This document shows, one piece after another, positions 1 through 37,177 of a stretch of DNA of 37,177 bases. The DNA lies in assembly GCA_001781445.1 (NCBI GenBank), contig MFLB01000039.1, forward strand, positions 1 through 37,177, written 5' to 3'. The position numbers and the translations under genes were made by a program. A model generated the notes under the pieces. It did no database searches. It saw only the letters and a program-made list of their open reading frames with translations, and was not told the DNA's origin. Each line of letters begins with the position of its first letter. Positions within the stretch are counted from its first letter, which is position 1. The stretch comes from Candidatus Kaiserbacteria bacterium RIFCSPHIGHO2_01_FULL_58_22. Its GTDB lineage: Bacteria; Patescibacteriota; Minisyncoccia; Phycocordibacterales; UBA2100.

Positions 1-482
1 AGGCCGAGTATGGCGCCCGTGGGATAACAGCCCGGGTTGGCGATAAGGTTCGCCTTCTTTATTTCATCCTTGTGGAGCTCGGGTAGCCCGTAGACGGCCT
101 TCTCGAGATTCGTCTTGTCGGCATGCGACGCTTTGTAGAATTGCTCGTAGACCGCCGCATCTTTCAGGCGGTAGTCGGCGCTCACGTCGATGACCTTCTT
201 CCCCGCCTTGAGGAACATCGGGGCGTACTCTTGCGAGACCGTATGCGGGAGCGAAAGAAAGACAAGATCGGCCTTCTTCACGGCTTCCTCGAAGGAAAAG
301 GCCTTGCAGGGCAGATCAACCTTCCCCATCAAGTATGGGAAGATGTCCTGGATAGTTTCGCTCCTATCTTCTTTGCCCGAGACGTACGTAAGCTCCACCT
401 GCGGATGGTTTGCGAGGATTTTTACGAGTTCTTCCCCCGTGTATCCGGTAGCTCCGATTACTCCTACTTTAGTTTTAGTCAT
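1..482 (-). CDS. argC: N-acetyl-gamma-glutamyl-phosphate reductase, N-terminal part (gene runs off the left window edge)
   Basis: Absent from the ORF track because no stop lies in the window. Reverse translation from ATG 482..480 reads MTKTKVGVIGATGYTGEELVKILANHPQVELTYVSGKED... and ends ...KKANLIANPGCYPTGAILG. This gives a Rossmann GxxGxxG plus the ArgC active-site NPGCYPT motif. Confidence 0.85.
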   Translation of the reverse strand, partial: MTKTKVGVIGATGYTGEELVKILANHPQVELTYVSGKEDRSETIQDIFPYLMGKVDLPCKAFSFEEAVKKADLVFLSLPHTVSQEYAPMFLKAGKKVIDVSADYRLKDAAVYEQFYKASHADKTNLEKAVYGLPELHKDEIKKANLIANPGCYPTGAILG

Positions 483-509
483 GTGTTGGATTGAAGTGAA
501 TAATAACGC

Positions 510-531
510 AAAACGGCCTCACCATGAGGCC
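510..531 (-). terminator. Stem-loop GGCCTCA-cca-TGAGGCC followed by GTTTT on the minus strand
   Basis: 7-bp GC-rich stem at 515..531 with a short U-tract (510..514 on the minus-strand RNA). It lies about 150 nt downstream of the stop of the 678..1490 gene. Confidence 0.4.
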
Positions 532-677
532 GCCGGAGATTTATGTGGAGAAAACCAAAATCCGCGAACGACCTCAAATTGAGACCGCTCGTCCTCGCGC
601 AACGTTCAATGAAATCTTAGCTACCATGTCACCTTTCTATCACACCCCCCAATTCTGTCAATATCCCGCAGTATCCA

Positions 678-1490
678 CTACTCCTTCATCCTATGAACAA
701 TGAGCGTCGCCGGCGTTCTAAAGTCCAGTATACTCTCGATGTTCTCATGGATCGATACTTCGGTATCATCCTTTTCCGCAATGTTTCCAAGACCTTTCTC
801 CAGACCCGCGGAGAGTGCTTCCAACATAAGATTGCGACGCATAGGAGGCATATCTTCAATAACAAATCCGATCGGGAATGTGCGAAAGTAACTGTCCGCA
901 CCGAGGCTATCATACATATTGGAAAAGTACTGCGGTATCTCCTCCATATTTTTGCAGTAATGTGGAAGGCTCCATGTGGCCCATATTTCGTCGAACTTGT
1001 CATACCCGGCGGCATGAAGTTCAGTCAAAAAATCTTTCGAAGTGGGGTCAAGCTGCAAGGAACGATAGTAGCCTGCTGCTTGCCGATGATCAATGATCTC
1101 GTGTGAGAGATAGCGGTCTGCGTTCAGTATCAGCCGTGGCGTAAATCTTGGGTCGGAAGTAAGGTCGCCGAGCGATCTTCCACCGCCAACGAGAAGGATC
1201 CTTTTTCCATTCACTGCTCTTTCGAGACTTAAGAAATCCCGAGCATGTATCCCTAAGAGATACGGCGCAAGCGGAGGTCTCATCTCTCCATGGCTCCATA
1301 CTTTGGTAAACAGTCCTCTATTCACAACGGTGTCTTCGAAGCCGTGCTCTCCGATCGACGAATCATAGTAATCCTTCTTGGCGATCTTTATACACTGTGC
1401 GACCATGGCACGATTTTTCGCCTTTCGCTCCTCGAGTGCACTCCTGGGGCCATCTTTAAATCCTGCAATGCGCTCGTATATCATTTTCAT
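678..1490 (-). CDS. Hypothetical protein, possibly a class I SAM-dependent methyltransferase fold
   Basis: 270-aa ORF with no competing frame. Has a glycine-rich ILLVGGGRSLGD motif-I-like segment and a later FDEIWATWSLPHY segment. GC looks lower than flanking genes by eye. Confidence 0.65.
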   Translation of the reverse strand: MKMIYERIAGFKDGPRSALEERKAKNRAMVAQCIKIAKKDYYDSSIGEHGFEDTVVNRGLFTKVWSHGEMRPPLAPYLLGIHARDFLSLERAVNGKRILLVGGGRSLGDLTSDPRFTPRLILNADRYLSHEIIDHRQAAGYYRSLQLDPTSKDFLTELHAAGYDKFDEIWATWSLPHYCKNMEEIPQYFSNMYDSLGADSYFRTFPIGFVIEDMPPMRRNLMLEALSAGLEKGLGNIAEKDDTEVSIHENIESILDFRTPATLIVHRMKE

Positions 1491-1536
1491 GATGCTACTT
1501 CAGAGACTTAAGTTTGCCTAGGGCCTCGTTATTCCC

Positions 1537-1726
1537 TAGAACCCATCTCAAAAATAAACGCACTACGAAAATACAAAGTCAGCTTGGCTACTGCGGCCGC
1601 TTCCGCGCGGCTCCGGCGCCGAACGGCTCGGCCTCATCGTGTCGCGGACACGCTTCGGCCTGCGCCGCGGCGCCTCGCTCGCGCGGAAGCGGCCTCGTTA
1701 CGCCATTATTTTTGAGATGGGTTCTA
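1537..1726. repeat. 190-bp GC-rich palindromic element with perfect 21-bp terminal inverted repeats
   Basis: TAGAACCCATCTCAAAAATAA at 1537..1557 is the exact reverse complement of 1706..1726. An internal 15-bp perfect stem pairs GGCCGCTTCCGCGCG (1595..1609) with CGCGCGGAAGCGGCC (1680..1694). Confidence 0.85.
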
Positions 1727-1762
1727 CTGTAGTATTGGAACATAGTCCTCGAAGCGGCGTAT

Positions 1763-2038
1763 TTGCAGGTCAAAAATGGCTCTGAACAAGAGTTCGAGAA
1801 AGCGTTCAAAAAGGCCTCGGCTGTCATCTCCTCCTCCAGCGGCTATGTGTCGCACGAATTGCACCGATGCATCGAGGTTGAAGGAAAGTATTTGCTCCTG
1901 GTTAGATGGAACGAACTCGAAGACCACACCGACGGTTTCCGCAATTCGCCGAACTATCAGGAATGTAAGAAGCTACTTCACCATTTCTATGACCCATTCC
2001 CAACCGTCGAGCATTTCGAACAAATCAGGCTAAAGTAA
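1763..2038 (+). CDS. Antibiotic-biosynthesis-monooxygenase (ABM/Dabb) domain protein, start uncertain
   Basis: 91 aa from a TTG start. VKNGSEQEFEKAF...GYVSHELHRCIE...YLLLVRWNELEDHTDGFRNSPNYQE fits the ferredoxin-like ABM pattern. Upstream in-frame codons (NIVLEAAY) look like the missing first beta-strand, but no canonical start precedes them. Confidence 0.65.
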   Translation: MQVKNGSEQEFEKAFKKASAVISSSSGYVSHELHRCIEVEGKYLLLVRWNELEDHTDGFRNSPNYQECKKLLHHFYDPFPTVEHFEQIRLK

Positions 2039-2065
2039 TATCTTCCGCCTCGGGCGTGCCTAATC

Positions 2066-2326
2066 TTATGCGACTTCCTTTCGCTTTATCTTGAGATGTT
2101 GTTCGATTACCCGTATTCGCCCGCGCAAGTCGTCAATTTCTTTCGTTACTCCTTTCAGATTGCCAAACTGCTCCTTAAGAGCATCGAGACGACGATTGAT
2201 CGAGGCTAGCTCGCGCTCAATCGAGGAGAGTCGAGTGTTAACCTCGGCCATCTCCTCACTCGTGGCCATGTAATCCTTGATGAAATTGACGATCTCAAGT
2301 ATCTCCTTCGTCTCACTCTTTGCCAT
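2066..2326 (-). CDS. Small coiled-coil protein of unknown function
   Basis: MAKSETKEILEIVNFIKDYMATSEEMAEVNTRLSSIERELASINRRLDALKEQFGNLKGVTKEIDDLRGRIRVIEQHLKIKRKEVA has heptad-like character. The longer track ORF (to 2578) overlaps leuS with an Arg-rich artefactual extension. An alternative ATG lies at 2344. Confidence 0.55.
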   Translation of the reverse strand: MAKSETKEILEIVNFIKDYMATSEEMAEVNTRLSSIERELASINRRLDALKEQFGNLKGVTKEIDDLRGRIRVIEQHLKIKRKEVA

Positions 2327-2355
2327 AGGGAGCCATTGTAGCATAACCGCACGAT

Positions 2356-5300
2356 CTAATCCGAGACGATGAGGTTCACGAGGCGGCCCGGCACGACGAT
2401 CGTACGAACGACCTGTTTTCCGTCCAAGCGAGCCGCAACCGCTCCCCGCGCCGCGGCCTCTTGAGCTTCCTTGTCCGCGTCTGCCGCGACGGATGCCTCT
2501 CCTCTCGTTTTCCCGTTTATCTGCACGGCGATGCGCACGGTTTCGTCTTTGAGCTTTGATACGTCGTACGAAGGCCATTTTTCAGTATGGATCGAACGCA
2601 TCTTTCTTGCTCCCCGTTTATCCTTCGTAGCTTTAGCGAAGGAGGACCAGAGTTCCTCGGTCATATGCGGCGCGAAGGGCGCCAATATCTTCAGGAAACG
2701 GACGAACTGGTCTTTGTTGATGCCTTCCTTTTCTGCGACATTCGTGAACGTCATCATCGCCGCAATGGCGGTATTGAACTTGAACGACTCTATGTCACTT
2801 CCCACTTTCAGTATCGTTTTGTGCAATTGCCGCTCGGTCCCCTCGGCTCCTCGCTCTTCGTTGCCTGCCCCGTAGCCATCCGAGCGAAGCGAGGATGTGG
2901 TACTGGGGTTCGCTCGCTGTCCCAGCCGCCACACGCGTTCAAGGAATCGCCGCGCGCCTATCATGCTCTCCGTGCTCCACGCGATCGAATCGGTGAAGGG
3001 CCCCATGAACATTTCGTACATGCGGAGCGTGTCGGCGCCGTAGGCCTTCACGATGTCGTCGGGATTTATCACGTTGCCGTAGCGCTTGCTCATCTTCTTT
3101 CCGTCGGGCGCCTGGATGAGTCCGACGGAGATCAGCCGCATGAACGGCTCGGGAGTGGAAACGACGCCGATGTCGTGCAAGAATTTGTGCCAAAAGCGCG
3201 CGTAGATAAGGTGGCGCGTCGCGTGCTCCGCGCCGCCCACATAGGTGTCTACCGGTGCCCAGTATTTCTCTTTTTTCTTATCGACGAGCGCTTTTTTGTT
3301 GTTCGGGTCCATGTAGCGCAGGTAGTACCACGAAGAACCCGCCCACTGTGGCATCGTGTTGGTCTCGCGCGTACCCGGACCCTTGCACTTCGGACAGCGG
3401 ACGTTGACCCATTTCGCAATACTCGCAAGCGGCGAGTGCCCCGTGCCGGTCGGTTGGTATGAATTCACCTCTGGCAATTTCACCGGCAAGTCCTTTTCCG
3501 GCACCGGCACGACACCACACTTGGCGCAATGAATGACAGGAATAGGTTCGCCCCAATAGCGCTGGCGGGAAAAAACCCAGTCGCGAAGCTTGTAGGTTAC
3601 CTTTGCGCGACCGAGTTTCCCGGTAATAGCTTTTCTTGCCTCTGCGCTCTCCATCCCGCTGAACTCTCCGGAATTCGCGAGTATTCCCTCCCCTTCGTAG
3701 CAGGCGCGGCCATTGATCCGTACCCACGCGATACGCATATCTTCGTGATTGATAAATTCGTCCATTTCTTTCTTCGTGAGCCATGTTATCTCGTGGTCCG
3801 CTTTTTCCTTTTCTGAAACTTGTTCGCAGGTGTCATCATCCAACGTAAAAAGGAACGGGGTGTAGTGAGCAAATGTATTCCATTTTCGAACAACACTGTA
3901 GTATTTGCCGTGGATCGTGCCGCCAAGCTTTCGCACAAGCGAGGTGTGTACATATCCAGTTTCTTCCCGTATCTCTCTTTGCGCTGTCGCGATCGGTTCT
4001 TCTCCCTCATCAATACCACCCGAAACACAGCCTCGCGTATCGGTGGGCTTATAGCGAACCGCAAGGTACTTGTCTTCGGACCAGTGCTTCACAAAGGCGA
4101 GAATAGCCGGTCGGTCGTGAAAGGGTCCGTCTGCGTGTACAGCATCGAGGCCGGTCGTCCGAACAGCGAGAGGCTCGATAACTTCGACGATAGGCAACTT
4201 GAACTTTTTGGCGAATTCGAAGTCGCGTTCGTCGTGCGCGGGGACTGCCATAATGGCGCCCGTGCCGTAGTGCGCGAGCACGTAGTCGGCGATGAAAATC
4301 GGTATTTTCTTTCCCGTCGCTGGATTAACCGCTTCCACCCCTTCGAGCCGCACGCCGGTCTTCTTTTTTTGTTCCGTTATTCGCTCGAGCTCTGTCTTTT
4401 TGTCCGATAGCGCGATATATCGCACTATTTCATCCTCATTCTTCAGCAAACCTTTTTGCTGGATGGCGAGCCGCACCCAAGGGTGTTCGGGAGCGAGCAC
4501 CATGTACGTCGCGCCAAAAAGCGTATCTGCACGCGTCGTAAAGACCGTGATACTAGGCAGAAGAGCGTTCAAGACCATCGGCTCCTCTTTCCCCATGAAG
4601 TGCTTTTCCTCCGCATTTCCTTCGACCAGACGGGCTCCGAGCTCTTTGGCCAGAAATTTGAGATACGGTATCCGCCGAGTGCCCTCTTGCAGATCCGAGA
4701 GAATAACAGAGAATCCCGCAAGCTTTCTGATTCGTGCATAGTCGACGTCCCAATTGAAATGCTTCTGATACGGGCGCTCTACCGCTCCCGGGAATTTTGC
4801 ATTAACGGCTGATGCGACAAGCATGAGACCAGCGATAGGTCTATTGATCTTTTCGAGAACTTTGAGAGCTATCGCTCCGCCGAGACTGTGGCCGACTATG
4901 ATTGTGCGCTCGTCAATGGTGCACGTATCTAACACCTTTTTCACCTGCTCAGTTTCCTTGGGATTCCAGGAATTTGGCAACTCTGGCACTTGCACCTTCA
5001 ATCCCCTTCTCTCCAGCTCCCCATTTAGCCAAGGAATAAAAGCGCCAATCGGGGATTCCTTGTATCCATGCAGGAGTAGATAATTTGGCTTTGGCGCCGT
5101 CGTATTTTCAAATTCAAGCGGAAAATCTATCTCCGCGCCTTCGCTCCGGCCTATCCAGTTGCGCTGTGATTCTTTGATGTGTTCCTGCCATTCGGGAAGA
5201 TGCGATAGGTCATTGAGGAGCCGTTCGGCGTAGTCAGTGATCCGGAGCATCCACTGTCGCATAGGCCTCTTCTCGACGATTGTGCCGCATCGCTCGCAGG

Positions 5301-5823
5301 CATTGCCGTCGAGGTCTTCGTTCGAAAGCCCAGTCTGACATTTCGGGCACCAATTGATGGGTTCGTTCGATTCGTATGCCAGCCCCTTCTCCAGAAGCTT
5401 CAAGAATATCCACTGCGTCCACTTGTAGTACGAGGGGTCGGTCGTGTTTATTTCGCGGCTCCAATCGTAATCGAGGCCGATCGTCGAGAGTTGCTCCTTG
5501 AATCGCGCGATGTTCTTGGCGACGGCGGCGCGCGGATGCACCTTGTTCTGGATCGCGAAATTCTCCGCAGGCAGGCCGAAGGCGTCCCACCCCATCGGAT
5601 GCAAAACGCTATGCCCCGTCATCCGCTTGTGGCGTGCATAGACGTCGGTCGCGATATAGCCCTTCGGGTGCCCTACGTGAAGCCCTTCCCCCGAAGGGTA
5701 TGGGAACATGTCCAAGACATATGACTTTGGTTTTCTAGGATTCTCTTTGGAACGATAGATCTCCTTCTTCTGCCATTCACGCTGCCACTTTTTCTCTATC
5801 TTTTTGTGGTCATACTTCCGCAT
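2356..5823 (-). CDS. leuS: Leucine--tRNA ligase, enlarged (1155 aa) by in-frame alpha/beta-hydrolase and Nudix modules
   Basis: Has HIGH (HVGH, aa 49-52), KMSKS (KMSKR, aa 910-914), editing-domain motifs TTRADTLFGATY and GAIMAVPAHDERDFEFAKKF, RDWVFSRQRYWGEPIP, and a C-terminal tRNA-binding domain. Extra segments at aa ~237-424 and ~551-712. Confidence 0.95.
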   Translation of the reverse strand: MRKYDHKKIEKKWQREWQKKEIYRSKENPRKPKSYVLDMFPYPSGEGLHVGHPKGYIATDVYARHKRMTGHSVLHPMGWDAFGLPAENFAIQNKVHPRAAVAKNIARFKEQLSTIGLDYDWSREINTTDPSYYKWTQWIFLKLLEKGLAYESNEPINWCPKCQTGLSNEDLDGNACERCGTIVEKRPMRQWMLRITDYAERLLNDLSHLPEWQEHIKESQRNWIGRSEGAEIDFPLEFENTTAPKPNYLLLHGYKESPIGAFIPWLNGELERRGLKVQVPELPNSWNPKETEQVKKVLDTCTIDERTIIVGHSLGGAIALKVLEKINRPIAGLMLVASAVNAKFPGAVERPYQKHFNWDVDYARIRKLAGFSVILSDLQEGTRRIPYLKFLAKELGARLVEGNAEEKHFMGKEEPMVLNALLPSITVFTTRADTLFGATYMVLAPEHPWVRLAIQQKGLLKNEDEIVRYIALSDKKTELERITEQKKKTGVRLEGVEAVNPATGKKIPIFIADYVLAHYGTGAIMAVPAHDERDFEFAKKFKLPIVEVIEPLAVRTTGLDAVHADGPFHDRPAILAFVKHWSEDKYLAVRYKPTDTRGCVSGGIDEGEEPIATAQREIREETGYVHTSLVRKLGGTIHGKYYSVVRKWNTFAHYTPFLFTLDDDTCEQVSEKEKADHEITWLTKKEMDEFINHEDMRIAWVRINGRACYEGEGILANSGEFSGMESAEARKAITGKLGRAKVTYKLRDWVFSRQRYWGEPIPVIHCAKCGVVPVPEKDLPVKLPEVNSYQPTGTGHSPLASIAKWVNVRCPKCKGPGTRETNTMPQWAGSSWYYLRYMDPNNKKALVDKKKEKYWAPVDTYVGGAEHATRHLIYARFWHKFLHDIGVVSTPEPFMRLISVGLIQAPDGKKMSKRYGNVINPDDIVKAYGADTLRMYEMFMGPFTDSIAWSTESMIGARRFLERVWRLGQRANPSTTSSLRSDGYGAGNEERGAEGTERQLHKTILKVGSDIESFKFNTAIAAMMTFTNVAEKEGINKDQFVRFLKILAPFAPHMTEELWSSFAKATKDKRGARKMRSIHTEKWPSYDVSKLKDETVRIAVQINGKTRGEASVAADADKEAQEAAARGAVAARLDGKQVVRTIVVPGRLVNLIVSD

Positions 5824-5836
5824 TGGAAAAGAGTAT

Positions 5837-6042
5837 CACACGCGACGTGTGCTCGTAAACCGGCTCATTCCGACACCGCAGGGCGTTGACCCTGCGGGTC
5901 GGAATACACTCCCTGCGCAAAAGCGCAGGGCGTTTCCGCCAATTTCTGACTCCCTGCCCCCTTCGGTGGGCAGGGCTGGGCTCGGGAATGCAAAAGTGCT
6001 CTTTTGCATTTCACTCGCTCTACGTCGCCAGTAAGGAGGCGA
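5837..6042. repeat. Cluster of six consecutive stem-loops (REP/BIME-like) between the membrane-protein gene and leuS
   Basis: Hairpins at 5837..5851 (CACACG/CGTGTG), 5867..5905 (16 bp with one bulge), 5911..5930 (CCCTGCGC-aaaa-GCGCAGGG), 5952..5975 (CCCTGCCC...GGGCAGGG), 5988..6009 (ATGCAAAAG/CTTTTGCAT) and 6025..6042. Three share a CCCTGC...GCAGGG stem core. Confidence 0.75.
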
Positions 6043-6046
6043 GAAG

Positions 6047-7090
6047 CTAGCGCAACGTGGATTTGCTGAACGGCGGATAGCGTTCCGGGTCTATCGTTCT
6101 GTCGAAGCAGACGTCTCCCGCCCCGTGTTGCCACGAATCGCCTTCGATTCCCTTTTCTCCGGGACCGGCCGCAATGGGCCGAACCATGTACGGATCTCCA
6201 ACTCCCTCTTTGTTGAACGTCGCGCAGAGCTTGAATGAGAGCCGCCCGGTGACCTCATACGCGTATGGCTCGCCGCTCTGCGGGTCCACGGGAAATACGT
6301 AGCCTCCGAGAGGGTCTTTGGCCTCTTCGAGCGTGGCGGGAAGCTTTTCTTTCTGTTGCCAATAATTCACGACCTGCCACTGAATGTTTTGCAGATCGCT
6401 CACCTTTTGGCTGTCGAGGCGAAGAAGGCGTACTTCTGCTGGCGATCCAAGGATAAAGAAGCCGGACGCGATCGCCGCGAGGACGACGAGTCCCGCGGCC
6501 ACTCCGACGGTCGTCGCGCGCGAGGGGTTTGCTTTCCAGTATCCGCGCAGATCGGCAAGGAAATGCAGGAACACAGCTCCCGCTACGAGAAGCAAGACAA
6601 TGACTTTAAGGATAAAGCGCGTCGTAAGCTCGCCGCCGAGAAAATAATTGATGAGCGTGATGAGATCGCCGACCAATGCCGCGCCTGCGACAAACACAGT
6701 CAGTACCAGCGCCCATCGTCGGACCCACAGCTCGCTCTTGATGGGTTCGCGCGCGATGTCGGAGCGAATGAAGCGGAGAAGAACGACCGTGACAGGGACA
6801 AGGACGATGAGCGACGCCATCGCGAAGCGTATCCCCCCGGAGAAAGGATCAACATAATATTCGAGCGGATCCGGGTACGTGCGGTCAATGTATTCGAACA
6901 AAAGCGCGATGAACGAGATGACGCTTCCGTAGAGCGCCACCATCGCGCCCGCCCAGAGAAAGAAATCCTTCGGGGTTACCTTGGGTTTGTCCATACGGAA
7001 ATAGTAAATGGTTATTAGAAAATAGCAAATGGCAGAGATCAAGAATGCAAGAACTCCCCTCCTTCGCGCAAGGCTTCGGAGGGCAAGCAT
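6047..7090 (-). CDS. Integral membrane protein (DUF5671-like N-terminal multi-pass region plus soluble C-terminal domain)
   Basis: About 6 hydrophobic helices in the first ~230 aa, then a hydrophilic domain (...QWQVVNYWQQKEKLPATLEE...). ATG at 7090 lies 3 nt after the ychF stop; the track ORF begins at GTG 7093. Confidence 0.7.
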   Translation of the reverse strand: MLALRSLARRRGVLAFLISAICYFLITIYYFRMDKPKVTPKDFFLWAGAMVALYGSVISFIALLFEYIDRTYPDPLEYYVDPFSGGIRFAMASLIVLVPVTVVLLRFIRSDIAREPIKSELWVRRWALVLTVFVAGAALVGDLITLINYFLGGELTTRFILKVIVLLLVAGAVFLHFLADLRGYWKANPSRATTVGVAAGLVVLAAIASGFFILGSPAEVRLLRLDSQKVSDLQNIQWQVVNYWQQKEKLPATLEEAKDPLGGYVFPVDPQSGEPYAYEVTGRLSFKLCATFNKEGVGDPYMVRPIAAGPGEKGIEGDSWQHGAGDVCFDRTIDPERYPPFSKSTLR

Positions 7091-7092
7091 CA

Positions 7093-8190
7093 CTACGAGT
7101 GCAGGAACTCCATGACGTCTCCGTCTTGCACTACGTATTCTTTGCCCTCGCTCCGGAGCCAGCCTTTCTCCCGTGCCTTTGCAAAAGAGCCTGCTTCAAG
7201 CAGTTTGTCCCAGCGAATGACTTCGGCGCGGATGAACTTGTCGCGGAAATCGGTGTGGATGGCGGCGCCCGCTTCCGGTGCCGTCGAGCCGCGCGCAATA
7301 GTCCACGCGCGGCTTTCTTTCTCACCCGTCGTGAAAAACGAGATGAGATCGAGAAGCTTGTAGCCCGCTTTGATGAGTTCGTCGAGCCCGTCGGCGACGC
7401 CGAGCTCGCGGCGGAAATCCGACTTTTCGTCACTGTGCACGTCGCCAAGCTCGTTCTCGACGCCGGCGTCCACGACGACATACTGCGCGCCGCTCGAATC
7501 GAGAAAATCCTTAAGCTCCCGCCATCGCGGCCCGCCCTCCGCATCAATGTTCAGCGCGCCGCTCTTCTTGTTCAAGACGTAGAGCATGGGCTTCATCGTG
7601 AGCATGTGCAGGGTCTTCGCATTCTCCCGTTCGCCGGCATCGAGCGACACGGAGCGCGCCGGTCTTCCCGCTTGGAGCGCCGGAACGATTTTCCGCAGAA
7701 GGTCGCGCTCGGCGACTAATTCCTTACCTCCCCCCTTTGCATCGCGTTCTACGCGATCGAGGCGCTTCGCGGCGTGCTCCAGATCGGCCTGCACGAGTTC
7801 GAGACCGACGACCTCGATGTCGTAGCGGGGATCCACGGCGCCCGCGACATGATGGATGTCGTCGTCCTCGAATATCCGCACGACCTCCGCTATGGCGTCA
7901 ACGTCCCGGATGTGCGAGAGGAACTGGTTGCCCAGCCCTTCCCCTTCCGAAGCGCCCTTGACCAAGCCCGCGATGTCCACAAACTCGACCGCCGCGGGGA
8001 TCTTCTTTTGCGAACGGGACATTTCGGCGAGCTTGTCGAGACGCACATCGGGCACGGCGACGACGCCGACCGAAGGGTCTATGGTGGCGAACGGATAATT
8101 CGCGATCAAAACGCCCTTCCGCGTCAGCGCGTTAAAAAGCGTCGACTTGCCGACATTCGGGAGCCCGACGATGCCGATACTCAATGACAT
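7093..8190 (-). CDS. ychF: Ribosome-binding ATPase YchF
   Basis: 365 aa. Has an N-terminal P-loop [18 protein letters not shown], the [10 protein letters not shown]2 region and a C-terminal TGS-like end ...[18 protein letters not shown]. Confidence 0.93.
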
Positions 8191-8196
8191 CGGCCA

Positions 8197-8202
8197 ATAC
8201 TA
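8197..8202 (-). promoter_or_regulatory. Candidate -10 box TAGTAT 6 nt upstream of the ychF ATG
   Basis: The minus strand reads TAGTAT-tggccg-ATG. Confidence 0.3.
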
Positions 8203-8227
8203 TGACAAAGTTGCGCTGGAATGAAGC

Positions 8228-8854
8228 TCATGAGGAATGAAGGAGGCGAACGACCTCGGCGTCCTCGACCTGCTCGAAGCGCGCGTAATGCGCGCCGACG
8301 GCGCCCATGAATTCCCCGGGCGGCTCGAGCACGACGACCTCGTCGGCGCCCTCGTCTGTAAGAGCGCGCGGAGATTCCGGCGGAGCGACCGGCACGGCGA
8401 CGACGATCCGCTCCGGCTTTCGCGCTTTCACCGAGCGGACGGCGAGGCGCATCGTGAGGCCCGTCGCGATGCCGTCGTCCACGATGATGACGGTTTTTCC
8501 TCCGATCTCCGCGGCTTTTCTTTCTCCGCGATACGCTCGTATCCGGCGTTCGGCCTCCGCCTTTTGCCGCTCGGTCTCCCCCAGAAGCCACGCCTGATCC
8601 ACCGCCGCCGCTTCCGCCTCGTTCAAGATCTTCGTGCCATGCTCGTCGACAGCGCCTATCGCGTATTCTGGATGAAATGGATGCCCGATCTTGCGCGGCG
8701 CAAGGATGTCGAGCGGAAGCCCCAGCGCCCGCGCGACCTCGAAGCCGACGACGACCCCGCCGCGCGGGAGCGCGAGCACGAGCGCGTTCGTGCCCCGATA
8801 CGCTTCGATTTTCCGCGCGAGCCTCCGGCCTGCTTCTTTTCTGTCCGCGAACAT
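8228..8854 (-). CDS. Phosphoribosyltransferase-family protein (predicted PRTase)
   Basis: 208 aa. Has the PRPP-binding loop KTVIIVDDGIATGLTM and an N-terminal ...ALVLALPRGGVVVG... typical of type I PRTases. Confidence 0.8.
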   Translation of the reverse strand: MFADRKEAGRRLARKIEAYRGTNALVLALPRGGVVVGFEVARALGLPLDILAPRKIGHPFHPEYAIGAVDEHGTKILNEAEAAAVDQAWLLGETERQKAEAERRIRAYRGERKAAEIGGKTVIIVDDGIATGLTMRLAVRSVKARKPERIVVAVPVAPPESPRALTDEGADEVVVLEPPGEFMGAVGAHYARFEQVEDAEVVRLLHSS

Positions 8855-8856
8855 AA

Positions 8857-9012
8857 TCAGCGCATTCGTTTTTTCTTCGGATTTCCCTTCTTTTTCTTCC
8901 GCACCGGCTGCATCATCGCCTCCTTAGCCTTTCCTTCCATGCGCGGCGGGCGCGTCAGGCGCGACACTTCCCGGATCTCCAGTTTGTTCCTTTTCGCGGA
9001 ACGCGGGCGCAT
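8857..9012 (-). CDS. Possible small, highly basic protein (51 aa)
   Basis: MRPRSAKRNKLEIREVSRLTRPPRMEGKAKEAMMQPVRKKKKGNPKKKRMR fills the gap between the PRTase and flavodoxin-like genes. No recognisable family, so it could be non-coding. Confidence 0.3.
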   Translation of the reverse strand: MRPRSAKRNKLEIREVSRLTRPPRMEGKAKEAMMQPVRKKKKGNPKKKRMR

Positions 9013-9050
9013 ATGCGTCCATTGTGTTCCCGTGCGAGGGTCTTCGCAAC

Positions 9051-9647
9051 TCACTTCCCCTTGCGGCCGAGATCGTGCGCCTTCCGGAGCCATTTCTCCC
9101 GCTTGTCGTGCGCGGGATGCTCGGCGGGTCCGAACCACGTCGTATGGACCCAGAACCCGGCGAACCACAAGATCCCCCACTTGAGCTGGGCATTGACGTT
9201 GCCCGGCAAAAAACGCACGAGCCACGGCGGCGTGCCCGAGGTGACGATGATGCGCGCGGTTTTCCCAGCATACAGGCGATGCCAGAAAATCGTGCGCTCG
9301 CCGGTCTTGGTCTTGATGTAGCGGAAGGCCGAGCCGGGCAACCACGCGCGGTCGAAAAGCCCTTTAAGGACGGCGGGCATGCCGACCCACCACACCGGAT
9401 GTATGACGACGAAGTGGTCGGCCCGGTTCACGTTGTTCTGGAATGCGACGAGGTCGGGCTCGAGCTCCTGGCGTTCGCGGTACCCTTTGTGGAGGACGGG
9501 GTCGAACCGCATCTCGCCGATGTTCATGCGCACGATGGTGTGCCCAGCCTCCTTCGCGCCCTGCGCGTAGGCGTCCGCGAGCGCGCCGCACAGGCCGCTC
9601 TTGTCGGGATGCCCGAGGAGAACGAAAATGTCTTTCTTCCCGCGCAT
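9051..9647 (-). CDS. Flavodoxin-like-fold NAD(P)H dehydrogenase (quinone) family protein
   Basis: 198 aa. IFVLLGHPDKSGLCGALADAY...ADHFVVIHPVWWVGMPAVLKGLFDRAW matches the Flavodoxin_2/NQO-type pattern. Confidence 0.8.
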   Translation of the reverse strand: MRGKKDIFVLLGHPDKSGLCGALADAYAQGAKEAGHTIVRMNIGEMRFDPVLHKGYRERQELEPDLVAFQNNVNRADHFVVIHPVWWVGMPAVLKGLFDRAWLPGSAFRYIKTKTGERTIFWHRLYAGKTARIIVTSGTPPWLVRFLPGNVNAQLKWGILWFAGFWVHTTWFGPAEHPAHDKREKWLRKAHDLGRKGK

Positions 9648-9650
9648 CGT

Positions 9651-10133
9651 TCATCCCATCGAGGTAGTATCTTCGCGCACGGCGTCGAATTCCCTTTCGT
9701 CGAACTCCCCCGCCTCGTCGCGCTTCCCCACTTTGTGCATCACGAACGCGCGCACGGTTTTCATGCTGAAATAGAACCCGGCGAGGAACGCGAGCGCGAC
9801 TACCTCGCGCAGGATGAATTGCATCCACGTGCTCTCATGGTACGAAAAAAGCGCCCACGTCTCGAAGATGACAAGCCCGACTCCCGCCGCGACCGCGCCA
9901 GCCATGAAGATCGTCCTGTTGTGCGGATTTGCGAGCGCCGCGAGAGCGACGAGAAGAAGGGCTCCCGCTATCTCGAACGGGAGTTCCGTGCGCAGGGAAT
10001 CGGCGTAGAACGGCGCGCCTATCAGAAGAAGCGCCGCCGTGGATATGAAGAGCTGGCGCACGATGTCCCCGTGATAATGGGGCACGGGTTCCGCATGGAA
10101 CTCGAGGGGAGAGAATTCATCCTTGTCCTTCAT
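9651..10133 (-). CDS. Hypothetical membrane protein (about 4 TM helices)
   Basis: 160 aa with hydrophobic stretches (LFISTAALLLIGAPF, IAGALLLVALAALA, FMAGAVAAGVGLVIF, VVALAFLAGFYF). Tightly packed between neighbouring genes on the same strand. Confidence 0.7.
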   Translation of the reverse strand: MKDKDEFSPLEFHAEPVPHYHGDIVRQLFISTAALLLIGAPFYADSLRTELPFEIAGALLLVALAALANPHNRTIFMAGAVAAGVGLVIFETWALFSYHESTWMQFILREVVALAFLAGFYFSMKTVRAFVMHKVGKRDEAGEFDEREFDAVREDTTSMG

Positions 10134-10142
10134 AAAGTGGCA

Positions 10143-10451
10143 TCAATTATCTCCCGCTCGGCGCTTCTTGGCAACTGCGATGAGCGCCTCCGGGTCGTCC
10201 CCGGCGGAGGCCTTGTTCCTGCGCGTGTGCCCGCAGAGGGCGCACCGATGCATGATGGCGTAGTCGGGGCTCGAACCCTCGAGAGCGACGGGCTCCATCA
10301 TGCCGCCGCAGGGCGCGGCCCTGTCGCCCGGATGCACGTCCACGTGCCTGCTCCAGAGGCATTTCGGGCAATGATTGGTGTAGCCGTTTCCTTGCACGCG
10401 CATTCCGCAGTGCCAACAGACGAACGCTTCTACGACCCGTTTGAACGTCAT
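10143..10451 (-). CDS. RNHCP-domain zinc-ribbon protein
   Basis: 102 aa. CWHCG...GYTNHCPKCLWSRHVD...CALCGH has Cys clusters and the RNHCP-like signature (recalled family). Confidence 0.7.
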   Translation of the reverse strand: MTFKRVVEAFVCWHCGMRVQGNGYTNHCPKCLWSRHVDVHPGDRAAPCGGMMEPVALEGSSPDYAIMHRCALCGHTRRNKASAGDDPEALIAVAKKRRAGDN

Positions 10452-10466
10452 TGGTTTTGCGCGCGC

Positions 10467-11588
10467 CTACAGCCGCCTGACGAGATCGACGAGTTTCAGG
10501 GTGATGGCCTCCATCTGCTTCAGTATCTGCTGAAAAAGCGAGCCCGACTCCCGCGCCGACTCCCGCAGATCGGGAGCCGTATACGAAGGCGCGAATGTCT
10601 CGGCGCTTCGCGTTTCCGGAGGCGCCGCGCCCTCCGCCGGCACGGGCGCGAGCTTCACGGCGGATGTCCTGATGCCGGAGACGCTGTTAGCATTGATGAC
10701 GGGGAGCGCGGGCACCTTGATCGCCGGGGTCTTCACGAGACTCGACGTGGGCGCGGAAAGCGCGTTTAGAAGGTCGCTCACGGTTTTCGACGGCGCCTGC
10801 TTCCCGGTTTCTGCGGAAACGGACTGCAAAGGCGCGAGAAGGCCCGATGCGCCGATAGACTGCGAGAGAGGCTGGTTCACGGGCGCGGATGATGCCGGAG
10901 CGGCGGATACGGGAGCGGCTGGAGATACTGGAGCAACCTGGGTCGCCGGCTGTGCTCTCACTATCGAACTGCAGGGCACTACGACGAGCGGCTCCGTGCT
11001 CACGATGCAGTTCTGCCCGGACAAGAGTCCCGCCGGCGTCGCTTGGTTGTAGATGGGCAGGTTCGCGTACGGCGCGTCGAACGTGCGGCTCGCCCACGCC
11101 TCCCTGTCTCTCGGATCGAGCGGGCCCAGCGATTGCCCTTCGATGCCGCACAAAAGGGTTACGGTCACGTCTTTTATAACACCGCTGTTGCGCCCCATGG
11201 ACCCCCCGCTCAAATACTGCATTGATTTTTCGTTGAGGTCTATGACGCGGCCCGACACCAACGGACCGTTGTCGTTGATGCGCACGACCATAGAGCGGCC
11301 GTTCGGCGCTTGGACGATCGCGTCGCATATCGCGCCGCGCCCGTATCCGCACCTGTATTGTTTCGCGATAGCCAGCTGAAGCGCGGCCTCGTATTCGTTC
11401 GGATTGTACCAGCCGCCCGTGGCAAGCGTCCCGCCGCCGGTCCGCCAGCCTGGAAGGAACGGATTGTAGGTGGACGCGTCGCCCTTGAACGACGTCTTGA
11501 CGCACGGTTCCGCCGCTGTAGTGAATTGGAAGGAAAGGAAAACCAGCGCGAGCATGGTGCCGGCGAACTGACGCGTATATTTGAGCAT
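10467..11588 (-). CDS. Secreted RlpA-like double-psi beta-barrel protein with low-complexity Pro/Ala/Ser-rich tail
   Basis: N-terminal signal/anchor (GTMLALVFLSFQFTTAAEP), then GDASTYNP...TLATGGWYNPNEYEAAL...GRSMVVRINDNGPLVSGRVIDLNEKSMQYL, the RlpA/DPBB pattern. Confidence 0.8.
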   Translation of the reverse strand: MLKYTRQFAGTMLALVFLSFQFTTAAEPCVKTSFKGDASTYNPFLPGWRTGGGTLATGGWYNPNEYEAALQLAIAKQYRCGYGRGAICDAIVQAPNGRSMVVRINDNGPLVSGRVIDLNEKSMQYLSGGSMGRNSGVIKDVTVTLLCGIEGQSLGPLDPRDREAWASRTFDAPYANLPIYNQATPAGLLSGQNCIVSTEPLVVVPCSSIVRAQPATQVAPVSPAAPVSAAPASSAPVNQPLSQSIGASGLLAPLQSVSAETGKQAPSKTVSDLLNALSAPTSSLVKTPAIKVPALPVINANSVSGIRTSAVKLAPVPAEGAAPPETRSAETFAPSYTAPDLRESARESGSLFQQILKQMEAITLKLVDLVRRL

Positions 11589-11735
11589 CCATGCCAGTAT
11601 ATAACGGACGCAAGGCGGCGCGCGAGAACCCTAGAAACCCGCACTCACGCCTTCAGGCTTCCGCGCCTGCGGAACTCGCTTCCTACACAGTCCTCCGCGG
11701 AAACCTGGCCGGCGGGAGGAGTTTTCAAACATGCT

Positions 11736-13115
11736 CTACTTCACGATGGCCGACGCCGAGCGCTCGAGCGGCGTTCCGGATGCGCTCCGGCATTGGAGGC
11801 TGAAATCCCACGCGCCGGGAGTCGTCGTCGCGCTCGTGAGTATCGTCCGGGAACCCTCGTTGCCGCGGGCGATCAGCGCGTTGGTTCCTCCGGCGCGCGC
11901 ATACACGTGGCAGGGTTCCGCGACGCTCATGCCGATCGAGGACCACGAAACGACGAGCGGATTCCCCCGCGCGACCTCCCTCGGCTGGACGACGAGCGAA
12001 GCGACGGATGCCGGCATGGGAGGAGGCATTCCCTGTGGCGAAGGCAGAAAACCGGAAACTGGTCGCGAAGAAGGCGGCTGTACGGAGGGCGGCGCGGCTC
12101 CCTGCCGCGAAAAAAGTCCGCTGAAAAGAGAAAAGATGCTCCCGAACGCGCTCACGTTCGCGAACGGGCTGGCACCGCGGTTGGAAGAACTCATGGAGTA
12201 GCCTGCATAGGCGGAGCCGGCCGGCACAGCTCCCGGCCCAAACGTGTGCGGCGCGATGCCCTCTCTCGCCGGCGGCGCGGCGGCCGCGGGGATTTTTGCG
12301 GGGTCGACATCCGCAAGCTTCTTGACGTCTGTCGGCGTCAGGTTCAGCTCCGGATACTCGCGCGCGAGCCTTTCGGCTCCTTCGGCGTCACCGGATCTTC
12401 CCGCTCGGATGATTTCCTGGACGAGAGCCGTTTTTGCGCGATCGCTTGCAATAGCGGCGGCTTTCGCCGGATCCATGCCGCCTCCCGCCAAGACCTCCCT
12501 CGTTTTTGCTTCTGGGTCGGTAAACGCAACGATAATTCCCCGAGTCACCGGAGGACCGATCGGCGGCGCGGCTGGCGAGACATCGGGCTTGAAAGCTCGC
12601 ACCGCGAGACGTATCGTATTTCTTTTCAATGGATCGGCGCTCTTATTCTCGGCGCTCGCGCTGATGTCGCCGGGAAGGGAAGGATCGCATTTTGAGCGGA
12701 CGATATCCGGGCCGCCCTGAAACGTATCCTCGTATGCAAGAGTCGGCGGAGTTTGCCCCGTACCACAGCCGTATTTTTGCAGATCGGCCACCGAACAACA
12801 GGCGCGCGTTGTTTTAATGGCGATCCGGACATAGCAACTGCTTCCGAGCTTGCAATTCGGATAGTTCGTTCGTATCGAAACCCTTTGGTCGGAACACTTT
12901 GAGAGTTGGCTGATTGCGGTATTGGGCACGCCGCTTTTTGCAGAACTGATCCAATAGTTTTTTGAATTGTCCGCACCGGCAACGGAGCCGTATGTCCGTA
13001 CCTCCGTGTAGCCTGCGGGCACGCAGTCTTTCAACGAGCCCGGCGCGGCTTTCGCTTGGGCATGCGCGGCAACAAAAACCGCCATCACGGACAATATGGC
13101 GAGACCAAACCGCAT
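11736..13115 (-). CDS. Secreted Cys-rich protein of unknown function
   Basis: Best start is MRFGLAILSVMAVFVAAHAQA (signal peptide) at 13115. Has a Cys-rich N-terminal domain, a Pro-rich linker and a beta-rich C-terminal domain. The track ORF extension to 13280 would overlap atpC. Confidence 0.7.
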   Translation of the reverse strand: MRFGLAILSVMAVFVAAHAQAKAAPGSLKDCVPAGYTEVRTYGSVAGADNSKNYWISSAKSGVPNTAISQLSKCSDQRVSIRTNYPNCKLGSSCYVRIAIKTTRACCSVADLQKYGCGTGQTPPTLAYEDTFQGGPDIVRSKCDPSLPGDISASAENKSADPLKRNTIRLAVRAFKPDVSPAAPPIGPPVTRGIIVAFTDPEAKTREVLAGGGMDPAKAAAIASDRAKTALVQEIIRAGRSGDAEGAERLAREYPELNLTPTDVKKLADVDPAKIPAAAAPPAREGIAPHTFGPGAVPAGSAYAGYSMSSSNRGASPFANVSAFGSIFSLFSGLFSRQGAAPPSVQPPSSRPVSGFLPSPQGMPPPMPASVASLVVQPREVARGNPLVVSWSSIGMSVAEPCHVYARAGGTNALIARGNEGSRTILTSATTTPGAWDFSLQCRSASGTPLERSASAIVK

Positions 13116-13188
13116 GCGCTCATTGTATCGCGCCGCGGAAGGAATGCGCCACCGGCGCCATTGAATAATGTTGAAAACCTTGCGCGTG

Positions 13189-13434
13189 CTAGAGAAGCAC
13201 GACGGCGCGGTTGCCGGAGACTTCGAGCACGCCGCTTTCGATAGGAACATCCTTCGTGCTCTCCGCGGACTCGCGGACACGGATCACCCCCTTTTTAAGG
13301 GTTGTCACGAACGGCTCGTGATGCGCGAGCACCGTCAGTTCGCCGTCGGAGCCGGGAAAGGTGGCGGAAACCGACGGGCCGTCGAAGCGCGTCTCGCCCA
13401 CCGAGGCGATAACGAGATGAAAAGTCGAAGACAT
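13189..13434 (-). CDS. atpC: F1 ATP synthase subunit epsilon, short form (beta-sandwich only)
   Basis: 81 aa. FHLVIASVGETRFDGPSVSATFPGSDGELTVLAHHEPFVTTLKKGVIRV, positioned directly after atpD. Confidence 0.85.
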   Translation of the reverse strand: MSSTFHLVIASVGETRFDGPSVSATFPGSDGELTVLAHHEPFVTTLKKGVIRVRESAESTKDVPIESGVLEVSGNRAVVLL

Positions 13435-15280
<1,846 letters not shown>

Positions 15281-15341
15281 GATGACCCGATTCTACCCGC
15301 ATTTGCTTCCCATTTCAAATGTGTGTATAGCCCGCCAGTAA

Positions 15342-15375
15342 ATACAGCTCTCGTACATATGTACGAGAACTGTAT
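15342..15375. promoter_or_regulatory. 34-bp palindrome ATACAGCTCTCGTACATATGTACGAGAACTGTAT (copy 1)
   Basis: Dyad symmetry centred on CATATG. Overlaps by 1 nt the TGA of the PaaX-like gene and lies upstream of the 116-aa ORF. 30/34 identical to the copy at 15954..15987. Confidence 0.75.
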
Positions 15376-15944
15376 CATGTCGTAATCTTGAAACGTCTTT
15401 GGAGATCCGCGGATCCGTCGACATGCGTTGCGGTTATGAACGACACATGGGGGAGAACTCCGTGGAAATTGGCGATCTCCCGCACCTCATCAGCGCATGG
15501 ATGCGGATGGATCCAAAGCGAACGCTGGTAAAAAACGAGCCCAAGGTTCTGAAGATGCCGTATGAATGGAATTCTCGCCTTAGAAAGTTCCTGAGGGATG
15601 TCGAAGGCGACAATATGCCATCTTCCATCCCATCGTTTCGGAACGGAGATTTTGAGTTCCCACAGCTTCCCTTCCTCCACAAGCCGCCTGCCTATGTCCG
15701 AAAGAGCATATCGCTCTCCGACACCGCGCACATAACCTCTGCGTCGCGCTTCATAGATCCTTCGAGTGGCCCAACGGCGATTTTTCTGCGTATCTCCCAT
15801 GGCGAGTTCTTTTAATACTCTCGCTAGCGCCCACGGGGGCGGAACGGCTCCGATCCCAACGACAAGAACCCCCACACCTATCATCTTGAGAATCCGTATC
15901 GTCTTCTCGCTCGGCCTCTGAAACTTGATCCCAGATATTCTCAT
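15375..15944 (-). CDS. PaaX-like regulator (N-terminal TM segment, winged-helix-like region, WDGRWHIVAFDIP ferredoxin-fold domain)
   Basis: 189 aa. Has a hydrophobic MIGVGVLVVGIGAVPPPWAL, a basic ...RRWATRRIYEARRRGYV... and WDGRWHIVAFDIPQELSKARIPFIRHLQNLGLVFYQRSLWIHPHP, resembling the PaaX C-terminal/Cas2-like pattern (recalled). Confidence 0.55.
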   Translation of the reverse strand: MRISGIKFQRPSEKTIRILKMIGVGVLVVGIGAVPPPWALARVLKELAMGDTQKNRRWATRRIYEARRRGYVRGVGERYALSDIGRRLVEEGKLWELKISVPKRWDGRWHIVAFDIPQELSKARIPFIRHLQNLGLVFYQRSLWIHPHPCADEVREIANFHGVLPHVSFITATHVDGSADLQRRFKITT

Positions 15945-15950
15945 ATACTC

Positions 15951-15956
15951 ATAATA
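15951..15956 (-). promoter_or_regulatory. Candidate -10 box TATTAT 6 nt upstream of the PaaX-like ATG
   Basis: The minus strand reads CTGTATTAT-gagtat-ATG. The box overlaps the end of the 34-bp palindrome. Confidence 0.4.
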
Positions 15957-15987
15957 CAGTTCTTGTACATATGTACAAGGACTGTAT
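15954..15987. promoter_or_regulatory. 34-bp palindrome ATACAGTTCTTGTACATATGTACAAGGACTGTAT (copy 2)
   Basis: Sits between the rdgB stop (1-nt overlap) and the PaaX-like start, 9 nt from the ATG. The compensatory C..G to T..A change relative to copy 1 keeps the dyad. Confidence 0.75.
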
Positions 15988-16589
15988 CACTGAAATCCTG
16001 AAAATTCCGAAAGCAGTATGGTGCGGGCTTTGGCAAGCGCGCGGCCGCGGTGGCTGACGCTATTCTTCTCTTCGACGCTTATTTCCGCGCCCGTCTTTTG
16101 CAGTTCGTCGGAAAAGAAAACGGGATCGTAGCCGAATCCCCCGCTCCCGCGCGGCTCGCGCGTGATGCGGCCGCCGTACGAGCCCTCGCAGGTGCGGATG
16201 CCGTCCGTCGCCGGGTCGTACATGGCGACCGCGGCGACAAAGCGCGCGGTGCGTTTTTTATCCGGCACATCTTCCATCTCCCGGAGCAATTTCCGGTATC
16301 GCGCCTCGTCGTTGCCTTCCGCGTAGCGGGCGGAGAGCACGCCGGGCTTGCCGCCGAGAGCTTCCACCTGAAGCCCCGAATCCTCGGCGAGCGTGAGCTT
16401 CCCCGTCCTCGTGCCGTACGTCCTCGCCTTGAGGACAGCGTTCTCTTCAAATGTCGTTCCGGTTTCCTCGACATCCGCGCCCGCCGCTACGTCCGCAAGC
16501 GTGAGGATGGCAAAGGGGATCTCTCCGAGCGCGTCGAGCATCTCGCGGAGCTTTCCCCTGTTGCGCGTCGCGATCAAAAGCTCGCGCAT
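15987..16589 (-). CDS. rdgB: dITP/XTP pyrophosphatase (RdgB/HAM1 family)
   Basis: 200 aa. LLIATRNRGKLREM..., TFEENAVLKA..., EDSGLQVEALGGKPGV.SARY, GSGGFGYDPVF and SHRGRAL are all canonical RdgB motifs. Confidence 0.92.
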   Translation of the reverse strand: MRELLIATRNRGKLREMLDALGEIPFAILTLADVAAGADVEETGTTFEENAVLKARTYGTRTGKLTLAEDSGLQVEALGGKPGVLSARYAEGNDEARYRKLLREMEDVPDKKRTARFVAAVAMYDPATDGIRTCEGSYGGRITREPRGSGGFGYDPVFFSDELQKTGAEISVEEKNSVSHRGRALAKARTILLSEFSGFQ

Positions 16590-16593
16590 ATGA

Positions 16594-16675
16594 ATAGTTC
16601 GTAGTTAGTAGATAGTAGTAAGTAGAGAGTCTATTTAATTTAACTACTAACTACAGACTACTTTCTACTAACTAG
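16594..16675. repeat. Intercistronic palindromic unit, TAGTAGT/CTACTAA subfamily (atpG|rdgB spacer)
   Basis: Arms at 16594..16625 (ATAGTTCGTAGTTAGTAGATAGTAGTAAGTAG) and 16644..16675 (CTACTAACTACAGACTACTTTCTACTAACTAG), 82 bp in total. Starts 1 nt after the atpG stop and ends 4 nt before the rdgB ATG. Confidence 0.85.
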
Positions 16676-16676
16676 T

Positions 16677-17594
16677 TCATCGCATCGCCTCGATGCCGCT
16701 CGTTATCTCGGATACCTCGCGCGTGATGGCGGCCTGGCGCACCTTGTTGAAGGTGCGCGTGAGGTCGCCCGCCATTTCCTTGGCTTTGTCGGTCGCGTTC
16801 TTCATCGCGACCATGCGGGCCGAGTGTTCGGAGGCTTTCGCTTCGAGGAGCGCGTGGAAGACCGCGATGTTCAGTAGTTTCGGAAGGAGCGCGCTCAAAA
16901 CCTCTTCGGGGCTCGGCTCGATGGTGTAGACCGCCGGCTGTTCATGTTTTTCGCCGGTTTCCGGTGCATATTTCCCTTTTGCCGGCCTGATGTGCTGTAC
17001 CATCTCCCGCATCATCTCCGCGGTTATCGGCACGATCTGGCGCACGCCCGCCTCCTGCTCGAAGGTCGAGAGAAAATTCTGATACGCGATGACGCACTCG
17101 CCGACCTCCCCGGCTTCTTTCCATTCGAGCAGTTTGTCGGTGATCATCCGCGTCTCCCCCTCGGAAACCCCGTCGCTTACGTTTTCGTGCTTGACGCGCA
17201 CCTCGTAGCCGCGCGAGGCGAAATAGTCCCCGCCGCGGCGGCCCACGGCTATCATGACGACGTCGTTCTTGGCAAGGCGTCGCCTTGCTATCTCGGCTTC
17301 GACACTGCGCACGACGGCGCTGTTGAGGGAGCCTGCCAGTCCCTTGTCGCTCGTAATGACGATTATGCAGGTCTTCCCTATCTGCTCCTTCGCGAGCGGG
17401 TGCCGCTCGGCGTCCGGCGTCCCTGCGAGACGCTCCAGCACGGAGAGGGCCGCGGCCGCGTACGCACGCCCATTCAAGGCGCGCTCCTGCGATTTCCGCA
17501 TCTTGACCGCCGAGACGGCTTCCATCGCGTGCGTTACCGTCCCCGTCTTTTTGTAGGAGACTATTTTCGTCTTGATGCTTTTGAGGGAAGCCAT
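16677..17594 (-). CDS. atpG: F1 ATP synthase subunit gamma
   Basis: 305 aa. N-terminal LKSIKTKIVSYKKTGTVTHAMEAVSAVKMRK and C-terminal ...FNKVRQAAITREVSEITSG helices are typical of gamma. Confidence 0.92.
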   Translation of the reverse strand: MASLKSIKTKIVSYKKTGTVTHAMEAVSAVKMRKSQERALNGRAYAAAALSVLERLAGTPDAERHPLAKEQIGKTCIIVITSDKGLAGSLNSAVVRSVEAEIARRRLAKNDVVMIAVGRRGGDYFASRGYEVRVKHENVSDGVSEGETRMITDKLLEWKEAGEVGECVIAYQNFLSTFEQEAGVRQIVPITAEMMREMVQHIRPAKGKYAPETGEKHEQPAVYTIEPSPEEVLSALLPKLLNIAVFHALLEAKASEHSARMVAMKNATDKAKEMAGDLTRTFNKVRQAAITREVSEITSGIEAMR

Positions 17595-17596
17595 GC

Positions 17597-17679
17597 GATA
17601 GTAGTTAGTGGTCAGTAGTCAGTAGTTAGTAGTAAAATGCATCAAGACTACTTTCTACTTTCTACTAACTATTTACTAT
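17597..17679. repeat. Intercistronic palindromic unit, TAGTAGT/CTACTAA subfamily (atpA|atpG spacer)
   Basis: Arms at 17597..17634 and 17646..17679, 83 bp in total. The right arm includes the atpA codons IVNS-TAG. The left arm ends 2 nt before the atpG ATG. Confidence 0.85.
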
Positions 17680-27834: not shown

Positions 27835-29553
27835 TTACCGATCCGGTGGTATGTCGTAGTAGTTTATCAGGAACTTCGCGATGTCGAGAAATGGGCGCGC
27901 GAGCGTGGCCGAGGCGAATTCCGCGCCGTGCGGCTCGACGGCGATGAGAAAGACGATGAATCTCGGATCGTGCGCCGGAAAGTAGCCGAAAAAGGAATGC
28001 AGGTATCGGTCGGGATAGTAGCCGCCGCCGCCCGACCGCGCGATCTGCGCCGTGCCCGTTTTCGCCGCGATCGAATAGTGCTCCTGCTTCAGGATGCCGC
28101 CGAGGAGCGCCGTGTCGAACACCCTGACGAGCATGTCGCTTACCGTCTGCACGGTCTCGGGTTCGAACACCCGCGGCCCCTGCGGGGGCGGGAGGCCACG
28201 CGCGATGCCGCTCTCGAGGCGGATGCCCTTCACGAGGCGCGGGGAAGGCAGGATGCCGCCGTTTGCGAGCGCGCCCAGGCCGCGTATCATTTCCACCGCC
28301 GTCATCGCGATTCCCTGCCCGAACGAGGCCGAAGCGTAGTCCACGTCGTACCCGCGATCGATCGCGCCGATGATGCCGCGCGCTTCATTGGGGAGATCGA
28401 TGCCCGTTTTCTCCCCGAAGCCGAGCGCGTGCAGGTAGCCGCCAAACACGTTCTGACCCATCCTGTCCGCGATGAAGGAAGCCCCGGTGTTGAGCGACTG
28501 GTTCAGCACCTCCTGCATCGAGACGACGCCCCGCGCCTTCCCGTCGTAGTTGCATATCCTCTTGCCGCTCTTTTCGATGCAACCCGTGTCGCGGTACGTC
28601 GTTTTCGGCGTGACGACCCCGGCGTCTATGCCCGCGGCGACCGTGAGCGGCTTCATGATGGAGCCCATCTCGTAGACGTTCTCGACGAGCATGTTGGCGA
28701 ACACGGAAGGATCATTGGCCGTGCTGAAGGTGTTCGGGTCGAATCCGGGCCGCGCGGCCATCCCCACGATCTCTCCCGTGCGCGGGTCCATCACGATCGC
28801 CCCCGCCGCTTTCGGCGCGTAGGATTTCATCACCTTCTCGAGCGTCTCCTCGAGGCGCGCCTCGACCTGCGGCTCGATCGAGGTAACGATGCTTCCGCGC
28901 GAGCCCTCCGGTTCCGGAGAGAGCGCCTCGCCGAGATTCGTGAAGATCTCCGCGAACGGATTCACGTAGAGGCCGGAGGCTTTCGCGAGCGTGTCCTGGT
29001 AGCGGGCTTCGAGCCCGTAGACCCCCACCTTTCTGTCGCCCTTGTATCCCACGAAGCCGATCGCGTGCGCGGCGAGCGCGCCGCCGGGATAGACGCGCCA
29101 TCGGTCGGGCACGAGAATGACGCCCGGTATCTTCTCCTTGCGTATGCGGAGCGCCGCCTCGTCGCCGAGCCGGAACGCGACCTCCTCGTACGGATCGGCG
29201 GCTTTCCCGGCGCTCGCGAGGAAGCGCTCGCGGTCAACGGGGACAAAGCTCCGGAGTTTTTCCAGAACGGCTTCCGGGTCCCGCATCTCCGAGGGAGCGA
29301 TGGCGAGGCGCCATCCCGACTGCATCACGGCCGCGGCGACGAGCTCGCCCCCCTTCTTCGAGAAAAAAATATCCCCGCGATCCTCGCTGTCGGACGCGGC
29401 CGCGACATATTGGCCCTGCGCGCTCCTGCGATGCTCCTCGCCGTGCACGATCTGGACGAAGTACAAGCGCAGTAAGAGAAGCGCGGCGACGCATATGAAG
29501 ACGGCCGAGAGAATCCTCGCCCGCGAGACGATCGTGGGGGCGCTAGATCTCAT
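27835..29553 (-). CDS. ftsI: Penicillin-binding protein 2/FtsI-type peptidoglycan D,D-transpeptidase
   Basis: 572 aa with an N-terminal TM and transpeptidase motifs SIMK (SxxK), SLN (SxN) and KTGT. Confidence 0.9.
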   Translation of the reverse strand: MRSSAPTIVSRARILSAVFICVAALLLLRLYFVQIVHGEEHRRSAQGQYVAAASDSEDRGDIFFSKKGGELVAAAVMQSGWRLAIAPSEMRDPEAVLEKLRSFVPVDRERFLASAGKAADPYEEVAFRLGDEAALRIRKEKIPGVILVPDRWRVYPGGALAAHAIGFVGYKGDRKVGVYGLEARYQDTLAKASGLYVNPFAEIFTNLGEALSPEPEGSRGSIVTSIEPQVEARLEETLEKVMKSYAPKAAGAIVMDPRTGEIVGMAARPGFDPNTFSTANDPSVFANMLVENVYEMGSIMKPLTVAAGIDAGVVTPKTTYRDTGCIEKSGKRICNYDGKARGVVSMQEVLNQSLNTGASFIADRMGQNVFGGYLHALGFGEKTGIDLPNEARGIIGAIDRGYDVDYASASFGQGIAMTAVEMIRGLGALANGGILPSPRLVKGIRLESGIARGLPPPQGPRVFEPETVQTVSDMLVRVFDTALLGGILKQEHYSIAAKTGTAQIARSGGGGYYPDRYLHSFFGYFPAHDPRFIVFLIAVEPHGAEFASATLARPFLDIAKFLINYYDIPPDR

Positions 29554-29968
29554 TGCTCTCCGGCGCGGCCGTGCCTGCCTGTGCGGGCGCGCCCGCAGAC
29601 AGGTTGCCGGGCCGATGCAGATAGAGAGCGTCGGAGACGGGCGAAAGGCCGAGGCGCGCGCCGTCTTCGGGGCCGATGTTCTGGGCGGCGGCGAAATACT
29701 CGCGTTCGAGGCCCGATACGGCGCTCGTGAGGCTCGCAGTCTGCGCGAGCGCCTCTTTTCTCGCGATGACGTTCAGTATCGTCGCGCCGACGAAATAAAC
29801 GTAGGCGCACGCGAGCGCGACGACGATTCCCAGAAGCGCGCGGAACAGCACCGGCTCGACCGGATGCTCGGCGGTGAGGGAAAGACCCCTGCGTGCGGAA
29901 GCAAAATCGAGCTTCCCCTGAAAGACCGAGGGGGCGTATTTGCTTATTTTTTGTATGCGAGCTCTCAT
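29543..29968 (-). CDS. FtsL-like single-pass cell-division protein
   Basis: Start at MRARIQKISK (29968). One TM (VLFRALLGIVVALACAYVYFVGATIL) followed by a helical segment. Position between rsmH and ftsI supports the call. The track ORF N-terminus is encoded by the tandem repeat and is rejected. Confidence 0.55.
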   Translation of the reverse strand: MRARIQKISKYAPSVFQGKLDFASARRGLSLTAEHPVEPVLFRALLGIVVALACAYVYFVGATILNVIARKEALAQTASLTSAVSGLEREYFAAAQNIGPEDGARLGLSPVSDALYLHRPGNLSAGAPAQAGTAAPESNEI

Positions 29969-29973
29969 AAAAT

Positions 29974-30020
29974 AGAAGTTGGAAGTTGGAAGTTGGAAGT
30001 TGGAAGTTGGAAGTTGGAAC
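29974..30020. repeat. Tandem heptamer (GGAAGTT) x about 6.7
   Basis: AGAAGTT then five exact GGAAGTT then GGAAC. On the mRNA this is (AACTTCC)n, ending 5 nt before the ftsL-like ATG. Confidence 0.9.
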
Positions 30021-30041
30021 CTGACTTCCTTCAATTTTTTT

Positions 30042-30995
30042 CTAAGCTCCAATCTTTAACTTCTCAATTACACGAAGTTTCGCGCTTCGGGCTCTCGGAT
30101 TCGCAATGACCTCCTCTCTGCCGGGAACGACGGGTTTCTTGACGAGGCGCTTTCCCTCCCCATCCTTTTCCCACGCCGCGAACATCCGCTTCACGAGCCG
30201 ATCCTCGAGGCTGTGGAACGAGATCACCGCTATCCGGCCTCCCGGCGCGAGTAGTTTCCACGCCGCCGCGAGGCCCTCCGAAAGCGCTCCGAGTTCGTCG
30301 TTGACCGCGATGCGGAGCGCCTGGAACGTGCGCGTCGCCGGGTGGATCCTACCCCCGCGATATCCGCGAGGCGTCGCCTCGCGGATCGTCTCGGCAAGTT
30401 CGTGAGAAGTGCGGAAGGGATGTTTATGCCGACGTTCCACGATCGCTCTCGCTATTCGCCGCGCATAACGCTCCTCGCCGAAGCCGAAGATGATGTCCGC
30501 AAGCGTTTTCTCGCTCCACGTGTTCACGATGGTCGCGGCGGTAACCGCCTCCGCTCCGGGATGCTTCGCGTACGTCATCAACAGCGGCTCGTCCGCCTTG
30601 AACGAAAATCCTCTTCCCGCCTGCGCCCAGCTTGCGGCGGGCAGGCCGGAGTCCAAATTCAACTGATACGAACTCATGCCCAGATCGAAGAGAGCTTTCG
30701 TCATCGACTTCACGCCTAAACGCTCGAGCTCGCGTCCTATATTGCGGAAATTTCCGCATACAAGGCGAACCGGCGCGCGAGCATGTGCAAGGACCTTCCG
30801 CGTGCGTTGAAGCGCGTCGGAATCCGCATCAAAACCTATGAAGAGCCCGTTTCCTCCGAGGCCCTTCACCAACTTTTCTGCGTGTCCTCCACCGCCAAGC
30901 GTTGCGTCTAGGACGACGTCGCCGCGCCGCACGTCGAGCAGGAAAACTACTTCATGTAAAAGAACCGGCGTATGCCCCGACTCGTCTTTAGTCAT
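30042..30995 (-). CDS. rsmH: 16S rRNA (cytosine1402-N4)-methyltransferase
   Basis: Start at MTKDESGHTPVLLHEV (30995). DATLGGGGHAEKL SAM motif, ISFHSLEDRLVK, ...NPRARSAKLRV. Confidence 0.92.
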   Translation of the reverse strand: MTKDESGHTPVLLHEVVFLLDVRRGDVVLDATLGGGGHAEKLVKGLGGNGLFIGFDADSDALQRTRKVLAHARAPVRLVCGNFRNIGRELERLGVKSMTKALFDLGMSSYQLNLDSGLPAASWAQAGRGFSFKADEPLLMTYAKHPGAEAVTAATIVNTWSEKTLADIIFGFGEERYARRIARAIVERRHKHPFRTSHELAETIREATPRGYRGGRIHPATRTFQALRIAVNDELGALSEGLAAAWKLLAPGGRIAVISFHSLEDRLVKRMFAAWEKDGEGKRLVKKPVVPGREEVIANPRARSAKLRVIEKLKIGA

Positions 30996-31098
30996 GGGAT
31001 CGGTGCTCCGTTTCGGGTGACGGCACCGGGTTGCTGGAGGAGGTAAGTCGCGTGCGCATATTTTTTTGGTCCTCCAGCCACCCCGTGTCATCAAGATG

Positions 31099-31175
31099 GT
31101 TAGTAGTTAGTAGTTAGTAGTTAGTAGTTGGATTTTGCATTTGTATCCACTACGGTCTACGAACTACTTTCTACG
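31099..31175. repeat. Palindromic unit with four exact TAGTAGT repeats (mraZ|rsmH spacer)
   Basis: (TAGTAGT)x4 at 31101..31128, loop GGATTTTGCATTTGTATC, partner arm CACTACGGTCTACGAACTACTTTCTACG at 31148..31175. Contains the family 12-mer ACTACTTTCTAC. Confidence 0.85.
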
Positions 31176-31182
31176 TTCTGCC

Positions 31183-31617
31183 CTACAGTGCTCCGATCTC
31201 GCCGAGTTTTTCCGCCAATGCATCGGCCCGTTTCTCGATGCGGGTCTTGTACGCGCGCCAGCGTTCCCTCTCCCACACTTCGATCCGATCCGAGACTCCG
31301 GCGAATATCACGTGTTTCTTCAGGCCCGCGAACGCTTTCTGGTGTTCGGGGATGAGTATTCTTCCCGCCCCGTCAACTTCGACTTCGGCCGCGCCCGATA
31401 GCATGAATCGCGCGAAGCCACGCGTATCCGCCTGAACGAACGAGAGCGATTGCAGTTTTCCGGCGACGTTCTCCCAGGAGCTACGGGAATAGACGAAGAG
31501 GCAGTTGTCGAGCCCCCGCGTCATGACCACTTTCTTCCCGAGAGCCGCTCTAAAGGCCTTCGGGAGGGAGACGCGCTTCTTCTCGTCCAAGCTGTGTTCG
31601 TACTCGCCGATAAACAT
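31183..31617 (-). CDS. mraZ: Transcriptional regulator MraZ
   Basis: MFIGEYEHSLDEKKRVSLPKAFR... and a second SpoVT/AbrB-like repeat ...VDGAGRILIPEHQKAFAGL. The ATG at 31617 is preferred to the track GTG at 31641, which lies inside the putative operator. Confidence 0.9.
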   Translation of the reverse strand: MFIGEYEHSLDEKKRVSLPKAFRAALGKKVVMTRGLDNCLFVYSRSSWENVAGKLQSLSFVQADTRGFARFMLSGAAEVEVDGAGRILIPEHQKAFAGLKKHVIFAGVSDRIEVWERERWRAYKTRIEKRADALAEKLGEIGAL

Positions 31618-31633
31618 ACGTTCTTCTGCACCG

Positions 31634-31671
31634 TTTCCCACTATTTCCCACTAATAAGGAGTATATACCAC
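31634..31671 (-). promoter_or_regulatory. MraZ-box-like direct repeats GTGGGAAA-ta-GTGGGAAA with 10-bp phasing (third degenerate GTGGTAT in phase)
   Basis: The minus strand reads GTGGTATATACTCCTTATTAGTGGGAAATAGTGGGAAAC. Boxes end at 31641, 31651 and 31671, 17-54 nt upstream of the mraZ ATG. Confidence 0.55.
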
Positions 31672-31737
31672 TATACACGCCCGCAAGCCAGTTATCCACA
31701 CTGCTTCGCTCGAGCTTCTGTGAGAGCGTTGCAGTGT

Positions 31738-31765
31738 GTCCTGCGCAACCTTGGCGAAGCAGGAC
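31738..31765. repeat. REP-like hairpin GTCCTGC-gcaaccttggcgaa-GCAGGAC
   Basis: The 26-nt core is 22/26 identical to 25248..25273. Confidence 0.7.
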
Positions 31766-31839
31766 TCGTCAAATACGCCTTGGAGCTACGCAGTGCAGGC
31801 ATAATCTGGGACGGGCTAGAAAATAGCCCCAAAATACGG

Positions 31840-31845
31840 TAATAT
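31840..31845 (+). promoter_or_regulatory. Candidate promoter TAGAAA-N17-TAATAT, with the -10 box 7 nt upstream of the guaA ORF ATG
   Basis: Reads ctAGAAAatagccccaaaatacggTAATATcaggcaaATG. Confidence 0.35.
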
Positions 31846-31852
31846 CAGGCAA

Positions 31853-33442
31853 ATGCTCCGCATCTTCAAAAACGCGACATCAGAAGCGCTCGAAGAGATC
31901 GCCGAGGAGATGCGCGTGCGGAAAGCCTCGAAGTTCGTACTGCTCTTCTCGATGGGCTCGCAGTTCGACCACCTCATCGTCCAACAGCTCGCGAAGCTCG
32001 GCGTCTTCTGCGTCGTCGCCGATCCCGCGACCGTCAAAGCCGACGACGTCGAAAAAGCGAGACCGGCGGGGGTCATTCTTTCGGGAGGCCCCGCGTCCGT
32101 GGAGACGGAGCCGCCGCCTTTTGATGAGAAGATATTCGACCTCGGCATTCCCACGCTCGGCATTTGTCTTGGATTCCAAATGTGGGCGAAACATATCGGA
32201 GCAAAGGTGCCGCCGTCCGAGAAACGAGAGTTCGGCATTCATACATTCACACGCACCGGAGACGACCCGCTTTTCGAGGGAGTGGCCGAGCACACGCAGG
32301 TGCTACAAAGCCACGGTGACACGATCCTTCCCGGCTCCGAGATCACCGTCCTCGGCACGACGGACAATTCTCCGATCGCCGCCGGACACTATAAACATCT
32401 CCGGGGCGTGCAGTTCCATCCGGAAGTCTCGGACACGCTCGAGGGCGCGAAGATGTACGAAAATTTTTGCGTGAAGATATGCGGGATACGCGACCGCTTC
32501 CCCGCTCACGATGTCGCGAAGCAAAAGGTGATGGAATTAAAAAAGCTCGTCCTCGGCAAGCGTGTTCTCATCGCGCTCTCCGGCGGCTCCGATTCGTCTG
32601 TCGTCGCATATCTCTTAAAAGAAGCGGGTGCCAAACTCAAAGGTATTTACATACGCGGGATAGATCGCCCGGACGACGAGGCGTACGTGAAAAAATATTT
32701 CGGGAATGAAGATTGGATAGAGCTTGAAATTGTCGACGCGACGCAGGAATTTCTGAAAGCGCTCAAAGGCAAGTTCTCGATGCGCGAGAAGCGCCTCGCG
32801 ATGCGCGGCGTGTACAAAGACGTGCTCGAGAAGGAGATAACAAAGTTCAAAGCCGACTATATCGCGCAGGGAACGCTCTACACCGACGTACGCGAGAGCG
32901 GCCATGGACATGCGACAGGCGCGCGCGTCGCGGAGATAAAAGTGCATCACAATGTGAAACTCGGATTTTCTGTGCCGGAGATCGCCCCGCTTGAAGATCA
33001 GGTCAAGGACTCCGCGCGCGGCATCGGACGCGACATCGGCGTGCCTGAAGATCTACTCGTGCGTCATCCCTTCCCCGGCCCCGGCCTCGTGGTGCGCATC
33101 GAGGGAGAAGTAACGGCGGAGAAACTTAAAACCGCGCGCGTCGCAGACGGCATCTTCATCGATGAACTGCGCGCGGCGAAACTGTACGAAACCGTCTGGC
33201 AAGCGGGCGCGGTCGTCACCTCCTCGGAGCACGTGGGCACCAAGGGCGACGACGTCGCGCTCGGGCACGTCGTCGCGCTCTGGGCCGTCTGGAGCGTGAA
33301 CGGCTTCACGGCGCGCTTCGCCAAACTCCCCTACGAATTCCTGGACAGGGTTTCCCGTCGGATAACGAACGAGGTGCGCGAAGTCGGCGCGGTCGTGTAT
33401 CGCATTTCCGACAAACCCCCCGCCACCATCGAATGGGGCTAA
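31853..33442 (+). CDS. guaA: GMP synthase (glutamine-hydrolysing)
   Basis: 529 aa. Has a GATase domain (GICLGFQMW, HGD...), ATP-PPase P-loop ALSGGSDSSV and C-terminal ...DKPPATIEWG. An alternative start lies at Met21 (31913). Confidence 0.93.
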   Translation: MLRIFKNATSEALEEIAEEMRVRKASKFVLLFSMGSQFDHLIVQQLAKLGVFCVVADPATVKADDVEKARPAGVILSGGPASVETEPPPFDEKIFDLGIPTLGICLGFQMWAKHIGAKVPPSEKREFGIHTFTRTGDDPLFEGVAEHTQVLQSHGDTILPGSEITVLGTTDNSPIAAGHYKHLRGVQFHPEVSDTLEGAKMYENFCVKICGIRDRFPAHDVAKQKVMELKKLVLGKRVLIALSGGSDSSVVAYLLKEAGAKLKGIYIRGIDRPDDEAYVKKYFGNEDWIELEIVDATQEFLKALKGKFSMREKRLAMRGVYKDVLEKEITKFKADYIAQGTLYTDVRESGHGHATGARVAEIKVHHNVKLGFSVPEIAPLEDQVKDSARGIGRDIGVPEDLLVRHPFPGPGLVVRIEGEVTAEKLKTARVADGIFIDELRAAKLYETVWQAGAVVTSSEHVGTKGDDVALGHVVALWAVWSVNGFTARFAKLPYEFLDRVSRRITNEVREVGAVVYRISDKPPATIEWG

Positions 33443-33445
33443 TCT

Positions 33446-33462
33446 ACGAGGCGTCGCCTCGT
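33446..33462. repeat. Hairpin ACGAGGCG-t-CGCCTCGT flanking the Y1 transposase gene (5' side)
   Basis: Palindrome immediately after the guaA stop. The 19-mer at 33450..33468 is 17/19 identical to 34181..34199. Confidence 0.7.
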
Positions 33463-33474
33463 GGGGTTACATGA

Positions 33475-33480
33475 TATAGT
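33475..33480 (+). promoter_or_regulatory. Candidate -10 box TATAGT 6 nt upstream of the Y1 transposase ATG
   Basis: Reads ATGATATAGT-tgcgat-ATG. Confidence 0.4.
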
Positions 33481-33486
33481 TGCGAT

Positions 33487-34173
33487 ATGGCGTATAGGCG
33501 TGTCCCTTTTCAACTTGATGAGTGGTTCCATTGTTATAACCGAGGCATTGATAAGCGCACGGTATTCGAGTCAGAAGATGACTCAGAGCGTTTTCTTAAG
33601 CTGCTCTATCTTGCAAATTCGGAAGCGAATCTTCATCTGGCCGATATTTCAGATAAAACTGACGCTATCATGACGCGCCAACGGAAAGGAGTTCTCGTTT
33701 CTATCGGCGCGTACTGTCTGATGCCAAACCACTTTCATTTGCTGCTGAAAGAGGTCGTCGAGGGCGGGATCATAAGATTCATGCAAAAGCTCGGGACCGC
33801 CTATGCTATGTATTTCAATACGAAGAATGAGCGATCGGGAAACTTGTTCTTGAAGCCGTTCCGATCGCGACATGTTGGCGATGATCGCTACTTTCAGCGC
33901 GTCGTAGATTACATCCACTGCAACCCGGCAGAACGATTCGAGCCGGGATGGAAAAGAGGCACTGTTCGCAACATGAATCGTCTTGAGCGGCAGCTCCGTG
34001 ACTACCGCTATTCGAGCTTTCCCGACTATGCCCGCGAACGCCGTGCCATCGCCGCAATTTTATCGGACGACGGCTTCAAAGTGTATCGAGATCGCGGACA
34101 GCGAAGAATGCTCGACGACGCCCGTGCCTACTACGCGGACATCGACTTGGATGACCGTGGCCTGCACTCCTGA
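33487..34173 (+). mobile_element. IS200/IS605-superfamily Y1 (HUH) transposase, REP-associated tyrosine transposase (RAYT)-like
   Basis: 228 aa. Has the HUH motif in YCLMPNHFHLLL, the catalytic-Tyr region VVDYIHCNP, and N-terminal ...WFHCYNRG. Confidence 0.8.
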
Positions 34174-34177
34174 CCCG

Positions 34178-34199
34178 CAAGGCGACGCCTCGTGGGTTT
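34178..34199. repeat. Hairpin (C)AAGGCG-a-CGCCT(CG) flanking the Y1 transposase gene (3' side)
   Basis: Direct-orientation counterpart of 33446..33468: GGCGACGCCTCGTGGGTTT. Confidence 0.65.
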
Positions 34200-34318
34200 T
34201 CACGGAGTGGTACACTTGGCGCAAATGAGTAAACTCTCGTGGACGCTCCTCTTGGTCACATCGATGGCTGGCATCGCAAGTATCTATTCGTGACGATCTG
34301 CGCGTGCGCGCACCGATC

Positions 34319-34597
34319 TCAAGCGGCTACAACAAACGGCGTGACGAGCCTATTAACGGCGACGCGCAATTTTTCGAGCGTACCGTCGGCGCGCGCGTAT
34401 TCTACGGCGCGCAGAAGAAGGAGTCCCTCTTCATATGCTTCGGGGCGGTTTGCCGTGCGCAATGCTTCAAGCGTTTTTTGCGCGCGGCCGATCGAAGATT
34501 CATATCGCGCGCGGTCTCCCGCTTCGGCCGCGACGATGCACCGGAGCACGTCGGCTCCGAGATTGGCGAAGTAGAACCGGGCGTTTTTGCCGCTCAT
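34319..34597 (-). CDS. Hypothetical small helical protein (92 aa)
   Basis: Its ATG overlaps the upstream gene's stop (ATGA at 34594..34597). No family recognised. Confidence 0.55.
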   Translation of the reverse strand: MSGKNARFYFANLGADVLRCIVAAEAGDRARYESSIGRAQKTLEALRTANRPEAYEEGLLLLRAVEYARADGTLEKLRVAVNRLVTPFVVAA

Positions 34598-34950
34598 ACG
34601 AACAAATCCGGCAGTACCCGCTCCAGAATGCCGCGGATGTTGTCTCTAACGCCCGTATCCGTTATCTCCATTTCCCGATTTCCTTGCGCCGGGCGGATGT
34701 TGATGAGCGAGACATATTCGACGGCGTCGTCTCCGCGCTTATCGGGATAGAGGTTGAATCCCCAGACGCTCCTCTGCTCTGAACCGTCGGCGATGAGGAT
34801 GTTGTTCGCATCCACATGCCACTCCCCTCCGAGTGCGATAATTTCGCGCTCGATATCGGCGACTCCTTTCACCATGTCGCGGTACATTTCTTTTGCGAGT
34901 TCCCTGACTTCTTCGACGGATATCGGTTCTTTGACGATTTTTATGTTCAT
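34594..34950 (-). CDS. DUF5674-like protein
   Basis: 118 aa. MNIKIVKEPISVEEVRELAKEMYRDMVKGVADIEREIIALGGEWHVDANNILIADGSEQRSVWGFNLYP resembles the DUF5674 pattern I recall from CPR genomes. Confidence 0.6.
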   Translation of the reverse strand: MNIKIVKEPISVEEVRELAKEMYRDMVKGVADIEREIIALGGEWHVDANNILIADGSEQRSVWGFNLYPDKRGDDAVEYVSLINIRPAQGNREMEITDTGVRDNIRGILERVLPDLFV

Positions 34951-34985
34951 GGGAGTATTATAGCCCCTCGACTTCGTTCAGTGCA

Positions 34986-36090
34986 CTACTGATATTCACA
35001 CATCTCCCTCCACATAGTTCGCAGGTTTGATACCATGGGGACATGAGTACCCCCCACCCCAACCGGGCTCTGTCTGTCCAGGAGCTCGAAGACCGCCGGA
35101 AGGCGGCAGGCCGATTATTCGACAAAGGAAAGACGGCGTACTTCGTCGCGAAGCGCTTCGCCGTCTCAACCGCGACCGCGCGCGAATGGAAAGAACGCTG
35201 GGCGAGGGGGACGCTCGCGGCACAACCGCAGGGTCCTCACTCGAAACTCACGAAGGCGCAAGAAAAGGAGATCGTTTCCGCGATCCTCGCGGGACCGGAG
35301 AAGGCCGGATACCGAACCCAGCTCTGGACGCTCTCGCGCATCACCGAGCTCATCAGAAAGACGCAGGCCGTGTCGTACAAGCCGCGCTCCGCGTGGCATC
35401 TCCTCCGACGTCTTGGGTTTTCCTGTCAGCGTCCCGAGCGAAGAGTGAGGTAGCGCGACGAGGAGGCGATCACACGCTGGACAAAGACGGAGTGGCCGAA
35501 ACTCCGAAAAAGGGGGCGCTCCTTCGCGTGACCTTCTGTTTCCTTGACGAATCGGGGTACTCGGAACGTCCGACAGTCCGAAGCACGTGGGGGAGGAAAG
35601 GAGAGACACCCATCATTCGGTCGACCGGATCGTGGAAGAGCATCTCGGCGACCGGCATCATCGCGACCGATGTTGCCCTGAGGCGCGTGCGCGAACTATG
35701 CACGTTCAAAAAAGGTTCGGTGCGCAAAGAAGACACCGTGAATACGCTCAAGCATCTTCTGCGACACGTGAAGGGTCGGATCGCGCTCTTTTGGGACGGT
35801 CTCGCGCAGCACGGAGCGAGAAGTGTCCGCGAGTACCTCGCCGGACACCGCGACCGCTTCGTCATGGTCGAGCGCTTCCCCGCCTACGCGCCAGAGCTCA
35901 ATCCCCAGGAGTACCTCTGGTCGTCGTCGAAAACGAAAGACATGGCGAACTACTGCCCGGAGAAGCCGGACGATCTCGCGCAAAAAGCGCGTATGAGCCT
36001 CAGGCGCATCCAACGCCGTCCCGACATTCTGCGGGGTGCGCTCAAGAAGTCAGGATTATTTGGAGGAGGGAGTTAAGTGAAGCTCAGTAG
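34986..36090 (+). mobile_element. IS630-family insertion sequence, decayed
   Basis: Imperfect 26-bp terminal inverted repeats, CTACTGATATTCACACATCTCCCTCC (34986..35011) versus the reverse complement of 36065..36090, 20/26 matching. Length of about 1.1 kb is typical of IS630. No clean TA duplication is seen. Confidence 0.65.
35043..36076 (+). pseudogene. IS630-family DDE transposase interrupted by an in-frame TAG and a frameshift
   Basis: The N-terminal HTH part (35043..35453) ends at TAG 35451. The same frame continues RDEEAITRWTKTEWPKLRKRG to TGA 35529. The catalytic part (FLDESG, LFWDGLAQH, PELNPQEYLW) is in the -1 frame from about 35507, across an A5G5 run (35507..35516). Confidence 0.8.
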
Positions 36091-36145
36091 ATTCGCCTTG
36101 GGTGGCTTGCCGAGAGTGAGCCCAAGTTTATCGCGGGCGAATCGA

Positions 36146-36164
36146 GTGGACCCGAGGGGTTTCG
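36146..36164. repeat. 19-bp direct copy of the tRNA-Ala 3' end
   Basis: GTGGACCCGAGGGGTTTCG is identical to 36314..36332. Confidence 0.9.
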
Positions 36165-36314
36165 GTCACAGCTCTCGCTTTGCTCGGCCGCGACCCCGCC
36201 TCGCCGACAAGCATTCGCTTCGCTCATCTTGTATACCGGCTCCGGCCTTCGAAACCCCTCGTGCCCTACAAAAATATAGTCGCCCATTGCTCCGCAATGT
36301 TCTCCTGATTTTTG

Positions 36315-36387
36315 TGGACCCGAGGGGTTTCGAACCCCTTGCCTCGTCTATGCCATAGACGCGCTCTACCAATTGAGCTACGGGCCC
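36315..36387 (-). tRNA. tRNA-Ala (anticodon GGC)
   Basis: GGGCCCGTAGCTCAATTGGTAGAGCGCGTCTATGGCATAGACGAGGCAAGGGGTTCGAAACCCCTCGGGTCCA has the G3:U70 identity pair, anticodon loop ATGGCAT and T arm AGGGG-TTCGAAA-CCCCT. CCA is not encoded. Confidence 0.92.
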
Positions 36388-36439
36388 GGAATCTTGCCGA
36401 GACAAAAAGATAGTACATTCTTTGCCTCTCTCTGGCTAT

Positions 36440-36467
36440 ATCTCTACGATGCATCTCTACGATGCAT
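36440..36467. repeat. 13-bp tandem duplication ATCTCTACGATGC x2
   Basis: Exact adjacent copies at 36440..36452 and 36453..36465, followed by AT. Confidence 0.85.
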
Positions 36468-36512
36468 ATCCGAGCATAGTGGTATTATGACGCATGACCA
36501 TTTATATCGGCG

Positions 36513-36536
36513 CAAAAGGGGCGATGTCCCCTTTTG
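36513..36536. other. Hairpin CAAAAGGGG-cgatgt-CCCCTTTTG
   Basis: 9-bp perfect stem located 13 nt upstream of the preferred GNAT ATG. Could act as a bidirectional terminator. Confidence 0.5.
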
Positions 36537-36549
36537 TCGAATAGGCGTC

Positions 36550-37068
36550 ATGGATATCGAAGTCGCACAGGCAGGATGGAGGGATTTCCCGGTGCTCTGG
36601 AGCTTGCAAAAAAAGATCCTCCGCGAGGCGGAGCACCTGGTCGCGACCGGCGAGGAGCGGAAGGAGCCCTTTGCATACGCGCTCGCAAAAGCCTTCCTGC
36701 ACCGCAAGCGCGTCCACACGTTCCTCGCGCTGGAGGGAGGAGAGATGGTCGGCTATATCACGCTCGTCTCGGGAAAATTCAAGAAAATAAGGGATACCGT
36801 CTACATCGTCGTCGGGGTCCGCGCATCGCACCGCGGGCGCGGCATCGGGACGAAGCTCCTCGCACGCGCGGAAGAGTTCGCGCGCGAGCGCGGGATGCAC
36901 CGCATGGAACTCGAAGTCTCGGATAAAAACGAGTATGCGATACGGCTGTATGAGCGGCTTGGCTACGCGGCGGAAGGCCGCCGCCGCGAGGCGACCAAGA
37001 CCTCGGGCGGGTACAACGACATCATCTGGATGGGAAAACTCCTTTCGAATGGCGGAGGACGAGTGTAA
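36550..37068 (+). CDS. GNAT-family N-acetyltransferase
   Basis: MDIEVAQAGWRDFP... with the acetyl-CoA motif VVGVRASHRGRGIGTKLL and ...YERLGY. The track ORF start (36373) overlaps tRNA-Ala. An alternative ATG lies at 36487. Confidence 0.85.
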   Translation: MDIEVAQAGWRDFPVLWSLQKKILREAEHLVATGEERKEPFAYALAKAFLHRKRVHTFLALEGGEMVGYITLVSGKFKKIRDTVYIVVGVRASHRGRGIGTKLLARAEEFARERGMHRMELEVSDKNEYAIRLYERLGYAAEGRRREATKTSGGYNDIIWMGKLLSNGGGRV

Positions 37069-37080
37069 ACTACCAACTCA

Positions 37081-37152
37081 CCCCGCGTCGTTCAACGGAT
37101 AGGACGCGAGCTTCCGGAGCTCGTAATGTGGGTTCGATTCCTGCCGCGGGGA
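37081..37152 (+). tRNA. tRNA-Arg (anticodon CCG)
   Basis: CCCCGCG-TC-GTTC-AACGGATA-GGAC-G-CGAGC-TTCCGGA-GCTCG-TAAT-GTGGG-TTCGATT-CCTGC-CGCGGGG-A. The cloverleaf has two G:U pairs in the T stem and an unusual C1:G72. Confidence 0.75.
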
Positions 37153-37177
37153 CCGATTATTCCGTTTCAAAAAGCTC

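Follow-up and report, generated by a model that had tools for sequence, protein, structure and literature searches.

Leucyl-tRNA synthetase (LeuRS) is among the best-studied proofreading enzymes and is a drug target, and catalytic domains nested in CP1 are absent from all solved LeuRS structures that were matched in this analysis. The stretch of Patescibacteria (CPR) DNA that was analysed (37,177 nt, hereafter the window) encodes a LeuRS in which a serine-hydrolase module was noticed at the entry of the CP1 editing domain by a first-pass annotation. The locus raises the question whether this module is a genuine and catalytically competent hydrolase, and whether it takes part in proofreading or is simply carried by the synthetase.

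Host gene and nested hydrolase

The host gene, the insert and the CP1 editing motifs were located as follows.

2356..5823, (-) strand: host gene, bacterial-type LeuRS of 1155 aa, a single uninterrupted ORF with HVGH at aa 49-52 and KMSKR at aa 910-914
4552..5115, (-) strand: nested YdeN/RBBP9-type alpha/beta serine hydrolase, aa 237-424, with a folded core at about aa 246-422 (PF06821, family profile, TM score)
4522..4539, (-) strand: threonine-rich CP1 editing motif TTRADT, aa 429-434, directly after the insert; T429, T430, R431 and T434 invariant in 70 LeuRS
4222..4239, (-) strand: CP1 editing motif AHDERD, aa 529-534; H530, D531, R533 and D534 invariant in the alignment

The whole protein scored 976 bits with the leuS_bact model TIGR00396, well above the cutoff of 548, and all four signature and editing motifs (HVGH, KMSKR, TTRADT and AHDERD) were found. 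The AlphaFold2 (AF2) model of the full-length LeuRS had a pLDDT of 88.2, and its best Foldseek matches were bacterial LeuRS (TMt 0.81-0.84). The insert is located on a surface beta-hairpin leading into the CP1 editing domain, and its upstream flank is formed by the motif NWIGRSEGAEI (aa 222-232). In LeuRS orthologues lacking the hydrolase (54-57% identity) the same flanking motifs are separated by just 11-25 residues, which identifies the module as a clean domain insertion. The earlier description of an in-frame insertion with intact LeuRS flanks was thus borne out, also by the continuous ORF. The positions given there, nt 4552-5115 for aa 237-424 and nt 4876-4893 for the GHSLGG elbow, proved to be exact.

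The assignment of the insert to the YdeN/RBBP9 type of hydrolases was confirmed by profile and structure comparisons. In a profile-HMM search the insert alone matched PF06821 (Ser_hydrolase) with 31.6 bits (E=1.9e-7) and the full protein with 27.3 bits, both above the gathering cutoff of 22. A 27-sequence family profile covered the full domain of YdeN (1UXO, E=8.5e-32) and of RBBP9 (E=1e-25). The AF2 model of the insert, with a pLDDT of 96.5, superposed on 1UXO with TM scores of 0.86/0.84 and an rmsd of 2.5 A, and on RBBP9 (7OEX) with a TM score of 0.83, while the next-best folds remained below 0.75. The model displays the compact lid-less fold of about 180 aa that is superposable on both proteins. 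By these comparisons the insert represents a complete YdeN/RBBP9-family alpha/beta hydrolase devoid of a lid.

An intein or mobile-element nature of the insert was considered and rejected, as no Hint or homing-endonuclease domain was found by Pfam. Between hosts, the hydrolase copies share no more than about 40-46% identity, and therefore give no sign of recent mobility. The GC3 of the inserts is lower than that of the LeuRS core. A recent horizontal origin was considered as a reading of this dip and judged unlikely, since the insert is common to orthologues across CPR classes.

Catalytic and substrate-binding residues

The following elements of the active site were identified in the nested hydrolase.

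5065..5070, (-) strand: HG oxyanion-hole motif, H252-G253; H in 199/207 and G in 198/207 domain copies
4876..4893, (-) strand: nucleophile elbow GHSLGG, aa 311-316, with Ser313 at nt 4885-4887; Ser in 206/207 copies and in 144/144 embedded copies
4684..4695, (-) strand: candidates for the triad acid, E380 (nt 4684-4686) and alternatively D377 (nt 4693-4695), from alignment and conservation
4600..4602, (-) strand: catalytic His408; His in 206/207 copies and in 143/144 embedded copies, aligned with the GHF motif of RBBP9/YdeN

Ser313 aligns with Ser75 of RBBP9 (in GHSSG), and S313 and H408 supply the GxSxG serine and the aligned histidine that mark the family. Position 380 is Asp or Glu in 200 of the 207 copies (137 of the 144 embedded ones) and Glu in the window. 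Its counterpart in RBBP9 is the second D of the 'TDD' motif, Asp138, the catalytic acid of RBBP9. Ser-His-Glu triads are functional in other alpha/beta hydrolases. The alternative acid, D377, is kept in 67 of the 68 copies that belong to the E380 subclass of the window. The serine, the histidine, the acidic position 380 and the HG motif are each conserved in at least 95% of the 144 embedded copies, so that the HG, GxSxG, acid and His motifs read in the first-pass annotation hold across the family. Mean pairwise identity is 41% for the hydrolase domain versus 63-66% for the LeuRS core. The catalytic residues are thus kept in a domain that evolves faster, suggesting selection on catalysis. Judged by this conservation, the nested hydrolase is apparently catalytically competent and active.

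RBBP9, the only characterised member of the family, is an aminopeptidase cleaving aminoacyl groups with a free alpha-amine. Its Glu108 anchors the alpha-amine, and Tyr99, Leu103, Phe140 and Leu141 form a cage and an aromatic S1 pocket (PMC8866121). Four of these residues (Tyr99, Glu108, Phe140 and Leu141) are not conserved in the nested family. The features of an RBBP9-type aminopeptidase were not found: in the nested family the aligned columns are variable or different, position 339 being A, F or P and positions 349/350 not Glu, and in the window T and R occupy positions 382/383; the alignment of these loops is uncertain. The RBBP9 substrate-binding residues were consequently dropped as a guide to the substrate, as their lack of conservation allows no inference.

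Further nested domains

A second domain is nested in the same LeuRS, 130 residues downstream of the hydrolase; it was absent from the first-pass account.

3709..4164, (-) strand: NUDIX hydrolase, aa 554-705, with the Nudix box at aa 602-624 (nt 3952-4020); PF00293

This insert scored 37.1 bits with PF00293 (cutoff 21.1). Its Nudix box, GGIDEGEEPIATAQREIREETGY, fits the consensus GX5EX7REUXEEXGU, and the key residues are kept in 51-53 of 53 orthologues. LeuRS orthologues without the NUDIX insert have 11 aa at this site. When the NUDIX insert was used in a multi-host search (word-indexed homologue search), only 2 weak standalone matches were obtained.

The NUDIX insert is usually present in those CPR LeuRS that carry the hydrolase. 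Other domains nested in these LeuRS are HAD, GNAT, DUF559 and IS200-like Y1 domains, together with up to three copies of NUDIX, and they are found at five hot spots. A DUF559 or IS200-like domain lies beside the hydrolase in some relatives.

Distribution and other hosts

The first-pass annotation knew of no LeuRS with this architecture, but uniqueness was not observed: the hydrolase is present at the same site (site 1) in 105 of the 139 full-length LeuRS relatives that were collected. It is widespread among the LeuRS of Patescibacteria, yet patchy, with at least 21 gain or loss changes among the 139 sequences on a crude neighbour-joining tree of the core. The same module occupies a second LeuRS site, in the zinc knuckle behind its first CxxC. 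Copies at site 1 and site 2 were never found together in one of these LeuRS.

Besides LeuRS, the module is nested in ValRS, AlaRS, TsaD, Der/EngA, UvrA and a SecA wing/scaffold (SecA-region) protein, and is fused directly to adenylate kinase (Adk) and to NUDIX. Free-standing relatives, about 180 aa long, are up to 40-43% identical. The nearest of them, P0136, is found on short contigs, where its neighbours are unannotated. A GTDB genome scan with the insert retrieved 3 loci, namely a Nomurabacteria MAG (74%), a Parcubacteria MAG (47%) and a standalone Chryseobacterium homologue; this low number is attributed to peptide patterns that were too specific. The nested copies share a signature, Q293, D377 and E414, which is missing from most standalone copies, and in the subclass of the window E380, R384 and Y387 are added in the vicinity of the active site.

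Some relatives are named 'leucyl-tRNA synthetase/predicted esterase YcpF' by JGI and 'alpha/beta fold hydrolase' by NCBI. In full-text searches and a Patescibacteria review, with subscription journals partly covered, no publication on hydrolase or NUDIX inserts in LeuRS was found. The architecture is common in CPR but has apparently been neither described nor tested before.

Possible function

The insert is probably an autonomous, catalytically competent hydrolase of the YdeN/RBBP9 family that uses the CPR LeuRS as a carrier, rather than a third proofreading site. In the proposed mechanism, Ser313 of the GHSLGG elbow would attack the carbonyl of an ester or amide in a soluble substrate, with His408 as the putative base, Glu380 (or Asp377) as the candidate acid and the H252-G253 turn providing the oxyanion hole. 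An acyl-enzyme would be formed and then hydrolysed, and this activity would be independent of tRNA. The LeuRS would be a normal synthetase with intact CP1 proofreading, acting mainly as a carrier. The hydrolase and the NUDIX domain may both be examples of the small 'housekeeping' hydrolases that have repeatedly been built into large essential proteins of CPR bacteria.

Several points speak against a mere passenger. The insert sits on the mobile CP1 domain beside the editing pocket, a position from which the tRNA 3' end could be accessible. Three of the hosts (LeuRS, ValRS and AlaRS) are synthetases that edit, and a fourth, TsaD, is likewise a tRNA-binding protein. Chemically, the free-amine aminoacyl substrates of RBBP9 fall into one class with aminoacyl esters. 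The nested signature and the subclass residues could reflect a specialised, host-linked function, and the long retention of the module at one LeuRS site speaks for some benefit there.

It had been suggested in the first-pass annotation that a serine esterase beside the editing site could add a further proofreading or deacylase activity. Such a third hydrolytic site, deacylating mischarged aminoacyl-tRNA or hydrolysing aminoacyl-adenylate in cis or in trans and thereby supplementing CP1, is considered unlikely. It would agree with the insertion at the CP1 base, with the presence of the module in ValRS, AlaRS and TsaD, with the acyl-enzyme that RBBP9 makes with free-amine aminoacyl groups, and with the residues peculiar to nested copies around the active site, among them Arg384, which is conserved in the window subclass. 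However, the CP1 editing residues of the 70 LeuRS are invariant with or without the hydrolase, which leaves nothing to compensate, and many close LeuRS orthologues do without the module. The same module also occurs at the other LeuRS site and in unrelated hosts (UvrA, Der, the SecA-region protein and Adk). The nested domains are not basic, with a median net charge of -2 (a weak proxy for tRNA binding), and neither the anchor Glu108 nor the cage residue Tyr99 of RBBP9, which serve recognition of a free alpha-amino acid, is conserved in them. When the insert was compared with editing folds (CP1, AlaX/tRNA_SAD, YbaK and DTD) by Pfam, NCBIfam, PDB sequence search and Foldseek, no homology was detected and only alpha/beta-hydrolases were returned. 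These results leave the suggestion of extra proofreading unsupported. A rather improbable extension of it is a dedicated CPR 'nested-type' YdeN subfamily, marked by Q293/D377/E414, that would have been placed repeatedly in editing synthetases and other translation factors and would act on aminoacyl esters (aminoacyl-tRNA or aminoacyl-AMP). If true, minimal cells would possess a third quality-control or aminoacyl-turnover site on a serine-hydrolase fold never before tied to tRNA.

The module might instead be a nutrient-scavenging aminopeptidase or esterase tethered to the consumer of its products, supplying an auxotrophic CPR cell with released amino acids (e.g. N-terminal Leu, Val and Ala) or further building blocks, with nested NUDIX and HAD domains salvaging nucleotides. 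The aminopeptidase activity of RBBP9, the synthetase hosts LeuRS, ValRS and AlaRS, and the co-occurrence and fusion with NUDIX and adenylate kinase point in this direction, but UvrA, Der, TsaD and the SecA-region protein use no amino acids and the pocket residues of RBBP9 are not conserved, which makes the idea quite improbable. A domain that has lost catalysis, and whose fold is kept as a spacer for LeuRS architecture or for partner binding, would account for the faster evolution of the insert and for the replacement of the canonical Asp by Glu in the window; it is very unlikely given the near-complete retention of the catalytic residues in the embedded copies and the existence of working Ser-His-Glu triads elsewhere. 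Dedicated hydrolases are known to confer resistance to peptide-nucleotide synthetase inhibitors (10.1101/2020.03.04.977132). By analogy, and given two hydrolases on one drug-target enzyme, the insert could detoxify in cis aminoacyl-nucleotide antibiotics aimed at LeuRS (agrocin-84/aminoacyl-sulfamoyl-adenosine type), the hydrolase cutting the aminoacyl-nucleotide link and the NUDIX domain the nucleotide part. This is most improbable, since no resemblance to MccF or to HIT enzymes was found, non-synthetase hosts do not fit, and the distribution is lineage-wide rather than sporadic. Finally, an artefact, either a chimeric assembly or a frameshift fusing neighbouring genes, is effectively refuted. 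The lower GC3 of the inserts was noted and no support for an artefact was found, whereas the reading frame is continuous with LeuRS sequence on both sides, and the same junctions recur in more than 100 independent sequences. These come from several sources (ENA, JGI, NCBI and Logan) and include, in independent assemblies, dozens of orthologues and a protein identical to the window LeuRS (P0010).

A whole bacterial radiation has LeuRS with an intact serine hydrolase built in, in many cases accompanied by NUDIX, HAD or GNAT domains. With the hydrolase as a passenger, this points to an unrecognised organisation of the proteome in ultra-small cells, in which enzymes travel within essential proteins; a new translation-linked hydrolytic activity is the less probable alternative. 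The annotation of these genes is at present inconsistent ('hypothetical protein', 'alpha/beta fold hydrolase' or 'class I tRNA ligase family protein') and can lead to errors when metabolism is reconstructed from CPR genomes.

Comparison with known systems

The core, ZN, CP1, anticodon-binding and C-terminal domains of the window LeuRS match those of E. coli LeuRS (4AQ7/4ARC) and T. thermophilus LeuRS (2BTE), with which it shares the HIGH, KMSKS, threonine-rich and AHD(E/Q)RD editing motifs. In contrast, the window LeuRS has the hydrolase of about 180 aa and the NUDIX domain of about 150 aa nested in two CP1 loops; the LeuRS structures among the matches listed comprise 621-876 residues and none has these inserts.

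The 25 of 35 NCBIfam matches listed included no family in which LeuRS is combined with a hydrolase or a NUDIX domain, and only the generic TIGR00396 was reached. The NCBI-curated exception family NF040702 ('isoleucine--tRNA ligase, N-acetyltransferase domain-containing'), found among these matches, likewise combines a class Ia synthetase with a small enzyme domain, but the added domain is GNAT and the host is IleRS. The likeness to the trans-editing deacylases AlaX, YbaK/ProX and DTD is confined to the proposed hydrolysis of aminoacyl esters, whereas their folds are unrelated to that of the nested hydrolase, with no sequence or profile similarity.

The closest counterparts are YdeN of B. subtilis (1UXO) and human RBBP9 (2QS9/7OEX), which like the insert belong to PF06821 and are lid-less alpha/beta hydrolases of about 180 aa. 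The HG, GHSxG and His positions are shared, and an acidic residue is present at the position of RBBP9 Asp138. YdeN and RBBP9 are free-standing, whereas the domain in the window is nested in another enzyme and has Glu as its candidate acid.

Host synthetase and insertion site

The protein that carries the insert matched the bacterial LeuRS equivalog TIGR00396 with 976 bits (cutoff 548). It displayed the HVGH and KMSKR motifs, as well as the threonine-rich TTRADT (aa 429-434) of the editing domain CP1 and AHDERD (aa 529-534). The gene and its surroundings were found to be organized as follows.

678-1490 and 11736-13280, minus: two ORFs of 270 and 514 aa
2356-5823, minus: LeuRS, a single uninterrupted frame of 1155 aa
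3709-4164, minus: NUDIX hydrolase, aa 554-705, second nested domain, near the C-terminal end of CP1
4552-5115, minus: hydrolase insert, aa 237-424
4876-4893, minus: GHSLGG nucleophile elbow
6047-7093: DUF5671 membrane protein, 348 aa, neighbour of LeuRS
13500-21401: F-type ATP synthase operon
33487-34173: IS200-like Y1 transposase ORF
35027-36076: DDE_3 transposase
36373-37068: GNAT acetyltransferase
36315-36387 (minus) and 37081-37152 (plus): tRNA genes

The coordinates of the insert and of its elbow given in the first-pass annotation were exact, and its proposal of an in-frame domain insertion was borne out, the frame being continuous with LeuRS sequence on both sides. The editing-domain model PF13603 was matched in three pieces. 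The best one (aa 424-553) corresponds to positions 22-144 of the model, which the insert therefore seems to interrupt near position 21/22. In orthologues of 54-57% identity without the module, these flanks lie just 11-25 residues apart, e.g. DFALEGREEKVT, and E. coli LeuRS presumably has 11, in keeping with the first-pass annotation. An assembly chimera was ruled out by the continuous frame, the LeuRS sequence on either side and identical junctions in many independent assemblies.

The full-length AF2 model showed a pLDDT of 88.2 (86-96 across the insert) and a pTM of 0.76, and its synthetase part superposed on bacterial LeuRS structures with TMt values of 0.81-0.84. All LeuRS structures among the matches listed comprise 621-876 residues, and thus none bears such inserts. 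The CP1 editing residues T429, T430, R431, T434, H530, D531, R533 and D534 were invariant in 70 LeuRS, whether these carried the hydrolase or not. At aa ~899-914 (3082-3130, minus) only ~10 residues (GLIQAPDGK) separate a core strand from KMSKR. Since we take the leucine-specific domain of E. coli LeuRS to be ~50 aa long and to precede KMSKS, the enzyme seems to lack this domain despite the gain of two others.

The remaining window looks typical of a CPR (Patescibacteria) genome, with the DUF5671 protein, YchF, F-ATPase operon, Mur ligase, PBP, RsmH and GMP synthase; the ORFs at 678-1490 and 11736-13280 gave no Pfam match. A free-standing 295-aa alpha/beta hydrolase (DUF1749/Hydrolase_4; 21482-22369, minus) adjoins the ATP synthase operon and matches PF06821 weakly, over the nucleophile elbow only. 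The genes at 33487-37152 form a mobile-element-like cluster adjoining tRNA genes.

Identity and predicted catalytic residues of the insert

Assignment of the insert to the YdeN/RBBP9-type serine hydrolases was confirmed by the profile search proposed along with it: on its own, the insert reached 31.6 bits against PF06821 (Ser_hydrolase; gathering cutoff 22; E=1.9e-7). The single sequence retrieved YdeN (1UXO) from the PDB at E=5.7e-9, while a 27-sequence family profile matched 1UXO (E=8.5e-32) and RBBP9 (E=1e-25) over the whole domain. The AF2 model of the insert (pLDDT 96.5) superposed on 1UXO with TM 0.86/0.84 (rmsd 2.5 A) and on RBBP9 with TM 0.83, both well above other alpha/beta hydrolases.

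Residue conservation was evaluated in 207 domain copies, each covering at least 150 of the 188 residues; 144 were embedded in larger proteins and 63 were shorter than 260 aa.

Table. Conservation of putative catalytic positions (all copies; embedded copies)
HG (252-253): H 199/207, G 198/207; H 138/144, G 140/144
Ser313: 206/207; 144/144
His408: 206/207; 143/144
Acid (D or E) at 380: 200/207; 137/144

Position 380, a glutamate in the window, aligned with RBBP9 Asp138, which we take to be the catalytic acid of that enzyme. Asp377, three residues earlier, was kept in 67/68 members of the window's subclass, and either Glu380 or Asp377 is a candidate for the triad acid. Mean pairwise identity among 53 orthologues of the same architecture was 41% in the insert vs 63-66% in the synthetase core. 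The insert thus evolves faster than the core, yet exactly the catalytic residues are kept; this indicates selection on catalysis, and the domain is predicted to be active.

The signature Q293, D377 and E414 was common to nested copies whatever their host and absent from terminal fusions, which retain the standalone W293/S377, and from most standalone proteins. Beside the active site, the window's subclass further keeps E380 without exception and R384 and Y387 almost without exception. The only family member characterized, RBBP9, acts as an aminopeptidase and requires a free alpha-amine (PMC8866121); however, its Glu108 anchor and its Tyr99/Phe140/Leu141 cage are not conserved in the nested family. 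The net charge of nested hydrolase domains was not electropositive (median -2).

Further nested domains and hosts

While the first-pass annotation recognized the hydrolase, it missed the NUDIX domain. The Nudix box (aa 602-624, GGIDEGEEPIATAQREIREETGY) is perfect and conserved in orthologues, and NUDIX-less orthologues have 11 residues at this position. For the NUDIX domain, the PDB sequence search gave a single match, lupin Ap4A hydrolase 1F3Y at E=4.7e-4, most of it on the box. Third-position GC content (GC3) was lower in the hydrolase insert (0.54) and the NUDIX insert (0.53) than in the segments of the LeuRS core (0.65-0.75). This could reflect relaxed codon selection or a foreign origin; as the inserts are common to several CPR classes, relaxed constraint is preferred over recent transfer.

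In other LeuRS the hydrolase occupies a second site, directly after the first CxxC of a zinc knuckle (window aa ~769; GEPIPxxHCxxC-[hydrolase]-xxPVPExDLP), and copies at the two sites never co-occur. The same hydrolase module (36-46% identity) was nested in AlaRS, ValRS, TsaD, Der/EngA and UvrA as well as in a protein that has the SecA wing/scaffold region, and both adenylate kinase and a NUDIX domain had it as a terminal fusion (relatives P0159, P0170, P0176, P0192, P0194, P0208, P0229 and P0255, from homology searches). Tandem duplicates of it occurred too. HAD phosphatase, GNAT, DUF559 and IS200-like Y1 domains were likewise nested in CPR LeuRS. P0123, a LeuRS of 1722 aa, combines three NUDIX copies with the hydrolase and a HAD phosphatase; among the other relatives from CPR assemblies (P0049, P0095, P0098, P0183, P0201), some combine the hydrolase with an adjacent DUF559 or with GNAT, and some contain an IS200-like Y1 transposase domain in frame. 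With about five insertion hot spots (window aa 205-215, 236-424, 553-705, 765-770 and 813-816, approximately), CPR LeuRS is a hub for domain insertions.

Distribution among relatives

A full-length search recovered an identical protein in another assembly and ~120 LeuRS from Patescibacteria group, Paceibacterota, Parcubacteria, Kaiserbacteria, Taylorbacteria, Woesebacteria and Pacebacteria, most of them of 1120-1150 aa with PF06821 and NUDIX. The nearest named genome was a Candidatus Nomurabacteria MAG (74% identity in the insert region). An exhaustive search of the insert against 1.84 billion 50%-identity representatives gave 1180 matches at E<=1e-3 (161 at E<=1e-10); the best 150 of these comprised 53 LeuRS-hosted copies, 11 in other proteins of at least 260 aa and 86 in proteins below 260 aa.

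Every combination of hydrolase and NUDIX inserts occurs among 139 full-length relatives: 59 had both, 25 the hydrolase only and 20 NUDIX only, and in 30 the N-terminal core housed an additional nested NUDIX. On a crude NJ tree of the core of these LeuRS, presence changed at least 21 times for the hydrolase and at least 26 times for NUDIX.

At the database level the architecture is not unique, and automatic labels for it already exist (JGI 'leucyl-tRNA synthetase/predicted esterase YcpF'; NCBI 'alpha/beta fold hydrolase' or 'class I tRNA ligase family protein'). It appears undescribed in the literature searched, including one Patescibacteria review.

Role of the nested hydrolase

The NUDIX domain, the varied combinations of inserts, the second site, the other hosts, the further nested domains, the intact CP1 and the charge changed the interpretation of the insert. 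In the best-supported reading it is an autonomous accessory serine hydrolase for which LeuRS serves as carrier. Nested in a permissive CP1 hairpin, it would act through a putative catalytic set of Ser313, His408, Glu380 or Asp377 and the HG oxyanion turn, and would be one example of how CPR bacteria tend to lodge small housekeeping hydrolases inside essential proteins.

An additional proofreading activity in LeuRS, as the first-pass annotation had suggested, is not supported by the comparative evidence and seems to us unlikely rather than refuted. Consistent with it are the location on the mobile CP1 domain, the editing synthetases among the hosts, the chemistry of RBBP9 and the residues common to nested copies, together with those added in the window's subclass. 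Regarded as a carrier of an accessory hydrolase, this LeuRS is one case of a known kind, the synthetase with accreted domains.

Follow-up and report, generated by a model that had tools for sequence, protein, structure and literature searches.

A Nudix hydrolase domain nested in the editing domain of a Patescibacteria-type leucyl-tRNA synthetase

Why would a leucyl-tRNA synthetase (LeuRS), an essential enzyme of translation, carry a Nudix hydrolase inside its editing domain? The question is raised by an uninterrupted open reading frame of 1155 aa on the minus strand (2356..5823) of a 37,177-nt stretch of Candidatus Kaiserbacteria DNA, the whole of which is referred to here as the window. Its product matches the bacterial model TIGR00396 (leuS_bact) at 976 bits (cut-off 548), and its core aligns end to end with the Thermus thermophilus (Tth) enzyme (1h3n; phmmer, E=5.8e-220). 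The HIGH motif (HVGH, aa 49-52) and the KMSKS motif (KMSKR, aa 910-914) are intact, as are the editing motifs TTRADT (threonine-rich; aa 429-434, nt 4522-4539) and AHDERD (aa 529-534, nt 4222-4239), both located in the segment of the CP1 editing domain that separates two inserts (aa 425-550; 4174..4551, minus strand). By equivalog score, HIGH, KMSKS and CP1 editing motifs alike, the protein is a bacterial leucine-tRNA ligase. It shares HIGH, KMSKS, the threonine-rich motif and AHDxRD with the CP1-bearing bacterial enzymes of T. thermophilus (1H3N) and Escherichia coli (4AQ7), but differs from them in two respects: CP1, itself an inserted domain, hosts two further enzymes, both hydrolases, and the protein, aligned to 1h3n, lacks the leucine-specific domain.

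The insert in question, the C-terminal of the two, spans aa 551-707 (157 aa; 3703..4173, minus strand). The phmmer alignment to 1h3n pairs residues 425-550 with Tth 243-363 and residues 708-905 with Tth 376-579, so that some 157 residues stand in place of a 12-residue Tth loop (364-375). Sister LeuRS proteins that do not carry the Nudix domain have 0-15 residues at this point, and the figure of about 20 given for E. coli-type enzymes in a preliminary description of the locus agrees with this in order of magnitude. The Pfam NUDIX model (PF00293; gathering score 21.1) scores 37.1 bits in the whole protein and 41.6 bits on the insert alone, values that place the match far beyond a chance resemblance to the motif, as judged from the sequence. 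An AlphaFold (AF2) model of the insert (pLDDT 95.5, pTM 0.89) displays the alpha/beta/alpha sandwich of the Nudix fold, and a Foldseek search with this model returned 519 PDB matches at E<=1e-3, of which the 50 listed are all Nudix proteins, with a TMq of up to 0.69 among those listed. The Nudix box, GGIDEGEEPIATAQREIREETGY (aa 602-624; 3952..4020, minus strand), read directly from the sequence, matches GX5EX7REUXEEXGU and is followed, 17-18 residues further on, by an aromatic pair (Y641-Y642; 3898..3903, minus strand) that aligns with the FY of 2azw and the YW of 3i7u. The insert is a genuine Nudix domain, complete and with its catalytic box intact, and it lies in frame in the C-terminal part of the editing domain beside a second, alpha/beta-hydrolase insert, much as the preliminary description had proposed; the family HMM search and the structure prediction that it suggested both agree with it. 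Its coordinates are consistent with one another (aa 551-712 with nt 3688-4173, and the box as given above), with the end of the insert now drawn back from aa 712 (nt 3688) to aa 707.

The position of the two inserts within CP1 called for one correction. The linker or hairpin strands that tether CP1 lie at aa 220-229 (QRNWIGRSEG) and aa 747-758 (RDW..RQRYWG), the latter closing the remainder of CP1 downstream of the Nudix domain (aa 708-758; 3550..3702, minus strand), which aligns to Tth 376 onward. Both modules had been thought to occupy these strands. They are indeed inserted within the CP1 region, but both the 1h3n alignment and the coordinates in the Pfam model place them off the strands, and the linker placement is rejected: the serine-hydrolase insert begins 11 residues past the first strand, while the Nudix insert starts 16 residues past AHDERD and stops about 40 residues short of the C-terminal strand. 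The best stretch of the Pfam editing-domain model (PF13603) covers aa 424-553, equivalent to model positions 22-144 of 185, and the Nudix insertion point falls at position 144. The Nudix domain is nested in a surface loop of CP1, in an otherwise complete LeuRS. The role of the CP1 hairpin has been described (PMC4138327), and a published survey records zero instances of PF13603 as a host (PMC13114784).

The companion insert (aa 241-424; 4552..5103, minus strand) lies between the equivalents of Tth residues 240 and 243 and resembles the small serine hydrolases YdeN and RBBP9. It matches the Pfam Ser_hydrolase model at 27-31 bits (cut-off 22) and finds YdeN (3e-23) and RBBP9 (2e-18) in profile searches of the PDB. 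In Foldseek its AF2 model (pLDDT 93.9) superimposes on YdeN with TM scores of 0.82/0.84 and on RBBP9 with 0.80. An HG motif and the Ser/Asp/His triad are invariant among companion inserts of this kind; the triad, like the fold, is held in common with YdeN and RBBP9, from which the companion insert differs in being nested in the CP1 domain of a LeuRS. Acyl-enzyme adducts between RBBP9 and individual hydrophobic amino acids with a free alpha-amine have been described (PMC8866121).

Whole-protein and exhaustive HMMER searches retrieved hundreds of relatives. In the survey proposed in the preliminary description, the Nudix domain stood at the same site (site C) in 95 of the 120 best-scoring LeuRS homologues, a prevalence that is overstated because the ranking used scores against a query bearing both inserts. 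The homologues were drawn from NCBI, JGI, ENA and Logan assemblies, and all source names given are of Patescibacteria type; a tblastn search placed LeuRS-Nudix proteins in 21 GTDB species representatives. The mean identity among site-C domains is only about 35%, yet the strict Nudix box is kept in 84 of the 95 and its [RK]Ex2EE core in 91, with E617, E620, E621 and G623 invariant in the alignment (A1). Such retention of the box, despite the divergence elsewhere, is a signature of retained catalysis, and Nudix activity is likewise supported by the metal-binding glutamates, which persist in 84-91 of the 95; the domain is apparently active. An aromatic pair at +15 to +19 past the box recurs in 83 of the 95.

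Four permissive sites of this LeuRS family host Nudix domains (one to three copies), YdeN/RBBP9-like serine hydrolases and HAD domains in many combinations, with up to five modules across the four sites, and the same sites also accommodate a DUF559 endonuclease-like domain and an unknown module of 120 aa. The closest relative of the window's protein (P0003; 79% core identity) has no Nudix module, which indicates that the module is dispensable for LeuRS. Across 4557 pairs, the identities of core and Nudix domain are uncorrelated (Spearman 0.0006): cores that are 72-74% identical bear Nudix domains only 31-45% identical, and the modules of the window's protein are closest (69-71%) to those of a homologue whose core is only 56% identical (P0009). 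Simple vertical inheritance with losses is rejected by this decoupling as the whole story. Both inserts in the window are lower in GC3 than the LeuRS core. Judged from these comparisons, the Nudix module behaves as an exchangeable cassette, cleanly present or absent, found at any of the four sites, and with a history separate from that of the core; the exchange probably proceeds by homologous recombination in the conserved LeuRS sequence on either side of the module.

Evidence of a wider association comes from other synthetases and from gene neighbourhoods. The same Nudix subfamily is inserted in prolyl-tRNA synthetase (ProRS), where it scores 132.8 bits against the HMM built from A1 (E=7.5e-34 for the whole library); the ProRS-Nudix proteins form five clusters, and their insert-free relatives are named Nanoarchaeota or Woesearchaeota (DPANN-type). 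Among 11 sampled free-standing members of the subfamily, five directly adjoin a same-strand gene for an aminoacyl-tRNA synthetase (aaRS), which is LeuRS in three cases and ThrRS and ProRS in one each; a binomial p of about 1e-4 is obtained for this on our own estimate that some 5% of genes have an aaRS gene as neighbour. One more member is found no further than five genes from MetRS and LeuRS, and the remaining five are not near an aaRS gene, one of them standing among nucleotide-salvage-like genes. The four best-scoring free-standing members are all LeuRS-linked. In the window, leuS is preceded upstream by genes that Pfam identifies as a DUF5671 membrane protein (6047-7093, minus strand) and a YchF GTPase (7093-8190, minus strand), and relatives with the same gene order carry a free-standing Nudix gene of the same subfamily between DUF5671 and leuS; no other Nudix gene was found within the 37,177 nt. 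Taken as genomic associations, these observations tie the subfamily to aminoacyl-tRNA synthetases in CPR bacteria and DPANN-type archaea.

Leads to the substrate of the domain come from its nearest relatives of known structure. The best PDB profile matches are the Ap4A hydrolases of lupin (1f3y, 1.7e-10) and Aquifex (3i7u, 1.1e-9), together with CT771 and DIPP1, and the uncharacterised 2azw, DIPP1, NUDT12 and MutT follow within 1-4 orders of magnitude of the top match. The predicted model superimposes on 3i7u with a TMt of 0.78 and an rmsd of 2.6 A, but Foldseek ranks 2azw (MutT/Nudix), MutT1, RppH, ADP-ribose pyrophosphatase and a putative CTP pyrophosphohydrolase level with the Ap4A hydrolases or above them. 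With sequence matches counted too, MutT1, ADP-ribose pyrophosphatase, RppH and NTP pyrophosphohydrolases come close to the Ap4A hydrolases. No curated subfamily threshold is reached by the insert, the best NCBIfam equivalog, that of RppH (NF001938 and related models), scoring 23.6 bits against a cut-off of 116; with every NCBIfam score far below its cut-off and the Foldseek matches mixed, neither is decisive for the subfamily. An aromatic residue 16-18 positions past the box is reported to mark ApnA hydrolases (Dunn et al. 1999), and Y641 and Y642 stand at +17 and +18. With the free-standing Nudix Ap4A hydrolases (lupin 1F3Y, Aquifex aq_158 3I7U, Chlamydia CT771 and the human NUDT2 type), which as its best profile matches range from 1.7e-10 to 5.6e-9, the insert has the fold, the canonical box and an aromatic residue 16-18 positions past it in common; it differs from them in being nested in the editing domain of another enzyme, and its identity to them is only about 16-22%. 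The Ap4A hydrolase proposed in the preliminary description is consistent with these comparisons and with the repeated linkage of the subfamily to several aaRSs, a plausible though still hypothetical reading.

The explanation favoured here, with a probability of roughly 0.45, is that of a folded and catalytically competent Nudix domain, nested in LeuRS and drawn from an aaRS-tied subfamily, that hydrolyses an adenine-nucleotide by-product of synthetases. In the cell, Ap4A-type dinucleotides come mainly from synthetases. We infer catalytic activity, the class of substrate and coupling in cis to LeuRS: the domain would hydrolyse an adenine-nucleotide by-product that arises in the aminoacyl-adenylate reaction, with a dinucleoside polyphosphate such as Ap4A or Ap3A the likeliest candidate, and would release ATP or ADP together with AMP near where such by-products arise. 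In organisms that salvage nucleotides, this would serve nucleotide recycling and keep alarmones or cap precursors from building up.

The strongest competitor, distinctly less likely, is a generic housekeeping Nudix enzyme, for instance an ADP-sugar pyrophosphatase or an NTP sanitiser of MutT type, whose mechanism would be unconnected with leucylation. Its nesting in LeuRS would do no more than secure co-expression and retention in a tiny genome, or would reflect near-neutral movement of cassettes among loops that tolerate insertion. This explanation would accommodate the name 'MutT' that JGI gives to free-standing members, the fold matches to MutT1, NudI and the putative CTP pyrophosphohydrolase, the frequent loss of the module while LeuRS is kept, the unrelated YdeN-like, HAD, DUF559 and 120-aa modules at the same sites, and the decoupled histories and lower GC3 of the inserts, but it leaves the insertion of the same subfamily in ProRS unexplained, along with the adjacency of free-standing copies to LeuRS, ThrRS and ProRS genes far above expectation and the LeuRS linkage of the best-scoring four. 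An enzyme directed at RNA or tRNA, akin to RppH or decapping proteins and recruited through the tRNA platform of LeuRS to act on 5' ends, Np4N or NAD caps, or a tRNA-linked nucleotide, is rather improbable. Every host binds tRNA, the best NCBIfam matches are RNA pyrophosphohydrolase models, fold and profile matches extend to E. coli RppH (including its Ap4A- and RNA-bound forms), the decapping effector AvrM14 and Dcp2, and tandem-Nudix proteins of the family match a Nudt16-like model; all the scores are nonetheless far under the family cut-offs, none of the features specific to RppH was identified, and the 5' ends of tRNAs are already monophosphorylated after RNase P. RppH also cleaves Np4A-type substrates, such that the two explanations overlap in part.

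Two further possibilities concern whether the domain is catalytic, or indeed real. A variant module (GQ..A.AE..EETG) recurs that has neither the first Glu nor the Arg of the box; it accounts for 19 of the 44 boxes at site A and for some site-C copies, and from these sequences not all copies need be catalytic. A non-catalytic Nudix domain might act as a nucleotide-binding sensor or as a steric element that tunes CP1 movement, editing or partner binding, and a bulky insert could affect CP1, which must swing in catalysis (PMC4138327). For the window's copy this seems less probable still, given its fully canonical box and the strictness of the box across the divergent site-C domains. Finally, an assembly chimera, an intein or some other artefact has next to no likelihood. 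The reading frame is continuous, an identical protein (P0001) is encoded on an independent ENA contig, and dozens of independent assemblies place the insert at the same residue-level junction, which together reject an artefact of assembly. An intein is likewise rejected, as the Pfam hits include no intein or Hint family and the junctions of this insert, a Nudix domain, are ordinary. A Gracilibacteria copy (locus L024) is read through five TGA codons in keeping with the code of its host (UGA=Gly), which also speaks against an artefact.

The clean-up of synthetase by-products by the nested Nudix domain may be one part of something larger. In CPR and DPANN microbes, a dedicated, exchangeable toolkit might combine a Nudix subfamily specialised on dinucleoside polyphosphates from aaRSs, an RBBP9/YdeN-like serine hydrolase as auxiliary aminoacyl-ester hydrolase of editing type and a HAD phosphatase, carried as cassettes in four LeuRS loops, in ProRS or beside aaRS genes and swapped by recombination; this remains tentative, and rather unlikely as a whole. 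In the literature on Nudix fusions or insertions in LeuRS or other aaRSs, and on CPR/Patescibacteria, no description was found of a LeuRS-nested Nudix domain or of the exchangeable set of hydrolase modules that repeatedly accompanies tRNA synthetases in these ultra-small organisms, and NCBIfam has no model for LeuRS-Nudix proteins. One parallel is the isoleucyl-tRNA synthetase with a GNAT N-acetyltransferase domain (NCBIfam NF040702), likewise a class I synthetase bearing an unrelated enzyme; the domain family, host and position differ, and the LeuRS family carries its several modules at four sites and exchanges them between lineages. A second parallel is the bifunctional NadM-Nudix, an NMN adenylyltransferase fused to an ADP-ribose pyrophosphatase, in which the Nudix substrate is akin to the nucleotide products of the adenylyl-transfer enzyme. 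That protein is an end-to-end fusion of a different Nudix subfamily and pathway, in contrast to the nested insertion in the window.

We know of no synthetase with its own hydrolase for Ap4A-type dinucleotides; should the nested Nudix domain degrade such by-products, this LeuRS would be the first case of an aaRS that carries a hydrolase for its own side products, and would give direct access to Ap4A biology in organisms that lack de novo nucleotide synthesis. Irrespective of substrate, one to several extra enzymes can be hosted by CP1, a domain regarded as an insertion-only module, and an essential translation enzyme emerges as a hotspot for domain-level cassette exchange in minimal-genome organisms, with consequences for the evolution of multidomain aaRSs and for work that takes LeuRS as a phylogenetic marker in Patescibacteria. 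Annotation is affected as well, since LeuRS-Nudix proteins go under 'alpha/beta fold hydrolase' in some cases and under 'class I tRNA ligase family protein' in others.

The open reading frame at 2356..5823 of the window (minus strand) runs without interruption for 1155 residues and is a bacterial-type leucyl-tRNA synthetase (LeuRS; TIGR00396, 976 bits vs a cut-off of 548). Its alignment with the Thermus thermophilus enzyme (1h3n; E=5.8e-220) falls into four blocks, pairing residues 1-240 with 1-240, 425-550 with 243-363, 708-905 with 376-579 and 910-1153 with 637-876. These gaps imply that ~184 residues were added between T. thermophilus positions 240 and 243, that ~157 residues stand in place of the 12-residue loop 364-375, and that the leucine-specific domain (~580-636 of the T. 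thermophilus enzyme) is missing, its place lying between residues 905 and 910 at window ~3100-3110. The HIGH (HVGH, residues 49-52) and KMSKS (KMSKR, residues 910-914) motifs are intact, as are the editing motifs TTRADT (residues 429-434) and AHDERD (residues 529-534).

The second addition is a Nudix domain. The preliminary description had correctly numbered both the insert (residues 551-712, nt 3688-4173) and its Nudix box, GGIDEGEEPIATAQREIREETGY (residues 602-624, nt 3952-4020). Pfam NUDIX matches the whole protein at 37.1 bits and the insert alone at 41.6 bits (gathering score 21.1). An AlphaFold2 model built from A1, an alignment of 31 LeuRS-embedded Nudix copies, has a mean pLDDT of 95.5 and a pTM of 0.89, and presents the strand-helix-strand order of a Nudix fold; a Foldseek search of the PDB with it gave 519 hits at E<=1e-3, of which the 50 listed are without exception Nudix proteins. 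Two outcomes had been named that would speak against the domain, a prediction without a Nudix fold and absence of the insert from relatives; the predicted Nudix fold is of high confidence and the insert is found in relatives.

The editing domain profile PF13603 matches residues 424-553 at model positions 22-144 of 185, and since this match stops at position 144 the Nudix domain interrupts the CP1 editing domain three-quarters of the way through, starting 16 residues past AHDERD. Its earlier placement at the exit of the editing domain was roughly right; the insert lies inside CP1. The proposal that this domain and a companion hydrolase insert occupy the two linker strands is wrong, as the hydrolase starts 11 residues past the first strand (QRNWIGRSEG, residues 220-229) and the Nudix domain ends ~40 residues ahead of the second (RDW..RQRYWG, residues 747-758), which runs back to the catalytic body. 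Both inserts avoid the CP1 hairpin and linker strands, which are sensitive to mutation (PMC4138327).

LeuRS-Nudix proteins are already present in public databases under automatic names, with precomputed Pfam domains. A literature search aimed at the architecture returned no description of LeuRS-Nudix, ProRS-Nudix or an aminoacyl-tRNA synthetase (aaRS)-associated Nudix subfamily, and in a 2026 survey of domain insertions the LeuRS editing domain is classed as insertion-only and has zero instances as a host (PMC13114784).

A whole-protein search provided the best 120 homologues, namely 119 relatives and an identical protein encoded on an independent ENA contig; every organism name given by the sources is of Patescibacteria type (Paceibacterota, Parcubacteria, Pacebacteria, Kaiserbacteria, Woesebacteria, Taylorbacteria). 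A domain of ~157 residues occupies exactly the same site (residues 551-707) in 95 of the 120, a prevalence that is overstated because the list is biased towards proteins sharing the inserts of the query. The strict box GX5EX7REXXEEXG is kept in 84 of these 95 domains and the [RK]ExxEE core in 91, with a mean pairwise identity of the Nudix domain of only 35%; Glu617, Glu620, Glu621, Gly623 and Trp681 are invariant in A1. The insert is not an artefact, and it is under selection. Among GTDB species representatives searched by tblastn, 21 of 80 loci bear the insert, and inspection added a twenty-second, from Gracilibacteria. Most insert-bearing records are labelled as Patescibacteria-type or generically, and a few, as recorded, as Gammaproteobacteria or Erysipelotrichaceae; the LeuRS of ordinary bacteria, among them Lachnospiraceae, Treponema and Ekhidna, have ~11 residues at the site. 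The reading frame of the Gracilibacteria copy (L024:4001-5296) passes through five TGA codons, of which one falls within the Nudix box; this is consistent with UGA=Gly (genetic code 25) and fits a long residence in that host. A word-indexed search with the isolated 162-residue insert matched nothing, its parent protein included, so that this null is uninformative for a short, divergent domain, relatives of which are plentiful by the whole-protein and exhaustive HMMER searches.

The insert belongs to a wider system of modules. Fifteen architectures occur among the best 120 homologues, with lengths of 942 to 1722 residues and up to three Nudix copies, distributed over four sites: site A (after residue 207) holds one Nudix domain or a tandem pair; site B (residues 241-424) usually a serine hydrolase and sometimes a Nudix domain; site C (residues 551-707) usually a Nudix domain; and site D (after residue 813) a HAD domain, a serine hydrolase or a Nudix domain. 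Each module type can be found at several of the sites, and multi-module relatives (e.g. P0010, P0016, P0021, P0040, P0114, P0130 and P0174) carry one to three Nudix domains, hydrolase and HAD modules. At two loci, one labelled Berkelbacteria, site C holds an unrelated module of ~120 residues without a Pfam match (L017:4001-4996 and L021:4001-5029). In site-A tandem pairs (e.g. P0016, P0021, P0043) the first copy has a canonical box, and its partner nearly always a conserved variant, GQ..A.AE..EETG, without the first Glu and the Arg; the variant copy is usually the second. This variant seems to be a separate paralogous type of module, whose catalysis may be altered or absent. In the homologue P0089, a DUF559 domain (Vsr/restriction-endonuclease-like; PF04480, 1.8e-32) lies in-frame past the equivalent of residue 424, adjoining the hydrolase module, and may hint at how such cassettes move.

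Insert architectures are interleaved on the tree of LeuRS cores, and deletion variants join ...EVV straight to Y.G.G.L.NSG. Core and Nudix identities are uncorrelated (Spearman 0.0006, 4557 pairs), a value to be read with caution because the pairs derive from the biased best-120 list. The catalytic body of the query is 77-92% identical to those of P0003, P0002 and P0004. For the hydrolase and Nudix modules the nearest counterparts are those of P0009 and P0025 (57-73% identity), whose catalytic cores are only ~50-57% identical to the query, and the CP1 segments between the modules have mixed affinities. By these segment identities the window LeuRS is a mosaic of a catalytic body from one lineage's group and modules nearest another's, a pattern that is independent of the best-120 bias. 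The two inserts also differ in composition from the rest of the gene, with a GC3 of 0.55 for the hydrolase and 0.53 for the Nudix domain against 0.66-0.71 for the core segments, as would fit their recent uptake from a donor of lower GC.

Exhaustive HMMER searching of 1.84 billion representatives with the A1 profile found 170 clusters at E<=1e-30; LeuRS, whole or fragmentary, makes up most of the 150 listed. One of these, P0257, is a class II prolyl-tRNA synthetase in which the Nudix domain lies between the anticodon-binding and ProRS C-terminal domains. In all there are five ProRS-Nudix clusters of this kind (P0257, P0276-P0279), with insert-free relatives named Nanoarchaeota or Woesearchaeota (DPANN). 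Another ~27 clusters consist of free-standing proteins 154-206 residues long, and genomic context was looked up for 11 of them (loci including L081, L082-L085, L089, L090 and L091). Three (P0145, P0156, P0159) end 1-10 nt ahead of a LeuRS start, two of these within a YchF-DUF5671-leuS synteny shared with the window (6047-8190), where it occurs without a free-standing Nudix copy. P0272 precedes a ThrRS gene by 87 nt, P0220 follows a ProRS gene by 15 nt, and P0149 is flanked by MetRS and an insert-free LeuRS that another, unrelated Nudix gene precedes; five of the 11 lie elsewhere. Direct aaRS neighbours for five or more of 11 correspond to a binomial p of ~1e-4, assuming by our own estimate that ~5% of genes adjoin an aaRS. 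At L081:8476-8913, a 145-residue MutT-like Nudix protein of another type (11.6 bits vs A1) ends 5 nt before an insert-free 823-residue LeuRS; adjacency of LeuRS and Nudix is therefore not confined to one subfamily.

Top profile matches in the PDB are the Ap4A hydrolases of lupin (1.7e-10) and Aquifex (1.1e-9), along with 2azw (uncharacterised), AvrM14 effectors, CT771 and DIPP1. Foldseek matches are similar for 2azw, a putative CTP pyrophosphohydrolase, MutT1/Rv2985 (a diadenosine polyphosphatase), ADP-ribose pyrophosphatase, 3i7u (TMt 0.78) and RppH, and all NCBIfam equivalogs score far below their cut-offs on the insert. From these profile, fold and NCBIfam results the substrate is not assignable by computation. 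An aromatic pair conserved at +17/+18 after the box matches the marker described for ApnA hydrolases. LeuRS, ProRS, ThrRS and MetRS share a single nucleotide by-product, dinucleoside polyphosphates; mainly on this inference from established aaRS chemistry, these are the best-supported single substrate class. The LeuRS-Nudix observation is confirmed, and its earlier interpretation is partly supported.

The companion insert at site B (residues 241-424; window 4552-5103, minus strand) is a serine hydrolase of the YdeN/RBBP9 family. Its profile matches YdeN at 3e-23 and RBBP9 at 2e-18, its predicted model (pLDDT 93.9) superposes on YdeN with TM 0.82/0.84 and on RBBP9 with 0.80 in Foldseek, and the HG motif and Ser/Asp/His triad are invariant. 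Single hydrophobic amino acids (Leu/Ile, Met, Phe, Tyr, Trp) are captured by RBBP9 as acyl-enzyme adducts, provided that their alpha-amine is free (PMC8866121). An auxiliary aminoacyl-ester hydrolase would need this chemistry. By analogy, an auxiliary, editing-like function in aminoacyl-ester hydrolysis is a lead for this insert.

Rfam searching of the whole window found no families beyond the tRNA genes Glu(CTC) at 25791-25863, Ala(GGC) at 36314-36387 and Arg(CCG) at 37081-37154. The C-terminal region of the LeuRS exceeds that of most relatives by ~25 residues and carries a low-complexity stretch, RANPSTTSSLRSDGYGAGNEERGAEG (residues ~965-995, window ~2830-2930), and a basic patch, KATKDKRGARKMRS (residues ~1070-1085, window ~2570-2620).

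Follow-up and report, generated by a model that had tools for sequence, protein, structure and literature searches.

Introduction

PaaX (PDB 8a39; TIGR02277), a repressor in E. coli and Pseudomonas that responds to phenylacetyl-CoA, consists of an N-terminal wHTH, a central Cas2-like domain and a C-terminal helical domain. In E. coli it is an autorepressor; its operator is a 39-bp inverted repeat with widely spaced half-sites, TGATTC-N27-GAATCA, and its C-terminal domain is credited with binding the inducer, phenylacetyl-CoA (PMC9493321). The protein considered here, mini-PaaX, has the first two of these domains in the same order but is missing the third, and its putative operators differ from that of PaaX in flanking the gene on both sides and in being palindromic over their full 34-44 bp, not in the half-sites only. 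Its gene was found in an uncultured groundwater bacterium, on a contig of 37,177 nucleotides that was analyzed over its whole length and is called the window below. Very few regulators have been characterized in bacteria of the Candidate Phyla Radiation.

Other described systems resemble parts of this arrangement. The nucleases Cas2 and VapD share with the second domain of mini-PaaX the ferredoxin-like fold, an Asp at the end of β1 and a QxSV(W/F) strand, but in mini-PaaX this domain is fused to a wHTH. The Lrp/AsnC ‘feast/famine’ regulators are likewise fusions of a wHTH to a small ferredoxin-like oligomerization domain; their C-terminal domain is RAM, whereas that of mini-PaaX is Cas2-like, and we know of no twin bracketing palindromes for regulators of this type. 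In phage λ, the CI gene lies between the operators OR and OL, which are bound by its own product, so that cooperative looping and tight autoregulation are possible; other repressors, too, loop between two operators. The cassette proposed here would also place a repressor gene between two operator regions, but with one long palindrome per end, precisely where the gene of 570 bp starts and stops, and no phage context was found for it. Nunvar in 2010 and Bertels and Rainey in 2011 are said to have described RAYT genes flanked by their own cognate palindromes, which reportedly differ by protein subgroup. A single gene between cognate palindromes, with the palindrome type following the subgroup, is also what mini-PaaX loci show; however, the HUH/Y1 tyrosine transposase domain of the REP/RAYT system has no Pfam/NCBIfam match in mini-PaaX, whose fold is Cas2/PaaX-like. 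Finally, integron attC sites and Xer/dif modules resemble mini-PaaX loci in that imperfect palindromes flank individual genes, with a structure better conserved than the sequence and a centre found in either orientation. Unlike these, mini-PaaX cassettes are single and form no arrays, and their palindrome type follows the encoded protein, not a host recombinase; no integron integrase or Xer gene was present among the listed neighbours of mini-PaaX loci.

The mini-PaaX gene and its twin palindromes look like a self-contained regulatory cassette that has so far gone undescribed. Literature searches linking PaaX with Cas2 or with Patescibacteria, or Cas2-like with winged-helix proteins, and on PaaX, Cas2 and VapD structures, returned no description of the family or of the arrangement.

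Results

An earlier note, made from the sequence alone, reported that two 34-bp palindromes bracket a PaaX-like gene, and its coordinates for both copies, their identity and the bracketing were all borne out. The mini-PaaX gene (15375..15944, minus strand) is preceded by the upstream (UP) copy, ATACAGTTCTTGTACATATGTACAAGGACTGTAT (15954..15987, no strand assigned), which runs from the last base of the rdgB stop codon to 9 nt short of the mini-PaaX ATG and is the proposed autoregulatory operator. The downstream (DN) copy, ATACAGCTCTCGTACATATGTACGAGAACTGTAT (15342..15375, likewise unstranded), starts with the final base of the stop codon of mini-PaaX and may be a second operator, a boundary or a terminator-like hairpin. 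In the window sequence the two are identical at 30 of 34 positions, the mismatches falling at positions 7, 11, 24 and 27, and, as had been reported, the pair at positions 11/24 is C..G in the copy at 15342-15375 and T..A in that at 15954-15987. The reported overlap with the preceding TGA also holds and amounts to a single base in each case, the closing A of the coding-strand TGA, seen as T on the plus strand; rdgB, the mini-PaaX gene, a 116-aa ORF and the atp genes all lie on the minus strand. The pattern ATACAGNNCTYGTACATATGTACRAGNNCTGTAT matched the window exactly twice, at 15342-15375 and 15954-15987, and none of 100 dinucleotide-preserving shuffles contained a match with 3 mismatches permitted. 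As single-stranded DNA, the DN copy has a predicted fold of −12.3 kcal/mol (z = −6.5). Other long palindromes occur in the window, for example at 21447-21486 and 26405-26440.

Pfam PF20803, an AF2 model and a fold search together divided the 189-aa mini-PaaX protein into a wHTH (about residues 13-81) and a Cas2-like domain (about residues 109-184). PF20803 (PaaX_M, the central Cas2-like domain) scored 70.8 bits over residues 103-180 (cut-off 24; E = 1.1e-19), and the AF2 model (pLDDT 86) showed a wHTH plus a Cas2-like fold, the winged helix comprising helices 13-23, 37-46 and 53-68 and a β wing at 72-81. The N-terminal Pfam model of PaaX did not match mini-PaaX, the wHTH being recognized by structure and not by sequence. 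The hydrophobic stretch GIGAVPPP was considered as an N-terminal membrane helix and rejected, because the AF2 model places it, at lower confidence, inside the wHTH. In Foldseek, the PDB entry that best covered both domains was E. coli PaaX 8a39 (E = 1.5e-5, 192 columns aligned), followed by VapD, Rv0674 and Cas2, with Lrp/AsnC-type regulators also among the fold matches; VapD 3ui3 and several Cas2 chains had Foldseek probabilities of 0.94-1.0. It was this fold search that gave these matches, whereas a sequence search of the PDB returned spurious calmodulin-level matches only. Mini-PaaX ends at residue 189, directly after the Cas2-like domain; Pfam found no PaaX_C domain in it, and the protein scored 25.7 bits with the TIGR02277 equivalog, whose cut-off is 264.55. 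The earlier label ‘PaaX-like’ is thus justified by the central PF20803 domain, but mini-PaaX does not qualify as a true PaaX. Nor were any paa genes seen in its vicinity, the neighbours being ATP synthase genes and rdgB here and smc/rnc, clpB and a glycosyltransferase gene in relatives. The genes scanned gave no match to a Cas1-type family, the window holds no CRISPR-like array, and no VapX-type or antitoxin-like gene lies beside mini-PaaX, the adjoining genes being rdgB and an orphan ORF.

The mini-PaaX family comprises 2,079 clusters at 50% identity (E ≤ 1e-10), nearly all members being about 190 aa long. Two motifs, FDIP and YQxSVW, do not vary among members down to 26% identity: the Asp of FDIP, which is of the Cas2 type and lies at the end of strand 1, is unchanged in 28 + 26 sequences, and the QxSV(W/F) strand, Cas2/VapD-like, is conserved. 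A mere dimerization role of the Cas2-like domain does not explain the invariance of the Cas2-type Asp and of YQxSVW. The catalytic-type Asp and a weak match to the Cas2 profile (E = 0.0085) speak for an alternative that we regard as unlikely overall, namely that the palindromes mark the ends of a small mobile cassette, or serve as its recombination sites, and that the wHTH-Cas2-like protein is an enzyme or specificity factor that moves the unit by cutting or recombining hairpin or cruciform ends. Such an element would be comparable to REP/RAYT, to the hairpin ends of IS200/IS605 or to dif-flanked modules. Against it, no transposase, integrase or HUH domain was detected with Pfam/NCBIfam, and a mini-PaaX protein profile found no members of the family in viral contigs. 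The palindrome pattern gave two chance matches in viral contigs, both non-palindromic, and hence no phage link.

The same bracket recurs in other genomes and in other neighbourhoods, which supports a link between palindromes and gene. A GTACATATGTAC-centred palindrome is present on both sides of the gene in 13/14 close homologues from Kaiserbacteria/Patescibacteria (53-67% identity), and in the 14th the bracket is interrupted by a contig end. The DN core begins 9-18 nt beyond the stop codon in 14/14 close homologues, and the UP copies are homologous in 13 loci. More distant subfamilies have their own, different twin palindromes, six cores being matched to six protein clades, and a single genome carries three cassettes of two palindrome types. 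At the variable arm positions, twin copies are 81% alike, compared with 54% between loci. One might suppose that the palindromes are a generic repeat of the genome, or a pair that arose by chance without any link to the gene, because these genomes contain further long palindromes, such as the two named above, but this explanation is effectively refuted already by the lack of matches in shuffles, by the presence of only two copies in the window, at the very ends of the gene, and by the occurrence of the bracket in more than 20 independent loci with a palindrome type that tracks the protein subfamily.

Many dispersed palindromes are a mark of REP/RAYT systems. We found no further copy of the core GTACATATGTAC in the 37-kb window, with 2 mismatches tolerated, and no extra palindrome copies, solo or dispersed, within ±10 kb of 28 loci (about 480 kb in total). 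Over these stretches, the search for additional dyads, which the earlier note had called for genome-wide, speaks for a private association with the gene and against a mobile element. A search of metagenome contigs with TAC-N8-GTACATATGTAC-N8-GTA, a pattern ill-suited to the purpose, gave, among the matches listed, TACA/GTAT microsatellite-like DNA and no PaaX_M neighbours. The close homologues occupy at least five different neighbourhoods: nine of the 14 lie in the smc-rnc interval, and the remaining loci include the atp operon, the ydjM-clpB interval and a site flanked by genes for a peptidase S8 and a glycosyltransferase. Intact palindrome-gene-palindrome units in at least five neighbourhoods, with up to three copies per genome, are what a mobile cassette would produce, but the shared smc-rnc site, where the SMC proteins are 70-80% identical, argues for long vertical inheritance and not for frequent movement. 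A further argument against mobility comes from an ArsR-family regulator in the same window: one palindrome copy marks its promoter and another follows closely on its stop codon, a similar layout around a protein without a nuclease domain. In locus L014, the second copy of the ArsR-regulator palindrome lies upstream of argH. This arrangement may serve as a local precedent for palindromes acting as operators.

The non-conserved arm positions vary, yet they are Watson-Crick symmetric inside each copy. Among the arm cells 89.6% are paired and double changes occur at 12/16 pairs, values as high being seen in 0/500 shuffles. Between the twin copies within a locus there are 12 compensatory double changes, against 1.19 expected, and none of 5000 permutations reached 12. 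These changes, far beyond chance, agree with the selection for dyad symmetry that the earlier note had proposed from a single substitution. Since the arm positions are strictly Watson-Crick symmetric within each copy, symmetry is kept at the DNA level, which hints that the palindromes pair intrastrand as a hairpin or cruciform. A plain homodimer-operator model predicts no compensatory changes between sites of one protein, and something beyond duplex recognition therefore acts. Arms that behave like base-paired structures would also suit a mobile cassette, as would the asymmetric central dinucleotide, which can be reversed from one twin copy to the other (GG vs CC).

Base pairing could alternatively take place in mRNA, with a 5′ stem-loop acting in translation or stability and a 3′ stem-loop terminating or stabilizing the transcript, and these structures might be targets for binding or cleavage by the Cas2-like domain, which is RRM-like. 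Strong hairpins are indeed predicted, RNases are found among the Cas2/VapD relatives according to PDB titles, and the DN copy is at the position of a terminator, where it could serve both genes of a convergent pair. We nevertheless consider this explanation quite unlikely. G-U wobble pairs are rare and not enriched among the arm cells, A-U to U-A swaps predominate, and among one-sided arm mismatches C-A is at least as frequent as G-T on the sense strand. An Rfam search with the palindromes gave no match, and the conserved TAC blocks have the one-turn spacing typical of duplex-DNA recognition. An intrinsic (Rho-independent) terminator was rejected, because neither copy is followed by a T-run, the stem tips are rich in A+T and a terminator scan called none. 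The RNA hairpin offered as an option in the earlier note is accordingly not supported, given the lack of G-U enrichment and the position of the UP copy, which probably overlaps a promoter and not a transcript.

A candidate mini-PaaX promoter (15951..15978, minus strand), read from the sequence, consists of TTGTAC (15978-15973), a 16-nt spacer and TATTAT (15956-15951), with the ATG 6 nt on. The TATTAT box had been recognized previously, and it does occupy minus-strand positions 15951-15956, with 6 nt separating it from the ATG at 15944-15942. The palindrome core overlies the −35-like TTGTAC and the spacer. The site scores 8/12 and was not called by the consensus promoter scanner, whose threshold is 9/12. 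From the position of this candidate we infer that the mini-PaaX mRNA would be leaderless or near-leaderless. A −10-like hexamer, TAnnnT, stands at the same offset after 8/13 UP copies and after 0/14 DN copies (Fisher p = 6e-4), as would be expected from the autoregulation that the earlier note had suggested. In six loci the start codon follows this hexamer by 6-9 nt, which would put the transcription start past the UP copy, at odds with a 5′ RNA stem-loop. The L015/L016 clade fits such a stem-loop better: its ORF is in frame with an ATG at the palindrome centre, in the hairpin tip, and has no other start codon, so that its upstream palindrome may be transcribed. In most loci outside the window, the DN copy is enclosed by the 3′ ends of two converging genes, without a promoter to control. 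The window sequence was not present in the RNA runs searched.

The rdgB/Ham1 gene (XTP/dITP diphosphatase; 15987..16589, minus strand), identified by Pfam/NCBIfam and by comparison with relatives L162 and L163, is an ancestral resident of the atp operon and forms the left edge of an insertion. The order in L162 and L163 is atpG-125aa-rdgB-NUDIX-atpD. Close relatives whose RdgB is 73-74% identical have the atp operon with rdgB, without cassette or palindrome, and these atpG-rdgB-atpD loci indicate that the cassette was inserted here as a unit. The empty operon, together with the rdgB stop codon that exactly abuts the palindrome and a cassette GC content 3-13 points under that of the flanks in most loci, is in keeping with a mobile cassette; in the window, GC dips over 14850-16000. 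However, no target-site duplication is visible, and no excision or inversion joints were found in the contigs of four groundwater runs, which mostly carried atpD of other organisms. The gene cassette that the earlier note had raised as an alternative is thus supported in part only, by the empty site in relatives with the same atp operon and rdgB. One groundwater-run contig breaks at the UP palindrome, probably through an effect of the assembler.

Discussion

Judging from the sequence comparisons and the protein fold, it is probable that the palindromes are binding sites of the protein encoded between them and that the gene and its sites constitute a self-contained cassette. Mini-PaaX would recognize both flanking palindromes as a wHTH joined to a Cas2-like dimerization domain. 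The half-site consensus, wTACmmTwnwT-GTACAT, contains a pair of conserved TAC blocks spaced by one helical turn, and one palindrome would therefore offer four TAC blocks on a single helix face; the outer TAC blocks are about 30 bp apart, near the spacing of the E. coli PaaX operator, TGATTC-N27-GAATCA. Protein bound to the UP copy, over the −35 region and spacer, would shut off its own synthesis. The DN copy would be a second operator, allowing cooperative binding or looping across the gene of about 610 bp, and might also be a boundary, a roadblock to transcription entering or leaving the cassette. Intrastrand pairing into a hairpin or cruciform could be part of recognition, or could reflect repair that restores symmetry.

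It is conceivable, although we would not expect it, that the wHTH-Cas2-like family and its private twin palindromes form an unrecognized self-contained module in which extruded hairpins or cruciforms are recognized and acted upon by the Cas2-type active site. The module would then be a minimal cassette that moves or propagates itself, or else a structure-specific DNA switch, and not a simple repressor.

With the autoregulatory cassette that we favour, a large uncharacterized family of 2,079 clusters gains a concrete candidate DNA target. If this reading is true, a regulator gene enclosed by its own sites is an unusual architecture, and the protein-palindrome pairs look orthogonal, paralogues in one genome having different palindromes, so that they could be used as insulated parts in synthetic biology. 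The loci would also be a natural experiment on how symmetry is maintained in palindromic sites, the compensatory changes pointing to a hairpin or cruciform in vivo, and the retained Cas2 active-site motif would make the family a functional bridge from Cas2 nucleases to PaaX-type repressors.

Because the cassette was inserted between rdgB and atpD, the ATP synthase operon is probably split into two transcription units; the operon being apparently cut in two here, the question arises of how the stoichiometry of the α and β subunits is maintained. A promoter-like site, TTGAAA-17-TAGAAT (15290..15318, minus strand; a consensus match only, 10/12), lies between the DN palindrome (24 nt away) and the 116-aa ORF (10 nt away), and could drive this ORF, atpD and atpC. 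The regulator might gate atpD and atpC, as the earlier note had suggested. The 116-aa orphan ORF (14930..15280, minus strand) translationally abuts atpD within the same low-GC segment; it has no Pfam/NCBIfam match and no homologue but itself among 5.8 billion proteins. Its identity as a diverged NUDIX was rejected on comparison, and its similarity to the 125-aa ORF found between atpG and rdgB in relatives is marginal (E = 0.04).

Twin palindromes bracket the mini-PaaX gene at many loci

A 189-aa gene on the minus strand of the window (15375–15944) lies between two 34-bp palindromes, an UP copy on its upstream side (15954–15987) and a DN copy on its downstream side (15342–15375). A search for the palindrome pattern that the earlier note had reported at these positions returned exactly these two matches in the window and none in 100 shuffles, with three mismatches tolerated, and the 12-bp core GTACATATGTAC had no other site in the 37 kb. 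The copies are 30/34 identical, carry the described compensatory substitution at positions 11/24 (C..G in copy 1, T..A in copy 2), and each overlaps the stop codon of the preceding gene by one base, all as the note had stated. GC content falls from ~0.60–0.65 to 0.48–0.55 over 14850–16000.

When homologues were fetched together with their flanks, the same unit of gene plus palindromes was found repeatedly at other loci. In all 14 close homologues (protein 53–67% identical to that of the window), a GTACATATGTAC-centred palindrome lies 9–18 nt after the stop codon, and 13 of the 14 have another 15–42 nt before the start; in the remaining one, the contig end cuts off the upstream copy. At locus L036 the core is GAAC..GTTC in the UP and DN copies alike. 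No additional copies were present within ±10 kb of any fetched locus, and a generic genomic repeat is effectively excluded as the nature of the twin palindromes. A pattern scan of metagenome contigs gave matches that were swamped by simple repeats. More distant subfamilies each have twin palindromes of their own, with the core CAACA(GG/CC)TGTTG in L019, L021 and L032 and, as core or full palindrome, TTCGCAnnTGCGAA in L022 and L025, TAAATAGATTGTACACCTGTACAATCTATTTA in L026, ATTAGCAAATTGGCGCACCTGCGCCAATTTGCTAAT in L027 and CCACGATCGTGG in L033. The E14 bin.131 genome has three cassettes (palindrome-gene-palindrome units) with two palindrome types. At variable arm positions, twin copies are alike in 81% of cases versus 54% between loci. 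By these comparisons, the bracketing palindromes belong to the protein family and not just to the locus in the window. The strongest case for the encoded protein reading the palindromes is that palindrome type switches with protein subfamily.

The encoded protein resembles PaaX without its C-terminal domain

The only Pfam match of the 189-aa protein was the central Cas2-like domain of PaaX (PF20803, E 1.1e-19, residues 103–180), and its score with the PaaX equivalog model was 25.7 bits (cut-off 264.55). Structure prediction with AlphaFold2 on 28 homologues gave a model (pLDDT 86, pTM 0.75) with E. coli PaaX (8a39, E 1.5e-5, 192 aligned columns) as its closest PDB fold, followed by VapD, the PaaX-like Rv0674, many Cas2 chains and Lrp/AsnC regulators; a PDB search by sequence found nothing. 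On the basis of the domain matches, the model and the fold matches, we call the protein "mini-PaaX", a winged helix-turn-helix (wHTH) plus Cas2-like protein lacking the C-terminal domain of PaaX, to which binding of the inducer phenylacetyl-CoA has been credited (PMC9493321). An FDIP motif holds the Cas2-type Asp at the end of strand 1; FDIP and YQxSVW are invariant in the family, including relatives at 26–44% identity, and the Cas2 profile matches weakly over the FDIP stretch. The family comprises 2,079 clusters at 50% identity (E <= 1e-10). Nearly all of the best 150 of these are 150–230 aa long, and the named members come from Candidatus Kaiserbacteria and other Patescibacteria.

The components are of known kinds (wHTH repressor, palindromic operators, Cas2 fold), whereas their arrangement is not known from the literature: searches on PaaX with Cas2 or Patescibacteria, and on Cas2-like with winged-helix proteins, returned no description of the mini-PaaX family or of gene-bracketing twin palindromes, and a broader search on PaaX, Cas2 and VapD structures nothing describing the family or the bracket. 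What is new is the enclosure of a gene by private twin palindromes across a large family, the compensatory evolution within each site and the retention of a Cas2 active-site motif.

Dyad symmetry is maintained by compensatory changes

From outside to centre, the half-site consensus reads wTACmmTwnwT-GTACAT, with two near-invariant TAC blocks (positions 14–16 and 3–5) spaced 11 bp apart and free variation at positions 8–10, 12, 13 and 17. Four blocks would thus lie on one helix face in the full palindrome. Measured between centres, the outer two blocks are separated by ~30 bp, similar to the spacing in the PaaX operator (33 bp); PaaX acts as a repressor at its own promoter, with TGATTC-N27-GAATCA as its binding sequence (PMC9493321).

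Over the 16 arm pairs of 27 aligned palindromes, Watson-Crick pairing was 89.6%, and two-sided changes occurred in 12 of the 16 pairs (87 cells); none of 500 shuffles matched these values, and slid-register controls gave 22–44% pairing. Between UP and DN copies of the same locus, we counted 12 compensatory double changes, the C..G to T..A change of the window among them, where 1.19 were expected (maximum 6 in 5,000 permutations; 0–2 in slid controls). Presumably, one and the same protein reads both copies at a locus. Among the arm pairs, G-T wobble is rare and swaps from A-T to T-A are common, and one-sided mismatches on the sense strand are C-A at least as often as G-T, so the constraint looks like DNA-level dyad symmetry and not an RNA stem. 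Of the selection that the earlier note had proposed, on a dimeric-protein operator or an RNA hairpin, the dyad symmetry is borne out by the double changes; the RNA hairpin, at odds with the scarcity of wobble pairs, the absence of a T-run (the DN copy has none and drew no terminator call in a scan) and the likely promoter position, is quite improbable. An Rfam search with the palindromes found nothing.

Where a subfamily has an asymmetric centre, both orientations of the central dinucleotide (GG or CC) are seen, and orthologous loci differ in it, as if the palindrome tip were able to flip. A homodimer reading the duplex does not by itself predict symmetry maintenance or the two centre orientations, whereas intrastrand pairing (hairpin or cruciform), functional or via repair, does. 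Symmetry maintenance suggests that a hairpin or cruciform is involved; folded as single-stranded DNA, the window copies reach -12.3 (z = -6.5) and -9.4 kcal/mol (z = -3.8).

The UP and DN copies differ in their surroundings

A TAnnnT hexamer lies 16 nt past the core TTGTAC in 8 of 13 UP copies versus none of 14 DN copies (Fisher p = 6e-4). The UP copy of the window reads TTGTAC-16-TATTAT, followed after 6 nt by ATG, and the hexamer is 6–9 nt from the start codon in L009, L010, L011, L014 and L017. No convincing Shine-Dalgarno sequence was seen. The arrangement suggests a leaderless mRNA with its promoter under the palindrome, a classic autorepressor position. The confinement of the hexamer to UP copies fits the autoregulation suggested by the earlier note; the candidate promoter, at 8/12, scored too low for a call by the promoter scanner. 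Searches of RNA runs turned up no match to this sequence. In the L015/L016 clade, the reading frame crosses the UP palindrome and the sole in-frame start is an ATG at its centre; here the palindrome may be included in the mRNA, its hairpin tip holding the start codon (L015 608–672, L016 9939–10001; protein N-terminus MYKYG...).

The DN copy always starts at or on the stop codon. Of the 13 close homologues with a callable downstream ORF, 10 have this ORF on the opposite strand, which places the DN copy between convergent 3′ ends; this placement argues that it is the cassette's own 3′ boundary and not a neighbour's promoter. The best-supported reading, which we consider probable, is that the palindromes are mini-PaaX's own sites: the UP copy would be an autoregulatory operator lying over the promoter, and the DN copy a second operator or boundary, acting by cooperative looping over ~610 bp or by blocking transcription at the cassette edge.

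The cassette has an old site and several others

In 9 of the 14 close homologues, smc and rnc flank the cassette, which runs antiparallel to an extended series of housekeeping genes. The SMC proteins of these loci are mutually 70–80% identical; smc-rnc is an old, vertically inherited site. Other locations include the atp operon (window), ydjM/clpB and peptidase S8/glycosyltransferase. In the window, all on the minus strand, the order is atpA (17665–19236), atpG (16677–17594), rdgB/Ham1 (15987–16589), mini-PaaX, a 116-aa ORF (14930–15280), atpD (13500–14930) and atpC (13189–13434). Relatives with an RdgB 73–74% identical have atpH-atpA-atpG-125aa-rdgB-NUDIX-atpD-atpC, with neither a cassette nor a GTACATATGTAC-like sequence in that operon. 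It follows that rdgB is ancestral there and that in the window lineage the cassette and the orphan 116-aa ORF took the place of the segment between rdgB and atpD. The relocating unit is palindrome-gene-palindrome. This insertion, the several genomic locations, the invariant Cas2-type Asp and arms that evolve like a structure would fit a mobile cassette; we nevertheless regard mobility as unlikely, given the long residence at smc-rnc and the lack of dispersed palindrome copies (±10 kb of the loci); nor did the searches find a recombinase domain, relatives on viral contigs, or joints left by excision or inversion in contigs of four groundwater runs.

The 116-aa ORF matched only itself among 5.8 billion proteins and has marginal N-terminal similarity to the relatives' 125-aa ORF (E 0.04). 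It adjoins the atpD start codon on one side and the cassette on the other, and a promoter-like TTGAAA-17-TAGAAT directly follows the DN copy ahead of it; the atp operon of the window may now form two transcription units. The gene rdgB (XTP/dITP diphosphatase) lies inside this operon, with atpG on one side and atpD on the other, and in the same place relatives have rdgB, a conserved 124–125-aa orphan ORF and a NUDIX hydrolase gene (L162 3622–5010; L163 3625–4936). Such embedding of nucleotide-sanitising genes in an atp operon is unusual.

Other palindromes and repeats

A 99-aa ArsR-family (HTH_5) regulator gene of the window (26100–26399, minus strand) has a 36-bp palindrome, AGACACCCGCACATACCCAAGTATGTGCGGGTGTCT (26405–26440), 5 nt ahead of its ATG and an inverted partial copy, ACCCGCACATACTTGGGTATGT (26068–26089), just past its stop; in L014, copies lie at the start of the homologous regulator gene (18074–18109) and upstream of argH (19745–19776). 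These palindromes suggest that, in these genomes, long palindromes adjoining regulator genes serve as operators. A perfect 40-bp palindrome, TATAACGCTAGCTTACGCGGCCGCGTAAGCTAGCGTTATA (21447–21486, single copy), flanked by atpB, the first ATP synthase gene (20661–21401, minus strand), and an ORF (21482–22369), may serve the atp operon, at whose head it lies, as operator or terminator. Tandem 7-nt units (TAGTTAG/ACTAACT, GAAGTTG) make up almost all intergenic spacers within the atp operon, as well as several further spacers (16594–16686, 17588–17690, 19624–19676, 20447–20508, 20615–20670, 29975–30023, 31096–31192), form inverted blocks on both sides of genes and have the look of a spacer motif present across the genome.

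On soil metagenome contigs, a perfect palindrome, TACATACAGCTGTACATATGTACAGCTGTATGTA, occurs in three identical copies (L092 384–417, 1130–1163 and 3077–3110; L094 304–337, 1064–1097 and 2576–2609; also L045, L082 and L097), near an 80-aa HTH_3-like ORF and with no PaaX_M gene; it resembles the window palindrome (ATACAG...GTACATATGTAC...CTGTAT) with shorter spacers. A related genome has a perfect 48-bp palindrome, GTATACCACCACACCCACTTAGTGCACTAAGTGGGTGTGGTGGTATAC (L020 4273–4320), and another perfect palindrome, CTCCGCCGGAGGCGGATCCGCCTCCGGCGGAG, is the same in two different genomes (L017 17057–17088; L018 6078–6109).

What the first reader, a model, noticed from the sequence alone, without database searches (positions are those of the whole stretch)
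36146..36332. tRNA-Ala shows the same 3'-end duplication (19 bp, 168-bp spacing), plus a 14-nt inverted T-arm copy inside the insert
GTGGACCCGAGGGGTTTCG occurs at 36314-36332 in the tRNA and at 36146-36164. Inside the 149-bp insert, TTCGAAACCCCTCG (36248-36261) is the exact reverse complement of the T-arm/acceptor segment present in both direct repeats. The trailer RNA could therefore form a 12-14 bp helix with either the decoy copy or the tRNA's own 3' half. The adjacent motif GCTCCGGCCTTCGAA (36239-36253) parallels GCTCCGGCGATTCGAA in the tRNA-Glu insert and GCTCCGGCGCCGAA in the 1537-1726 element. The decayed IS630 ends only 55 bp away (36090), consistent with an insertion hotspot.
Basis: partly seen in the sequence, partly recalled or inferred. 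Interest (0 to 1): 0.7.

Follow-up and report, generated by a model that had tools for sequence, protein, structure and literature searches.

The report
tRNA-tail structured insertion element family
The duplicated tRNA-Ala end marks one copy of a widespread, undescribed family of tiny non-coding elements in Patescibacteria that insert into tRNA genes, rebuild the tRNA's 3' end, and wrap a conserved folded core in arms copied from the host tRNA.

Summary
The window has an exact 19-bp direct repeat of tRNA-Ala positions 56-74 and an exact 14-nt inverted T-arm copy. tRNA-Glu has the same layout.

It is neither a misassembly nor an integrase scar. It is one copy of a repeat family. On the tRNA strand the order is: tRNA, about 50 nt of spacer, an antisense arm (H5) complementary to the host tRNA's 3' half, a conserved 63-90-nt two-hairpin core, then a direct copy (H3) of the tRNA from T-loop C56 to its end.

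- A motif scan plus a covariance model found 113 copies in about 90 metagenome and genome loci.
- 73 of them lie just downstream of a same-strand tRNA, covering 12 amino-acid types in the deduplicated subset.
- The arms match the local tRNA.
- The core shows strong covariation and a conserved G·U pair.
- Rfam has no such family.
- A near-identical strain contig lacks exactly the 162-bp tRNA-Glu unit, so the unit is gained or lost as a block.

Best reading: a non-autonomous mobile element whose arms are templated from its target. The mobilising enzyme and intermediate are unknown. The claimed links to the 1537-1726 element and to IS630 are not supported.

The parts
36314..36387 (-). tRNA-Ala(GGC), intact. 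Its last 19 nt (36314-36332, positions 56-74) are direct-repeat copy 1.
   Evidence: ARAGORN. Rfam tRNA at 61.3 bits. Repeat coordinates.
36267..36313 (-). Spacer 'A'. By analogy with the Glu locus it is element-borne. It holds a small hairpin (CAUUGC-GGA-GCAAUG), and its ends extend the pairing between the tRNA 3' end and the antisense arm. No intrinsic terminator was predicted here.
   Evidence: Sequence, fold and terminator scan. That the spacer belongs to the inserted unit was shown at the Glu locus.
36250..36266 (-). Antisense arm H5 (GGGCACGAGGGGUUUCG on the tRNA strand). It is complementary to tRNA-Ala positions 56-72. The exact 14-nt stretch is 36248-36261.
36164..36247 (-). Conserved core: GCCGGAGC, hairpin 1, GCGAGGCGGGGUCGCGG, hairpin 2, CUGUGACC. 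It is a long-form copy whose hairpin 2 is poorly paired.
   Evidence: Covariance-model hits of 44.8 bits (E = 1e-6) and 45.6 bits (E = 5e-9). Structure and covariation.
36146..36164 (-). Direct arm H3, the 'decoy'. It is direct-repeat copy 2 of tRNA-Ala positions 56-74 and pairs with H5 to close the core.
   Evidence: Fold of the element alone gives -63 kcal/mol.
25791..25863 (-). tRNA-Glu(CTC), intact. Its last 18 nt (25791-25808) are the direct-repeat copy.
25647..25808 (-). The 162-bp unit that is absent from a near-identical strain contig: 144-bp insert plus one 18-bp repeat. The placement is ambiguous within the repeat. It contains the spacer, H5 (25731-25742) and a diverged long-form core (about 25647-25730).
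   Evidence: Empty-site contig L220 aligns to 26539-25809 and 25646-25341 with a clean 162-bp gap. Homology of the core to L113. Model score 16 bits, E = 0.03.
25629..25646 (-). Decoy copy of tRNA-Glu positions 56-73, followed by the native trailer (CACAACAU...).
   Evidence: The native trailer is identified by the empty allele L220.

Best explanation
The 36146-36332 feature is one copy of a family of small, non-coding, non-autonomous insertion elements. They live in Patescibacteria (Kaiserbacteria/Paceibacteria-like genomes) and target tRNA genes.

**Shown**
- The unit consists of a spacer, an antisense arm, a conserved structured core and a direct copy of tRNA positions 56 to the 3' end.
- The unit behaves as a block. 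At tRNA-Glu it is present in some strains and precisely absent in another, leaving one copy of the repeat.
- The duplication starts at the same T-loop position in different tRNAs and has variable length (8-82 nt).
- Both arms match the local tRNA.
- The core folds as two hairpins with covariation and a conserved G·U pair. The relevant structure is therefore on the tRNA strand, as RNA or single-stranded DNA.

**Inferred**
- The element enters at the T-loop with a long, variable target duplication that preserves an intact tRNA.
- The direct arm is target DNA.
- The antisense arm is re-templated on it, for instance by intrastrand template switching at the quasi-palindrome or by a polymerase/reverse-transcriptase strand switch.
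- Together the arms form a mimic of the tRNA acceptor/T-arm helix that closes the core into a three-way junction. Such a helix could plausibly be recognised by tRNA-processing enzymes or by an unidentified trans-acting mobilising protein.
For: - **Family and structure.** An exact-motif scan gave at least 120 metagenome loci. Covariance-model searches gave 128 hits at E < 0.1 and 113 at E < 0.001, with up to 5 copies per 14-kb locus. In the structure, 98.0% of cells are paired, against 80.5% in shuffles and 35-44% in slid controls. There are 354 cells with changes on both sides, and one G·U pair is kept in 108 of 112 sequences.
- **tRNA association.** 73 of 113 copies have a same-strand tRNA within 250 nt upstream. 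The 59 deduplicated tRNA-adjacent copies cover 12 amino-acid types.
- **Fixed boundary.** The repeat starts at T-loop C56 in 35 of 38 cases.
- **Host-matched arms.** The antisense arm has at least 10 nt exact complementarity to its own tRNA in 31 of 59 copies, against 2.8% for non-cognate tRNAs. The direct arm has at least 12 nt identity in 32 of 59, against 0%. A complement of the tRNA tail lies downstream in 50 of 69 tRNAs with a core but only 19 of 105 without one.
- **Mobility.** There is an empty site at tRNA-Glu with a clean 162-bp gap and only 4 mismatches in 1037 nt. Orthologous tRNA-Glu loci in congeners carry no element, a decayed one, or a different core type. Tandem and nested copies occur in L204, L088, L102, L134 and L189.
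- **No protein partner.** No neighbouring protein recurs; the largest cluster covers 6 of 90 loci. No integrase was found near either window copy.
- **Not previously catalogued.** Rfam has no match.
Against: - No mobilising enzyme, intermediate or fresh insertion has been seen.
- The empty allele could equally arise by deletion between the 18-bp repeats.
- Many copies have a terminator-like hairpin between the tRNA and the core. This argues against efficient co-transcription and so against a purely RNA-level life cycle.
- Where the decoy and the tRNA differ, the antisense arm does not preferentially follow the decoy: 3 positions fit the decoy only, 7 fit the tRNA only, out of 17 informative positions. 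Selection on arm-arm pairing is therefore unproven.
- Only 45 of 108 copies have an uninterrupted helix of at least 7 bp directly next to the core.
- The motif used for the metagenome scan biases the sample toward one core subtype.
Confidence: 0.6

Rival explanations
1. These are scars of classical integrase-mediated integration. A phage or island carrying the tRNA 3' end in its attP integrated into the T-loop. It was later deleted down to about 150 bp, leaving attL (the rebuilt tRNA) and attR (the decoy).
For: A direct repeat running from the T-loop to the tRNA end is the classic signature of elements integrated in tRNA genes (own knowledge of Williams 2002; partial tRNA copies flanking 9-23-kb elements are described in PMC9897764). 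In strain L216, homology with the window begins exactly at the outer end of the Ala decoy. L032 has a 1.45-kb two-gene segment between the tRNA and a decoy.
Against: - No integrase lies in or near either window copy, and none recurs near 90 loci.
- The insert is a conserved structured core present in over 100 copies of 60-170 bp, not random deletion remnants.
- The antisense arm and the mirror-image and non-tRNA copies are not explained by this model.
- The unit lost in the empty allele is the whole 162 bp.
Confidence: 0.08
2. It is a host-beneficial, cis-encoded RNA module rather than a selfish element. One option is a 3'-trailer structure that forms a tRNA top-half mimic, is cut out by RNase P or RNase Z, and yields a stable small RNA. 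Another is a switch in which the antisense arm pairs either with the tRNA 3' half or with the decoy, modulating tRNA maturation.
For: - The structure is strand-specific, with covariation and a conserved G·U pair.
- Copies are always on the tRNA's strand, and no terminator is predicted between tRNA-Ala and the element.
- The two alternative folds are close in energy.
- The Ala arm helix reproduces G1-C72, G2-C71, G3·U70 and C4-G69 of the acceptor stem (read from the sequence).
- At least three further core types use the same arm architecture.
Against: - Turnover at orthologous sites is rapid, and presence or absence varies at strain level.
- Decayed and truncated copies are frequent.
- Many copies lie behind terminator-like hairpins.
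- Copies also occur after protein genes and away from tRNAs.
- Only 2 of the 8 tRNAs seen in this genome carry one.
- This reading is not exclusive of mobility.
Confidence: 0.25
3. It is chance similarity or an assembly artefact, such as a repeat collapse or a chimera.
For: Short repeats near tRNA genes can confuse assemblers, and the window comes from a metagenome-assembled genome.
Against: No shuffle reproduces the repeats. At least 10 independently assembled contigs from ENA, JGI and NCBI carry the identical Ala structure. More than 100 analogous copies exist in unrelated samples.
Confidence: 0.01

Closest known systems
Integrative elements that target tRNA genes (tyrosine-integrase phages, islands and ICEs with attP carrying the tRNA 3' end)
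   Same: The insertion falls inside the tRNA gene at the T-loop. The tRNA is rebuilt by element-borne sequence. The displaced 3' fragment remains as a direct repeat at the far end. Copies accumulate in tandem at one tRNA.
   Different: The unit is 60-170 bp with no integrase and no coding capacity. The conserved part is a structured core. The element carries an extra antisense copy of the target. The repeat length varies from 8 to 82 nt from a fixed start. Mirror-image and non-tRNA insertions also exist.
MITEs and REP/REPIN elements (small non-autonomous interspersed repeats)
   Same: They are small, non-coding, multi-copy, hairpin-forming, intergenic, often sit behind genes or terminators, and show strain-level presence or absence.
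   Different: MITEs and REPINs have conserved terminal arms and variable interiors. Here the arms are copy-specific and target-derived while the interior is conserved. The RAYT-like genes in these genomes are flanked by unrelated palindromes. There is no fixed short target duplication.
Site-specific non-LTR retroelements and SINEs (target-primed reverse transcription; own knowledge)
   Same: One insertion boundary is fixed and the other varies, giving target duplications of variable length. Target-identical sequence sits at the element's 3' side. The architecture combines a tRNA-related part with a conserved core. The element is non-autonomous.
   Different: No reverse transcriptase is linked to it. 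There is no poly(A) or other tail. This is a bacterial host. The antisense arm has no counterpart in those elements. RNA mediation is not demonstrated.
IS200/IS605-type elements and class C group II introns (hairpin-guided insertion; own knowledge)
   Same: Many copies sit immediately 3' of a long hairpin. The strand-specific folded structure matters. Base-pairing between an internal segment and the target is conceivable.
   Different: Those elements make no long target duplication and have conserved ends or ribozyme domains. No Rfam intron or IS-associated RNA family matches.
tRNA-like structures processed by RNase P or RNase Z (mascRNA, plant-mitochondrial t-elements, viral TLS; own knowledge)
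   Same: The arms form an acceptor/T-stem-like helix whose 3' strand is identical to a real tRNA. The element sits in a tRNA transcription unit.
   Different: The mimic is rebuilt from whichever tRNA is adjacent. Processing has not been tested. The discriminator is often paired.

Membership tests
tRNA-tail element family defined here (models R1 and R2) | Core GCCGGAGC, hairpin 1, GCGAGGCGGGGUCGCGG, hairpin 2, CYGUGACC, scoring significantly against the covariance model | tested here: met
   Window 36164-36247(-) scores 44.8 and 45.6 bits, E = 1e-6 and 5e-9.
tRNA-tail element family defined here (models R1 and R2) | A 5' arm complementary to, and a 3' arm identical to, the 3' half of the adjacent upstream tRNA, with the repeat starting at T-loop C56 | tested here: met
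   For Ala, H5 pairs over 17 bp and H3 is a 19-nt exact copy from C56. This matches the family norm.
tRNA-tail element family: the tRNA-Glu insert (25647-25742) | Same core and arms | tested here: inconclusive
   The arms are met (18-nt repeat from C56, 12-nt antisense). The model score is only 16 bits, E = 0.03. The 71-nt pairwise alignment to member L113 scores 80 against 25 ± 3.6 for shuffles. It is a diverged subfamily also seen in L166.
tRNA-tail element family: the 1537-1726 palindromic element | Same core | tested here: not met
   7.4 bits, E = 3.3. Pairwise scores are at shuffle level. Only the octamer GCCGGAGC is shared.
Integrase-mediated tRNA-gene integration (attL/attR) | Direct repeat of the tRNA 3' segment flanking the insert | tested here: met
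Integrase-mediated tRNA-gene integration (attL/attR) | Integrase or recombinase gene inside or next to the insert, with kb-scale cargo | tested here: not met
   The inserts are 149 and 144 bp. The neighbours are an IS630-type DDE_3 protein, a GNAT, a PfkB and an ArsR-like HTH protein. No protein recurs near 90 loci.
MITE | Terminal inverted repeats conserved between copies, and a short target duplication of fixed length | tested here: not met
   The arms differ with each host tRNA while the interior is conserved. Repeat length is 8-82 nt.
REP/REPIN mobilised by RAYT | The repeat sequence flanks the RAYT (Y1 transposase) gene of the same genome | tested here: not met
   The Y1 genes in the window, L004, L109 and L122 are flanked by other, species-specific palindromes.
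Any Rfam 15 RNA family (ribozymes, introns, TLS, sRNAs) | Match at the gathering score, or a suggestive sub-threshold match | tested here: not met
   Only tRNAs reach threshold. Scans in E-value mode over elements of three core types found nothing relevant.
Retroelement (target-primed reverse transcription or SINE-like) | RNA intermediate and a reverse transcriptase partner | not testable with these tools
   There is no linked RT gene. Genome-wide co-occurrence and transcript data were not available.

The most novel reading that the evidence does not exclude
A new class of bacterial mobile element. A protein-less, roughly 100-170-nt unit has a conserved three-way-junction core flanked by specificity arms that are rewritten from the target at every insertion, one arm sense and one antisense to the tRNA's 3' half. 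The unit therefore always forms a mimic of its host tRNA's acceptor/T-arm helix. It would spread through an RNA or single-stranded-DNA intermediate that exploits tRNA-processing or repair enzymes. In effect it would be a naturally re-programmable, tRNA-guided insertion system in ultra-small bacteria.
Probability: 0.3. Interest if true: 0.9.

Novelty: new variant of a known kind. Interest (0 to 1): 0.78.

Why it matters
Patescibacteria have roughly 1-Mb genomes that are thought to be streamlined. Even so, some of the contigs examined here carry up to five copies of this element within about 14 kb, many sitting in or behind essential tRNA genes.

- **Mechanism.** The element reverses the usual logic of small repeats: the inside is conserved and the ends are target-derived. 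Both orientations of the target are copied, which points to an unrecognised insertion or templating mechanism.
- **Practical use.** The covariance model explains orphan tRNA 3' fragments that confuse tRNA annotation. It also flags a candidate structured RNA absent from Rfam.
- **If the tRNA mimic is processed.** It would be a bacterial example of a selfish RNA hitch-hiking on tRNA maturation.
- **If the arms are rewritten on insertion.** It would offer a natural model for programmable, protein-light targeting.

The strain-level empty and filled alleles at tRNA-Glu make the question directly testable in existing groundwater datasets.

Tried and rejected
- **Autonomous parent or mobilising protein.** I clustered all ORFs of at least 110 aa within 2.5 kb of 98 copies. 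The largest cluster covers only 6 of 90 loci.
- **RAYT link.** The window's IS200-like Y1 gene is flanked by palindromes containing CGAGGCG, reminiscent of the core. Homologous Y1 genes in L004, L109 and L122 are flanked by unrelated palindromes, so I dropped this lead.
- **Phage carriage.** The 17-mer alone gave 7 viral hits, all chance matches in GC-rich coding DNA. The specific two-part motif gave 0 viral hits.
- **Known RNA families.** The Rfam gathering scan and E-value scans found nothing beyond tRNAs.
- **Tandem decayed tRNA copy.** The 55 nt upstream of the decoy bear no resemblance to tRNA positions 1-55 (read from the sequence).
- **tRNA-like gene on the opposite strand.** No T-arm or cloverleaf is present there, and ARAGORN and Rfam find nothing.
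- **Does the antisense arm track the decoy or the tRNA?** Only 17 informative positions were available and the result is inconclusive.
- **Apparent distant decoys.** The L011 hit at +4 kb lies inside a ValRS gene and is chance.
- **Literature.** Five full-text searches found no description of such elements. One query was rejected for syntax. Williams 2002 could not be opened.
- **First contig look-up.** A look-up with the 465-aa SAHH ORF failed, probably because the start codon was wrong.

Full report
**1. Checking the observation**

tRNA-Ala(GGC) lies on the minus strand at 36314-36387 (ARAGORN; Rfam 61 bits). The 19-mer GTGGACCCGAGGGGTTTCG occurs exactly twice, at 36146-36164 and 36314-36332. 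No shuffle of 100 gave any match, even with two mismatches allowed.

On the tRNA strand the repeat runs from T-loop C56 through discriminator A73 plus one base. The 14-mer TTCGAAACCCCTCG at 36248-36261 is an exact reverse complement of the T-loop, T-stem and acceptor segment. With one G·U pair and one mismatch the complementarity reaches 17 bp.

tRNA-Glu(CTC), at 25791-25863 on the minus strand, has the same layout. It has an 18-nt exact repeat of positions 56-73 located 144 nt downstream, and a 12-nt inverted T-arm copy.

**2. Genomic context**

The window is ordinary chromosome. It carries LeuRS, ATP synthase subunits, SAHH, PfkB, a Mur ligase, a PBP, MraW, GuaA and a GNAT. It also carries an IS630-type element (34986-36090) and an IS200-like Y1 gene. 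There is no integrase.

The closest SAHH relatives are Patescibacteria MAGs labelled Kaiserbacteria, Paceibacterota or similar. The source record is GCA_001783445.1, contig MFMF01000044.1.

**3. The same architecture elsewhere**

I scanned all tRNAs in the 80 related genome loci. 3'-end duplications starting at the same T-loop position appear at L003 and L007 tRNA-Glu and at L033 tRNA-Ser. Decayed versions appear at L002 and L005. L001 and L016 have none.

In each case an inverted copy of that locus's own T-arm lies upstream of a GC-rich segment. L033, L017 and the window Ala insert share GCCGGAGC...GCGAGGCGGGGTCGCGG.

About 25-30 of them are chance matches in GC-rich coding DNA. The rest share a clear module. 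On the tRNA strand the module reads:
- the tRNA;
- a spacer 'A' of about 15-170 nt, often with a terminator-like hairpin;
- H5, the reverse complement of the host tRNA's T-loop, T-stem and acceptor 3' strand, sometimes split at positions 65/66 by an extra hairpin with a conserved loop;
- the core: GCCGGAGC, hairpin 1, GCGAGGCGGGGUCGCGG, hairpin 2, CYGUGACC;
- H3, a direct copy of the tRNA from C56 onward.

**4. Structure of the core**

RNAalifold on 38 short cores gives three features. A GCC:GGC helix encloses hairpin 1 through a GGA/GA internal loop. A GGG linker follows. Then comes a GUCGCGG:CYGUGAC helix extended by a variable stem.

On 113 model-aligned copies, 98.0% of cells are paired, against 80.5% in shuffles and 35-44% in slid controls. 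There are 354 cells with changes on both sides. One pair is G·U in 108 of 112 sequences. That alignment was fitted to the model, which favours the structure, but the slid controls and the independent MAFFT result agree.

The conserved wobble means the fold is specific to the tRNA strand, as RNA or single-stranded DNA. Rfam has no corresponding family.

**5. Membership of the window copies**

| Window feature | Model score | Other evidence | Verdict |
|---|---|---|---|
| Ala insert | 44.8 and 45.6 bits | — | member |
| Glu insert | 16 bits, E = 0.03 | aligns over 71 nt to L113, score 80 vs 25 ± 3.6 for shuffles; shares the GAGGCGGUGCCYAG variant with an L166 tRNA-Ser copy | diverged member |
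| 1537-1726 palindrome | 7.4 bits, E = 3.3 | pairwise scores at shuffle level | not supported |

**6. Statistics of the association**

- Of 113 copies, 73 have a same-strand tRNA within 250 nt upstream. Eight have one only downstream, 2 only on the opposite strand, 7 are at contig edges and 23 have none.
- The 59 deduplicated tRNA-adjacent copies cover twelve amino-acid types.
- The direct repeat begins at the same T-loop position in 35 of 38 scorable cases. Its length ranges from 8 to 82 nt.
- H5 has at least 10 nt of exact complementarity to its own tRNA in 31 of 59 copies, against 2.8% of non-cognate pairings. H3 has at least 12 nt of identity in 32 of 59, against 0%.
- A complement of the tRNA tail is found downstream of 50 of 69 tRNAs that have a core but only 19 of 105 that lack one.
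- Several of those 19 carry other cores with the same arm architecture. These are type B (GTGTACAG..CTGTAAG), type C (L003 and L007) and type D (L204 tRNA-Trp).
- Arm-arm helices of at least 7 bp adjoin the core in 45 of 108 copies, against 13% of mismatched controls.

**7. Evidence that the unit moves**

The ArsR-like neighbour of tRNA-Glu retrieved two short contigs from sister samples. L219 is filled. L220 aligns to window 26539-25809 and 25646-25341 with 4 mismatches in 1037 nt and a clean 162-bp gap, which equals the 144-bp insert plus one 18-bp repeat.

The spacer, H5, the core and one repeat copy are therefore gained or lost together. The sequence after the decoy is the native trailer.

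Further signs of turnover:
- Congeneric genomes carry different states at tRNA-Glu: none, decayed, type C, or this subfamily.
- Tandem units occur in L204 (2.6 units), L088, L134 and L189, and nested copies in L102.
- Mirror-image copies lie upstream of an intact tRNA with the tRNA's 5' part duplicated (L147, L173, L187, L105, L124).
- Some copies lie behind protein genes (L113, L203) or between unrelated perfect inverted repeats (L165, L178).
- All ten contigs carrying the GNAT gene have the Ala element.
- Only 2 of the 8 tRNAs seen in this genome carry one.

**8. How it probably works**

*Shown.* The element is a block insertion or deletion at the T-loop. It keeps the tRNA intact because the duplication covers position 56 to the gene's end. 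One boundary is fixed and the other variable. The arms are copied from the local tRNA. The conserved fold is strand-specific.

*Inferred.* The pattern of fixed and variable boundaries resembles staggered or target-primed insertion more than recombinase crossover. The direct arm is most simply the target itself. The antisense arm must be re-templated, because near-identical cores (hairpin 2 AAUUUUUCAGCAGAAAAAUAU) sit next to Arg, Ser and Glu tRNAs (and after a tRNA-Trp) with different arms. Possible routes are quasi-palindrome template switching seeded by the conserved T-loop, or a polymerase strand switch.

The decoy copies the gene, not the mature tRNA, because no CCA is added.

Together the arms form a 12-17-bp helix equivalent to the acceptor and T stems. 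In the Ala copy this helix even keeps G3·U70. It could therefore be a substrate for RNase P, RNase Z or the CCA-adding enzyme. This is untested.

For the Ala transcript, the predicted swapped fold is -119.3 kcal/mol. In that fold the tRNA's 5' half pairs with the decoy and H5 pairs with the real 3' half. The fold with a cloverleaf plus the closed element is -111.5 kcal/mol. No terminator is predicted between the tRNA and the element.

**9. Rival explanations**

- *Integrase scars.* This explains the direct repeat, and is the known source of tRNA fragments (PMC9897764). It does not explain the conserved core, the antisense arm, the size, the copy number or the lack of integrases.
- *Host-beneficial RNA module.* This is compatible with the covariation but sits poorly with rapid turnover, decayed copies and terminators upstream of many copies. 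It may coexist with mobility.
- *Chance or misassembly.* This is excluded.

**10. Comparison with known systems and verdict**

The element works somewhat like a tRNA-targeting integrative element, and somewhat like a SINE or MITE. It fails the defining tests of each:
- no integrase;
- arms not conserved between copies;
- no RAYT-linked repeat;
- no Rfam family.

I found no description of it in five full-text searches. I rate it a new variant of small non-autonomous bacterial repeats. There is a real possibility, about 0.3, that it represents a new mechanistic class with target-rewritten, tRNA-mimicking arms.

The links to the 1537-1726 element and to IS630 were not.

Noticed in passing
window 33442-34195 and 30362-30384: An IS200-like Y1 (RAYT-type) gene at 33487-34173 is flanked on both sides by near-identical palindromes (ACGAGGCG-T-CGCCTCGT). 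A third copy lies at 30362-30384. Homologous Y1 genes in L004, L109 and L122 are each flanked by their own species-specific palindrome. This looks like a REP/RAYT system in Patescibacteria.
   Followed up: partly
window 1537-1726: A 190-bp element with 32-bp terminal inverted repeats (TAGAACCCATCTCAAAAATAA...) and a GC-rich, self-complementary interior. It is not a detectable member of the tRNA-tail family and its nature is unknown. Copies with unrelated perfect inverted repeats around a related core exist in L165 and L178.
   Followed up: partly
L216:1000-1130 versus window 36090-36165: In another strain the sequence left of the Ala decoy is the end of an EamA gene rather than the IS630 region. 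Homology with the window starts exactly at the outer end of the decoy. The decoy boundary therefore coincides with a rearrangement breakpoint.
   Followed up: no
L102, L110, L166, L187, L196 (type B); L003, L007 (type C); L204:8905-9100 (type D): At least three other conserved cores sit between the same kind of host-tRNA-derived antisense and direct arms. One example is GTGTACAG-hairpin(CTGTAAG)-CGA. None matches Rfam. The arm architecture is therefore more general than any one core.
   Followed up: partly
L204:9840-9945; L157, L163, L166 decoys: Even smaller insertions sit inside the elements. Units of 28-35 nt with a CTCTGAGAG hairpin ending in CTCGAWTGAG interrupt one L204 copy twice. A 12-16-nt hairpin with a GUAA loop is inserted in the T-loop part of several decoys.
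   Followed up: no
window 16595-16686, 17588-17690, 19628-19676, 20447-20670, 31097-31192, 29975-30023: Runs of 7-nt repeats (TAGTTAG / ACTAACT, and GAAGTTG) occupy many intergenic gaps, often as inverted pairs flanking genes of the ATP-synthase region. Their function is unknown.
   Followed up: no
window 26068-26089 and 26415-26436: Perfect 22-bp inverted repeats (ACCCGCACATACTTGGGTATGT) bracket the 99-aa ArsR/MarR-like HTH gene next to tRNA-Glu.
   Followed up: no
window 36091-36145: The 55 bp between the IS630 end and the Ala decoy form their own palindrome: GATTCGCC...GGCGAATC around CTTGGG...CCCAAG. This segment is absent in strain L216.
   Followed up: no
window 2356-5823 (-): The leucyl-tRNA synthetase ORF (1155 aa) carries extra alpha/beta-hydrolase-like and NUDIX domain matches inserted within the synthetase.
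   Followed up: no
L032:6020-7540: Here the tRNA-Glu and its decayed decoy with a short antisense arm are separated by 1.45 kb. That segment encodes a 172-aa ORF and a 187-aa membrane-like ORF (neither was scanned against any family library). Either the spacer can carry cargo or it was invaded later.
   Followed up: no
window 21447-21486: A perfect 40-bp palindrome (TATAACGCTAGCTTACGCGGCCGCGTAAGCTAGCGTTATA) lies in an intergenic gap.
   Followed up: no
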